Part shown: positions 1 to 64,000 of the stretch, piece after piece | How positions within the stretch are numbered: position 1 is the stretch's first letter | How the letters are laid out: each line of letters opens with the position of its first letter | NCBI GenBank assembly: GCA_051313645.2 | Contig: JBNRSN020000015.1 | Coordinates: 125,922,001-125,986,000 of the forward strand | Source of the DNA: Centroscyllium fabricii | Taxonomy: Eukaryota | Direction of reading: 5' to 3' | Length of the DNA stretch: 64,000 nucleotides | The notes under the pieces: model-generated | Seen by the model: only the letters and a program-made list of their open reading frames with translations | Told to the model about the DNA's origin: nothing | Databases searched by the model: none | Position numbers and translations under genes: made by a program

Positions 1-516
1 TCCTTCTGACTGGATTTTCAATATTCACTTGAACCACAGTAACAAGAAGACTGGACCTCAATTTAAATCATACAGTGGGTCGCACTCTCTCTCGCTTCTA
101 CATCAGAAGGTTGTGGGTTCGATTCCCACTCCAGAGATTCCAGCACAAAAGTCTCGGCAGACACTCCCGGTGCAGCGCTGAGGGAGTGCTGCACTGTCGG
201 AGGTGCCGACTTTCTGAGGAGACATTAAACCGAGGCCCCGACTGTCCTCTCAGGTAGGTATAAAAGATTCCATGGCACCATTTCGAAGAAGAGCAGGGGA
301 GTTCTCCCCACGGGAGTCCTGGCCAATATTTATCTCTCAATCAACATTCCAAAAAGAGATGATCTGGTCATTATCACGTTGCTGTTTGTGGGAGCTTGCT
401 GTGTGCAAAATGGCTTTAAAAAAAAATTCGTATATGGGATGTGGGCATCGCTGGCAAGGCCGGCATTTATTGCCCATCCCTAGTTGCCCTTCAGGAGCTG
501 GTGGTGAGCCACCTTC

Positions 517-975
517 TTGAACCACAGCTTCAGCTATGAAGAGAGGCTGGACAGGCTGGGGTTGTTTTCCTTGGAGCAGAGAAGGCTGAGGGGGGACCTG
601 ATTGAGGTGTATAAAATTATGAGGGACATGGATAGGGTAGATAGAAAGGAACTTTTCCCCTTAGTAGAGGGGTCAGTAACCAGAGGGCATAGTTTCAAGG
701 TAAGGGGTGGGAGGTTTAGAGGGGATGTGAGGAAGAACTTTTTCACCCAGAGGATGGTTGGAATCTGGAACTCACTGCCTGAAAGGGTGGTAGAGGCAGG
801 AACCCTCACAACATTCAAGAAGCATTTAGATGAGCACTTGAAATGCCATAGCATACAAGACTATGGACCAAATGCAGGAAAATGGGATTAGAATAGACAG
901 GGCTTGATGGCCGGCACGGACACGATGGGCTGAAGGGCCTCTTTCTGTGCTGTATTACTCTAAGACTCTATGAGG
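517..975 (+). mobile_element. CR1 LINE 3' fragment
   Basis: YEERLDRLGLFSLEQRRLRGDLIEVYKI...FFTQRMVGIWNSLP, followed by the CR1 tail. Confidence 0.9.
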
Positions 976-1084
976 GGAAGTTAAGAGTTAAACACATCGC
1001 TGTGGGTCTGGATCACATATCGGCCAGACCGGGTAAGGGCGGCAGATTTCTTTCCCTAAAGGCTGCCCGGTTAACTACATTAGG

Positions 1085-2075
1085 GATCGGTCCTGGGACC
1101 CCAGCTATTCACAATATACATTAATGATTTAGAAAAGGGAACTAAATGTAATGTCTCCAAGTTTGCAGATGACACAAAGCTGGGAGGGCGTGTGTGCTGT
1201 GAGAAGGATACCAGGAAGCTCCAGGATGATTTGGACAGGTTGGGCGAGTGGGCCGAGACATGGCAGATGCAGTATAATGTGGATAAATGCGAGGTTATCC
1301 ACTTTGGGGGAAAAAACAGAAATGACGACTATTATCTGAATGGCAATAGATTGGGAGAAGAGGAAGTACAACGAGACCTGGGTGTCCTGGTGCACCAGTC
1401 ACTGAAGGTGAGCATGCAGGTGCAGCAGGCGGTTAAGAAGGCAAATGGTATGTTGGCCTTCATAGCGAAAGGGTTCGAGTACAGGAACAGGGAGGTCTTG
1501 CTGCAGTTGTACAGGGCCTTGGTGAGACCACATCTTGAGTACTGTGTGCAGTTTTGGTCTCCTTATCTAAGGAAGGACGTTCTTGCCATGGAGGGAGTGC
1601 AGAGGAGATTCACCAGGCTGATACCTGGGATGGCAGGATTGACGTATGAGGAGAGACTGGGTAGACTGGCTCTCTGGAGTTTAGAAGATTGAGAGGGGAC
1701 CTCATCGAAACGTATAAAATTCTAACTGGTCTGGACAAACTTGATGCAGGAAGAATGTTCCCGATGGTCGGAGAGTCCAGAACCAGGGGTCATAGTCTAA
1801 GGATAAGGGGTAACTCATTTAGGATAGAGATGAGGAGGAATTTCTTCACCCAGAGAGTGGTGAACCTGTGGAATTCTCTACCACAGAGGGCGGTGGAGGC
1901 TAGTTCATTGAATATATTCAAGAAGGAGCTGGATGTATTTCTTAAGGCTATAGGGATCAAGGGATATGGGGAGAAGGCAGGGACAGGGTACTGAGTTTGG
2001 ATGATCAGCCATGATCTCACTGAATGGCGGAGCAGGCTCGAGGGGCTTAATGGCCGACTCCTGCTCCTATCTTCT
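1085..2075 (+). mobile_element. CR1 LINE 3' fragment (RT C-terminus)
   Basis: KFADDTK, WQMQYNVDKCEVIHFG, RPHLEYCVQFWSP, then the 3' tail. Confidence 0.92.
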
Positions 2076-3290
2076 ATTACAACGGCGACTACACTTCAAA
2101 AATGTACTTTAATGGCTGCAAAGCACTTTGGGACATTCAGAGGCTGTGAGAGGCACTGTAGAGATGCGAGTTCATTCTTTCTTCTTTAAATTTCTCAACA
2201 AAGGGTGGCACCTTTGACAATGCAGCACTCCCCGAGTCCTGCGATTGCAGCCAGTCTTGATGACATGTACTCGTTCTAGCGTAGGGTTTGAAGGCAACAG
2301 CGTCTGCTCAGGAAGGTGACAGAGCGGCCAACCCAACCACTCCCAAAATGGCACTCATTTTAGCAACTGCGCCTCAATATGGAAAGTGGCCCAGAATACA
2401 AATGGTATGCAAGCGAAATGGCTGTTCATAGTTTATGCAATCTTTAGAGGAAATCACCAGGTTCATGCAGCTGATAGTAATCGCACCATTTCCTTCACAC
2501 TCCACTGGTTTAATAGTTTTCTATTGTTATATTATTTCACCCAGCGATCTTCTGCAATCGCAACATAACAAAACCGCTGCAGAATCGTTCTCACGCACAG
2601 TGGACGAGGGCCATCAATCGAGCTTCATATAACACGGGGATAATAGATAATAATAGGTAAGAATCTGTAAAATGGGTCAGGTCTGTACTGATGGGATCTT
2701 AGTGCCGGTTTCGCACGTTTCAATGCTGACAGCTGCAAGGCCTGAACTTCCGACGTGCCATTAACAAGCCAACCCTCAGGGTGTTATTTTTATTTTAAGA
2801 ACAGGTTAACACTTCTCTGAAAGAATGTAGTACGAGTGTCTGCTACAGTTGTAGTCAGCCTCACCAATCCGAATGGGTACATTGGTGAGATTAAAAGATT
2901 TTTTTGTTTTCTTTTTAATTCATTCTCATGGCATCGCTGGCAAGGTCGGCAATTATCGGCCGTCCCTAGCTGCCCTGAGAAGGTGGCGGCGCTGGGCTAT
3001 GTTCCCTCTAATTTTTTGGGGGGTGGGGGGGTGGGGGCGGGCGGCCCCTTTAACGTGCTGTGTGGCTCATTCACGATACTGCGTGTGTGCCGTTTCTTTC
3101 CATTTAAAAGCCGGTGAGCAGGCTGCGCGGGAGCTCCACGCGCTCCGCGGCCGCGCGGCTTAAAGGTGGCGGGCCTTCTTCCGGAGCCTCTGGACTGTAG
3201 CGGTTTGATCGGCCGCTTCAGAGGGCAGTTAGGAGTCAACAAGGTGGAATCACTCAGCAGGCCAGGCAGCATCCCTGGAGAGAGAAACGC

Positions 3291-3327
3291 GGTTAACGTT
3301 TCAGGTCTGGGACCCTTCGTCAGAACT
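3291..3327 (-). ncRNA. Hammerhead motif (family A), sense to SYT9
   Basis: Minus strand: gtt-CTGACGA-a-gggtc cca gacct-GAAA-cgtt-aac. Confidence 0.7.
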
Positions 3328-3404
3328 GGAAACAAGTTAGAGATGTGACAGGTTTTAACCAAGTGCAGAGGTAGGGAGGAACAAAAGCAATGGTCTGTGT
3401 TAGC

Positions 3405-4007
3405 ATAAGAACATAAGAAATAGGAGCAGGAGTCGGCCAATCGGTCCCTCGAGCCTGCTCCACCATTCCACAGGATCATGGCTGATCTGATCCTAACCTC
3501 ATATCTACTTTCACTCTCCATCCCGCCCAAATCCATGTGATCTCCCGGGAGAGGCGAAAAACCAGATAAAAAACCCAGTGGGCAATTTGAGAGAAAAAAT
3601 CTGGGAAATGCCTCTCCGACCCATCTAGGCGATCGAAAACTGGTCCAGGAGATCACATGGCCGATCTGAACCTAGCCTCACATCCACTTACCTGCCCGCT
3701 CACCATAACCCCTAATTCCCTTTACTTCTAGGAAACTGTCTATCTCTGTTTTAAATTTATTCAATGTAGTAGCTTCCACAGCTCTCTGGGGCAGCAAATT
3801 CCACAGCCCCAACACCCTCTGAGTGAAGAAGTTTCTCCTCATCTCAGTTTTGAAATGGCAGCCCCTTATTTTAAGATTATGCCCCCTAGACCTAGTTTCA
3901 CCCACCATTGGGAACATCCTCACCGCATCCACTCAATCAAGCCCCTTCACAATCTTATATGTTTCAATAAGATCGCCTCTCATTCCTCTGAACTCCAATG
4001 AGTAGAG
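3405..4007 (-). mobile_element. CR1 3' fragment with extended structured 3' UTR
   Basis: ORF2 C-terminus 3678-3932, plus an extra module at about 3490-3660. Confidence 0.88.
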
Positions 4008-4056
4008 AAGGCAGGAGAGATTAAATGTTGGAAATGGGGATGGCACAACTTATTCC

Positions 4057-4093
4057 AGTTCTGACAAAGGGTCCCAGCCCTGAAACCTTAACT
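4057..4093 (+). ncRNA. Degenerate hammerhead motif (family A)
   Basis: agtt-CTGACAA-agggtcccagccct-GAAA-cctt-aact. Core G8 is lost. Confidence 0.4.
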
Positions 4094-4796
4094 CTGTTTC
4101 TCTCTCCACGGATGCCGCCTGGCCTGCTGACTATTTCCAGCATTTTCTGTTGTTATTTCAGATTTCCAGCATCTGCGGTATTTTGCTATTGTAGGAGTCA
4201 ACAAGGGTTCTTTTTAAAGGCAAATAGGCAGGTATGATAATTGACAAAAATAAAAACCCCATCCAGAAATAGCCCTTTCTACTTAGCAGACTTGGGGACT
4301 CATAGATAGAGAGAGAGAGAGAGCGAGAGCCCCCCAAACATTAGCGACCATGGGGGTGAACTTTCCGGATTCATGGGATAGCTTGCCTCACTCATCAATG
4401 TCAAGTCCCCTCATTTACATGTCTGAAGGATCTAATGTCCATTTTAGGCAGCCGTCTGGCACACCTGAAAAATGACCTAACCTAGTTTCGGGTAGGACGT
4501 TTTTCCGGTGGGTCCTTGGGGTGCAGGATGTTGGTCTCCGAAATTGGGCCCCATTAAGGCCATTTTACAGGCACAACGAGGTCCAATTTCTACCCGAGTA
4601 TTCTAGTTACCACACGGGCCCTTGAGAAATTACTCCCTGTAGGTCGCTTCCATGTTTGTTGTTGGCAGGATCTTCTAGGAGCTATGCGGCGAATGGGACT
4701 AAAGGTGTTTGTTCGGCCAAGCCACAGCTCCCAGACTCTCCGCACTTTCTACCTCAGACACCTCCTACCCTTGCAAAACCAAAGTGTGACTCGCGA

Positions 4797-4861
4797 GAAA
4801 GAAAAAAAAGAAAAAAAAAGAAAAGAAAGAGAGAGATAGAAAGAGAGAGAGAGAAAGAAAG
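4797..4861. repeat. Purine-rich A/GA tract (expanded SINE tail)
   Basis: Direct reading. Confidence 0.85.
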
Positions 4862-5700
4862 ACTTGCATTTATATCACGCCTTTCATGACCATCGGACGT
4901 CCCAAAGCGCTTTACAGTCAATGAAGTACTTTTTGAAGAAGTGTAGTCACTGTTGTAATGTAGGAAACGCGGCAGCCAATTTGCACACTGCAAGCTCCCA
5001 CAAACAGTAATGTGATGACCAGGTAAACTGTTTTAGTGATGATGATAGAAACATAGAAACATAGAAACTAGGAGCAGGAGTAGGCCATTCGGCCCTTCGA
5101 GCCTGCTCCGCCATTCAATGAGATCATGGCTGATCATCCAAACCCAGTATCCCGCCCCTGCCCTCTCCCCATATCCCTATCGAGCCTGCATCAACACATA
5201 CCCCACCCTATCCCCGTAATCCCACATATTCAATCCCCCTAACACACTAAGGGTCAATTTATCCTAGCCAATCAACCTAACCCGCACATCTTTGGACTGT
5301 GGGAGGAAACCGGAGCACCCGGAGGAAACCCACGCAGACACGGGGAGAATGTGCAAACTCCACACAGATAGTCACCCGAGGCTGGATTTGAACCCGGGTC
5401 TCCAGTGCTGTGAGGCAACAGTGCTAACCACTGTGCCACCGTGCCGCCCGTGATTGAAGGATAAATGTTGGCTCCAGGACACCAGGGAGAACTCCCCCTG
5501 CTCTTCTTCAAAATGGTGGCCGTGGGATCTTTTATGTCCACCTGAGAGGGCAGACGGGACCTCAGTTTAACACCTCATCTGAAAGTTGGCGCCTCAGACA
5601 GTGCGGCACTCTCTCTCAGCACTGCACTGGGAGTGTCGGCCTAGATCTTTGTGCTCAAGGCTCTGGAGTGGGACTTGAACCCTCAACCTTCTGACTCAGA

Positions 5701-5730
5701 GGGGAGAGAGACAGACAGACAGACAGAGAC

Positions 5731-5763
<33 letters not shown>

Positions 5764-5777
5764 GAGACAGAGAGAGG
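5701..5777. repeat. (GACA)n/(GA)n microsatellite about 80 bp past the SYT9 donor
   Basis: Direct reading. Confidence 0.9.
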
Positions 5778-5859
5778 TCTACCCACCCATTGAGCCATGG
5801 CTGACACAAACCGGTTCTTGTGTTTCTACGGCAAACTCAGAGGAGGGGGTCACACTTAC

Positions 5860-6403
5860 CGAAGTGACGTGTTGAATATCCTTCCACAGCATTGTCTCCC
5901 GGGGAAAGTCGGACAAGTCGAGGAAATTGTCAACAGCCACCTGGCCGATCACATCATGGCGGGAAAACCTGTCGAAGTCGTAGACACTGAAGTGGAGCTT
6001 GCGGTTGGCCAGCTCGTTGTAGGGGACGGAGAAGAGGAAGGCTTCATCGAAGACGGGGTTGAGGGTTTTGCGGTGGACTTTAGTCTGGTGTTTGGTTTTG
6101 CGGTCCGGCAGCAAGTATATCTTCACGTAAGGGTCGGAAGTGCCAGAAAAGTCCTTCGCCGGCAGGTTGACGGCTTTGTGGATTTTGACGATCAGCTGTT
6201 CCAAGTCGCAGTCGTACTTCAGCACAAAGTTAAGTTTCCCGCAGGTTTGGTTGTTCCTCCGCCCATCGTCCGTGTCTACCGACCTCTGCTTGTACAACTC
6301 GGGCTTAATCCGTCCAATGTCCATTGGCTTTTCCTGCCTTTGGTACTGTTGGATGTCAAAGTCCGGGTTGGAAATGTTTAACTGTCTCCTTATGGAATTG
6401 TGC
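5860..6403 (-). CDS. SYT9: Synaptotagmin-9 coding exon (probably exon 3): C2A domain
   Basis: Acceptor ttgcAG|G CAC AAT, donor TCG|GTAAGT, 544 nt. The AG+G junction with the upstream exon restores Arg in frame. Peptide [15 protein letters not shown]...[10 protein letters not shown]...[39 protein letters not shown]...[10 protein letters not shown], with the Ca2+-binding aspartates intact. Confidence 0.96.
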
Positions 6404-7097
6404 CTGCAACCGAAACATAGCATCGTTCAGCCGATTGCTGTGAAACACACACGGCGCCACCAAATCCTAAATGGCAAATTTGCGCGTTTATGTTCACAGA
6501 ATCAATCACAGAATAATTTTCATTTCTTTGGTCCATTTCCATTTTAAACCAGAAAAGCCCTTTTGCTTAATGAGTCTCTCCGCTAGAATCCTACAGCACA
6601 GACGGAATATTACAGTCCAGGATGAGGCCATTCGGCCCATCGTGCCTGTGCCGGCTCTTTGAGAGCGCTCTCCAATCAGTCCCACTCCCCCCGGCTCTTT
6701 CCCCGGAGCCCCTGCAAATATTCCCTTTTCAAAAAATATATCCAATTGCCTTTTTGAAACTTTAAATATCTAGGCATTCACGGCAGAGTACAAGGTCAAA
6801 TTCTGACCCCGATTTCTTCATCAGCATCGAAAGAACGATTGGTTCAAGGTTGACCATCTTATGGAGTCGCTGCGCGAAGTGGATTTGCCACTTAAAAAAA
6901 ATATTGATTATCGGGATGTGGGTGTCGCTGGCCAGGCCGGCATTGATCGCCCATCCCTAATTGACCTTGAGAAGGTGCTAGTGAGCCCTCTTGAACCACC
7001 AAGTGGTTTTGATACAACGGAATGGCTTGCTGTGCCACTTCAGAGGTCAATCAAGAGCCAACTACCTTGGTAATAACATCCGTGGAGAGAGAAACAG

Positions 7098-7134
7098 AGT
7101 TAACGTTTCAGGTCTGGGGCCTTTCATCAGCACT
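7098..7134 (-). ncRNA. Hammerhead motif (family A), helix I mismatch, sense to SYT9
   Basis: Minus strand: agtg-CTGATGA-a-aggcc cca gacct-GAAA-cgtt-aact. Confidence 0.55.
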
Positions 7135-7359
7135 GGGAAAAAAGCAGCAAATGGAAAGCAGGTTTAGGGGCTGGGAAAAGCGGGGAGGGGATGAAAGAAC
7201 ATAAGGGAAGGTCAGTGATAGGAGAGAAAGCGGGAGAGATTGAGAGACATTGACAGACATTGAGAGATATCCAAGGCGCGAGGAGGTGGTAATGGGACAA
7301 GGTAAGAAACAAAGGATGGCACTGGATGGGGCGTGAATTGCGCTGGCAGAATGAAAGAC

Positions 7360-9230
7360 ACCCTGAAAAACAACTGTTCACCACTACTCTCTGTTTACTA
7401 TCACTTAGCCAATTTCATGTCCATGCTGAGACTGTCTCTTTTATTCCATGGGTTTCAACTTTGCTGGCGAGCCTATTATGCGACACTTTATCAAACGCCT
7501 TTTGGAAATCCATGTTCACCACGTCAACCGCATTACCCTCATCAACCCTCTCTGTTACCTCATCAAAAAACTCGATCAAGTTGGTTAAACATGATTTGCC
7601 TTTAACAAATCCATGCTGGCTTTCCTTAATTAATCCACACTTAGAAACATAGATAGATTTGAACCAAGTGACTGTTAATTTTGTCTCTGATTATCGTTTC
7701 TAAAAGCTTCCCCTCTACCGAGGTTAAACTGACTGGCCTGTAGTTGCTGGGTTTACCTTTACACCCTTTTTCGAACAAGGGTTTAACATTTGCAATTCTC
7801 CAGTCCTCTGGCACCAACCCCGTATTATGGCCAGGACCTCCGCGATTTCCGCCCTCAATTACCTCAGCATCCTAGGATGCATCCCATCCGCTCCTGGTGA
7901 TTTATCTACTTTAAGTACAGCCAGCCTTTCTAATACCTCCTCTCTAGCAATTTTTATCCTATCCAGTATCTCCACTCCCTCCTCCTTCACTATGTCTATG
8001 GCAGCATCCTCTTCCTTGGTGAAGACAGATGCAAAGTACTCATTTAGCACCTCAGCCACACCCTCTGCCTCCATGCGTAGATCTCCTTTATGGTCCCTAA
8101 TCGGCCCCACCCCTCCTCTTACTACCCGTTTACTATTCATATGCCTATAGCAGACTTTTGGATTCGTTTTTATGTTGGCTACCATTCTATTCTCATTCCC
8201 TCTCTTTGCCCCTCCTATTTTAATTTTCACTTCTCCTCTGACCTTTCTATATTTAGCCTGATTCTCAGATGCATTTGCAACCGGACATCGGTCATACGCG
8301 TTCTTTTTCTGCTTCATCATATCGGCTATCTGTTTTGTCATCCAGGGAGCCCTGACTTTAGTTGTCCTCCCTTTCCCCCTTGTGGGAACGTAACTCGACT
8401 GTACCTGAACTATTTCCTCTTTAAAGGCAGCCCATTGTTCCATTACCATTTGCCTGCCAATCTTTGATTCCAGTTTACTCGGGCTAGATCCGTTCTCATC
8501 CCATTGAAATTGGCCATTCCCAAGTTAAACACTTTTACTCTAGATTACTCCCTGTCCTTTTCCATAGCTAATCTAAACCTTATGATATTATGATCACTGT
8601 TCCCTAAATGTTCTCCTACTGACACTTGCTCCATTTGACCCACCTCATTCCCCAGAACCAGATCCAGCAATGCCTCCGCCCTCATTGGACCAGAAACATA
8701 CTGAACAAGAAAGTTCTCCTGAACACACTTCAGAAATTCTTCCCCCTCTCTGCCCTTTACACTATGACTATCCCAGTCTATATTAGGATAGGTGAAGTCC
8801 ACCATTATCACTACTCTATAGTTCTTGCACCTCTCTGTAATTTCTCTGCAAATTTGCTCCTCTATATCTTTCCCACTATTTGGTGGTTTATAGAATTCAC
8901 CGAGTAGTGTAATGGCAGCTCTATTATTTCTTAACTCTTGCCATAAAAATTCTGTCCTTGACCCCTCCAGGACATCCTCCCTCTCCAGCACTGTAACATT
9001 CTCCTTAACCAATACTACCACACCACCTCCTATCTTTCCTGAACACCTTATAACCAGGAATATTTAATATCCAATCCTGCCCTTTTTTGAGCCAGGTCTC
9101 AGTTATTGCCACAACATCATACAGGTATTCCCGATTTACTATTTATGCCTGCAGCTCACTTACCTTGTTTACTCCATTTTGTGAGTTCACATACATACAC
9201 TGTAAAACCATCTTAGACCATCCTGGATTC
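7360..9230 (-). mobile_element. CR1 ORF2 fragment (endonuclease to RT start)
   Basis: YKPPNS, LLDLVL, LGNSDHNII, KSPGADGMHPRML. Confidence 0.9.
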
Positions 9231-10164
9231 ACTCTTAGTTTGAACCCCACCTAATACCTTATTATTTCTTACTTTAGTGCTCACTGCCTCTCCCAGACCT
9301 TTGATCACTTTATTTCCCCTTTCTAATAAGAACATAAGAAATAGGAGCACCTCCACATCATAAGAAATAGGAGCAGGAATAGGCCACTTGGCCCCTCGAG
9401 CCTGCTCCACCATTCAATAAGATCAGGGCTGATCTTGGGCTCAAAGCCACTTCCCCGCCCGCTCCCCATAACCCTTCACTCCTTTATCTTGCAGAAATCT
9501 GTCTATCTCCACCTTTAATGTATTTAATGACCCAGCCTCCATGCCTCTTTGGAGCAGAGAATTCCACAGATTTACGACCCTCTGAGAGAAGAAATTCCTC
9601 CTCATCTCAATTCTAAAAGGGCGATCCTTTATTCTGAAATTATGCCCCCGATTTCTAGAATTCCCCACGAGGGGAAACATCCTCTCTGCATCTACCCTGT
9701 CGAGTCCCCTCAGTATCTTATATGTTTCGATAAGATCCCCTCTCATTCTTCTAAATTCCAATGAGTATAGGCCCAGCCTGCTCAACCTTTCCTCATAAGT
9801 CAACCCCCTCATCTCTGGAATTAACTGTGTGAATTGTCTCTGAACTGCCTCTAAAGTAAGTTCATCCTTCCTTAAATAAGGAGACCAAACTGTACGCAGT
9901 ACTCCAGGTGTGGTCTCACCAATACCCTGTAAAGTTGTAGCAAGACTTCCCTGCTTTTATACTCCAACCCCCTTGCAATAAAGGCCACCATTCCATTTGC
10001 CTTTTTGATGACTGGCTGTACCTGCTGCTAACATTTTGTGTTTCATGCACAAGGACCCCCAGGTCCGTCTGAACTGTAGCATTTTGTAATCTCTCTCCAT
10101 TTAAATAATATTTTACTTTTTTATTCTTCCTGCCAAAGTGGATAACCTCACACTCTCCCACATT

Positions 10165-11106
10165 GGGCCCTGTTTTCCTGTGGCCCGATTGCTGCGGGTG
10201 CGCGCTCACGTGCACCCGCGGCGCACGCGCACGTAATTTTTTATTTTTTTTTACAGCAATTTCCTGTGGAAAATGCCATTTTTTTTGCTGCGTAGGGGTC
10301 TGGTTTTTTTTGGTGCGTGGTGCTTTGTGCGTAGGTTGTGAGCAGGCCACGCCCACTGAGGTCGGCTTTCCCCCCGCACAAAGCACAGAATCGGCCTCAG
10401 GACAAAGAATATCGGGTAGGAAGCACCTTGTTTTTTTTAAGTTTCTAGGAAGCACCTTGTTTTTTTTAAGTTTCTAGGAAGCACCTTGTTTTTTTTAAGT
10501 TTCTAGGAAGCACCTTGTTTTTTTTTGGTGGAAGTGAAAAAAACACGTTTAAAGGTAAGTTTTTTTTTGATTCCTTTGCAGATATTTGTCTGTGGTCTTT
10601 CAGCTTTTAAATGGGTAGGGGTTTTTTTTGTTGGTGAAAGTGAGAAAAAAAACGGGTTTTTAACGTGAATTAAGCAGCTGTGATGGCCATCAGAGCTGCT
10701 GACATCGCGTTAAAAACCCGTTTTTTTTTCACTTTCACCAAAAAAAAAAAAAAACCCTACCCATTTAAAAGCTGAAAGACCACAGACAAATATCTGCAAA
10801 GGAATCAAAAAAAAATGTACCTTTAAACGTGTTTCTCCACTTCTCAAAGCTGCTGCAGCACCTCTAAGACTGCTTTTTAAATGTGCAGCTGAAGAGAGAC
10901 TTGCCCACGTGATACACACGCATTCTGAGCAGCTGCCACAGGAAATCGGCAGCTCAAAGTCTTCCTGGGTAGGAAGCTGAAGCCCCTTGCCCATCAGCAC
11001 AGGAAATTCACGTTTCTGGTAATCACCCGAGCTGCACCCCCACGAGGCATTTCTGACCCCCCTTCGTGGGGGTGCAGCTCTTCTGGAGCACAGGAAAACA
11101 GGGCCC
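10165..11106. mobile_element. PIF/Harbinger-like MITE inserted in a CR1
   Basis: Perfect 18-bp TIR GGGCCCTGTTTTCCTGTG, 3-bp flanks ATT/AAT. CR1 sequence cccacATT|atactcc is continuous across it. Confidence 0.85.
10418..10526. repeat. Tandem repeat of about 29 bp, roughly 3.7 copies, inside a MITE
   Basis: Unit AGGAAGCACCTTGTTTTTTTTAAGTTTCT. Confidence 0.9.
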
Positions 11107-12307
11107 AATATACTCCACCTGCCAAATGTTTGCCCACTCACTAAGCCTGTCTATATCCCTTTGCAGATTCTTTGAGTCCTCTGCACAACTTGCTTTCCCA
11201 CACATTTTTGTATCATCTGCAAACTTGGCTACATTACACTCGGTCCCTTCATTCAAGTCATTAATGTAGATTGTAAATAGTTGAGACCCCAGCACCGATC
11301 CCTGTGGCACCCCTCTAGTTACAGTTTGCCAACCAGGAAATTACCCATTTATCCTGGCTCTCTGCTTTCTGTTAGTTAGCCAATTCTCTATCCATGCTAA
11401 TATATTACCCCCAACCCCGTGAGCTCTTATCTTAGGCAGTAACCTTTTATGTGGCACTTTATCAAATGTTTTCTGGAAATCCAAATACACCACATCCACA
11501 TGTTACATCCTGGTGCCCATCCCCCTGTCAATTTAATTTAAACCGTCCCCAACAGAACCAGCAAACCTCCCCGTGAGGATATTGCTTCTGGCCCTGTCGA
11601 GGTGCCACCCAGCCGGCTTGTACAGGTCCCACCTCTCCCAGAACTGGTTCCAAATCACCCGGAATCTGAGTCCCTCCCTCCTGCACTATCTCTCTAGCCA
11701 AGCTCATCTGCTTAATCCTTCCATTTCTATACGCAATTGTGAATGACACCGGGAGTAATCCGGAGATTACTATCTTTCAGGTCCTGCTTTTTAATCTCTT
11801 TCCTAGCTCCCTAAAATCTGCCTGCAGGACCTCATCCCTCTTTCTGCCTTTGTCATTGGCACCGATATGGACCACGACCTCTGGCTGTTGACCCTCCCCC
11901 CCCTCAGAATATTCTTCTTCGAAATAGTGGCCACAGGATCTTTTACATCCTCCTGAGTGAACAGATGGGGGCCTCGGTTTAATGTCTCATCTGAAAGACA
12001 GCACCTCTGACAGAGCAGCACTCCCTCAGTGCAGCATTGGGAATGTCAGCCTAGATTTTTTTACTCAAGCCTCTGGTGTGGGATTTGAATCCAAACCTTC
12101 ATGACTCAGCGCCGAGTGTGCGACACACTGAGCCACAATTGAGCCATTTCCAGTCATTGCTTTGTTCTGGGACTTTAGCCCCTCTCCGCTCACCCTTACG
12201 CTGGAACTAGGATCACCAGCTCTGGTTAGAGCGATTCCTGGAGGTGTCATCACATGACCTCTTGCCTCTCACCACCCCGCCCCCACACTATGTTATTGGT
12301 AGCCCGA

Positions 12308-13140
12308 CATAAGAACATAAGAACATAAGAAATAGGAACAGGAGTCGGCCAATTGGCCCCTCGAGCCTGCTCCGCCATGCAACAAGATCATGGCTGATCT
12401 GACCCTAACCTAAAATCTACTTTCACTCTCCATCCTGCCCGAACCCATGTGAGCACCCGGGAGAGGTGAAAAACCAGATTTTAAAAAAACAGTGGCCAAT
12501 TTGGGAGAAAAAAATCTGGGAAATTCCTCTCCGACCCATCTAGGCAATCGAAACTGGTCCAGGAGATCACATGGCCGATCTGAACCTAGCCTCATGTCCA
12601 CTTACCTGCCCACTCACCGTAACCTCTAATTCCCTTTACTTCTAGGAAACGGTCTATCTCGGTTTTAAATTTATTCAATGTCGCAGCTTCCACAGCTCTC
12701 TGGGGCAGCAAATTCCACAGCCCCACCACCCTCTGAGTGAAGAAGTTTCTCCTCATCTCAGTTTTGAAATGGCAGCCCTTTATTTTAAGATTATGCCCCC
12801 TAGTCCTAGTTTCACCCACCATTGGGAACATCCTCACCGCATCCACCCGGTCAAGCCCTCTCACAATCTTATATGTTTCAATAAGATCGCCTCTCATTCT
12901 TCTGAACTCCAATGAGTAGAGGCCCAATCTACTCAACCTCTCCTCATATGTCAACCCCCTCATCCCCGGAATTAACCCAGTGAACCTTCTCTGTACTGCC
13001 TCGAGAGCAAGTATGTCTTTTCTTAAATATGGATACCAGAACTGCACGCAGTATTCCAGGTGTGGTCTCGCCAATACCCTGTACAACTGCAGCAATAACT
13101 CCCTGATTTTATACTCCATCCCCTTAGCAATAAAAGCTGA
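12308..13140 (-). mobile_element. CR1 3' fragment with extended structured 3' UTR
   Basis: ORF 12592-13149. Same extra module as at 3490-3660. Confidence 0.9.
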
Positions 13141-13567
13141 CACATCCATCCCCGTGGTGCCCTGCCATCCCCAGCCAATCGGAAAGCGAACAGACTCTTC
13201 ATTACCTGACTGGATGATTCTTGACTGTCAGTCAAACAGCTTTCCCTCGCCAACACTCTCACGTCCTTTTCCCCCCTCACGTCCAATATTTTTATAACTA
13301 GTAAACAAAAATATTCAAAGAAAATTGTTAAAAAACCCAATTTTCCATTGCCCTGGTAATGTGTCTCCCTGGGTGTTGCGCGTAGTGGTGTCCTGGCGAT
13401 TAGTCCTGGAGACTCATGGGGAAACCTGACGGAGTTGGCAACACTAGCTGGAACTCTGGTTTCTGAGTTGCAAACTATCAAATCTCTGGATTCAGCAATC
13501 TTGGAAACCAGTCAGAGAGAGCATCGCATTATAAGCCTATATCTCTCAGATCTCCGTGACCACTGAC

Positions 13568-13919
13568 CTTGAAGACGACGTGGGTTCCGTGACTTGCCGA
13601 TGCATCCGCATGTTGTGGGCGCAGTTCTCCTTGTTCTTGGACTGGACGTCCACAGGGATGTCTGGGGAAGTGTGGCTGATCTTCATGGCTGACTCTGGGT
13701 AGGGGGCAGGTTCCGTCATGAAGTCCTCACTGTACTCGTGTCCATCTGCCTCGTTATCCGTGTAGTGCGGCTGGTCCTGCTGGCTCTCCTTGTGGTTGGA
13801 TGACTCGCTGCGCTCCCGCCACGGGATCCAGCACAGCTTCCAGGAGACGAAGAGCGAGACTCCGAAAAGTGCCAGGCCACAGGCGGTAACCACCAGCGAC
13901 AGGAGACTAATGGAAATAT
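13568..13919 (-). CDS. SYT9: Synaptotagmin-9 coding exon (probably exon 2): transmembrane helix and linker
   Basis: Minus strand reads ttattgcAG|AT ATT TCC ATT... = (D)ISISLLSLVVTACGLALFGVSLFVSWKLCWIPWRER...MKISHTSPDIP...RQVTEPTSSS(R), ending AG|GTCAGT. 352 nt. Closely matches vertebrate SYT9 as recalled. Confidence 0.95.
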
Positions 13920-13972
13920 CTGCAATAAGAGAAACACCTCTTGTTCAAAACCATCTTTACATGAGAATCTTT

Positions 13973-15199
13973 GGGGGAGATTTTCAATGAGCTGTGAGGG
14001 CGCGTTTCTGGTGGGGCGGGGCTTAAACTTGCGAAACCAGGGGGTTCCGACCCCTCCCGCCGGATCCCCGCTGCTTTGCAGTTTTTGGCCAGCGTGTCTA
14101 GCCGGCCCGAATATTTCCCGCCCGCCACCGGCGGGGTTGATCATTCTGCTCATTAGGGGCCCTTAATTGCCATGGGTAATCCCATTTTAAGGGCCACTTG
14201 TGATTTTGAAGCCCTTGCCACCCATACCCCACCATTATGAAACCCCGCTGGTGAAACCTAGCGGGATCACAGTTGAGTTGGTCACTTTCACCTTCAAGAC
14301 ATTGAAGGACCTGCAGCAGAATGCCTTCCAGGCCTTCAACACCCTGGAGGCGTAAGTGACTCCCTTGTCTGAGGAGCAACTGTGGAGAAAACCTTCCAGA
14401 AACTTACCTGACAGAGGAATGGAAATGCTTCGCAGAGAGACGGCCCCTAACTGTGAGAGCTTTCCAGCAAGTCCTTAGACCTGTCACTCAACCCACTTGG
14501 GTTTTGAGATTGGTTGCACTCCATTGTTATTGAAACATAGAAACATAGAAGATAGGAGCAGGAGTAGGCCATTCGGCCCTTCGAGCCTGCACCGCCATTC
14601 AATGAGATCATGGCTGATCATCCAAACCCAGTACCCCGCCCCTGCCCTGTCCCCATATCCCTCGATCCTTATCGAGCCTGCACCGACACACATCCCACCC
14701 TATCCCCATAACCCCACATATTCAATCGCCCTAACACTAAGGGTCAATTTATCCTGGCCAATCAACCTAACCCGCACATCTTTGGACTGTGGGAGGAAAC
14801 CGGAGCACCCGGAGGAAACCCACGCAGACATGGGGAGAATGTGCAAACTCCACACAGATAGTGCCCGAGGCTGGATTTGAACCCGGGTCTCTAGTGCTGT
14901 AAGGCAACAGTGCTAACCACTATGCCATCATGCCGCCCTAAGATGTCGCAATGCACTGTTTCCATAGAAACTAAAAATACACAGTCCTTACCCCTGTCAA
15001 TCAAACGTTCGACTGTCAGCTGCAGCTCCACCGTTTTCTGACTGGAATCAGTCAATTGGCAGGGGTTCTGACACGAGGGCAATTAATTGGCCAATTGAGC
15101 TAAAATTGCATGGGGCTCCCAGGCCCTTGAACATTCGTGTCAGAAACCTGATCTGCCCAAAATCCGCCAGTTTCCCACACCTTTGCCAAAATTCCCCCC
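13973..15199 (+). mobile_element. Harbinger-like MITE, family H3 copy 1, containing a V-SINE
   Basis: Ends GGGGGAGATTTT / AAAATTCCCCCC. Colinear with 61814-62836. Starts about 50 bp from the SYT9 exon acceptor. Confidence 0.75.
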
Positions 15200-16009
15200 A
15201 TAGACCCTTACAGCAGAAAAGGAGGCCGTTCGGCCCAGCGTGCCTGTGCCGGCTCTTTGAAAGATTCTCTCCAATTAGTCCCACTCACCCACCCCCATTG
15301 TTCTGCAAATTTTTCCTTTTCAAGTCCATGGCCTGGAGTTTCCGTTGTGTTGCTTTGGTATTTTTCAGCGAAATCTGCCCGAATTCAGCCAAACCAGTGC
15401 CAAAGATTGAGGAATTTCAAACGCAAATTACGTCCGCCGCAACTTGAGTTTCCGCGATCTTTTGCGCTGGTTTAATAAACATCGCGCTGGAAGCCGGACC
15501 TGCTCACAAAACTGGCCATGCCACCAGATTGGACTAATCGCCATAAGAACATAAGAATTAGGAGCAGGAGTCGGCCATTCAGCCCCTCGAGCCTGCTCCT
15601 CTATTCAATAAGATCACGGCTGATCTCCGACCTCAACTCCATTTTCCCGCCCGATCCCCATATCCCTCGATCCCCATCGAGCCTGCACCGACACATATCC
15701 CACGCTATCCCTGTAACCCCACATATTCAATCCCCCTAACACTAAGGGTCAATTTATCCTGGCCAATCAACCTAACCCGCACATCTTTGGACTGTGGCAA
15801 AATTCAGGAGTAGGTTCAATTAAGTTTTACTATATATTACTATATATTAGTGGTCATGTAACAGGAACTCCTGTTTCTGTGGCCGTGTAACCGGGGCTCC
15901 TGCACCTGCGGCCGTGTATGGGGTTCTTGTACCTTGGTAAGTATACCTCTCTGTAATCCGGACTTTTTGATCAACCGGCACCATGCCAGTCCCGTCGGTG
16001 CCGGATAAA

Positions 16010-16525
16010 GAGCTTTTCCTGTATTTGCCATAGAGGGAGTGCAACGAAGGTTCACCAGACTGGTTCCTGGGATGGGGGGGGGGAGGCGGCGGGGATTGTC
16101 CTATGTGGAGAGATTGAGTAGACTCGGCCTATATTCTCGAGTTTAGAAGAATGAGAGGTGATTTCATTGAAACATACAAAATTCTTACGGGGATTGACAG
16201 GGTAGATGCTGAGACGATGTTTTCCCCTGGCTGGGGAGTCTAGAACCAGGGGTCACAGTCTCAGAATAAGGGGTCGGCCATTTAGGACTGAGATGAGGAG
16301 GAATTTCTTCACTCAGAGGGAAGTGAATCTTTGGAATTCTCGACCCCACAGGGCTGTGGAGGCTCAGTCGTTGAGTATATTCAAGAAAGAGATCGATAGA
16401 TTTTTGGACTCTAGGGGAATCAAGGGATATGAGGATAGTGCAGGAAAGTGGAGATGAGGATGATCAGCCATGATCTCATTGAATGGTGGAGCAGGCTCGA
16501 GGGGCCGAATGGCCGACTCCTGCTC
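16010..16525 (+). mobile_element. CR1 3' fragment
   Basis: ESRTRGHSLRIRGRPFRTEMRRNFFTQR, then the tail. Confidence 0.88.
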
Positions 16526-18295
16526 CTATTTCTGATGTTCTTAATCCATAATTGTGGCGGCACGGTGGCACAGTGGTTAGCAGTGTTGTCTCACAGCACT
16601 GGAGACCCGGGTTCAAATCCACCCCTCGGGTACTATCTGTGTGGAGTTTGCACATTCTCCCCGTCTCTGCGTGGGTTTCCTCCGGGTGCTCCGGTTTCCT
16701 CCCACAGTCCAAAGATGTGCGGGTTAGGTTGATTGGCCAGGATAAATTGACCCTTAGTGTTAGGGGGATTGAATGTGTGGGGTTACGGGGATAGGGTGGG
16801 ATATGTGTCGGTGCAGGCTCGATAGGGATCAAGGGATATGGGGACCAGGCAGGGGGCAGGGTACTGGGTTTGGATGATCAGCCATGATCTCATTGAATGG
16901 CGGAGCGGGCTCGAAGGGCCGAATGGCCGACTCCTAGTTTCTATATTTCTATGTTTCTCCTTATTTTGCTTTCAGTACGTGATTTTACGTTGAATTAAAT
17001 ATTCTAATTGATACCTCCTGGTTTAGACTTTGCGTGTCTCAGTGAGGATGACACAGTGATTGGTTGAAGAGCCACGCTGCAGCGTTTCCTGCTCACACAT
17101 GCCACAGATCCCCTGGAGAGGGTGCCAACGTTCCCGTTAAGCTGCGCAGCTGTCTAGCGGTCCCGCGCAGCCAGAGACCGGCTTTATAAAAAAAAGTGAA
17201 ATTTCGCGCCTGCGCGAAACTTAGAATGGACCGTGCAGCCATGCGCACGAAAAAAAAAGAGGAACAACATTGGAGGGCGCCGCGCTGGATCAGATTTCCA
17301 GCGACAGCAGGTTGTTGCCCATAACCCTGTGAAAAGTCTGTGGGCAGCTGTAAGTGTGATGTAAGTGTCAGCCGTGGGTCAGTGGGCAGCACCCTCGCCT
17401 CTGAGTCAGAAAGGTTGTTGGTTCAAGTTCCACTCCAGAGACTTTAGCACAAATCTAGGCTGACACTCCCAGTGGAGTGCTGCACTGTCAGAGGTGCCAT
17501 CTTTTGGATAAGATGTTAAATGGAGGCCCTGTTTGCTCTCTCAGGTGGGCATAAAAGATCCCATGGCCACTATTTTGAAAAAGAGTAGCGAGTTATCCCT
17601 GGTGTCCTTGCCTAATATTTATCCCTCAACCAACATAATATTAAAAAAAACAGGGCGGCACAGTGGCATAGTGGTTAGCACTGTTGCCTCACAGCGCCAG
17701 GGGCCCGGGTTCAAATCCAGCCTCGGGTACTATCTGTGTGGAGTTTGCACATTCTCCCCGTGTCTGCGTGGGTTTCCTCCGGGTGCTCCGGTTTCCTCCC
17801 ACAGTCCAAAGATGTGCGGGTTAGGTTGATTGGCCATGATAAATTGACCCTTAGTGTTAGGGGGATTAAATATGTGGGGTTACGGGGATAGGGTGGGATA
17901 TGTGTCGATGCAGGCTCGAGAGGGATCGAGGGAGGGCAGTGGCGGGATACTGGGTTTGGATGATCAGCCATGATCTCATTGAATGGCGGAGCAGGCTCGA
18001 AGGGCCGAATGGCCTACTCCTGCTCCTAGTTTCTATGTTTCTCTATGTCTATCTGGTCATTATTACACTGCTGTTTGTGGGAGCTTGCTGTGTGAAAATT
18101 GGCTGCTGTGTTTCCTACATTACAACAGTGACTACACTTCAAAAAGTACATCATTGGCTGTAAATCACTTTGAGATGTCCTGAGGTCATGAAAGGTGCTA
18201 AGGAAATGCAAGTCTTTTGTTCTTTGATGAAACGGGGAGTGCTGCTGACCGCAAAATCCGGGTCAACATTCAAATGCAACTTTAAAAAAAAATGT

Positions 18296-19214
18296 TTTAT
18301 CCATTGATGGGATGTGGGCGTCGCTGGCTGGCTAGGCCTGCATTTAGTGCCCATCCTTAATTGCCCTTGAGAAGATGGTGGTGACCCGCCTTCTTGAACC
18401 GCTGCAGTCCATATGGTGTAGGTACTCCCACAATGTTGTTAGGAAGGGAGTTCCAGGATTTTGGCCCAGCGACAGTGAAGGAGCGGCGATACAGGTCCAA
18501 GTCAGGATGGTGTGTGGCTTGGAGGGGAACTTGTAGGTGGTGATGTTCCCATGCATCTGCTGCCCTTGTCCTTCTAAGTGGTAGAGGTCGTGGGTGTGGA
18601 AGGTGCTGTTGAAGGAGCTTTAGCGAGATGCTGCAGTGCATCTTGTAGATGGTACACACTGCAGCCACAGTGCGCCAGTGGTGGAGGGAGTGAATGTTGA
18701 AGGTGGTGGATGGAGTGCCAATCAAGCGGGCTGCCTTATCCTGAATGGTGTCGAGCTTCTTGAGTGTTGTTGGAGCTGCACTCATCCAGGCAAGTGGAGA
18801 GTATTCCATCACACTCCTGACTTGTGCCTTGTAGATGGTGGAAAGGCTTTGGGGAGTCAGGAGGTGAGACACTCGCCGCAGAATTCCCAGCCTCTGGCCT
18901 GCTCTTGTAGCCACAGTATTTATGTGGCTTGTCCAGTTCAGTTTCTGATCAATGGTAACCCCCAGGATGTTGATAGTGGGGGATTCAGCGATGATAATGC
19001 CATTGAATGTCAAGGGGAGATGGTTAGAGTCTCGCTTGTTGGAGATGGTCATTGCCTGGCACTTGTGTGGTGCGAATGTTACTTGCCACTTGTCAGCCCA
19101 AGTCTGAGTGTTGTCCAGGTCTTGCTGCATATGGACACGGACTGCGTCAGCATCTGACGAGTCTCGAATGGTGCTGAACAGTGTGCAATCATCAGCAAAC
19201 ATCCCCACTTCTGA
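18296..19214 (-). mobile_element. Second CR1-clade LINE family, 3' fragment
   Basis: MFADDCT, WADKWQVTFAPHKC, IYKAQVRSVMEYSPLAW. Confidence 0.88.
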
Positions 19215-19909
19215 CCACAACTGAGGTCTCAAAGGTGTTGCCTCAGCAATTAAAATCAAATTGTCTTATGTCTGAGAACATAAGCGTAGCGGTCAATGTC
19301 AGGCAACCTGGGAGCAGAGATCGCAGTGCAGAAGTCATCTCACTGGACTAATAATCCAGTGGAATGGAAGTTCAAATTCCACCATGGCAGTTTGAGGATT
19401 TGAACTCAGTTGGAAATTTAAAACAAAGATCATATCAGTAAAAATGGCGAAGAAGTTGTCGGATAAAACCCAACTGGTTCACTCACTGTCCTTTCAGGGA
19501 AGGAAACCTGCCGTCCTTATCCGGTCTGGGCCTCCAATGTGGTTGACTATTAACTGCCCCCTTGCCCAGCAAACCAACCAACCAACGAACCAACCAACCA
19601 GTTACCCCCATCTTCTCAGGACAAATAGAAATGGACAATAGATGCCGGCCTCGCCAACGACGCCCACATCTCGAGAATTAGCAAAAGGACACCGGAAATG
19701 TGGGCAGCAAGAGGATTGCATCAATAGTCAGCCAGATAGGTGTGGTGAAGGAGCAATGCTTGAAAGTTTCAGACTCACCAGGGCGATGGTGAATAAGATG
19801 TGTCCACGAAGACACACTTGGATAATCAGTTACCTGCAATAAAGCAGCAACAAAAAATGGGGAAAAAAAGTGAATGATTTCATTAACTAGTCTGTGCTTT
19901 CGGGTTTAT

Positions 19910-20365
19910 GGCAGTCATGGCTCAGTGGATAGTACTCCTGCCTCAACGTCACAAAGGCTGTGGGTTCAAATCCCATTCAATTGAAACTTGTGCTGATACT
20001 TCAGTTCTGCACTGTCGGAGGTGCAGTACTGAGGGAGTGCTGCACTGTCGGAGGTACCACCTTTCGGATGAGACGCTAAACCGAAGCCCCGTCTGCTCTC
20101 TCAGGTGAATGTGAAAGATCCCATGGCATTATTTTGAAGAGCAGGGGTGTCCTGGCCAATATTTATCCCTCAACCAACATCACTAAAGCAGATAATCTGG
20201 TCATTATCACATCGCTGTTTGTGGGAGCTTGCTGTGCGCTAATTGGCTGCCGTGTTTCCTACATTACAACAGTTACTGCACTTCAAAAAGTACTTCATTG
20301 GCTGTAAAGCACTTTAACGACCCAAGGTCATGAAAGATTTTGTGTTAATGCAATTCTTTCTTTAT
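19910..20365 (+). mobile_element. Deu-domain SINE (SacSINE1/AmnSINE1-like; representative copy)
   Basis: tRNA-like head, core GGAGGTGCC..TTTCGGATGAGACG.TAAACCGA.GCCCCGTCTGC...AAAGATCCCATGGCA, L2-like tail. Other copies, approximate: 75-415, 4857-5700 (split), 11905-12137, 17370-18220 (split), 32360-34475 (split twice), 35545-35760, 46460-47030, 50940-51090, 58730-59575 (split), 60240-60430, 60505-61510 (split). Confidence 0.82.
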
Positions 20366-21353
20366 GTATGTACCTCCAGCCATTACCTTCTGTGGGCCTT
20401 TCTGTATTACACATGTTCCATTACTGTTAAGCGTGACTTTTTAATTAAATCTGTAGCACTGGTAGGCGGCTGCATAGCTAACTGGCTCGATAGGGATCGA
20501 GGGATATGGGGACAAGGCAGGGACAGGGTGCTGGGTTTGGATGATCAGCCATGATCTCATTGAATGGCGGAGCAGGCTCGAAGGGCCGAATAGCCTACTC
20601 CTGCTCCTATCTTCTATGTTTCTATAGAAACATAGAAGCATAGAAACTAGGAGCAGGAGTAGGCCATTCGGCCCTTCGAGCCTGCTCCGCTATTCAATGA
20701 GATCATGGCTGATCATCCAAACCCAGTACCCCGCCCCTGCCCTCTCCCTATATCCCTCTCGAGCCTGCATCGACACATATCCCACCCTATCCCTGTAACC
20801 CCACATATTCAATCCCCCTAACACTAAGGGTCAATTTATCATGGCCAATCAACCTAACCCGCACATCTTTGGACTGTGGGAGGAAACCGGAGCACCCGGA
20901 GGAAACCCACGCAGACACGGGGAGAATGTGCAAACTCCACACAGATAGTCACCTGAGGCCGGATTTGAACCCGGGTCTGCAGTGCTGTGAGGCAACAGTG
21001 CTAACCACTGTGCCACCGTGCCACCCTATGTTTCTATGTAACTGGTAAGTTCCAGATTGCAGCTGTGATTAGCCCAGGAGTTGTCTTCGCTGAAATCACA
21101 GCCATCTCATTGCATCTGTAGACATGTTGATCCAGAACTGCTCCTGGCAGGATTGCCAAATGGCTGCTTCTTTGTGACTCCAGTCCAACACCAATGCAGT
21201 GGAGCCGTAAAAAAGGACAATTGGTGAACCTGTTGGGTTTTTTCAACAATGTCGCGCTAAAAATGCAAGTCTTTCTTTTCTTTCTTGTTGTTTGATGTTA
21301 AACCGAGGCCCCGTCTGCTCTCTAAGGTGCACGTGAAAAATCCTATGGCACTA

Positions 21354-24046
21354 CAGGTCCGACATCGTTAATCCGGCACGGGTAGGACCAGGCCGGTGCC
21401 GGACAAGTGAAAACTCCAAACGATTGAAGCTTCGGCGAGCGCATGCGCAGACCATTCAAAATGGCCACCGCGAAGGCTGGCAGCCATTTTGAATGGTCTG
21501 CGCATGCGCTCGCCGAAGCACCAATCGTTCGGAACCATTCAAAATGGCTGCCGCAAAGCATTTTGAATGGTCTGCGCATGCGCTCGCCGAAGCATCAATC
21601 GTTTGGGACCATTCAAAATGGCCGCCACGCAGGCTGCCGGCCATCTTGAATGGTCTGTGATACGTTTCTGCGTCATCGCTATTACGTTTTCCTGTTACCA
21701 ATCCTCGAGGTGTATGTGAGAGCAAATGAGAGACACAGCACAGAGAGCTTATTGACACACGTCTTTACTTGATCGATCTCCAGTGAAGCCCAAGGATACA
21801 TTCCGGTGCAGCGCCTTATATTCTCAGTGACCTAAAGCTGCACTACTGTAACCTTCCACTATACCATACAAGTCCCAGTACAGCTGCTATGCCATTGGCT
21901 CACAGGCTGATACAGCGGCATTGCCATTGGCTCACAGACTGTCCATCATAGCCTTCTCACAGTCTACTCACATACACTACACTCCTCCCCCCTTACATGA
22001 GCACATCACCCCTCTTTGTTTTTCATTAAACATTTTACAACAGTACAGTGTTATTCTACATTACTAGGCAATTCTACTGTGCTCATTCACTAACATGAAC
22101 ATACTACAATTTTACTTGTTACAACATGGTTATCTAGTGACTCCTTACTTTAACATTTAACACACATTAATAAGAGTCAATGACTTTACTGTAACATTCA
22201 GCCCAAGCCCTGATATTCGGCATAAGGATCTTCCTCCGTCGTTGGAAAAGTGTCCATGTACAGTCTTTGAACGGGTTTGTCCGTTACTGGGTTAGTCTTG
22301 GTGTTCGGATGATGGTATTCGTGTCCCCTTGGTTGCTTAACCTCCGCAGCATTTCTTCTTGCTGACTCTTGCGACACCGCTATGTTAAAAACTGTTTCCA
22401 AGGTTAAATCTTTCTTCATCAAGAGAAGTTTCTGTGTGCTTTCTCTCAGCCATCCACAAACAAATCTGTCTCTTAATAGTTCAGTTCGCATCAAATTTAA
22501 AAGAGTAATCGCTTTCCGGTCTTCCGCTACTTCAACCCTTTTTAAATAAGTGTCCCAGTTCTCGATATCATTATCGCACGATGTTACTATAAAAACTTTT
22601 GTCATCTTCAGTTATCTTTTCTTTCAGCTTTCAAAACTTTCCTTTCGTTTTCAAACTTTTCTCTTTTTCAAAACTTTTTCTCTTATTCTTCAAAGCTTTT
22701 CTTCCTTTTTCAAAGCTTTTCTTTCTTTTCCCAAGCTTTTCTTTCTTTTTCAAAGCTTTTTAAAGTTTTCCTTTTTGCCAAACGTTTTAAAGATTTTCCT
22801 TCAAAATGGCTTCTGCCTCGTTTTGAAGCTTTTACAAAATGGCTGCTGCCTTTCTCCTTTACTAAGATGGCTGCCGCCTTGTTTTGAAAATCTTTACAAA
22901 ATGGCGTTTGCCTTTCTCCTTTACTAAGATGGCTCCCGCCTTCCACGATGCTTGCAGCTCCCGTTTACAACGCTACTTCAGGGTAAGGGAAAATACAATG
23001 ACTTCTTCTGCCTCTATTTCCCTTCCCTCCCCCCTTTTGGGTTCCCCTGCAGGTAAAGAAAGAAAAACGACTTCTTCTGCCCCTCTTCCCCTTTCTCCCG
23101 TTTTTGCAGGTTCCTACCGCACTTCCCCGCGGTCTACACGGTGGCCTGGCGTCACTAAGCCCTCAGCAGTGGCCTTCCCCACCCCTAGACACAGTGTACC
23201 CCTTACTAAACCACCGGGGGCTTCCCGACTCACCCCGTGTCAATTACAGCGGCGTCGGTTTCTTTTTCAACTCCTGGAGATCGATGCCTGCTGTTTTCTA
23301 GTCAACACTGACTCAGCTGCTCTTTTCCTGTCTCAGGCTGCCTGTTTGCTGGCTAACCTGTTTTTTAAGTTTGTCTGTGCTCTGTTGGCTGCTTGCCCAG
23401 CCTCTGGTTTTGCCTCCAGCCGTTTTTAAAGCAGTTACTTCCAGGCTGTTCCTGTCTTTTTCTTTCTGGGTGTTTCTTCTTTGAATTTTCCAGTCTTCAG
23501 ACTTTTTCTGAAAGTCCTGTAGGTTCAAATTAATCCGCTATCCCATCACCGTCGCCACTGATACGTTTCTGCGTCGTCGCTATTACGTTTTCCTGTTACC
23601 AATCCTCGAGGTGTATGTGAGAGCAAATGAGAGACACAGCACAGAGAGCTTATTGACACACGTCTTTACTTCATCGATCTCCAGTGAAGCCCAAGGATAC
23701 ATTCCAGTGCACCGCCTTATATTCTCAGTGACCTAAAGCTGCACTACTGTAACCTTCCACTATACCATACAAGTCCCAGTACAGCTGCTATGCCATTGGC
23801 TCACAGGCTGATACAGCGGCATTGCCATTGGCTCACAGACTGTCCATCATAGCCTTCTCACAGTCTACTCACATACACTACAGTCTGCGCATGCGCTCGC
23901 CGAAGCATCAATCATTCGGGGAGGCCCGGGCATGCGCAGCCAAGTGCGGCGGCCATTTTGCGCATGCGCAGACCAGTGGGCCGGATTCATTCCGGACGAC
24001 TGAAGTTAGCGGATTACCAGTGTCCGGATTAACGGTGCTCAACCTG
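21354..24046. mobile_element. Tigger/pogo-like MITE interrupted by the 21658-23882 LTR element
   Basis: TA flanks. Imperfect TIRs CAGGTCCGACATCGTTAATCCGG and (reverse complement) CAGGTTGAGCACCGTTAATCCGG. Internal palindromic tandem units. Confidence 0.8.
21658..23882 (-). mobile_element. Non-autonomous LTR element with decayed Gypsy-type gag, no pol
   Basis: 324-bp LTRs at 21658-21981 and 23559-23882 (about 4 differences), TSD GTCTG. Minus-strand PBS TGGCGACGGTGATGGGAT (tRNA-Ser(GCU)-like), PPT at 21982-21995, gag-like remnant 22198-22605 (ENWDTYLKRVE, LRDRFVCG, DLTLETVFNIA). Confidence 0.92.
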
Positions 24047-24136
24047 TAGTTCAAAGAACAACAACAAGTAGTATTTATATTGTGCCTCTAATGTAGTAAA
24101 ATGTCCCAAGGTGCTTCATCGGAGTGTTATAAGACA

Positions 24137-24565
24137 TGGGGAGAAATTCATGATAGCCCAGGAATGGGCGGTAACTTTTGAAAAGTTTGCGAATTCGCGC
24201 CAGGCGCTAACGCTTCAGACAGCAGACAAACTCCAGTCTCATTGCACAAAGAAAGGATGGGAGCGCTAAATCAAGCACCATTGGCCTAGCTCAGTCACGT
24301 TACACTCAAAGCGCTGACCAATATCAGGTGCAGCCTAATCATGGGAACTGTCAACAGACAGTCCCTGGAACTGTCGGTCAAGCTCCTCGCTCCCCGCTGG
24401 AGCGCCATGATTGCTGACTCGACTGAGGCAATTACAAGGGGCTCCCCGCATGCGAGGGTTTAATTGATAAATTTCGTCAGGTTTCCAGGCCCTTGGGCGG
24501 GCGGGACAGAAACCCGACCCGACTAATCCCCGCCAGCTTCCCGCACCTCCGGGGAAATCGCCCCC
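24137..24565. mobile_element. Harbinger-like MITE remnant or chimera
   Basis: Termini GGGGAGAAATT / AAATCGCCCCC. The right part resembles the H3 terminus. Flanks do not match each other. Confidence 0.5.
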
Positions 24566-24598
24566 AACGTTTCAGGTCGATGACCCTTCGTCAGAACT
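24566..24598 (-). ncRNA. Hammerhead motif (family A) truncated at the cleavage site
   Basis: Minus strand: agtt-CTGACGA-a-gggtc atc gacct-GAAA-cgtt, then MITE sequence. Confidence 0.5.
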
Positions 24599-26820
24599 GA
24601 AAACATTTGGAGATGTAACAGCTTTTTAAGCAAGTGCAGGGGCCGGGAGAGGGGGGAGGGGAGGAAAGAACAAATAGGGAAGGTCTGTGATAGGATGGAA
24701 GGCAGAAGAGAGTCTTCTTTTCACTGCCTGTTAAAAGCCAGTTGAAAATCTACCCGAGCTTCCTGTGGTAAACAGAAGCAAATGAAAACGTGACATTGAG
24801 TTTCCGTAAGTTTTTAAAAAAAGATTTTTTTTTAAATGACAGTGGAAACTGAATGGGATTTTCTGAAATTCGATTCATTCCATGCGTGACAATGATAATG
24901 TATACTCCATGAATAATTTCTGAAAAGCTGTGGGATGCGATTTGTATCTCAGAACCGGGCGGATTCGATAACTTCACTACAGACACAATGAATTATGGTT
25001 AATTGCAAGGACAGAGTATAAATTACATCCCACAGATATTCCTGCGGCATTCGGTTCTGAACCAGGCGTAAAACAAAAATCATATAATTACATAGATTCC
25101 TACAGTACAACAAATCAGCTGTAAAGCGCTTTGGGACGTCCGGTGGTCGTGAAAGGCGCTACAGAAATGCAAATCTTTCTTTCTTTCCTATGCAGCACAG
25201 AAACAGGTCACTCGGCCCAACTAGTCAATGTCGGTGTTTATGCTGCACACGCGCCTCCTTTTTAAAAATTATTCGTTTATGGGATGTGGGTGTCACTGAC
25301 AAGGCCAGCATTTATTGCCCATCCCCTAATTACCCTCGAGAAGGCAGTGGTGAGCCACCTTCTTGAACCGTTGCAGTCCGTGTGGTGAAGGTGCTCCCAC
25401 AGTGCTGTTTGGGAGGGAGTTTTTTTTAATTATTCATTGATGGGATGTGGGCATCGCTGGCTGGCTAGGCCTGCATTTAGTGCCCATCCCTAATTGCCCT
25501 TGAGAAGATGGCGGTGAGCCGCCTTCTTGAACCGCTGCAGTCTTATTGTTTTTCGTAGCGGTTGTTGACAACTGAGTGGCTTGCTGGGCCATTTCAGAGG
25601 GCATTAAGAGTCAATCACATTGCTATGGGTCTGGAGTCACATGTAGGCCAGACCAGGTAAGGATGGCAGATTTCCTTCCCTAAAGGACATTAGTGAACCA
25701 GATGGATTTTTGCAACAATCTACAATGGTATCATGGTCGCCATTACTAAGACTAACATTTAATTCCAGAATTAAATGGAATTGAATATAAATTCCACCAG
25801 CTGCCGTGGTGGGATTTGAACCCATATCTTCAGAGCATTTGACTGAGCCTCCAGCTTACTAGTCTAGTGACATAACCACTACGCCACTGCCTCCCCGGGA
25901 TTTTGACCCAGCGACGATGAAGGAACGGCCGATACATTTCCAAGTCAGGATGGTGTGTAACGTGGAGGTGGAACTTGGAGGTGGTGGTGTTCCCATGAGT
26001 CTGCTGCCCTTGTCCTTCTAGGTGGAAGAGATTGCGTGTTTGACAGGTGCTGCCGAAGAAGCCTTGGCGAGTTGCTGCAGTGCACCTTGCAGATGGTACA
26101 CACTGCAGCCACGGTGCGCCGGTGGTGGAGGGAGTGAATGTTTAAGGTGGTGGATGGGGTGCCAATCAAGCGGGCTGCTTTGTCTTAGATGGTGTTGAGC
26201 TTCTTGAGTGTTGTTGGAGCTGCACTCATCCAGGCAAGTGGAGAGTATTCCATCACACTCCTGACTTGTGCCTTGTAGATGGTGGAAAGGCTTTGGAAAG
26301 GCCTCCCACCCCTTTTCATCTCATCCTAGCATAACCTTCTATTCCTTTCTCCCTCATGTGTTTATCCAGCTTTTTCTTAGATGCATCTCTGCTGTTAACA
26401 TAACAAGTCAATGTTAATTATATTAAGAGGCAATGGAGCTTGGCTCAATGTTGAGTTACGTCAGCTTGGCTCAGTGGGCAGCACTCTTGCCTCCGGGGCA
26501 GAAGTTTCTGGGTTCAGGCCCCACTCCAGACACAGACACATAATCTCGACTGATACTTTCGCGCAGTCTTGAGGGAGTGCTGCATTATCAGAGATGCCGT
26601 CCTTCAGATGAGATGTCCAACCGAGCACCTGTCTGTTCTGCTGGTACAGGTGGGACTATTCAAAGAAGTGGAAGAAATTATTCTGCCACCACATTACAAA
26701 AACATCAAGTATTCCTACAGTATGATAGCAAAATACTGCGGATGCTGGAAATCCGAAACAACAGCAGAAAACGCTGGAGACACTCAGCAGGCCAGGCAGC
26801 ATCGGTGGAGAGAGATACAG

Positions 26821-26857
26821 AGTTAATGTTTCAGGTCGATGACCTTTCTTCAGAACT
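26821..26857 (-). ncRNA. Hammerhead motif (family A), palindrome mutated
   Basis: Minus strand: agtt-CTGAAGA-a-aggtc atc gacct-GAAA-catt-aact. Confidence 0.6.
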
Positions 26858-27454
26858 GGGGAAATGGGGCATGGTACATTGGCGAGACCATGCAGACACT
26901 ACGCCAACGGGTGAACGGACACCGCACAACAATCGCCAGGCAGGAGTGTTCCCTCCCAGTCGGGGAACACTTCAGCAGTCAAGGACATTCAGCCTCCGAT
27001 CTTCGGGTAAGCATCTCCAAGGTGGCCTTCGAGACACACGACAACGCAAAATCGTCGAGCAGAGGCTGATAGCCATGTTCTGCACCGATGAGCACGGCCT
27101 CAACCGTGATATTGGCTTCATGTTGCGCGACATGTGACCCCCACCTGACGTAGAGTCATCCAGACTCGAGTCGTCTTTGGCTTGTTCTCACTACGCTGAT
27201 GCAGCTGCGATTTCCAGTAAGAATTTTTTATTTTTTAAAAATCATTCTGTGGGTTTTCACACAGACACCAGACTGTAACATTTGACCCTTTGTGACTGCA
27301 CCTCATTGATCTCAGCCTGACTGATGTGTTAGAACACCTTTGATTGCTTTGATGTCTCTCTGCTGAGGTGTGATGTTGAACAGTTGGAGAGACCACATTG
27401 TTCTCTCCCTCTATATATATATATATATGCTGTGTTTAAATGAATCTCTTCACT

Positions 27455-27491
27455 TCACCTGAGGAAGGAGCTGCGCTCCGAAAGCTTGTGA
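27455..27491 (+). ncRNA. Minimal type I hammerhead ribozyme motif (family B)
   Basis: tcac-CTGAGGA-a-ggagc tgc gctcc-GAAA-gc-TT-gtga, with palindrome AGCT. Confidence 0.8.
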
Positions 27492-27630
27492 TTTCAAATA
27501 AGACTGTTGGACTATAACCTGGTGTTGTGTGACTTCTTACAATTGAGAAACCAGGAGAGGGGATCGATTTGAAAGCTGGTAGGGGCTGGGGAAAGGGGGA
27601 GGGGCTGAAAGAACAAAGGGAAGGTCAGTG

Positions 27631-29850
27631 TGTGGTGAACCATTTAGTGTAGTTCACACTGTTATTATTGTATATAGTTTGTGCTAATAAAGTTGTTCCT
27701 TTCTGTAAGGACCTGGACCAGCTGACCCCGCCTCCGGGTATGAGTATAAAGGAGGATGCTCCGCCCACCTGACTCTCATTCCAGGCAAGACTCATCGCGG
27801 ACCAGGTCTTGTTCTTAGCGAATAAAAGCCTTTGATTACGATCCACGAAAGACTGGCGTGATTGATTAGCGCATCAATTTTATTCGCTAAGATTTACAAT
27901 GGGTGATGAGCCAGGACAGAGCCAACAGCCAGCTGCACCAGACACCTGGAGATCGATCCTCAGTGGCAGGGTCTTTGCAATCATCAAGAACGCCACTGAC
28001 TATGATGCAGCGTTGGAGCTGCTGAGGGCTCGGTACCTCCAGCCTGTCAACGCTGTCTACGCTCGCCATCTACTCGCCACGCAGAGGCAACAGCCTGGTG
28101 AGTCGAATGAGGAGTACCTGGAGGCTCTTCAAGCTCTCGTTCTGCGCTGCGAATGTGCACCCGTTAATGCCCAGGAGCACATGGACCTCCTCGTCCGCGA
28201 TGCCTACGTGGCAGGAATCCGATCGGCCCCAGCGCGCACCCGCCTGCTCGAGCAGGATGATTTGTCCCTGAACCAGGCGGTGAAGCTTTCCAATGCGGTG
28301 GATGGGACCCTCCGCAGCCTGGATTCGTACACGGGGCACAGCTCCCACACGGTTTCCCCAGGGCCTTGGGACTCACGTTTAACGCCCTCGACGGCAACCG
28401 TGGCGGCCACGGCGCCATCCGGACAGCCAGCACCCCTGAAATGCCACCTCCCGCCCTCGACGGCAACCGTGGCGGCCACGGCGCCATCCGGCCAGCCAGC
28501 GCCCCTGAAATGACATTTTTGTGGCCATAAACGCCACCCACGAAGCTCCTGCCCAGCGAAGTCGGCATCCTGCTCCAGGTGTGGCAAGAAGGGCCACTTT
28601 GCGAAGGTCAGCCGATCGGCCCCGGAATCTACAAAGAAAACGGCAGCAGCCTGCAATCTCTACGCCACAGAGTGGCCTCAGGTACCTGGCGCCCCCCAAT
28701 AGCGTTTTTCTAAGAAACTATTACTTACTTTGCCTCGGGTGCGGCCTGCCAGCGCCATTTCCCGCGTTCTGCCGTTTTCCTCCTCAGTAGAAACATGGGC
28801 GCCGTCGCCATCTTTGGGGGGTGCGGCCTTCTTCATGCCTGGAACGGCAAGAACGGGCGGCAGAGGCCCTGCCCCATCACGTGACGCCGCCGTCTCCCAG
28901 CGTCACATCAGCAGCGGTCCCCCCACATCACGTGCCGAAGACCAAACGGGCGGCAGAGGCCCCGCCCCATCACGTGACGACGCTATCTTGGTGCAGGACG
29001 GCCTGCATACCTGCAGCAAAGGGCCCGACACCATCTTTGTATAGGAGGATTTTTAAAGCACAGGCTGCTGCAGCAACTAGTGACTTTAAATCAACCTCAG
29101 TGATTCTGGCAGCTGCAACAGACTGCTCCAGACCACTTCAGCGTCCCGGCGCTGCTGCTGCGCCGCGAGCCCTTCGGTCTTCCCGACGGCATTCTCAGAG
29201 ACTCACCCACCGGTCCGAAACACCACCGCGGCCCGCCGCATGCGAATCACGGGCGCCGCCACCAACCGTGGTTCCTGCATCGCACAAGGGCCCCAGCGCG
29301 CACATTACATCGAGGCCCTTGCCACCTACAATGCACGACGGAGTTCATCACGTTGCTCAACCTCCGGCGGCTGCTACACCTCCACCAGATCTTCCTGCGT
29401 ATGAACCTCCTCTTCCACCGGTGGAGTCCCTGTTCGCTTCGGGAGCTCCGTCAGCATCTTTTCTGATTGCGACTACTCCCGCTTTTTCGTGCGAGTCGCC
29501 ATTGCTTCACAGGTCTTCTCGGACTGTTCGACCTCCTCAAGGACTGATAACGCAGTGCTGATGTTCGCCCCGCGGGACTTGTTTTTTTAAGGAAGGGGTG
29601 AATGTGGTGAACCATTTAGTGTAGTTCACACTGTGTTATTATTGTATATAGTTTGTGCTAATAAAGTTGTTCCTTTCTGTAAGCACCTGGACCAGCTGAC
29701 CCCGCCTCCGGGTATGAGTATAAAGGAGGATGCTCCGCCCACCTGACTCTCATTCCGGGCAGGACTCATCGCGGACCAGGTCTTGTTCTTAGCAAATAAA
29801 AGCTTTTGATTACGATCCACGAAAGACTGGCGTGATTGATTAGCACATCA
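27631..29850 (+). mobile_element. Non-autonomous LTR element with gag and two CCHC knuckles, no pol
   Basis: LTRs at 27631-27876 and 29603-29850, TSD CAGTG, PPT AAGGAAGGGGTGAA. The gag ORF 27899-28513 (YARHLLATQRQQPGES, VRDAYVAGI) continues in frame past a TGA into HFCGHKRHPRSSC and CSRCGKKGHFAKV. Confidence 0.92.
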
Positions 29851-32472
29851 CAGTGACAGGATAGAAGCCGGGGAGATTATGAGACATTGAGAGACATTAA
29901 GAGAAATTCAAGGAACACAGGATGGCTCTAGAGGTGTGAACGGCATTTCTACAGCACCTTTAACATAGTGAAACATCCCATGGTGCATCACAAACCAAAA
30001 TTTGACACTGACGAACAAAGGTATATTGGGACAGGTGACCAAAAGCTTGTTGCTCACAGAGTTAGCTTTTACGGAGCGTCTTAGAAACATAGAAACATAG
30101 AAGATAGGAGCAGGAGTAGGCCATTCGGCCCGTCGAGCCTGCTCCGCCATTCAATGAGATCATGGCTGATCATCCAAACCCAGCACCCTGTCCCTGCCTT
30201 GTCCCCATATCCCTCGATCCCTATCGAGCCTGCACTGACACACATCCCACCCTATCCCCGTAACCCCACATATTCAATCCCCCTAACACTGAGGGTCAAT
30301 TTATTCTGGCCAATCAACCTAACCCGCACATCTTTGGACTGTGGGAGGAAACCGGAGCACCCGGAGGAAACCCACGCAGACACGGGGAGAATGTGCAAAC
30401 TCCACACAGATAGTCACCCGAGGCCGGATTTGAACCCGGGTCTCTAGCGCTGTAAGGCAACAGTGCTAACCACTATGTCACCGTGCCGCCCTAGGACAAG
30501 AGAGAGCCAGAGAAGTTTCGGGAGGAAATTCCAGAGCTTAGGGTCTTGGCAGCTGAAGGCACGGCCGCCAATGCTGGAGCAATTATAATCGGAGATGGGC
30601 AAGAGGCCCGAATTAGATAAGCACAGATATTTTGCAGGGTTGTAGGGCTGGGGGAGGTTACAGAGATAGGGAGGGGCGAGGCCATGGAGGGGTTTGAAAA
30701 CAAGATGAGAATTTTTAAAATCGAGGCGTCGCTTAGCCAATGTAGGTCAGTGAGATAACGCCACTAAAGCAAAATTGGTTAACTGCCGAGTCACCTCATC
30801 AGTGGGATCTTGTTGTACGTAAAATGGCTACTGTGCCTTCTGCAAAACAGCGACTGCACTAACAGTAATTCATGGTATGTAAAGCGCTTCCTCAGAGAGG
30901 CAATAAGACTATTAAAATGGAAGCCTGTCATTCATTGGTTCCAGTGTAGTTGGAAGTTTAATTAGATTCTTGTGGCATGATGCATATTAAGAACATAAGA
31001 ACTAGGATCAGGAGTGGGCTGTACGGCCCCTCGAGCCTGCTCCGCCATTCAGTAAGATTACGGCTGATCTTTGACCTCAACTCCACCTTCCCGCCCGATC
31101 CCCATATCCCTCGATTCCCCCAGAGTCCAAAAATCTATCGATCTCACCCGTGGGGGCGGCATGGTGGCACAGTGGTTAGCACTGTTGCCTCACAGCACTG
31201 GAGACCCGGGTTCAAATCCAGCCTCAGGTGACTATCTGTGTGGAGTTTGCACATTCTCCCCGTGTCTGCGTGGGTTTCCTCCGGGTGCTCCGGTTTCCTC
31301 CCACAGTCCAAAGATGTGCGGGTTAAGTTGATTGGCCATGATAAATTGACCCTTAGTGTTAGGGGGGATTAAATATGTGGGGATAGGGGGGGATATGTGT
31401 CGGTGCAGGCTCGATAGGGATCGAGGGATATGGGGAGAGGGCAGGGACAGGGTACTGGGTTTGGATGATCAGCCATGATCTCATTGAATGGCGGAGCAGG
31501 CTCGAAGGGCCGAATGGCCTACTCCTGCTCCTATCTTCTATGTTTCTATGTGTCCTAGCTCGCACCAAGTCCCGTTCACCCATCTCCCCTGTGCTCGCTG
31601 ACCTACATTGGCTCATTCCTCCTTTAAGACGCTCCTTAAAACCTGCATCTTTGACCAAGCTTTTGGTCACCTGCCTTAATTTATCCTTAAGTGGCTCGGC
31701 GTCAACTATTTTGTCTTAAAACACTCCTTTGCGGCGCCTTGGGACGTTTTATTACTTTAATTGCGCTATATAAATACAAGTTTTTGTTGTTGTTGGATAT
31801 ACTCAACGACTGAGCATCCACAGTCCTCTGGGGTAGAGAATTCCAAAGATTCACCACCCTCTGAGTGAAGAAATTTCTCCTCATCTCATTCTTAAATAGG
31901 CTACCCCTTTTCCTGAGAATGTGACCCCCTATTCGAGACTCAACAGCCAGGGATAATATTTATTTTGAATGAGTTTTCACAAAAAAAAGGAAAAAATATT
32001 AGTTCCGGTACTTGGAATATCATTTTGTTCCATCTCCATGAACATATTTAAATGGAAATTGTATCAGCACAGAGCAAGTCCCACACTCTTCCGTTTGATA
32101 AAGGTGTGAAAAATTAAATGTGCGTCAAGAGCAGTGAGAAAGCGGCAATGGATCAATTATTTTGTGCTTTGAACACAGGTGCGAGAAATGCTTGTGAACA
32201 GTTGCGGGGGGGCGGGGGGACACCGGTAGAATGTGTTAAGGACGTGTTAAGTGTCATGAATGAGCTGCTGGTGTTGCATTCTGCAGTTACAGAAGCACAT
32301 CAATACTATTTTACTCATAAAAAGTTCAGATCTGCCCTACACGAGGACCAAGAAAAAGAAAACACTTTCATGACCACCGCACGTCCCAAAGCGCTGTACA
32401 GCCAATGAAGCACTTTTTGAAGTGTCGTCACTGTTGTAATGTAGGAAACGCGGCAGCCAATTTGCGCACAGC

Positions 32473-33753
32473 ATAAGAACATAAGAAGTAGGAGCAGGAG
32501 TCGGCCATACGGCCCCTCGGGCCTGCTCCGCCATTCAATAGGATCATGGCTGATCTGAACTTAGACTCACGTCCACTTCCCTGCCCTCTCCCCATAACCC
32601 CTTATTCCCTTATCAGCTAGGAAACCATCAATCTCCGTTTTAAATTTATTTAATGTCACAGCTTCCACAACTCTCTGAGGCAGCAAATTCCATAGATTTA
32701 CTACCCTCTGAGCGAAGAAGTTTCTCCTCATCTCAGTTTTGAAAGGGCAGCCCCTTATTCTCAGATTCTGCCCCCTAGTTCTAGTCTCACCCAGCAGTGG
32801 AAACATCCTCACCGCATCCACCCGATCAAGCCCGCTCACAATCTTAGATGTTTCGATAAGATCGCCTCTCATTCTTCTGAATTCCAATGAGTAGAGGCCC
32901 AACCTACTCAACCTTCCCTCATATGTCAGCCCCCTCATCTCCGGAATCAACTGAGTGAACCTTCTCTGAACTGCCTCGAGAGCAAGTATATATTTTCTTA
33001 AATATGGAAACCAAAACTGTACGCAGTATTCCAGGTGTGGCCTCACCAGTACCCTGTATAACTGCAGCAAGACTTCCCTGTTTTGATACTCCATCCCCCT
33101 TGCAATAAAAGCCAAGATTCCATTGGCCTTCTTGATTACCTGCTGTACCTGCAGACTAACCTTCTGTATTTCATGCACCATGACCCCCAGATCCCTTTGT
33201 GCTGTAGCATTTTGCAGTTTCTCTCCATTTAGATAATAACTTGCTCTTTGATTTGTTTTCTGCTTAAGTGCATAACCTCACACTTTCCAACATTATATTC
33301 CATCTGCCAAATGTTTGCCCACTCACTTAGCTTGTCTATGTCCTTTTGCAGGTTTTTTATGTCCTCCTCACTCACTGCTTTCCCTCCCATCTTTATATCG
33401 TCGGCAAACTTGGATACATTGCACTCGGTCCCTTCCTTCAAATCGTTAATATAGATTGTAAAGAGTTGGGGTCCCAGCACTGACCCCTGCGGAACACCAC
33501 TAGTCACTGATTGCCAACCCGAGAATGAACCATTTATCCCAACTCTCTTTTTCTGTTAGATTGCCAATCTTCCACCCATGCCAGTATATTACCCCCAATC
33601 CTGTGATTTTTTATCTTGTGCAGTAACCGTTTGTGTGGCACCTTATCAAATGCCTTTTGGAAGTCCAAATACACCACATCCGCTGGTTCCCCTTTATCCA
33701 CTCTGTTTGTTACGTCCTCAAAGAATTCGAGAAGATTTGTCAAATATGACTTC
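32473..33753 (-). mobile_element. CR1 3' fragment inside a Deu-SINE
   Basis: YLDFQKAFDKVPH, SGVPQGSVLGP and C-terminal motifs. Confidence 0.92.
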
Positions 33754-33906
33754 CACAAGCTCCCACAAACAACAATGTGAGAATGTCCAGATCATCTGTG
33801 GTAGTGATGTTGATTGAGGGATAAATATTGGCCTCAGGACACCGGGGAGAATTCCACTGCTACTCTCCGAAATAGTGCCGCGGGATCTTTTACATCCACC
33901 TGAGAT

Positions 33907-34308
33907 GGGCGGCACGGTGGCATAGTGGTTAGCACTGTTGCCTTACAGCACTGGAGACCCGGGTTCAAATCCAGCCTCGGGTACTATCTGTGTGGAGTTT
34001 GCACATTCTCCCCGTGTCTGCGTGGGTTTCCTCCGGGTGCTCCGGTTTCCTCCCACAGTCCAAAGATGTGCGGGTTAGGTTGATTGGCCAGGATAAATTG
34101 ACCCTTAGTGTTAGGGGGATTGAATATGTGGGTTACGGGGATAGGGTGAGATATGTGTCGGTGCAGGCTCGATAGGGATCGAGGGATATGGGGAGAGGGC
34201 AGGGACGGGGTACTGGGTTTGGATGATCAGCCATGATCTCATTGAATGGCGGAGCAGGCTCGAAGGGCCGAATGGCCTACTCCTGCTCGTATCTTCTATG
34301 TTTCTATG
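33907..34308 (+). mobile_element. HE1-type V-SINE (representative of about 13 copies)
   Basis: tRNA head (A box TGGCATAGTGG, B box GGTTCAAATCC), V domain GTGTGGAGTTTGCACATTCTCCCCGTGTCTGCGTGGGTTTCC, CR1 tail. Other copies, approximate: 5046-5449(-), 14533-14938(-), 15660-15797(-), 16555-16958(+), 17653-18048(+), 20484-20624(+), 20625-21026(-), 30082-30491(-), 31154-31551(+), 34836-35237(+), 37408-37717(-), 51322-51688(+), 58889-59278(-). Confidence 0.9.
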
Positions 34309-34489
34309 AGAGGGCAGATGGGGCCTCGGTTTAACGTCTCATCCAAAACCTCTGACAGTGCAGCACTCCCTCAGTACTGCACTGCAGTGTCGGCCTAGAT
34401 TTATGCGCTCAAGTCTCTGGAGTGGGATTTAGAGCATTCTGGCTCAGAGGCGAGAGTGCTACCCACTGAACCACAACATCTATATTGAG

Positions 34490-34800
34490 ATTTGTTACCT
34501 GTAGACTTGACTATTCCAACGATCTCCTGGCCGGCCTCCCATCTTCCACCCTCCATAATCTTGACCTCATCCAAAATTCTGCTGCTCATATCCCAACTCG
34601 CACCAAGTCCCGTTCACCCATCACCCACTGTGCTCGCTGACCTACGTTTGGTTTCCGGTTGTGCAACACCTCAAATTGAAAGTTCTCATCCTGGTTTTCA
34701 AATCCCTCTGCGGCCCTGCCTCCTCCCTATCTCGGTAAACTCCTCCAGCCCTACAACCCTCCAAGAGCTCGACGCTCCTCCAATTCTGGCATCTTGAGCA
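34490..34800 (+). mobile_element. L2-clade LINE fragment
   Basis: Decayed FVTSRLDYSN..LAGLP...IQNSAA...SPITPVLADL-type region. Related pieces at 29948-30081 plus 30492-30745 (-), 31551-31795 (+) and 24058-24135 (-). Confidence 0.75.
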
Positions 34801-35235
34801 CATATTGGAGGAAGAGAGAAATCTTTGTCTTGTAAGGTGGCACAGTGGTTAGCACTGTTGTCTCACAGCACTGGAGACCCGGGTTCAAATCCAGCCTCGG
34901 GTACTATCTGTGTGGAGTTTGCACATTCTCCCCGTGTCTGCGTGGGTTTCCTCCGGGTGCTCCGGTTTCCTCCCACAGTCCAAAGATGTGTGGGGTAGGT
35001 TGATTGGCCATGATAAATTGACCCTTAGTGTTAGGGGGATTAAATATGTGGGGTTACGGGGATAGGGTGGGATATGTGTCAGTGCAGGCTCGATAGGGAT
35101 CGAGGGATATGGGGGAGGGCAGGGCCGGGGTACTGGGTTTGGATGATCAGCCATGATCTCATTGAATGGCGGAGCAGGCTCGAAGGGCCGAATGGCCTAC
35201 TCCTGCTCCTATCTTCTATGTTTCTATGTTTCTAT

Positions 35236-35548
35236 GTAAGGAAATTCCTTTTAAAAAAATCATTCTGTGTGTTTTGCAGCATTTGACCCCTTGCGACTGT
35301 GCCTCATTGATCTCAGACTGATGTGTTAAAATATGTTAATATGCCTTTGTGTGCTCTGTCTATCTCTGCTAAGGTGAGATCAGATTTCTCTCTTCCTCCA
35401 ATATGTGCGTTCTTTAAGTCAGCGTCTCTTTCACCTGACGAAGGGGCTCCGAAAGCTTGTGATTTAAAATAAAACTGTTGGACTATAACCTGGTGTTGTG
35501 TGACTTCTTGCATTTGTCCACCCCAGTCCAACACCAGCACCTCCACAG
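35236..35548 (+). mobile_element. Non-coding Penelope pseudo-LTR-type repeat (family B)
   Basis: Matches 27217-27540 and 40197-40556. Contains an HHR motif. Confidence 0.75.
35431..35462 (+). ncRNA. Hammerhead motif (family B), shortened helix II
   Basis: tcac-CTGACGA-aggggctcc-GAAA-gctt-gtga. Confidence 0.55.
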
Positions 35549-35879
35549 CAAAATAGTACCACAGGGTCCTTCACATCCACCTGACAGGACAGGTGGAGTC
35601 TCAGTAACGTCTCATCTAAGATACAGCACCTCCAACAGAGCAGCACATACAGCACTGCACTGGAGTGTCAGCCTCGATTTTGTGCTGAAGTCTCTTGGAG
35701 TGGGGCTTGAACCCATGACCGCCTGACTCAGATATGAGAGTGCTACCCACCGAGCCATGGCCGGGGAGGAATTCCAGAGAATAAACGACAGAGGAACAAG
35801 GTCATGAAGGGATTTAAACACAGGGGCAACAAATTTAAATTTGAGGGCTCGGTCGACAGGGACAGATTCCCAGAACAAT

Positions 35880-36642
35880 GGCCCAGAAATTCCGATCGCC
35901 CCGGGTGCGTACGCGCTGGGTGCTCACCCATAGGCCCATCCCAAGTGCCGGTTTCCTGCTTGCACGGCACATGCGCGTGAAACCAGCACTTCCGATCCCC
36001 TGACAGAAGGGGTCGAGGATCGGAATGTGTGCACGCGCGCGGCAGCGCGTGAGCAATGCACTTGCGATTTTTTTGCAGGTTTTTATCCAGGTAAGTATTA
36101 AATAATTTATGTCTCCTATTTTCAAGTGCAAAGACCCCTTTTCAGAAGGTAAGTGGTGAATTAATTCAACTTAAACATTTTTTTCCACAGGATTTTTATT
36201 TTTTAAATACTTTAAAGAAAGGTAAGTTGAATTTTAGCCCCGTTATAAACTTTAATTAGATTTTTTTTAATTTTTAATTTTTGTTTAAAAATAGCTAATT
36301 TATGTAATTGATAGTTATTTTAAAAAATGTGATTAAAAGAAAAATATTTGAAGCTTTACTGCGGTTTTGGGGTTTGTAGTATTCATAAGTTTGACAGGTC
36401 TTTCTGTCAAACGTATGAATGGAGCATTCTGTGCTCCGATTGGCTCTCCGCGGCCCACATGATCCCATGCGAAGCCTCACACTATCTTCACCGCTCAGAT
36501 CCGGGAGTGCGGAGCGCCGGCAGTTCAGGAGGGCTCAACATCGGGATTCCATGCGGGGGCACAGCTCAACGGCTGGCGCGCTAGGTAAGTGTAGGTTGGA
36601 GACTTGCACTCGCGGGAAACCTCCGACCCGAATTTCTGGGCC
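35880..36642 (+). mobile_element. PIF/Harbinger-like MITE, family H2 copy 1
   Basis: TIR GGCCCAGAAATTC, TSD AAT, internal palindrome ATTCATAAGTTTGACAG...CTGTCAAACGTATGAAT. Confidence 0.85.
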
Positions 36643-36679
36643 AATGAATGTGTCATGGAACCAACCAGGGAACAGGTTA

Positions 36680-37400
36680 TTTTCAATCTTGTACAATGTA
36701 AAGAGACAGGGTTAATCAGCAATGTAATAGTAAAGGATCCTCTGGGGCAGAGTGATCATAATATGATAAAATTAATGTGAAATTCTGAGACTGACTTGCC
36801 TAAGTCCGAAACTAGAGTCTTAAACTTAAATAAAGCCAATTACATAGGTATGAGGGGTGAGTTGGCTGAGGTAGATTGGAAAATAGATTAAAAAGTATGG
36901 CAGTAGATAAGCAGTGGCTAACATTTAAAGAAATATATCATAATTCTCAACAAAAATGCATTTAATTGCGAAACAAAATCGCCACGGAAAAAGTGATCCA
37001 ACCGTGGCTGACTAAAGAAGTTGAGGACAGCATTAGATTGAAAGAAGAAGCTTATAATGTTGCAAAGAATAATAGTAAGCCTAAGGATTGGGAAAGTTTC
37101 AGAAACCAGCAAAGGTTGACCAAAGAAATTGATAATAAGGGAAAAAATAGAATGAGAAAAAACTAGCAAGAAATATAAAAGCAGATTGTAAGAGTTTCTA
37201 CAAGTATGGAAAAAACAAAAAAAAGTAGCAAAAGAAAACATTGGTCCTAGAGAGGCTGAGGCAGCAGAAAGTATTATGGGGAATAAGGAAATCGCAGAAA
37301 CGTTAAACAAATATTTTGTAACTGTCTTCACAGTAGAAGACACAAAAAGCAGATCAAAAATGGTGGCCAACCAAGGGTCTAATGAAGGTGAAGAACTTAT
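36680..37400 (+). mobile_element. Decayed CR1 ORF2 fragment (endonuclease linker)
   Basis: QPWLTKEVEDSIRLKEEAY. Homologous to the reverse complement of 53650-54350. Confidence 0.8.
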
Positions 37401-37719
37401 CATAACTAATCATAGAATCATAGAATCATAGAATCCCTACAGTGCAGATACAGGCCCTTTCAGCCCATCGAGCCTGCATCGACACATATCCCAGTAACCC
37501 CACATATTTAATCCCCCTAACACTAAGGGTCAATTTATCCTGGCCAATCAACCTAACCCGCACATCTTTGGACTGTGGGAGGAACCCGGAGCACCCGGAG
37601 GATACACACGCAGACACGGGGAGAATGTGCAAACTCCACACAGATAGTCACCCGAGGCCGGATTTGAACCCAGACCCCTGGCGCTGTGAGGCAACAGTGC
37701 TAACCACTATGCCACCGTG

Positions 37720-38220
37720 ATTTCTCTGCCTTCCACTTTTGCTTTTCTCCTTCCTTACTTCTGTTACCATCCTTGCTTCCCTTTCCTCTGTCTCCCTGCA
37801 CAGATTCCCAACCCCCTGCCGTTTTAGTTTAAACCATCCCCAACAGCATTAGCAAACTCTCCCCCTAAGACATAGGTTACGGACCCGCCAAAGTGCAACC
37901 ATCCAGTTTTTACTAGTCCCACCTCCCCCAGAACTGGTTCCAATGTCCCAGGAATTTGAATCCCTCCCCCTTGCACCGTTCCTCTAGCCACATCTTCATC
38001 TGAAATATCCTTCTATTTCTACTCTGACTAGCATGTGGCACTGGTAGCAATGCTGAGATTATTACCTGTGAGGTACTATTTTTTAATTTACCTCCTAACT
38101 CCCTATATTCAACTTTTAGGACCTCATCCCATTTTTTACCTATATCGTTGGTACCTACATGCACCACGACAACTGGCAGTTCATCCTTCCCCTCCAGAAT
38201 GCCCTGCAGCCGCCCTGAGA
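37720..38220 (-). mobile_element. CR1 ORF1 esterase (SGNH) fragment
   Basis: VHVGTNDIGKK...GFKFLGHWNQFWGRWD. A similar piece lies at 11520-11900. Confidence 0.82.
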
Positions 38221-38263
38221 CACGAAGGGCTGAAGGGCCTCTTTCTGCGCTGTATAACTCTAT

Positions 38264-39036
38264 GGGGAATAAATTGGGTCGCGCACGTTTTGGCGCACTA
38301 ATGTCGGTGTAGCGCTATTTTTAGCGCCTGCCGATCACTGGGGCCGTTAGCGCTGAAATTCGGCTGTAGCGCCCATAGTAGGAGGGCAGGCGCTAAAACA
38401 GGCGCCCACCTTCGCTCTTCAGGCGCTACGGCCGAAATCCCGGGCGCTGGGGGTCGCTGCGACATGCAGCGCAGAGTGGTGCGCCGTGGAACTGCAGGCC
38501 TTCCTCCCCGATTAAAGGGGACGGGTCTAGCACGGCTGCGATCGGAGCCCCGCGGGGCCGCCATTGGACGCCATGCAGCAGAAGGAGCCCGGCACTGGAG
38601 GGAAGTGCCGGGCTCAGTGGTCGGAGGCCTCACACCGCGTGGGGGGGGGGGGGGGCAGCGGGAGAGCCCGGGGGAGGCAGAAGGGAAGGTGTTGGCAGTC
38701 GGCCAGCAATAAAAATGGCCGCCCGGCACCCTCCCCTTTGAGCAGCGCTCCCCTGCTGCTGTTAGGGTTGGAAAAAGCTGTCGTGGGCAGCACCCGCCGA
38801 AAACTCAGCGGGCATTGCCCAATTTCAATCGTGGGCGCCACACTGGCGCTGCGCGCACTGATGACATCACCCCCGTTGGCGAGCAGCGCGAAATACTCAG
38901 TGGGGCGCTACCGGTTACCGCCCACCTTAGCGCCACACTGAATACTGCGGGAGGCGCAAGTGCAGGTGCTAAGCGTCTTGCGCACCATTAGCGCCCTGGT
39001 CTAACGGGCAGGCGCAAACCACCAAATTTCTAGTCC
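38264..39036. mobile_element. GC-rich Harbinger-like MITE
   Basis: Imperfect termini GGGGAATAAATTGG / CCAAATTTCTAGTCC interrupting a CR1 (ACTCTATG)n tail. Repeated GGCGCTAA/TTAGCGCC motifs. Confidence 0.6.
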
Positions 39037-39896
39037 TGTGACTCTATGAATATTTTCAATTCATAGAACCGAGGAATAGCCAAGCACTGCAGGCCAGGAC
39101 AGAGGTGCATGAAGGTCTTATTGGCCAGTCAACTCTGATTGCCATCGGGCAAGGTTTCCCAGTCCACGCATCGATTTGGGGCATTAACTGCGGGAGTTAA
39201 TGCCAATGATTTTCTGAAATGTGCCTGCAACAGACAGGGAACTCTACCAGAGAGTTGGCCAAAAAGATTCTTATTACTTACAATTAGGTATATTGCCAAT
39301 CACAGACCTCCTGATTGCTGTCCCTGTATATTTTCGCTACACACTGGATATGTTTTGCAGGGCCTTTGGACAACTAACGCTCGTCTTTCTGCTCGGAGAA
39401 TGAGGCACTGCAAGGTGGAGCAACAGTGAATTCAGCTCGTTAATACTACAGCGTGTTTTGCTGCTGCATTTGCCCCGATTATGCACTGACCCTCTTCATG
39501 CTGGTTTTCAGATGGATGCTTCCACTCAATGTGCTCTGAATTAATTAAAAGCGCAAATGTATAGCCAAGTGTAGAACTTCAACCACTTTCATTTATAAAG
39601 CACTTTTAATGTAGTATAAGATCCCAAGGTGCTTTACAGGAGCGATTATCAAACACGGTCAGGGGGGGATTTTCCTCGGTCCGTGAGGGCGGCGATCCGG
39701 CGAGGCGGGGCCTAAAATCGTGGAGCTGGGTGGTCCCCCAACCCCCCCCCGGCTTGTAAGTGTCAGGTGGCGTGTCCCGCCGTCCCGAATCCTTCCCGCC
39801 CGCCGCTGGCGGGGATGCTCGTTAAAGTAATTGGGGGCCCTTAATTGGTCTGCATAATGCCATTTTACGGGCCCTCACCTATTTTCCACCCCTTCT

Positions 39897-40560
39897 CAAC
39901 CAACAATGCAAAATCGGCGAGCAGAGGCTGATAGCCAAATTCCGCCCCCATGAGGACGGCCTCAACCGTGAAATTGGCTTCATGTCACGGTTGAGGCCGT
40001 CCTCATGGGTGCGGAATTTGTCTATCAGCCTCTGCTCGATGATTTTGCGTTGTCGTGTGTCTCGTAGGCCGCCTTGGAGAATGCTTACCCGAAAATCGGA
40101 GGCTGAATATCCTTGACTATGATATTGGCTTCATGTCGCGCTACATGTGACCCCGCTTGACATAGAGTCATCCAGACTCGAGTTGTCTTTGGCTTGTAAG
40201 GAAAATCCTTTTTTTTTAAAAATCATTCTGTGGGTTTTCACACAGACACAAGACTGCAACATTTGACCCTTTGTGACTATACCTCATTGATCTCAGACTT
40301 GTGCCTGATTAATATGTTAAAATATGTTAAACCACCTTTGTCTGCTCTGCATGTCTCTCTGCTGAGGTGTGATGTTGGGGACATTAGATTGCTCTCTCCC
40401 TTGTATATATGCTGTCTTCTAATGAACTTCTCTTTCACCCGAGGAAGGAGCTGCGCTCCGAAAGCTTGTGATTTCAAATAAAACTGTTGGACTATAACCT
40501 GGTGTTGTGTGACTTCTTGCGTTTGTCCACCCCAGTCCAACACCGGCACCTCCACATCAT
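39897..40560 (+). mobile_element. Penelope-like remnant with internal inversion
   Basis: Homologous to 27040-27545, with 39985-40118 inverted. Confidence 0.8.
40435..40471 (+). ncRNA. Degenerate hammerhead motif (family B)
   Basis: tcac-CCGAGGA-a-ggagc tgc gctcc-GAAA-gctt-gtga. U4 changed to C. Confidence 0.45.
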
Positions 40561-40619
40561 CATTATTAAAATAAGACAATGGTCAGCTCTGGATGAATGA
40601 TCTTGATTAAAACCTTTCG

Positions 40620-41161
40620 AGAATGACATGAGGTAAGGTACATCTGCCCTTTGCCCACATATGGTAAATTCTCAATAGCTGCTGATGATGTGGTAGTAAG
40701 AATTTTAGTAGGTCATCTAAAAGATGACTACTGATAGTTAACTTGGATTAACAGAAACCTTGTGAAAAACAACTGGAAAAGGCTATAAATATTGGAGTCT
40801 CGAATGAGATAATCAGACTCGTTTTAATCGGGCAAAGCGATTCTCGACTACAGGGGTGGCTCTGAAGTTTTTCACTCTTTTGCACCTCGGGGATTGAAGG
40901 TTACTGCTACCTTGATAATTGATGGATATCCTGTAATAAGAATAGTTTAAGAACTGAAATACTGTAGCGAAGTTAAGACATATAAGTAGGATTCTCTGTT
41001 AAGAATAAGATTGTATTTTTTCTCTTTTTAAAACTGTGAATGTTTCGATTTGACTGATCCAGCTGTAAATTGCATGTCATTTTTTAAAAATAAATCTCTA
41101 TATTTTTAGAATTGTCTCATAAGTTTTCTGTATCAATAACTCACAAACCCAATCTTTGTGC
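40620..41161 (+). mobile_element. Possible highly decayed Penelope-type RT C-terminus (target site of the Gypsy insertion)
   Basis: Broken frames give RFNRAKRFST and LIIDGYP. Weak. Confidence 0.3.
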
Positions 41162-44100
41162 TGTGGCGACACGCCCACCAGGACCATCGAATCCGCCTCG
41201 GGAGTACTGCGAGACGGCCCCGCCCGCCGGGCGGCGTGATGACGACACCGCGACTTCCGGCGTGATGACGTCGCCAGGTGGACACCTGGCAGTGACGTCA
41301 CCAACCGCAGGTCCTTTAAATACCTTGGTTCCAGGTGGCTCACTCTCTTTCGCTACCTGGCCATAGCTGAGTTAACATTAAATGATTGTTTTCCGAATCT
41401 TCTGTGTCCAGCGTGGTTCTTCAGGCCTGCATGCCTCTACAGTGGTGACCTCGATACTTGGAACGAATTCCAAGGGAACATAATGAAGCAGTTGCTGCAG
41501 GACTGAGGGCCAAGCTGCCTCAGTTGAATCACAACCACCATGTCAGCAGGGAGCCAAACAGCACGACTCCACAGACGGGGCCAGAACTACGGCCAAATCC
41601 CAAACTTACCAGAGTTCTGGGAACTCCGTCCAGCGGCCTGGTTCCTCAACACAGAGAACACCTACCGCATCCATGGCGTACAGGGGGACGATCGATACAG
41701 CCTGCTCTTCGCGGCCCTTACACAGCCCACGATCGACCGAATGTGGTCATCCATACAGCACGAACCAACTGCTGGCAGGTATGAAACGCTACAAAAATTC
41801 ACCCCCACCCAATTTGAGCACGACTGCCAGCTCATTAACCTCCCCGAACTCGGGGACGCAGACCCATCGGACCTCTGGGCCCAAATGGAAGCGGTCAATT
41901 GCGACCCGGCCACCATTAAGCGCGCCTTGTTCCTCCTTAAACTGCCCCCCTCCGTCAGACCGGCTCTGACGGTCCTTGAGCACTATACCAAGGAGCAACT
42001 GGCTCAGGAGGCCGACAAGCTGATGAGGGCCGAGCGCACCCGAGCCGCCATGGGCCAACCCACCGCCGCTCAACCGGAGCAGTACTACGCGCACCCCAGG
42101 CCCAGCCCCAGGTCCCAACCCAGACCGGTGCGGACCCGTAAAAAGCCACGCACCACAGGCCCCGGCTGGTGCTACTACCACACCAGGTTTGAAGCTGAAG
42201 CGCAGCGCTGCGTCCAGCCCTGCACCTTCAAACCCCAAACCAGCCCAAGCCCCACCATGTCCGTAGGCCGCTCTGGAGCACTGCTCTTTGTCACGGACAG
42301 TGGCTCAGGCCTCCGCTTCCTCTGCGACACAGGCGCGCAGCACAGCATCATGCCAGCCTCCCCCGCAGAAACCAAGCAAGGCACCCAAGGCCCACCACTC
42401 GAAGCCACAAACGGCTCCGAGATAGTTACGTTCGGCACCCACCAGCTTACCATCAAGCTAGCAGGCCACACGTACAAGTGGGACTTCATCACAGCCCAAG
42501 TCAAAATACCCCTACTCGGGGCCGACTTTCTGTGCGCCCACGGCCTCCTGGTCGACGTTACCCGACGCCGCCTGGTCGACATCCACAACATGTCGACCAT
42601 CCCATGCTCCACAGGGCCGGCACACCAGACCCACGCAGCGTCCCACTGCCGAGCCCGGAACTCCGACACGTACGCCACGCTCCTCGCGGAGTTCCCAGCC
42701 CTAACCAACCCCACCTTCACAGCCCGTACGGCCAAGCACAGGGTGGAGCACCACATCACCACCGCAGGCCCCCCAGTCCATGCCCACGCACGTAGGCTGG
42801 ACCCGGCCAAGCTGGAGATCGCGCGCGCCGAGTTCCACATCATGGAACAACTCGGCATAATCCGCCGCTCCAGCAGCCCCTGGGCCTCTCCCCTCCACAT
42901 TGCCCCCAAACCCGGCGGCGGCTGGCGCCCCTGCTGGAGACTACCGCCGCCTCAACAACGCCACCACCCCGGACAGGTACCCCGTCCCCCACATCCAAGA
43001 TTTCTCAGCATGGCTAGCCGGCTGCACGGTCTTTTCCAAGATCGACCTGGTACGGGGCTACCACCAGGTACCAGTGCACCCGGCGGACGTCCCTAAGACA
43101 GCCGTCATTACCCCATTTGGATTATTTGAATTCCTCCGAATGCCCTTCGGACTCAAAAACGCGGCCCAGGCCTTCCAACGCCTCATGGACTCAGTCCTGC
43201 GGGACTTGCAGTTCACGTTCGTCTACCTAGACGACATCCTCGTGGCCAGCACCTCCCCCCAGGAACACCTCCTCCATCTCAGGGCCCTTTTCAACCGCCT
43301 GGCCGAACACGGCCTTATATTAAGCCCCTCCAAATGTCGATTCGGCCTCGAGACGATCGACTTCCTCGGCCACCGTATTTCCCAGACCCGTATTTCCCAT
43401 ACCCCTGCCCTCCAAGGTGCAGGCGGTTCAGGAATTTCCCCGCCCGCACTCCATCAAGGGGCTGCAGGAATTCCTCGGGATGGTTAACTTCTATAACCGC
43501 TTCATCCCAGGAGCAGCCGCTCTCATGGCACCCCTCTATCAGGCCACCCGCGGGCAGTCCAACAAGGCTGCGGTCGAGTGAACGGCCGAAGCCTCCACCG
43601 CCTTTACCGCAACCAAAACCGCCCTGGCTAACGCCACGCTCCTCAGCCACCCTAGGCCCAACGCCAGAGTAGCCCTCACCACCGACGCCTCCGACCGCGC
43701 CGTCGGAGCAGTCTTTGAGCAGTGGACAGGTGACTCCTGGCAACCCCTGGCCTTTTTCAGCCGACAACTCTGGTCCCCGGAGGTCAAGTACAGCACCTTC
43801 GATAGGGAGCTACTCGCTCTCTACCTCGCAGTGCGCCACTTCCGCTTCCTCCTAGAGGGCCGCCACTTTACAGCCTTCGTGGATCACAAGCCACTCGTGT
43901 CAGCAATGGCTAAGATCTCCGAACCCTGGTCGGCCAGGCAGCAGCGCCAGCTCGCGGCTGTGTCGGAGTTTACCACCGACATACAGCACATCACCGGCCG
44001 CGACAACGTGGTCGCTGACTGCCCCTCACGCCCCACCATCAACTCCGTTCAAACGGCCGTCGACTACGCCAAACTGGCGGCCGACCAACTGACCGACCCC

Positions 44101-45780
44101 GATCTGCTCGACCCAGCTACCAACCTCCCCGGCCTGCTCTTGGCCACCATAGCACACGGGCCCACAGCCACGGAGGTCCGCTGCGACGTCTCCCTCCCGC
44201 AGCCCAGACCCGTCGTTCCCCACGCATGGAGGTGACACATCTTCCAGACCCTCCATGACCTGTCCCACCCCGGTGTCCGCGCGTCCACAAAGCTGATCTC
44301 TGCGCGATTCGTTTGGCGCGGCCTGCGCAAGGATGTCCGCGCCTGGACCAACACCTGCAATGCCTGCCAGCGCGCCAAGGTGCACGAGCACATCAAGGCA
44401 CCAGTGGAAACGATCGCCATCCCAGCTAGACGCTTCAGCCACGTCCACATCGACCTGGTCGGACCACTACCACCATCACGGGGACATACACATGTCATGA
44501 CCATGGTCGACCGCAGCACCCGCTGGCCAGAAGCGGCCCCCCTCACCGCTACCACCACCGCGGACCTGGCCAGGGCCTTCATTGCCACCTGGGTCGCACG
44601 TTTCGGCGTCCCCACCGACATCACATCAGACAGGGGCCCCCAATTTACCTCAACCCTATGGGCAACCATCGCCCACGACCTCGGGGCAACCCTGCACCGA
44701 ACCACCGCCTACCACCCACAGGCCAATGGCCTCTGCGAACGGTTCCACCGCTCCATCAAAGCTTCCTTGCGGGCCAGCCTCAAAGACGCGACCTGGACCG
44801 ACCGCCTGCCCTGGGTAATGCTCGGCCTGCGTTCAGCGGCCAAGGAAGACCTGCACGCCTCAGCGGCGGAACTTGTCTATGGCCAACCCCTAACCGTACC
44901 AGGTGAGTTCGTCGCAGAAACCAACGCCCCCTGGTCAGTCGACCGCTGCCTCAAAGACTTCAATAACCAGGCAGCGGCGTTCAAACCACTTCCGGTGGCC
45001 CGGCACGGAGAGCCGGCAGCACGTGTTCCAGACGGCATCGAAAATGCCAAGTATGTGTTTGTCCGCCACGACGCACATCGAACACCACTACAGCCACTGT
45101 ACGACGGACCGTACAGAGTGTTTCGGGCGGGACCTAAAACGTTCCAGATTAAAATGGGCAACAGAGCTGAGACTGTCTCAATCGACCGGCTCAAACCGGC
45201 ACATGTAATGGCGGGTGAGACAACAGTCCCCGCGCAGCCACCAAAGCGCGGATGCCCTACCGCACCAAAGCCCGCCCACACTCCAACGCAGAACAAGGAG
45301 CAGCGCACGACATGTGCTTGCCGCATCATCAGGCCACCTCAACGCCTCGCCTGAGACTACACGGGCGGGCCGCATCATCAGGCCACCTCAACACCTCGCC
45401 TGAGACTCAACTTTTATGCTCCATTTTTTTATTTTACTTTATGATCCTTTCTACTTTAGCTTAAACTTCGCTCTCCCTCACAGATTCTGGGGGGGAGCTG
45501 TGTGGCGACACGCCCACCAGGACCATCGAATCCGCCTCGGGAGTACTGCGAGACGGCCCCGCCCGCCGGGCGGCGTGATGACGTCACCGCGACTTCCGGC
45601 GTGATGACGTCGCCAGGTGGACACCCGGCAGCGACGTCACCAACCGCGGGTCCTTTAAATACCTTGGTTCCAGGTGGCTCACTCTCTTTCGCTACCTGGC
45701 CATAGCTGAGTTAACATTAAATGATTGTTTTCCGAATCTTCTGTGTCCAGCGTGGTTCTTCAGGCCTGCATGCCTCTACA
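41162..45780 (+). mobile_element. Full-length but disabled Ty3/Gypsy LTR retrotransposon (gag-PR-RT-RNaseH-IN)
   Basis: 280-bp TG...CA LTRs at 41162-41441 and 45501-45780 (4 differences by eye), TSD GTGC, PBS TGGTGACCTCGA (tRNA-Trp-like), G-rich PPT before 45501. Motifs: FLCDTGA protease, FVYLDDILV RT, TDAS/DRELLA RNase H, HHCC and DDE integrase. Frameshifts near 42935 and 43400; stops near 43579 and 44233. Confidence 0.95.
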
Positions 45781-47257
45781 GTGCACTCTTTAGTGAAGAG
45801 TTACATTTTCTGAAGGAAATATCCAGGCCCTCATAATATCTGGGACTTTACTGTCTGGCTAAACTTATTAAAAGCGCTATCTGGAGGACGGTAACATTCC
45901 CGGGTTCTTCCTTTCCTTTCGGGAGAGAGAGTCCGGACCTTTAGACCAAGTTAAGCGTCTTTAGGATTCGGCTACCTCAACCTTTAGTTGAAGGTGAACA
46001 TCTGAGAAATACGCCTGATCCGGGGTAGCCCCAAAGGGGCTAGGACAAGTAAACATCCTTTCAGAAGGAGCATTGAGTCGAGTCTGGAGGTAATAAAGGC
46101 ACAGATGAGTTGAAGAGGTTCCGCTACCTGTATCCACAAGGACCCAGTGCTTTTGGCCAAGTATTTTCTTTTTTGATGTCCTGCCAACCGTTGTGTGCCA
46201 GGCTACATGATGGCATAGAACTGCTGCTGAAGGAGTGCCAACTGGGTGCTGCTTTGGTACTCAATGCATACCATTGATGGGAGTGTAACTTCTCACAACC
46301 TCCACTGATCTGCATGAAAATATAGCTGTGGGCATCGATGAGGGTTCGGCATCCACCCACCATGGCTATCCCGAAGCATGACCATGCTGGCCATGACTGT
46401 GCCTTGACTCCAAACATAGAAAAAAGGCTGTATACCAGCAGTGGAAGCATTCAAGAGAGATTGAGGGAGTGCTGCACAGTCGGAGGTGCTGTCTTTTGGA
46501 TGAGGCGTTTAACTGAGGCCCGGTCTGCTCTCTCAGGTGGATGTAAAAGATCCCGAAGCACTATTTTAAAGAAGAGGCGGGGAGTTATCCCCAGTGTCCT
46601 GACCAATATTTATCCCTCAATCGCTGACTTGAAAATATATCGGCCGTTCCTTCATCGTCGCTGGGACAAAATCCTGGAACTCCCTCCCTAACAGCACTGT
46701 GGGAGCACCTTCACCACACGGACTGCAGTGGTTCAAGAGGGCGGCTCACCACCACCTTCCCGAGGGCAGTTAGGGAAGGGCAATAAATCCAGACCGTGCC
46801 GGCGACGCCCACATCCCAGGAACCAATAAAATCCTCACTACAAACGGATTATCTGGTCATTATCAAATTGCTGTTTGTGGGAGCTTGCTGTGCGCAAATT
46901 GGCTGCCATGTTTCCTACATTACAACAGTGACTACACTTCATAAAGTACTTCATTGGCTGTAAAGCGCGTTGGGACGTCCGGTGGTCTTGAAGATGGTTT
47001 GTGTAGAAATGTAAGTCTTTCTTTTTCTTTATACCACTGTGCCTATAGCTTGTGTGGGTGAGGGTTCCCTGCAGATACCACTGGTGTTGCCAAGTGCTCA
47101 GCAGCAGATGGAGTGGGCATGTGTTAAATCACCGATTTTACAACCAATTGCTAATTGGATAGTTAGATGAAGCCAGTAAAGTTCAGGTGGTTTAAAATGT
47201 CCAGATTTTAAAAACTTTTAAAACTTGCTTTGCAATGTAAGTGAAAGAACACAGTTA

Positions 47258-48120
47258 CATAAGAAGTAGGAGCAGAAGTCGGCCACACGGCCCCTCGGGC
47301 CTGCTCCGCCGTTCAATAGGATCATGGCTGATCTGAACTTAGACTCATGTCCACTTCCCTGCCCTCTCCCCGTAACCCCTTATTCCCTTATCAGCTAGGA
47401 AACTGTCTATCTTCGTTTTAAATTTATTTAATGTCGCAGCTTCCACAGCTCTCTGAGGTAGCAAATTCCACAGATTTACTACCCTCTGAGTGAAGAAGTT
47501 TCTCCTCATCTCAGTTTAGAAAGGGCAGCCCCTTATTCTCAGATTATACCCCCGAGTTCTAGTCTCACCCAGCAGTGGAAACATCCTCACCGCATCCACC
47601 CGATCAAGCCCCCTCACAATCTTATATGTTTCGATAAGATCGCCTCTCACTCTTCTGAACTCCAATGAGTAGAGGCCCAACCTACTCAACCTTTCCTCAT
47701 AAGTCAACCCCCTCATCTCCGGAATCAACCGAGTGAACCTTCTCTGAACTGCCTCGAGAGCAAGTATATCTTTTCTTAAATATGGAAACCGAAACTGTAC
47801 GCAGTATTCCAGGTGTGGCCTCACCAGTACCCTGTATAACTGCAGCAAGACCTCCCTGCTTTTATACTCCATCCCCTTAGCAATAAAAGCCAAGATACAA
47901 TTGGCCTTCCTGATCACCTGCTGCACCTGCAGACTAACCTTCTGTGTTTCATGCACCAGGACCTCCAGATCCCTTTGTACTGTAGCACTTTGCAGTTTCT
48001 CTCCATTTAGATAATAACTTATTCTTTGAGTTTTTCTGCCAAAGTGCATAACCTCACACTTTCCAACATTATATTCCATCTGCCAAATTTTTGCCCACTC
48101 ACTTAGCCTGTCTGTGTCCT
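47258..48120 (-). mobile_element. CR1 3' fragment
   Basis: ORF 47516-48079 with canonical motifs. Confidence 0.92.
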
Positions 48121-48359
48121 TATGTTACAGTTATTATGCTATCCTCGATGACCTGACTATTGGGTTTATTTTCAAAACTGGCCGCCTTGCTAGGCCACTT
48201 CAGAGAGTATTAAAGCCACAGGGTGCCGGACTGGAGTCACCTGTCAGGCTGGCGGGTTCCCTTTACCCAAAGAACATTATTCCAGTGGGTTTTTATGAAA
48301 TGCCGACACTTTTAATGAAGGGTTTCCCTTTCAATAGTCTTATCATCTCCATGAAGAAG

Positions 48360-48847
48360 TGGAGGCGGTGGCGTAGTGGTTATGTCACTAGACTAGTAAG
48401 CCAGAGGCTCAGTCAAATGCTCTGAGGATATGGGTTCAAATCCCACCACGGCAGCTGGTGGAATTTAAATTCAATTCAATTCAATTTAATTCTGGAATTA
48501 AATGTTAGTCTTAGTAATGGCGACCATGATACCATTGTCGATTGTTGCAAAAACCCATCTGGTTCACTAATGTCCTTTAGGGAAGGAAATCTGCCGTCCT
48601 TACCCGGTCTGGCCTACATGTGACTCCAGACCCACAGCAATGTGGTTGGCTCTTAATGCCCTCTGAAATGGCCTGGCGAGTCACTCAGTTGTAAACAACC
48701 GCTACGCAACATTGTGGGTGTACCTACACCATATGGACTGCAGCAGTTCAAGAAGGTGGCTCACCACCATCTTCTCAAGGGCAATTAGGGATGGGCACTA
48801 AATGCAGGCCTAGCCAGCCAGCGACGCCCACATCCCGTCAATGAATT
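48360..48847 (+). mobile_element. Third tRNA-derived SINE family with the tail of the second CR1-clade LINE
   Basis: A box TGGCGTAGTGG, B box GGTTCAAATCC. The last ~140 bp match 50790-50930. Inverted copy at 25430-25895, degenerate copy at 19335-19680. Confidence 0.8.
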
Positions 48848-49395
48848 AAAAAAAAGTGTTTTGCATACAATGAATTACTGTTAAAGTGTAGTTGCTGTTT
48901 TGCAGAAGGCGCAGTAGCCATTTTGTCACACAGCAAGATCCCACTGATGAGCTGAAATTGGCAATTAACCAGTTAGTTGAGGATAAATGTTGGACAGAGG
49001 AGTTCCCTCTTCTTTGAATAGTCCCAACTGAACCAGTAGAACAGGTAGTCACAGGTTCTCGGTTGGACATCTCATCTGAAGGGCGGCACCTCTGATAATG
49101 CAACACTTGTGTGAAAGTCCCAGTGACTGTGTCTGGAGTGGGAGGAAAGGGTGCTACCCACTGAGCCAAGCTGACATAACGCACCATTGAGCCAAGCTCC
49201 AATGCCTCTTAATATAATTAACATTACCTTGTTATTTAACGAGCATTTAAGAGCAAGCTGGATAAATACACAGGGGAGAAATGAATAGGAGGTTATGCGA
49301 TAGCAAAATACTGTGGATGCTGGAAATCTGAAATAACAACAGAAAACGCTGGTGAAACTCAGCAGGCCAGGCAGCATCGGTGGAGAGAGAAACAG

Positions 49396-49432
49396 AGTTA
49401 ACGTTTCAGGTCGACGACCTTTCATCAGAACT
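49396..49432 (-). ncRNA. Minimal type I hammerhead ribozyme motif (family A), sense to SYT9
   Basis: Minus strand: agtt-CTGATGA-a-aggtc gtc gacct-GAAA-cg-TT-aact. Confidence 0.8.
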
Positions 49433-49578
49433 GGGGAAAACAGGAGAGGGGAGATAGATTTTAAAGCAAGTAGGGGCTGGGGAAAGGGGGAGGGATCCCC
49501 GTTGTTCTTTCACCCCCCTCCTCCTTTCCCCAGCCCCCACAAGCTTTAAAATCTATCTCCCCTCTCCTGTTTTTCTCC

Positions 49579-49615
49579 AGTTCTGATGAAGGGTCTTCGA
49601 CCTGAAACGTTAACT
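49579..49615 (+). ncRNA. Minimal type I hammerhead ribozyme motif (family A)
   Basis: agtt-CTGATGA-a-gggtc ttc gacct-GAAA-cg-TT-aact: helix I, helix II and palindromic ACGT in place of helix III. Confidence 0.8.
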
Positions 49616-49854
49616 CCATTTCTCTCTCCACCAGTGCCGCCTGGCCTGCTGAGTTTTTCCAGCGTTTTCTGTTGTTATTTAGGAGGTTATGCTGATAAGG
49701 TGAGCTAGAAGAGGGTTGGGAGGAGGCTTGTGTGGAGCATAAACACCAGCACGGACCAGTTGGGCCGAATGGCCTGTTCCTCTGCTGTATATTCGATGTC
49801 ATTCCAAGGATTTCCCCCAATTGGATCGCCTTCGAAAAGCAAACCAAACAGTGC

Positions 49855-50150
49855 CTCCCCTGGCTCAGTGTGTGAGTGCACCGCCCGGGTAATACTGAGC
49901 CAGGAGAGACCAGGAAAGTCCCAAGTTTGATCCTCACGTCTACACAGAGTTATCTGGGTCAGCAGCAGGGACATAACAACTGACCCTTGGGCTCGAGAGG
50001 GAAAATGAGGGAGAAGTCCGACTGCTGGCGCGTGTGTGGATGTTGCGGGGAAGATAGGACCCTACTCGGCTCTTATACCTCAGAGGTGAACATTCCTCCA
50101 TCACAACTCTCATGGCAGATGGCAGTAAATATCTGGCTGTCATTCGGACG
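49855..50150 (+). mobile_element. Old tRNA-derived SINE, possibly AmnSINE2/LmeSINE2-like
   Basis: TGGCTCAGTG...ACTGAGCCA..AGACCAGGAA.GTCCCA.GTTTGATCC resembles that family as recalled. Confidence 0.35.
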
Positions 50151-50184
50151 AGACGTCTTTCAAGTCCCACTCCAGAGACTTTGA

Positions 50185-50935
50185 GCAACAAGCGAGACTC
50201 TAACCATCTCCCCTTGACATTCAATGGCATTATCATCGCTGAATCCCCCACTATCAACATCCTGGGGGTTACCATTGATCGGAAACTGAACTGGACAAGC
50301 CATATAAATACTGTGGCTACAAGAGCAGGCCAGAGGCAGGGGATTCTGCGGCGAGTGTCTCATCTCCTGACTCCCCAAATCCTTTACACCATCTACAAGG
50401 CACAAGTCAGGAGTGTGATGGAATACTCTCCACTTGCCTGGATGAGTGCAGCTCCAACAACACTCAAGAAGCTCGACACCATTCAGGATAAAGCAGGCCG
50501 CTTGATTGGCACTCCATCCACCACCTTCAACATTCACTCCCTCCACCACCGGCGCACTGTGGCTGCAGTGTGTACCATCTACAAGATGCACTGCAGCAAC
50601 TCGCCAAAGCTCCTTCAACAGCACCTTCCAAACCCGCGACCTCTACCACTTAGAAGGACAAGGGCAGCAAACGCATGGGAACAGCACCACCTACAAGTTC
50701 CCCTCCAAGCCACACACCATCCTGACTTGGACCTGTATCGCCGCTCCTTCACTGTCGCTGGGCCAAAATCCTGGAACTCCCTTCCTAACAACATTGTGGG
50801 TGTACCTACACCACATGGACTGCAGCGGTACAAGAAGGTGGCTCACCACCATCTTCTCAAGGGCAATGAGGGATGGGTACTAAATGCAGGCCTAGCCAGC
50901 CAGCGACGCCCACATCCCATCAATGAATAAAAAAT
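50185..50935 (+). mobile_element. Second CR1-clade LINE family, 3' fragment
   Basis: Near-identical protein to 18357-19259. Further pieces at 25260-25420, 25900-26300 and 46640-46830. Confidence 0.88.
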
Positions 50936-53900
50936 TTAAAAAAATCTAGGCCGACACGCCCTGTGGCAGCACTGAGGGAGTGCTGCACTGTCGGAGGTGC
51001 CATCTTTAGGATGAGCCATTAAAATGGGGCCCCATCTGCCCCTCAGGTGGACCTAAAAGATGACATGGCACTATTTCGAAGAGGAGCGCGGCTATTGGTG
51101 GTCATGGTCCCCTTAACTCTTTTTCCACCCCCAACCCTCCCTCGCTCATTGTGGTGGGGTTAATATTCAAGGCCAACATAGCTAAAACATGAGAGTCCAA
51201 GTCAGAGGCGGCCATGCTCAAACTGTTAGTCAGATCACGCTACTATATCCAGTTCCAGTCAGCGACACAAAAGAGATATTCAAGTGCTGGAGGCAGTACA
51301 GGGAAAAGTGACAAGCGTGATGGGCGACACGGTGGCGCAGTGGTTAGCACTGCTGCCTCGCAATAAGGAGCTCCTGGGTTCGAATCCTGCTTGGCCCGGG
51401 ACCTCTCTGCATGGAGTTTGCATGTCCTCCCCGTGTTCGTGTGGGTTTCCTCCGTGTACTCCGGTTTCCTCCCACCACCCAAAGACATGCAGGTTAGGTT
51501 AATTGGAGATATTAAAAATTGCCCATGAGTATGTGTGTGAGATATAATTCTTAGAGTTGGGGGATATGGGGAGAGGGTAGGAGGGGGGTGCTGGGCTTGG
51601 ATGATCAGCCATGATCTCATCAAAATGGCGGAGCAGGCTCGAAGGGCCGAATGGCCCACTCCTGCTCCTATCTTCTGTGTTTCTGTGATTTGTAACATCA
51701 GAGCACGAGGAATACTAGAGAAACAAGGTTTTTTTTAAATTGTTACATAGAAGATAGGAGCAGGAGTAGGCCATTCGGCCCCTCAAGCCTGCTCTGCCAT
51801 TCAATGAGATCATGGCTGATCAAGGTTGAAAAGAGACATCTGAGCAGTATGCAAGATAGATAGTGATATGGAACAGGCACATTTGGAAAATGACTTCAAA
51901 CTACGTTGGAAGTGTAGGAAAAAGTACAAACGAGGGAAAAGCAAATTTAAGACTCATATTAGGAAATTCATTGCAAGGAGTTATTAATACAGAAATATTG
52001 GAGCAATAAGAACATAAGAAATAGGAGCAGGAGTCGGCCATTCAGCCCTTCTAGCTTGTTCCGCCATTCAATGAGATCATGGCTGATCTTCTGCCTCAAC
52101 TCCATTCACCGGCCCTATCGCCAGATCCCTTGAAGCCCTTAGTCGTCAGCAGTCTATCAACTTCTGTTTTGAATATACCCAATGACTGAGCCTCCACAGC
52201 CCTCTGGGGTAGAGAATTCTAAAGATTCACCACCCTCTGTGTGAAGAAATTTCTTCTCATCTCAGTCCTGAATGGCCTACCCTTTATCCTGTGGCTGTGG
52301 CCCCTGGTTCTAGACACTCCAGCCAAGGGAAACATTCTCCCAGTATCCACCCTATCAAGCCCTGTAATAATTTTGTATGCTTCAATGAGATTCCCTCTCA
52401 TTCTTCTGAAGTCAAGAGAATACAGGCCTAGTTTACTCAATCTCTTCTCATACGACAGTCCTGCCATCCCAGGAATCAATCTCGTGAATCTTCGTTGCAC
52501 TCGCTCTATGGCAAATATATCCTTCCTTAGGCAAGGAGACCAAAATTGTACACCATTCTCCAGGTGTGGTCTCACCAAGGCCCTATATAATTGGAATAAG
52601 ACTTCTTTACTCCTGTACTCAAATCGTCTTGTAATGAAGGCCAGCATAACAATTACCTTCCTAATGGCTTGCTGCACCTGCACATTCACTTTCAGTGACT
52701 CATGTACAAGGACACCCAGGTCCCTTTGAGCATCTGCATTCCCCAATCTTTCACCATTTAGGAAATACTCTGCCTTTCTGTTTTTTCTGCCAAAGTGGAT
52801 AACTTCACATTTCTCCACATTATATTCCATCTGCCATGTTCTTGCCCACTCACTGAGCCTGTCAAGATCCCCTTGAAGCTTCTTCACATTCTCTTCATAA
52901 CTGACACTGCCACCTAGCTTTGTATCATCAGCAAATTTTGAAAATGTTACATTTAGTCCCCTTATCCAAATCATTGATATAGATTGTGAATAGCTGGGGC
53001 CCAAGCACCAATCCTTGTGGTACCCCACTAGTCACAGCCTGCCATCCTGAAAAAGATCCGTTGATCTCAACTCTTTGTTTTCCGTCTGTTAACCAATTCT
53101 CAATCCATGCTAGTATATTATCCCCAATTCCATGTGCCCTAATTTTGTTCACCAACCTCTTGTGTGGGATCTTATCGAAGGCCTTCTGAAAATCCAAATA
53201 CACCACATCTACCGGTTCCCCTTTGTCTACCCCACTAGTTACATCCTCAAAGAACTCCAATAGGTTTGTGAGACAGGATTTCTCTTTCAGAAATCCATGT
53301 TGACTCTGCCCAATCTTCCTGTTAGTTTCTAAATGTCCAGTTATTGCATCCTTTATAATAGATTCCAGCATTTTCCCAACTACTGATGTGAGGCGAACAG
53401 GTCTGTAGTTCCTGTTTTCTCTCTCCCTCCTTTCTTAAATAGCGGGGTTACATTTGCTGCCTTCCAATCCGCAGGAACCGTTCCAGAATCTAGAGAATTT
53501 TGGAAGATGACAACCAATGCGTCCACTATCCCAGTGGCCACCTCTTTCAAAACCCTAGGATGTAGGTCATCCGCTCCTTGGGATTTATCGACTTTTAGTC
53601 CCATTAATTTTGCCAGTACTTTTATTTTACTAATAATAATTTCTTTAAGTTCCTCATTCTCATCATACCCATGGTTTTCTCATATTTCTGGGAGGTTTTT
53701 TGTATCTTTCTCCGTGAAGACAGAAACAAAGTATTTATTTAATTTCTCTGCCATTTCCTCATTCCCCATTATAAATTCTCCTGTCTGGCTCTAAAGGACC
53801 TACATTTACCTTCGCCAGTCTTTTCCTTTTCACATACCTATAGAAGCTTTTACAATCAGTTTTTATATTTTTCGCTAGTTTGTGCTCAGATTCCATTTTC

Positions 53901-54836
53901 ACTTTCTTTATCAATTTCTTGGTCCCCCTTTGCTGATTTCTAAAAAGATCCCAATCGTCAGGCTAACCGCTTTTTCTGGCAACTATATAAGCTTCCTCCT
54001 TTGACTTAATAATAGCTTTAATTTCTTTTGTTAGCCATGGTTGGCTCACTTTTCCTTTTGGGTTTTTATGCCCTGGAGGAATATATGTTTGTTGCAAATG
54101 ATGCATTATGTCCTTGAATGTTAGCCATTGTATATCCACCTTCACACCTTTTAGTGTAGTCTCCCAATCTACCATGGCCAACTTGTCCCTCAGACCCTTG
54201 TAGTTTCCTCTGTTTAGATTGAAGACCTTAGTTTCAGATTGGACTACATCACTCTCAAACTTAAATGTAAAATTCAATCATATTATGGTCACTTGTCCCT
54301 AAAGGCCCCTTTACCACAAGATTATTGATTATCCCTTTCTCATTGCACAGTACCAGATCTAGAATCGCCTGTTCCCTGGTTGGTTCCTCCACACTCTGAT
54401 CCAGGAAACCAGCTTGAATACATTCCAAGAATTCGTCCTCCACACCATTAGTGGTAATTTGATTTGCCCAGTCAATATGTAGATTAAAGTCCCCCATGAT
54501 TACCGTATTGCCCTTGTTATATGCGCTTCTAATTTCTTGATTGATACTATGCCCAGCATTACCACTACTGTTTGGTGGCCTGTACACAACTCCCACCAAT
54601 GTTTTCTGGTCTTTGCTGTTTCTTAGCTTCACCCAAACTGATTCCAGCTCTATATAATGATCTGCCAAGCCAAGATCTTTTATCTCTACCGAACCGATCT
54701 CATCCCTTATTAACATCGCTACGCCACCGCCTTTTCCTTTTTGTCTGCCCTTCCTAAATGTTGAGTACCCTGGAACATTCAGTTCCCAGCTTTCATTACC
54801 CTGCAACCATGTCTCTCTAATGGCAATTGCATCATA

Positions 54837-56151
54837 CAGGTACACAATCCCTTAACCACACATCTGAAAACCGAAAAGCTCCGAAAACCGAAACCCCGAG
54901 TTGTGCCAAAACTGACTGTAATGTAATGTCTCCATGTTTGCAAATGGCACAAAGCTGGGAGGATGTGTGTGCTGCAAGGAGGATACCAGGAAGCTCCAGG
55001 ATGATTTGGACAGATTGGGCGAGTGGGCTGAGATGTGGCAGGTGCAGTATAATGTGGATAACTGCGAGGTTATCCACTTTGGGGGCAAAAACAGAAATGC
55101 CAACTATTATCTGAATGGCAATAGATTGGGAGAAGGGGAAGTACAACGAGACCTGGGTGTCCTTGTGCACCAGTCACTGAAGGTGAACATGCAGGTGCAG
55201 CAGGCGGTTAAGAAGGCAAATGGTATGTTGGCCTTCATCGCGAAAGGGTTCGAGTACAGGAACAGGGAGGTCTTGCTGCAGTTGTACAGGGCCTTGGTGA
55301 GACCACACCTTGAGTACTGTGTGCAATTTTGGTCTCCTTATCTAAGGAAGGACGTTCTTGCCATGGAGGGAGTGCAGAGAAGATTCACCAGGCTGATACC
55401 TGGGATGGCAGGAATGACGTATGAGGAGAGACTGGGTAGACTGGGTTTGTACTCTCTGGAGTTTAGAAGATTGAGAGGGGATCTCATTGAAACATATAAT
55501 ATTCTAACTGGTCTGGACAAACGTGATGCAGGAAGAATGTTCCCGATGATCGGAGAGTCCAGAACCAGAGGTCATAGACAAATGATAAGGTGTAACTCAT
55601 TTAGGACTGAGATGAGGATGAATTTCTTCACCCAGAGAGTGGTGAACCTGTGGAATTCTCTACCACAGAGGGCGGTGGAGGCTAGTTCATTGAATATATT
55701 CAAGAAGGAGCTGGATATATTTCTTAAGGCTAGAGGGATCAAGGGATATGGGGAGAAAGCAGGGACGGGGTACTGAGTTTGGATGATCAGCCATGATCTC
55801 ATTGAATGGCGGAGCAGGCTCGAGGGGCCGAATGGCCTACTCCTGCTCCTATCTTCTGTGTTTCTGTTTCTATGACCCGTTTTGAAAGCCAATTCAATAT
55901 AATCCAGTGATAAAAGTAAAATTAACAAGAAAGTAGAGCTTACCAATGTAAAAAAATGGATCCACGGGTCCAATTCCTCCCCGAGCCCACAATCTCCTAC
56001 CGTTTCAGCCTGCGCGCTGGGCCACCAACACGGCAATTCGCATGCACGTGTAATCTGTGCATGCGCACTGGGCACCATCCGAAAACCGAAAAATCACGAA
56101 AACTGAGTCCTGTCCGGTCCCACGGGTTTTGGATAAGGGATTCTGTACCTG
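54837..56151. mobile_element. Tigger4/MER46-like MITE inside a CR1, itself interrupted by a CR1
   Basis: TIRs CAGGTACACAATCCCTTA and (reverse complement) CAGGTACAGAATCCCTTA, flanks TA / TC. Removing it rejoins the CR1 endonuclease frame ...QIEVSR|YDAIAIRETW. Confidence 0.82.
54918..55873 (+). mobile_element. CR1 3' fragment nested in the Tigger-like MITE
   Basis: ORF 54934-55776, very similar to 1140-2075. Confidence 0.92.
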
Positions 56152-56377
56152 TCCCTACTTACTTCTATTTGTGTCATTAATTCATCCACCTTGTTGCGAA
56201 TGCTATGTGCATTTAGGTAAAGTGCCTTCAATTTTGCCTGTTTAATATTTTTCTGCACTTCGACCCTCTTTACAGTTGGCCTTTGTTTCTGCTCCCTACC
56301 AGTTTTGCTGACTACTTTTCGAACTTGCACTTCCAGCTTTGTTTCTCTCCGTTCTGGGCCCACACTCAGGTTCCCAC

Positions 56378-56905
56378 CTTATCTGAGGAAGGATGTTCTT
56401 GCCATGGAGGGAGTGCAGTGAAGATTCACCAGGCTGATACTTGGGATGGCAGGAATGACGTATGAGGAGAGATTGGGTCGATTGGGCTTATACTCGCTGG
56501 AGTTTAGAAGAATGAGAGGGGATCTCATCGAAACCTATAAAATTCTAACAGGACTAGACAGACTAGATGCAGGAAGGATGTTCCTTGTGGTGGGGGAGTC
56601 CAGAACCAGGGGTCACAGTCTAAAGATAAGGGATAAGCCATTTAGGACTGAGTTGAGGAGGAATTTCTTCACCCAGAGAGTGGTGAACCTGTGGAATTCT
56701 GTACCACACAAAGCAGTGGAGGTCAATTCATTAAATCTATTCAAGAAGGAGTTAGATATATTTCTTAAGCCAAAAGGAATCAAGGGATATGGGGAGAAGG
56801 CAGGGACAGGGTGCTGAGTTTTGATGATCAGCCATGATCTCATTAAATGGCGGAGCAGGCTCGAGGGGCCGAATGGCCGACTCCTGCTCCTATCTTCTAT
56901 GTTTC
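56378..56905 (+). mobile_element. CR1 3' fragment
   Basis: ORF 56446-56817 plus tail. Confidence 0.9.
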
Positions 56906-57227
56906 CCAGCCCCCTGACAAACTAGTTTAAATCCTTCCCAACAGCACCAGCAAACCCCACTGCGAGGATAAAGGCAGAAACTTTTGGAATCATTTATGAA
57001 AGGACGCGAGGATGGATGAACTAGGACGGGCCAAATTGCTTTCCACTTCTGGGTTTATCTTGCGACCTTGTGCTAAAATGCATCATCATTCTTATTAACT
57101 TTAACAAAACTAAGACGGTGCCGATAGTGAGACACCTTTAACCCCATCACAATTCCTTATTTATCGCCGTGAATTTCTGCAACATGGCCTGACCATGCAC
57201 AGATACATCAGCCAGTAGATTCCAGAA

Positions 57228-58426
57228 ACATTCCAGAAAGCCTTTGACAAGGTCCCTCATAGGAGATTGGCAGGCAAAATTAAGGCTCATGGGATTGGGG
57301 GCAAGGTATTGGCATGGATAGAGAACTGGTTGGCAGATAGAAAAACAGAGAGTTGGGATAAACGGGTCGTTTTCTGATTGGCGGGCAGTGACTAGTGGGG
57401 TACCACAGGGGTCGGTACTGGGACCCCAGCTGTTCACAATATATATTAATGACCTGGATGAGGGAATTGGATGTAACATCTCCAAATTCGCAGATGACAC
57501 TAAGCTTGGAGGGGGAGTATGCTCTGAGGAGGATGTCGGGAAGCTCCAGAGCGACCTGGACAGATTGGGGGATTGGGCGAACACATGGCAAATGCACTAT
57601 AATGTGGATAAATGTGAGGTTATCCACTTTGGTAGCAAAAACAGAAAGGCAGAGTATTATTTGAACGGCAATAGATTGGGAGATGGGGAAGTGCAAAGAG
57701 ATCTGGGTGTTCTTGTGCACCAGTCACTGAAGGTGAGCATGCAGGTGCAGCAGGCGGTTAAAAAGGCAAATGGTATGTTGGCCTTTATATCAAGAGGGTT
57801 TGAGTATAGGAATTGGGATGTCTTGCTGCAGCTGTACAGGGTCTTGGTGAGGCCACACCTTGAGTATTGTGTGCAGTTTTGGTCGCCGCATCTGAGGAAG
57901 GATGTTCTTGCCATGGAGGGAGTACAGCGACGATTCACCAGGCTGATACCTGGGATGGCAGGAATGACTTATGAGGAGAGATTGTGTAGTCTGGGCTTAT
58001 ACTCGCTGGAGTTTAGAAGATTAAGAGGGGATCTCATCGAGACTTATAAAATTCTGTCAGGCTTGGACAGGTTAGATGCAGAAAGGATGTTTCCGATGGC
58101 CGGGGAGTCGAGAACCAGGGGGCATAGTCTAAGGATAAGGGGTAAGCCTTGTAGGACTGACATGAGGAGGAAATTCTTCACACAGAGAGTGGTGAACCTG
58201 TGGAATTCCTTGCCACAGAGGGCGGTGGAGGCCGGTTCATTGAATATATTCAAGAGGGACCTGGATATATTTCTTCAGGCTAAAGGGATTAAGGGATATG
58301 GGGAGAAGGCAGGGACTGGGTACTGAACGTGTAAGATCAGCCATGATCTCATTGAATGGCGGAGCAGGCTCGAAGGGCCGAATGGCCGACTCCTGCTCCT
58401 ATCTTCTATGATTCTATGATTCTATG
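57228..58426 (+). mobile_element. CR1 3' fragment with open 312-aa RT C-terminus
   Basis: ORF 57388-58326, (ATTCTATG)n tail. Confidence 0.93.
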
Positions 58427-59756
58427 AGAAGGGAAAATAGACACAGCCCCAAGTGTTGAGGAAAACTCAAGTGCATTGTTGTATGTAAACTCCTGGCACT
58501 AGCTGTGACTGAACAAACGATAATGATCACAACTGTAAGTGATTGTGTTTCTCATCTACATTTAGGTTGAGCTGCCCTTTAATGTCAATCCATGTAAGCA
58601 TTAATCATTCATTGTGACGCAACATTAAATGAGAAACCCCTGGAGATCTGGTCGAGTTTTGCAGTGGCTCAAATGAATATTGCATTATGCTGTACAGAAG
58701 ACTGCAAACATCATGAAAGAGGAAAAAGATAGAAAGTCTTGCATTGATAGAGCATCATTTATGACCTCTGTATATCTCAAAGAGCTTTACAGCCAATGAA
58801 ATACTTTTGAAGTGTAGTCGCTGTTGCAATGTAGGAAACTCGGCAGCCAAAAATGCACACAGCAAGCTCCCACTACCAGCAATGTGATAAACATAGAAGC
58901 AGGAGTAGGCCATTCGGCCCTTCGAGCCTGCTCCGCCATTCAACGAGATCATGGCTGATCATCCAAACCCAGCACCCCACTCCTGCCCCCTCCTCATACC
59001 TCTCGATCCCTATCGAGCCTGCACCGACACATATCCCGCCCCATCCCCGTAACCCCACATACTCAATCCCCCTAACACTAAGGGTCAATTTATCCTGGCC
59101 AATCAACCTAACCCGCACATCTTTGGACTGTGGGAGGAAACCGGAGCACCCGGAGGAAACCCACGCAGACACGGGGAGAATGTGCAAACTCCACACAGAT
59201 AGTCACCCGAGGCTGGATTTGAACCCGGGTCTCCAGTGCTGTGAGACAGCAGTGCTAACCACTGTGCCACCGTGCTGCTCTAATGAGCAGATAATCTGTT
59301 TCAGTGATGTTGGTTGAGCGATAAATATTGGCCCCAGAACACCGGAGAGAACTCCCCTGCTCTTCTTCGAAATAGTGGCCGTGGGATATTTACGTCAACC
59401 TGAGAAGGGCCTCTGTTTAACGTCTTAGCCGAAAAGACGGCACCTCCGACAGTGAAGCACTCCTTCAGCACTGCATTGGAGTGTCAGCCTGGGTTATGTC
59501 TTCAAGTCTCTGGAGTGGGACTTAAAACCACAACCTTGTGACACAGAGACAGGAGTGCTACCCACTGAGCCACAGAATAAACCAAAGGAGTACAAGCCAC
59601 GGCCCAGGGACTATCTGTGGCCCCAAGCCCTGCCAATGGACACGCAAGAAACAGTCCTAATTGTAGTTGCATTTCTTGGATTGTCTAATTTGAATTTTGT
59701 CGGTCTGCCTGGAGATATGGAAGGTTATTGGCACTGTTACCATATTGGTAGAAACA

Positions 59757-60070
59757 AGGCCCGTTCCATCATCCAGGACCCCAATCGCCCTGGGCACGAT
59801 CTGTTCTCCCTCCTGCAGTCCGGCCGTCGGTACCACAGCATCCGAACCAGGACCAGCAGGTTCAAGAACAGTTTCTACCCACAGGCAGTGCGCCTACTGA
59901 ACTGCTAATCGCACTCGTTACTTATTTGTTTATTTGCTTATTATTTTTTATGTTTATACTTGTTTTTACTTTTGCTTTTTATATTTATACTTAAATCGAG
60001 GGAGTGAGTGGGGAGTAAGCATTCCATTGGACCAGTTACATATGGCAATAAAATAATCTTGAATCTTGAA
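59757..60070 (+). mobile_element. Rex1/Babar-like LINE 3' end
   Basis: ARSIIQDPNRPGHDLFSLLQSGRRYHSIRTRTSRFKNSFYPQAVRLLN, AT-rich UTR, AATAAA and (TCTTGAA)n tail. Confidence 0.75.
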
Positions 60071-60591
60071 AATCCTAAACCAGAATACCAATATTTGTTA
60101 CTATCCCGAGAGTTAGAGGTATAGAAATGAATGGGAACCTGTATTAAACTTTATAATGGATATAACTTTAAATTGGAGAATTTTGTCTGCGTGCTCTGAT
60201 TTAATTATTCCCCTACCCTATAACCATACTTCACCTGAAGGCTACAGTGCTGGACTGTCGGAGGTGCCGCCTTTCAGATGAGGCGTTAAACTGAGGCTCC
60301 GTCTGTCCCTCTCAGGCGGACATAAAAGACCCACGGCACCATTTTGAAGAAGAGCAGGGGAGTTCTCCCCGGTGTCCGGGCCAATGTTGATCCTTCAATT
60401 TGCAAACTGTCTGCTGCGTTTCCTGCGGCAAGGTTGATATAGTCTCATCATTACTCCTTGCTTTTTATATTCTATGCACCTCGTGGCAAAACCTGGAACC
60501 CAGGTGTCACCCGTGGCTCAGTGGGTAGTCCTCTTGCTTTGGAGTCAGACGGTTACAGGCGTGAGTCCCACTCCAGAGACTTAAAAACAAC

Positions 60592-61349
60592 GGCCCAGAA
60601 ATTCGGGTTGGAGGCTTCCCGCGAGTGCAAGCCTCCAAACCACACTTACGGAGCGCGCCGGCCGTTCACCATTGCACCCGCATGGAATTCCGATGCGGGG
60701 CCCTCCTGAACTGCCGGCGCGCTGTGCTGCTGGATCTGAGCGTCGGAGTTAGTGTGAGCTGGTGATCTGACAACGGGATACTGAAGCAAACGAAAGAAGA
60801 AGAAGAAGAAGACGTGGTCCATTCATAAGTTTGACAGGAAAAGCTGTCAAACTTCTGAATACTACAATGCCAAAACCACAGTAAATCTTAAAATATATAT
60901 TTTTTAAATCACATTGTTTAAAATTACTATCAATTACATAAATTAGCTATTTTAAACAAAAAATAAAAATTTTGAAAAAAAAAATTAAAGTATTTAATGG
61001 GGCTAAAAATAACATACCTTTCTTTAAATTATTTAAAAATGAAAAACCTGTGGGAATTTTTTTTTTAAATTGAATTAAGTAACGACTTATCTGCTGAAAA
61101 CCACTCCTTGCGCATGCAAATATCAGCCGTAACTTTTTCAAACACTTACCCTGATAAAAACCTGTAAAAATATCGGAAGTCCATTGCGCACCCGCTGCCG
61201 CGCACACGAATGCGTTCTGACCCCTGACCCCTTCTTTCAGGGGATTGGAATTGCCGGTTTCGCGCGCATGCCGGAAACCGGCAATTCCGATGGACCCACG
61301 CGTGAGTACCCCCTCCGTACGCATGCCTTGCGGGCCTAATTTCTGGCCC
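60592..61349 (-). mobile_element. PIF/Harbinger-like MITE, family H2 copy 2 (inverted), splitting a Deu-SINE
   Basis: TIR GGCCCAGAAATT, TSD AAC. Colinear with the reverse complement of 35880-36642. Confidence 0.85.
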
Positions 61350-61813
61350 AACATCTAGGCAGGCACTCCAGCACTGATGGAGCACTGCACTGGCAGGTGT
61401 CTTTTGAATGAGCCATTAAACGGAAGCATTTTAGGTGAATATACAAGATCCCACAGCACTATTTGAGAAGGGGCATTCTCTTTAGTGTCCTGCCCAATAT
61501 TTATATAAAGCATCATTACTGTGGTTTGTTTAAGCCAATATGTGTCACCTCACACTTGGCTGAATTTTGTCAATGGGGGTGCGTTGGGGGCGGGACTGCT
61601 GGGTTTCGGGTTTTAGTCCCACCCCCAACGATGTCCGGCCAACCCACGCTATTTTCCCTTGATTGACTTTGTTGAGCCCGCCCTGTGGGCTTAGCAGGCC
61701 AATTAAGGGAAAGCCGGTGACAGAGGATGTCAGCGTATGATGTTTAATCTGTCAAAAAGTTTTGACAAATGAATTGTTAGCGTTTGACAGCTTGGCGAAG
61801 CCGCCAAACACAT

Positions 61814-62836
61814 GGGGAGGGGAATTTCCTCGGGCTGTGAGGGCGTGTTTACGTCGGGGCGGGGCTTTAAATCCCGAAACTGGGGGGGGGGGGGTCCCGA
61901 CCCATCCCGCCGGATCCCCACCGCTTTGCAGTTTTTGGCCAGCGTCTCTAGCCAGCCTGAATCTTTCCCGCCCACCACCGGCGGGGTTGGTCGTTGAGCT
62001 CATTAGGGGCCCTTAATTGCCATGGGTAATCCCATTTTAAGGGCCCCTCGCAATTTTTGAACCCTTCCCACCCATCCCCGCCATCGTGAAACCCCGCCGG
62101 TGAAACCTAGCAGGATCATTGTCAGCTTGGTCACTTTCACCTTCAAGGCATTGAAGCTCCTGTAGCAGAATGCCTTCCAGGCCTTCAACACCCTGGAGGT
62201 GTAAGTGACTCCCTTGTCTGAGCAGCAGCTGTGGAAAAAATCTTACACACACTCATCGTGAGCACCGCTGCGAGCTGGTCAGCGCAGTATTAACTGTTAT
62301 TCTATTTTTATTATTATCTTTTTCTTGTAATTTTTTATTATTATTGCACTTATTGTATTTATTGTTAATTTAAATAGTACAGTCATGGAGCTTGTGATTA
62401 AGCATTTCACTGCACTTTATATATGTATAATAATGTATGTGATGAATAAAACTACTACTACCTGACAGATGCATTGAAATACTTCACAGAGAGACGGCCC
62501 CTAACTGAGAGCTTTCCAGCAAGGCCTTAGACCTGTCACTCAACCCACTTGGGCTTTGAGATTGGTTGCACTCCATTGGGATGTCACAATGCACTGTTTC
62601 CATTGAAACTAACAACACACAGTCCTTACCCCTGTCAATCAAACCTTCGGCTGTCAGATGCAGCTCCGTCATTTTCTGACTGGAATCAGTCAATTGGCAG
62701 GGGCTCTGACACATGGGCAATTAATTGGCTAATTAAGCCAAAATTGCATGGGGCTCCCAGGCCCTTGAACATTCGTGTCAGAAACCTGATCCACCCAAAA
62801 CCCGCCAGCTTCCCACACCTTTGCGAAAATCCCCCC
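61814..62836 (+). mobile_element. Harbinger-like MITE, family H3 copy 2, containing an AT-rich LINE 3' tail (about 62250-62460)
   Basis: Colinear with 13973-15199, G-run/C-run termini, flanks CAT/CAG. The insert ends AATAAA(ACT)n. Confidence 0.75.
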
Positions 62837-63439
62837 CAGAATCTCTGTTTTAAGGTGAGCCCTTGCACTGAAGGCTCACCAAACCTCTTCCCTCAGCAGA
62901 AATCAGATGGCTGCTGCATCTGAGAATACCTATCGATCTCAGCCTTGAATATAGCAGCAGCCATTCTGTTATCTCTGCCATTGAGCTAAGGCACCTCCGG
63001 ATTCCCAGGGTTGGAGCCTGCAGGAAGAAGCAAAGGTAAGGAAACTTTTATTAACACTTTACACTCACCTCTCCTACTTACCTCTCCAGACTTGCACCCA
63101 TCACTCACCTCTACAGCAGACCTTACGATCCCTCTCACCCCCACTGACCCACTGCTCACCTCGCCGACCCTGGCAAAGCTCACAGCCATCGGGAAGCCTG
63201 CACTTGCAGGGGTGAAATGGGGATAAGGCTCAAAACTGCCTGTTAACAGGCAGTTAAATGGCTCTAATCCCCTTCCAGCCTAGAGGAGATGTGTCCCTGC
63301 GCGAGTCGGGGACCCACCTCCCGGGAAGATAGCACGGAGGTGGGTTGGGGCGGGTTAGGTATCTGCTCCCAGTATCTGCCATTTTTCCGGCAGTCCAGCC
63401 TCCATACCCACCTCCACAGGGCTGGTAAAATTACCCCCT

Positions 63440-64000
63440 TACTGACATTGAATTCCACTTGATAGTTTTTAGCCTGTTCTCCCATCTTATCAATACAGCT
63501 TGCAGCTGCCTTTGGTCATCTAAAGAATTAATCATACCTCCTATTTTGGTAATGCTTGCAAATCTTGACCCCATTCTCTCTAGCTCCATATCAAAATCAC
63601 TGGTATGCTCAGTGAATAGAAGTGGCCCCAGAACTGAACTCTGAGGGACACCACTAAGCACTTCCAATCATTCTGAACAACTGGCCCCAACTCTTAATCT
63701 CGGTTTACACCCTTTTTGTTAATTCACTTTGCTATTATCCCCTAATTCTACACCCCTTAATCTTCTCTTGTAATCGCCCATGCGGTACCTGATCAAAGGC
63801 TTTCCTTAAGTCTGTGTACACCACATCCACTGCATTTCTCCCCCTTCCCCCACCACCCCATCCCATCTAGCATGTTGGTTCCCTGCATCCACAGCCCTCT
63901 GGGGGAGAGAATTATAATGATTGACAACCCTCTGAGTGAAGAAATTCCTCCTCATCTCAGTCTTAAATGGCCGACCCCTTATTCTGAGACTGTGCCCCCT
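63440..64000 (-). mobile_element. Old CR1 fragments
   Basis: SGVPQSSVLGPLLF. A 3' piece runs off the window edge. Confidence 0.75.

Follow-up and report, generated by a model that had tools for sequence, protein, structure and literature searches.

Self-priming of reverse transcription has been proven for the retrotransposon Tf1 and is linked mainly to the Tf1/sushi chromoviruses. In Tf1, the first 11 bases pair with the primer-binding site and are cut off by RNase H between bases 11 and 12 (PMC7175516), and two further duplexes, which complete the so-called pretzel of three, join sequence adjacent to the primer site with the LTR (PMC10085805). Self-primers have also been predicted in plants, for the gypsy element Tcn1 and the copia elements TAR, Houba and Osr-1, from a stretch of at least 10 nt that lies 0–5 nt past the 5' LTR and is complementary to the LTR (PMC6317226); this is the same sign as that described below, although the plant elements belong to other lineages and hosts and the clade considered here is animal. 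A structured RNA 5' end is further known from HIV-1, where the 5' poly(A) signal is repressed by structure, cap proximity and U1 (PMC5961354).

The window, as we call the whole stretch of 64,000 nt of Centroscyllium fabricii DNA that was analysed, holds three LTR elements. The one under study (27631–29850) is bounded by TG...CA LTRs with a 5-nt target-site duplication at both ends (Table 1), and the end of its 5' LTR at 27876 is backed by loose contig ends lying behind it in three of four runs (X1, X10 and X11). Its gag is damaged, with an N-terminus shorter than that of its relatives, an in-frame stop (28511–28513), an internal tandem duplication (28383–28446 and 28452–28515) and two zinc-knuckle remnants; protease, RT, RNase H and the integrase core were absent from the element, tblastn giving no pol match. 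The copy is tied to a Ty3/gypsy clade through Gag, its pol being lost, and on these sequence features it is classed as non-autonomous, within an animal Ty3/gypsy clade that has no chromodomain. In the best-matching run, where 1109 contigs aligned over 181 nt, the family is abundant, and the element had no DNA match among plasmids. The SINE and LINE repeats of the window, together with ray proteins among the relatives, would fit a cartilaginous fish as host.

Table 1. Features of the LTR element at 27631–29850, in window coordinates.
Feature	Position	Strand	Basis or remark
Target-site duplication, left copy, 5 nt	27626–27630	+	Identical 5 nt at 29851–29855
5' LTR, TG...CA, 246 nt	27631–27876	+	96.8% identity with 3' LTR
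TATAAA box	27745–27750	+	Sequence; no clear equivalent at the same distance in the remaining 17 families
Initiator-like motif; transcription possibly starting near 27778	27776–27782	+	33 nt downstream of TATA box; start predicted
LTR arm, putative self-primer, containing AATAAA (27821–27826)	27813–27827	+	Exact complement of 27878–27892; geometry common to 18 families
Conserved RCC directly behind the arm; predicted cut 27827/27828	27828–27830	+	Paired inside the loop, probability 0.97 (window copy)
Loop, remaining R plus U5; inner stem stacks on main stem	27828–27876	+	Predicted fold
Putative primer-binding site, complementary to own LTR arm, beginning at +2	27878–27892	+	Sequence
Broken gag	27899–28699	+	34–45% identity to clade Gag, E 1e-30 to 1e-38
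Open frame; end resembles the C-terminal tail of clade integrase (by eye only)	28791–29561	+	No Pfam match
Polypurine tract	29589–29602	+	Near-identical tract in L037
3' LTR, 248 nt	29603–29850	+	96.8% identity with 5' LTR
Second arm copy, one G>A change at a CpG	29787–29801	+	Inside 3' LTR
Target-site duplication, right copy, 5 nt	29851–29855	+	Identical to left copy

The element at 41162–45783, which by its features we take to be CsRN1-like, is a near-complete Ty3/gypsy element with LTRs 98.6% identical, a 4-nt target-site duplication, a DUF7041 Gag, a broken pol and a TGG site. That at 21658–23885, on the minus strand, is non-autonomous, with LTRs that are 98.5% identical, a TGG site and no Pfam match in two inner frames, and a nest of long inverted repeats (21429–21550) adjoins it.

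According to the initial annotation, the tRNA site of the element under study is missing and its place is taken by a perfect complement of the poly(A)-signal region of its own LTR, and the sequence bore this out. Arm and putative primer site are exact reverse complements at 15/15 positions, the ungapped stem being unable to grow at either side; no TGG follows the 5' LTR, the end of which is separated from the stem by a single A (27877); and the TATAAA and AATAAA motifs that had been reported were both located (Table 1). Both neighbouring elements, noted as having tRNA-type sites, have a G and then TGG after the 5' LTR, and these sites pair with their own LTRs over only 4 nt (21658–23885) and 7 nt (41162–45783). 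The primer sites of all three elements begin at +2, the stem thus sharing the register of both TGG sites. Perfect inverted repeats of at least 15 nt within 100 nt occur at about eight further places in the window, so that an inverted repeat alone is not rare here, although its position is: by simple arithmetic, the chance of a 15-mer at +1 to +4 matching anywhere in the 246-nt LTR is near 1e-6. Folding of the stem region gave z-scores of −3.48 (0/200 shuffles) and −2.87 (1/200 shuffles).

In runs X1 and X6, no stem position carried a variant at 2% or more and three loop positions carried variants at 24–45%; the flanks outside the stem were equally quiet, and the scarcity of variants in the stem is therefore not counted as support. 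The loop variants common in the host family fall at window positions 27843, 27847 and 27860, the last of which appears to change a G-U pair of the inner stem to A-U.

Searches with the Gag core returned 1393 relatives at E 0.001 among cluster representatives, and named matches came from cnidarians, nematodes, an echinoderm and a ray (Nematostella, Actinostola, Trichuris, Trichinella, Apostichopus and Hypanus), the Nematostella protein P0003 being among the nearest Gag relatives. No longer protein was recovered with the Gag core as query, and no relatives were found in the viral contigs scanned. In the long relatives, one frame of about 1200 aa encodes Gag-PR-RT-RH-IN and has no chromodomain; the order protease, RT, RNase H, integrase was seen in 4/4 long frames, and the best match of the relatives to a solved structure was Ty3 Gag-Pol (E 2e-63). 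At the integrase C-terminus no chromodomain was detected at E 0.1 in any of the four frames (that of L081 may end early), nor was one present in the precomputed Pfam lists of the best 120 of 1109 RT relatives. RT and RNase H of the clade are only 29–36% identical to those of the TGG-type element at 41162–45783. One predicted protein (P0076) carries a clade Gag fragment within an apparent host protein, which looks like mis-annotation or exonisation.

With a Gag alignment as query, 80 of 87 confirmed metagenome loci were retrieved, and a Gag-Pol alignment added four, of which L081 was used and L082–L084 were without a Gag start. All four of these come from contigs assigned to bacterial metagenome-assembled genomes and are in all likelihood eukaryotic contamination. 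The resulting 82 sequences (81 loci and the window) were reduced to 56, the dropped ones having less than 130 nt upstream (7), not starting at ATG (12) or being without the junction motif (7). The junction was anchored by a short motif, which was validated on LTR pairs and target-site duplications in two-LTR loci, and where a locus held several matches the best-pairing one was chosen. The 56 kept loci form 18 families at 80% gag identity, and the window is 50–55% identical to the nearest; as the query group was nearer to the Nematostella protein than to the window, the loci sample the clade and not the close kin of the window copy.

Throughout this sample the primer site pairs with the LTR of the same element. 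Runs of at least 10 with the own LTR were present in 14/18 representatives (taken first by id), versus 6/306 cross-family pairs and 2/900 shuffled LTRs. From +2 to +14 after the LTR, 229 of 234 cells across the 18 families are Watson-Crick pairs with the own LTR, the letters changing from family to family, when L048 is re-anchored; before re-anchoring the count was 227 of 234, with 24 pair types beyond the first and up to four per column. Permuting the sites among families gave a mean of 143 and a maximum of 181, and 0/5000 permutations reached 227 of 234, a comparison in which the register, picked for best own pairing, favours the observed value and the cells, coming from related families, are not independent events. 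For columns +7 to +14 alone, 140/144 cells are paired against a permutation mean of 71. Pairing is present in 18/18 families at +14 and then in 13, 12, 11 and 7 of 18 by +18, a drop that sets the core of the stem at 13 nt; the inner end of the stem is fixed, and the loop varies from 32 to 71 nt among families. A TGG at the primer site, the start of the site in tRNA-primed animal Gypsy clades such as Mag and CsRN1, was found in 0/56 kept loci. The complementarity, the conservation of which among relatives, with compensatory changes, had been proposed as a check, is therefore kept and covaries across 18 families.

Intact relatives whose open frames are whole (L002, L004 and L021) have the same geometry, and the junction is common to many contigs of other runs. 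Together with the covariation across the clade, the intact relatives refute the reading that the pairing is due to chance or to an inverted duplication private to a defective copy; this reading could call on the eight or so other short inverted repeats of the window, and we regard it as having practically no chance of being right. A local hairpin is predicted with a probability of 0.81–0.99 in 17/18 families (L048 was mis-anchored in that fold). Seven of the 26 dropped loci were checked by hand and gave runs of 14, 9, 15, 10, 14, 13 and 5, the last of which is truncated where the contig begins. Among all 82 loci the stem is absent from seven (L033, L034, L052, L053, L057, L059 and L064), which look rearranged, and mismatched stems occur in L008, L013, L024, L031, L036, L039, L054, L055, L068, L075 and L076.

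Some loci have peculiarities of their own. In L048 the LTR end and primer site are seemingly duplicated, lying about 98 and 26 nt upstream of the gag ATG, the first copy pairing perfectly with the arm and the second, near the ATG, being decayed. One family is split by a single base at +15 (L018, L021, L029 and L030 versus L017, L019, L022, L025, L026 and L058), which gives a stem of 19 or 13 bp, the long form reaching the A of the gag AUG. A further family (L063, L072–L074) has a 15-bp stem and ACG in place of RCC behind the arm (read in L063). The contig of L006 (1–16) starts exactly at the 5' end of the arm, a single case that may be an assembly break.

The covariation also bears on the proposal that the site binds a host tRNA half, a tRNA fragment or another small RNA and that the match to the LTR is secondary. 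Half-tRNA primers without TGG are known in Ty1/copia lineages (PMC6317226) and the arms share a loose consensus, but the eighteen differing sites each match their own LTR and not one common RNA, and matches in Rfam were weak, far below the gathering score (E 2.8–8.8). ARAGORN found one tRNA in the window and loci, which is too few for a comparison with tRNAs. We hold a host small RNA as primer to be very improbable.

Behind the arm the sequence is strongly conserved. The arm ends in AAA (17/18 at each position), the following bases are R (18/18), C (18/18), C (16/18) and T (16/18), and the A at +1, which is opposite the R, is never paired. A helix of at least 4 bp opens at that R in 15/18 families, against 4.3 in shuffles, and the summed length of this second helix is 81, whereas 500 shuffle rounds averaged 50.8 and reached 70 at most; it closes at loop position 11–39. 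The window copy has only three ungapped pairs in it (P 0.79), and the fold pairs these bases with a probability of 0.97. A fixed stem end beside a conserved motif and a stacked helix is the pattern that a defined cut site would be expected to show. By a simple longest-helix test in the 18 families, the two duplexes flanking the stem in the Tf1 pretzel were no better than shuffles (79 versus 77.9, and 99 versus 97.4).

Like Tf1 and Tf2 of Schizosaccharomyces pombe, Tj1 of S. japonicus and the Tf1/sushi elements, the clade has the Ty3/gypsy domain order and, right behind the 5' LTR, a site complementary to its own LTR in place of a tRNA site (PMC7175516, PMC4600332, PMC10085805). It is to Tf1 that we liken its predicted priming (PMC7175516, PMC4600332, PMC5341516). 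The duplex has 11 nt in Tf1 (PMC7175516) and a core of 13 nt in the clade, and there are differences beyond length: the chromodomain and the pretzel duplexes are lacking, the last bases of the arm resemble a poly(A) hexamer and lie only 32–71 nt short of the LTR end, the helix behind the arm is another one (RCCT...AGGY), and the primer may not be 5'-terminal. With two group features missing, the chromodomain and the pretzel, we would not file the clade under the Tf1/sushi chromoviruses.

Where the transcript starts decides how close the likeness to Tf1 would be. In the window copy, the TATA box and the initiator-like motif place the start about 35 nt upstream of the arm, which would leave a 50-nt primer, unlike the 5'-terminal primer of Tf1; no clear TATA box was found at a common distance in the 17 other families. 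An AG lies 10–11 nt upstream of the predicted cut (A in 12/18, G in 15/18). Such an AG resembles the invertebrate initiator motif, and it could itself be an initiator. A start at the arm would make the priming Tf1-like and a start further upstream would make the primer internal; the copy of the arm in the 3' LTR is a third candidate. A pyrimidine tract with YAG, resembling a splice acceptor, lies upstream of the arm in the window (27769–27783) and in L040, L042, L045, L048 and L080; as a clade feature it was rejected, being present in only 5/18 families at scattered distances, and the window itself fails the filter.

It had been claimed that the stem can form only at the 5' LTR, which is too strong, because the arm is also present in the 3' LTR and that R copy could pair with the site in trans or at a distance; what is restricted to the 5' end is the local hairpin. 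An alternative follows in which the arm of the 3' R copy acts as primer, coming from the trimmed 3' end of the same RNA or of a co-packaged one, cut at the same AAA/RC. The arm, lying upstream of the expected poly(A) site, would be present at both RNA ends, the second helix could occur in both R copies, and, if transcription starts at the AG, the pairs at −12 and −13 (18/18 each) would be possible only with the 3' copy. The local hairpin predicted in nearly all families would, however, out-compete such a long-range pair, and the 3' arm of the window copy is mismatched, though that change may postdate insertion. We know of no precedent for a primer from the 3' R copy, which we count against it, and consider it unlikely.

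The overlap of the arm with a poly(A) signal raises a different alternative, in which the stem only regulates the fate of the RNA, by hiding the 5' poly(A) signal or by gating gag translation, and another primer is used. Among the 18 representatives the arm ends in AATAAA (3), ATTAAA (6) or a listed variant hexamer (5), that is in 14/18, and a canonical hexamer occurs further along the loop in only 2/18, so that the arm hexamer would probably be the working signal in many families and be covered by the stem at the 5' end. The gag AUG, moreover, lies 16–35 nt past the LTR in most families, and the HIV-1 5' signal is repressed partly by RNA structure (PMC5961354). Masking, though, needs neither an exact start at +2 nor the loss of the tRNA site, no alternative primer site is visible, 4/18 representatives keep the stem without any listed hexamer, and poly(A) signals closer than about 50 nt to the cap are weak as a rule, cap proximity being among the factors named for HIV-1 (PMC5961354). 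Regulation as the sole function of the stem thus appears decidedly unlikely. As a side effect of the stem masking is plausible, and the overlap of arm and hexamer fits it; that covering the 5' hexamer is a by-product of a self-priming stem seems to us a serious possibility, at somewhat less than even chances. Priming in HIV-1 uses a tRNA. Its 5' polyA hairpin, like the stem of the clade, holds the hexamer at the RNA 5' end but lies inside R, whereas in the clade the partner strand of the hexamer is the primer site, outside the LTR (PMC5961354). The window element has a second AATAAA in U3 (27688–27693), upstream of the TATA box, and a U3 AATAAA of L081 lies at nearly the same distance from the predicted cut (−143 versus −142 in the window).

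Comparison of close copies bears on how arm and site could stay matched. Between L014 and L007 only 10 of 850 positions differ, and two of these make up a compensated pair, the arm change of L014 being present in both LTRs and matched in the primer site; the chance of such a pair is about 6e-4 for a single comparison and, by simple arithmetic, one to two percent when some 25 close comparisons are considered. In L029 the arm is changed in both LTRs and the primer site is unchanged, which would be the expected intermediate of templated copying, a state that could arise under any priming mode. Other close copies carry single, uncompensated changes. In the host family no compensated change was seen among contigs of the matching runs, and in one X10 contig the arm appears changed at two positions, the primer site staying as it was. 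In Tf1 the primer is said to remain on the DNA, a report attributed to Atwood-Moore 2006. A primer retained in this way and copied into the plus strand would carry arm changes into the site, for which the one compensated case is only suggestive.

Taking this evidence together, we consider it probable that the clade self-primes in the manner of Tf1, from the 5' arm with a cut at AAA/RC, and likelier still that it self-primes in one geometry or another. The arm in the 5' R would fold back in the genomic RNA onto the primer-binding site, as we infer for the RNA in vivo, with a short second helix usually stacked on the stem at the cut point. By analogy with Tf1, RNase H, which would have to act in trans for the gag-only window copy, would cut after the last A of the arm, and the freed 3' OH would prime minus-strand DNA across U5 and the rest of R, the roughly 10–30 nt between the cut and the poly(A) site presumably serving for the first strand transfer. 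If the primer stayed attached and the plus strand were copied from it, a single mutation in the arm would suffice to alter the primer site as well, and the tight covariation would be accounted for. Of the proposals made for the stem in the initial annotation, tRNA-independent priming is well supported by the covariation across the clade, the fixed +2 register and the lack of TGG; for a primer internal to R, the TATA box and initiator-like motif speak in the window copy only. It is possible but doubtful that a piece within R doubles as primer and poly(A) signal, one fold blocking premature polyadenylation, making the primer and rewriting its own site in each cycle. We are equally tentative about the wider form of that internal-primer reading, with release at a two-helix junction (AAA/RCCT...AGGY) in a clade reaching from cnidarians to cartilaginous fishes and by a mode distinct from that of Tf1. 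To all explanations other than those named here, taken together, we allot only a slight share.

The literature searched, with subscription papers and Repbase outside its scope, gave no description of priming in this clade. In a comparison with the named metazoan clades MolGy, PolGy, Tor and Cigr-1, no peptide motif of the clade turned up in the searched supplements of PMC6238403 and PMC8556966; a weak search of the supplements of PMC4085046 gave no match; and passages from PMC3601003, PMC6934838, PMC2864245, PMC6238403, PMC10680173 and PMC5443660 had no bearing on it.

The window stem is most likely a self-priming site common to the clade, and the pairing itself is confirmed in the sequence. 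A 'self-primed Gypsy' group is reportedly named in the supplement to the Nematostella vectensis genome by Putnam et al. 2007 and in Repbase, and is said to be a separate Gypsy clade of the sea anemone and annelids with 12–20-bp palindromes between the LTR and the internal part. If this is right, the claim at the level of the clade may already be in print, though untested there; no account of a cut junction, a second helix or an overlap with the poly(A) signal is known to us for that group.

The mechanism is already known in kind. A large chromodomain-less animal clade that bears the same sign in another geometry suggests a separate origin of independence from tRNA, and the clade provides a sharp and testable predicted cut site. 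If they are self-primed, such elements would evade tRNA-derived 3' fragments that silence other elements, and they would be missed by any annotation tool requiring a tRNA site.

Follow-up and report, generated by a model that had tools for sequence, protein, structure and literature searches.

The legend of Fig. 2 in PMC8557442 describes insertions of Penelope-like elements (PLEs) that contain an inverted 5′-truncated copy and a tail of 30–40 bp. For the PLEs Pen2a_Av and Pen2_Av, the part of PMC3846280 considered here reports an inverted pseudo-LTR (pLTR), a 31-bp tail, a target-site duplication (TSD) of 9–10 bp and palindromes at the junction; it also states that the pLTR covers the first ORF codons and proposes self-priming on an antisense template for the junction palindromes. 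Minimal hammerheads on opposite strands, 100–700 bp apart, are described for metazoan PLEs in PMC4209133, in which the G-C pair at 10.1-11.1 is given as highly conserved in minimal hammerheads and in which helix I of the D. virilis Penelope element is said to coincide with an intron end. In an Anolis PLE both strands are cut and extended, and two RT start sites bound the tail, according to the sections of PMC11167929 consulted. The layout itself is already in print for PLEs.

We analysed a window of 64 kb (the whole stretch of DNA studied), in which a fold-back unit of 382 bp in all is formed by two arms joined head to head between direct repeats of 12–13 bp (Table 1). With a probability of about 0.87, this fold-back is a dead-on-arrival, 5′-truncated insertion of an endonuclease-bearing PLE, in which two short pLTR copies were joined 5′ to 5′. 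The putative membership in the PLEs rests on structure. An inverted 5′-truncated end is placed head to head, a one-sided tail of 32 nt is accompanied by two 3′ ends of the family, a TSD is present, and the pLTR contains a minimal type I hammerhead whose pair 10.1-11.1 is off consensus. Inverted ends, one-sided tail, TSD and minimal type I hammerhead match the published PLE footprint, in agreement with the Penelope-like origin suggested by the original prediction. The two diverged inverted copies of a unit of about 160 bp named in that prediction were also recovered, and they differ by 14 substitutions and one indel over 167 columns (about 9%). The earlier description missed their asymmetry, since the tail occurs on the left arm only and the additional upstream sequence of about 20 nt on the right arm only; the arms are non-nested, each having sequence absent from the other. 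The upstream sequence on the right aligned to family copies at 27545, 7077 and 24562, and base 49495 within the junction palindrome fits the family sequence of neither arm.

Table 1. Coordinates of the fold-back, its parts and related features, numbered from the first base of the 64-kb window
Feature	Position	Strand	Description
Host repeat interrupted by the insertion	49130..49800	+	Older, LINE-like 3′ end
Left TSD copy	49286..49298		13 bp, TAGGAGGTTATGC; single in the paralogous host repeat
Tail	49299..49330	-	32-nt 3′ extension, left arm only; same terminal base in the copy at 26724
Left arm	49331..49494	-	5′-truncated pLTR-like family end, 3′ end outward
Putative 42-codon open frame	49300..49425	-	Opens at an ATG inside the core, closes where the tail ends
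Minimal type I hammerhead motif	49396..49432	-	Cleavage predicted at 49400/49399
Pyrimidine tract ending in CAG, splice-acceptor-like	49431..49462	-	Overlaps the 5′ strand of helix I
Head-to-head junction	49492..49499		8-bp palindrome GGGATCCC
Upstream family sequence	49496..49515	+	About 20 nt, right arm only; forms the hairpin loop
Right arm	49516..49680	+	Second 5′-truncated end, without tail
Minimal type I hammerhead motif	49579..49615	+	Predicted cut after 49611
Right TSD copy	49680..49692		13 bp, TAGGAGGTTATGC
Second fold-back of the same family	3230..4206		15-bp TSD, tail on right arm only, different junction
Paralogue of host repeat, empty-site surrogate	26295..26500	-	Target site once, continuous with both flanks

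Both hammerhead motifs were parsed into helix I of 4 bp, CUGAUGA, one extra A, helix II of 5 bp with a 3-nt loop, GAAAC-GUU and helix I. A putative hammerhead is thus found on either strand as predicted, minus in the left arm and plus in the right, complete in both cases and with the helix II loops as they had been written, the word intact being used here at the level of the motif. The helix II stems of the two arms differ only by A-U versus G-U, and each loop is one change from the majority loop of the family (position 49415). The pair 10.1-11.1 is A-U or G-U here and departs from the published minimal-hammerhead consensus of G-C. None of the 10 hammerhead pairs counted for covariation, one of which is a placeholder for two adjacent helix III bases, changed on both sides across eight window copies, and 500 of 500 shuffles did as well. 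Pairing in helix II is kept, as had been claimed, but not by compensation (A-U versus G-U; 0/10 double changes). The motif was not more conserved than the rest of the arm (2/37 versus 13/130 differences; Fisher p = 0.53). The hammerhead was absent among 72 Rfam matches at E ≤ 5, as would be expected for a motif that lacks helix III; these matches, mostly microRNA models below their gathering scores, reflect the hairpin and were rejected as annotation.

The pyrimidine tract has CAG at its end in seven of the seven window copies examined. At the 5′ edge of the hammerhead (49429-49432), family copies end with unrelated flanks in 121, 26, 227 and 235 contigs of the four sequencing runs described below; these ends could mark places where RT halted at the ribozyme, or else the end of a processed RNA. 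By analogy with the published PLE geometry, the 42-codon frame may be what is left of the beginning of the element's ORF.

Contigs of four of the 21 listed runs (X1, X5, X6 and X13) were aligned to 49000-49545, which comprises the left flank, the left arm and the junction. Summed depth was used as an indicator of abundance, not as copy number. In X1, with 66,392 contigs aligned, it was 8.1 on the unique flank and 10^6–10^7 on the part from hammerhead to tail, with a maximum of 1.2 × 10^7 on the arm. The family to which the arms belong is thus very abundant, and the hammerhead motifs are part of its ordinary sequence; six further pieces of it lie within the window, two of which make up the second fold-back. 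Loose ends with unrelated flanks occurred at 49302 in all four runs (658, 53, 652 and 691 contigs) and, among the ends listed, at 49329-49331 in two of the four; the family has two preferred 3′ ends, with and without the tail. Coverage of the segment 49437-49493 was high in X1 and X5 and low in X6 and X13, and since two of the four runs almost lack this upstream sequence, the subfamily is lineage-restricted. Both TSD-flanked fold-backs of the family in the window have the tail on one arm only, and the second one carries a later LINE-like insert in its middle. The TSDs of both start with TAGGAG, a partial microhomology in two cases which may be chance. No paper on the family was found in the published literature searched, the single review retrieved speaking of hammerhead solely as the shape of the motif; subscription papers, Repbase, Dfam and preprint supplements, which lay outside this scope, may list it.

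The original prediction went further and proposed a self-masking, retrozyme-like unit. In such a unit the whole fold-back, made as RNA from either strand, would be cut by its own hammerhead and reinserted by a PLE protein. We regard this as very unlikely. In X1 the junction bin had a depth of 16,796 against 560,155 on the left (3%) and 168,637 on the right (10%), a value which is a loose upper bound only, as the bin includes 13 nt of ordinary family sequence. In X5, ordinary family sequence continues beyond 49494 in 30 contigs, and the second fold-back has a different junction. Because of the depth dip, the family run-on in X5 and this different junction, the present junction is likely a one-off among the joints and pieces listed (32 pieces, with 154,448 more). 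The bin depth is still far above single copy, and a joint of 49493 to 49453, either a tandem or a change of strand, reached a depth of 171.5 in X1, about 21 times that of the flank, which could be a multi-copy variant junction; both observations speak for the retrozyme-like unit. A unique junction had been named as one of the results that would count against that unit, and the evidence leans to a one-off by the dip and the second junction, short of single-copy proof.

A transcript of either strand would have a single hammerhead, with its own antisense arm made first. The whole unit folded with an MFE of −301 kcal/mol (z −32.9; 0 of 100 shuffles equally stable) into a very stable stem of 165 bp. 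In the folding model, forcing the hammerhead fold cost 56–58 kcal/mol in the full RNA and 46–50 kcal/mol in a nascent RNA ending just past the motif, versus 2–5 kcal/mol in a single arm. As the antisense arm comes first on both strands, the hammerhead would have no co-transcriptional window. The hairpin would be expected to mask the hammerhead, and the predicted competition between the long hairpin and ribozyme folding agrees with the model, in which the ribozyme fold is disfavoured by 46–58 kcal/mol; nothing points to any use of such masking. In the data given in PMC4209133, minimal PLE hammerheads showed no cleavage in monomeric form and weak cleavage when two of them lay on the same strand as a dimer; the Anolis hammerhead is described in PMC11167929 as needing the element's protein and as dispensable for insertion. 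With one hammerhead per transcript the fold-back would offer neither a same-strand dimer nor release of a unit-length RNA, and none of the 10 hammerhead pairs covaried. In favour of the retrozyme-like unit, a transcript from either strand would carry the sense family end at its 3′ side, pLTRs can mobilise intervening sequence in trans (PMC3846280), and retrozymes have been argued to derive from PLE ends (bioRxiv 10.64898/2026.07.22.740005). A functional self-masking, retrozyme-like unit is nevertheless not upheld, because each transcript has one hammerhead, the arms are inverted and not tandem, and the antisense arm is made first.

A further explanation is that one arm was inserted first and the inverted arm was gained afterwards, through DNA repair, recombination or another insertion. 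The 13-mer of the TSD occurs exactly twice within the 64-kb window, and its minimum is 12 bp, since the first T may be element sequence. The interrupted host repeat, which we take to be CR1, has a paralogue that matches the left flank, then the target site with one mismatch, then right-flank-like sequence. Because this paralogue has the site once, the 12-bp flanking direct repeat is a true TSD, as had been predicted. A minority allele at 49452 is common to both arms. Insertion of the whole unit of about 380 bp in one event, also part of the prediction, is supported by the TSD, the paralogous empty site and the shared allele. Among single contigs, record 1 of X1 covers the left flank, the TSD and the start of the tail with zero differences. 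Record 9 of X13, from another organism, has 10 differences in 102 nt of flank (90% match) and stops exactly at 49298 with 26 further letters unaligned; its relation to the locus may be non-orthologous, and an empty site in it is only hinted at.

A later second arm would fit the differences between the arms, which affect 9% of columns and are more frequent on the right. Eight of the 14 substitutions fall in four adjacent pairs (p = 0.015, simulation), at 49468-49469, 49393-49394, 49377-49378 and 49353-49354 of the left arm and the matching sites of the right one. Departures from the family majority numbered 11 on the right arm and three on the left (p = 0.06 by base, 0.23 by event), with reads aligned on the left arm, and this skew is mildly odd for arms of equal age. 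The adjacent pairs and the skew are possibly due to doublet mutations or CpG decay. At 49354 the left and right arms carry the two common states (about 51:49 in X1), which would fit two different RNA templates for the arms but is explained by a single transition. Against a later second arm, the TSD encloses both arms exactly, each arm has private sequence, the 49452 allele is in both, and the second fold-back repeats the same layout with its own TSD, which leaves this explanation highly improbable. It is just as improbable that the host, whatever the origin of the hairpin, has retained it to supply dsRNA, for small RNAs against the family or as an editing substrate, since its stem of 165 bp is very stable but is opened by arm differences of which none is compensatory, the locus sits in another repeat and the subfamily is lineage-restricted. 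The share of the locus words present was 0.14–0.21 in five presumed RNA runs and 0.04 in one recorded RNA run, and is not evidence on expression.

For the preferred reading, a truncated PLE insertion, the parent element was searched for. A gene with RT and GIY-YIG linked to the family end was not found in the protein searches and contig scans, which counts against this reading. Protein searches with the 42-aa frame detected no RT or endonuclease domain; two of them gave nothing and the third gave five matches, of which two were long tandem-repeat proteins (judged chance) and three were short unnamed singletons resembling translated repeat. Viral and metagenome contigs were scanned four times for DNA motifs, each time with 0 loci. 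A GIY-YIG remnant in the window (26860-27137), which in Pfam stays below the cut-off (E = 0.036), is part of a second family that has another hammerhead.

This second, PLE-like family is seen at 26724-27632, where a minus-strand arm of the present family is split by a truncated copy with the broken GIY-YIG-like frame and a different hammerhead at 27459; further copies lie at 39903-40560 and 35400-35550. An internal inversion was observed at 39903-40120 within the endonuclease-like part of the second family, and inversions are thus not tied to hammerhead-bearing ends. RT remnants (Pfam RVT_1) with LINE-like 3′ ends at 57322-58326, 52219-53031 and 18357-19265 were unlinked to the fold-back. Long inverted repeats at 20499-20758, 10531-10843, 21415-21606, 30084-31554 and 51602-51822 consisted either of ends resembling those of LINEs or SINEs or of unknown sequence. 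The genome tolerates many near-palindromes.

To account for the structure of the truncated PLE insertion, we propose that the PLE protein would nick both target strands 12–13 nt apart, and that each 3′-OH would prime reverse transcription inward, one from the tail-end start site and the other from the no-tail site. The two cDNA tracts, reaching 66 and about 86 nt upstream of the hammerhead core, would end prematurely and then be joined. The hammerheads would be passengers, and the long hairpin formed by any read-through RNA would bury both. As the route of inversion, dual priming is favoured by slightly better than even odds; self-priming or template switching is a weaker though reasonable candidate, and other routes are improbable. 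Simple snap-back is disfavoured since neither arm contains the other. LINE-type twin priming inverts non-overlapping parts and was rejected, as both arms here repeat the same end. In the Anolis PLE the first 172 nt of the ORF were required in vitro (in the experiments of PMC11167929 considered). As the fold-back is without the sequence beyond the RT start sites that the Anolis element needs, further movement is unlikely, and by this analogy the fold-back probably cannot move again.

A single locus of this kind matters little, being one of very many dead PLE footprints. It is, in turn, a clean record of the PLE integration step, that is, of the origin of inverted ends and a one-sided tail, which is named as open in the part of PMC8557442 considered. 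Even with dead copies, the very large family would allow a counting test of whether both target strands prime at two start sites, and its size also bears on the reason that so many copies end at the hammerhead's 5′ edge. There is only a slim chance that some fold-backs remobilise as hairpin-shaped, strand-agnostic units, in which transcripts of either strand would end in a PLE priming site and the hammerhead would be off until the PLE protein binds. What speaks for this are the residual junction depth and the 49493-49453 joint. If hairpins did amplify as units, they would make up a non-autonomous retroelement of a new type whose ribozyme is conditionally masked; the evidence leans against it.

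Two element classes were considered for the fold-back and rejected. A MITE or other non-autonomous DNA transposon does not agree with the asymmetric termini, which have a 32-nt tail on one side, or with family copies that are also single arms. A non-LTR retrozyme does not agree with inverted arms that have one motif per strand and no head-to-tail tandem.

Compared with known systems, the locus most resembles the inverted pLTR insertions of endonuclease-bearing (EN+) PLEs, as far as these are described in the parts of PMC8557442 and PMC3846280 used here. Shared features are the head-to-head ends, the one-sided tail of 30–40 nt, a TSD of about 10 bp, the junction palindrome and an end which covers the first ORF codons; unlike those insertions, the present one has no RT or endonuclease left, and both of its copies are truncated inside the pLTR. 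With the dual hammerheads of metazoan PLEs, in the descriptions taken from PMC4209133, it shares the minimal type I motif, the short helix I, the extra base before helix II and the palindromic 15.2-16.2, and here too the motifs lie on opposite strands within the spacing of 100–700 bp, whereas the pair 10.1-11.1 is A-U or G-U and not G-C, and helix II has 5 bp. The Anolis Poseidon element PAc belongs to a different family, but in the account of PMC11167929 it likewise has two ends bounding a tail, 70–100 nt downstream of the hammerhead near the ORF start. The ORF of PAc starts at stem II, whereas the candidate ATG of the present locus lies inside the core; inverted copies are left unexplained in the parts of that paper considered, and dual priming is what we infer for the fold-back. 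As presented in the portions of PMC7229834 and bioRxiv 10.64898/2026.07.22.740005 consulted, non-LTR retrozymes are also non-coding and a few hundred bp long, with a type I hammerhead, a long TSD and a relation to PLEs. They are, however, head-to-tail tandems with same-strand hammerheads that release monomers or circles, whereas the unit described here is inverted and has one hammerhead per strand.
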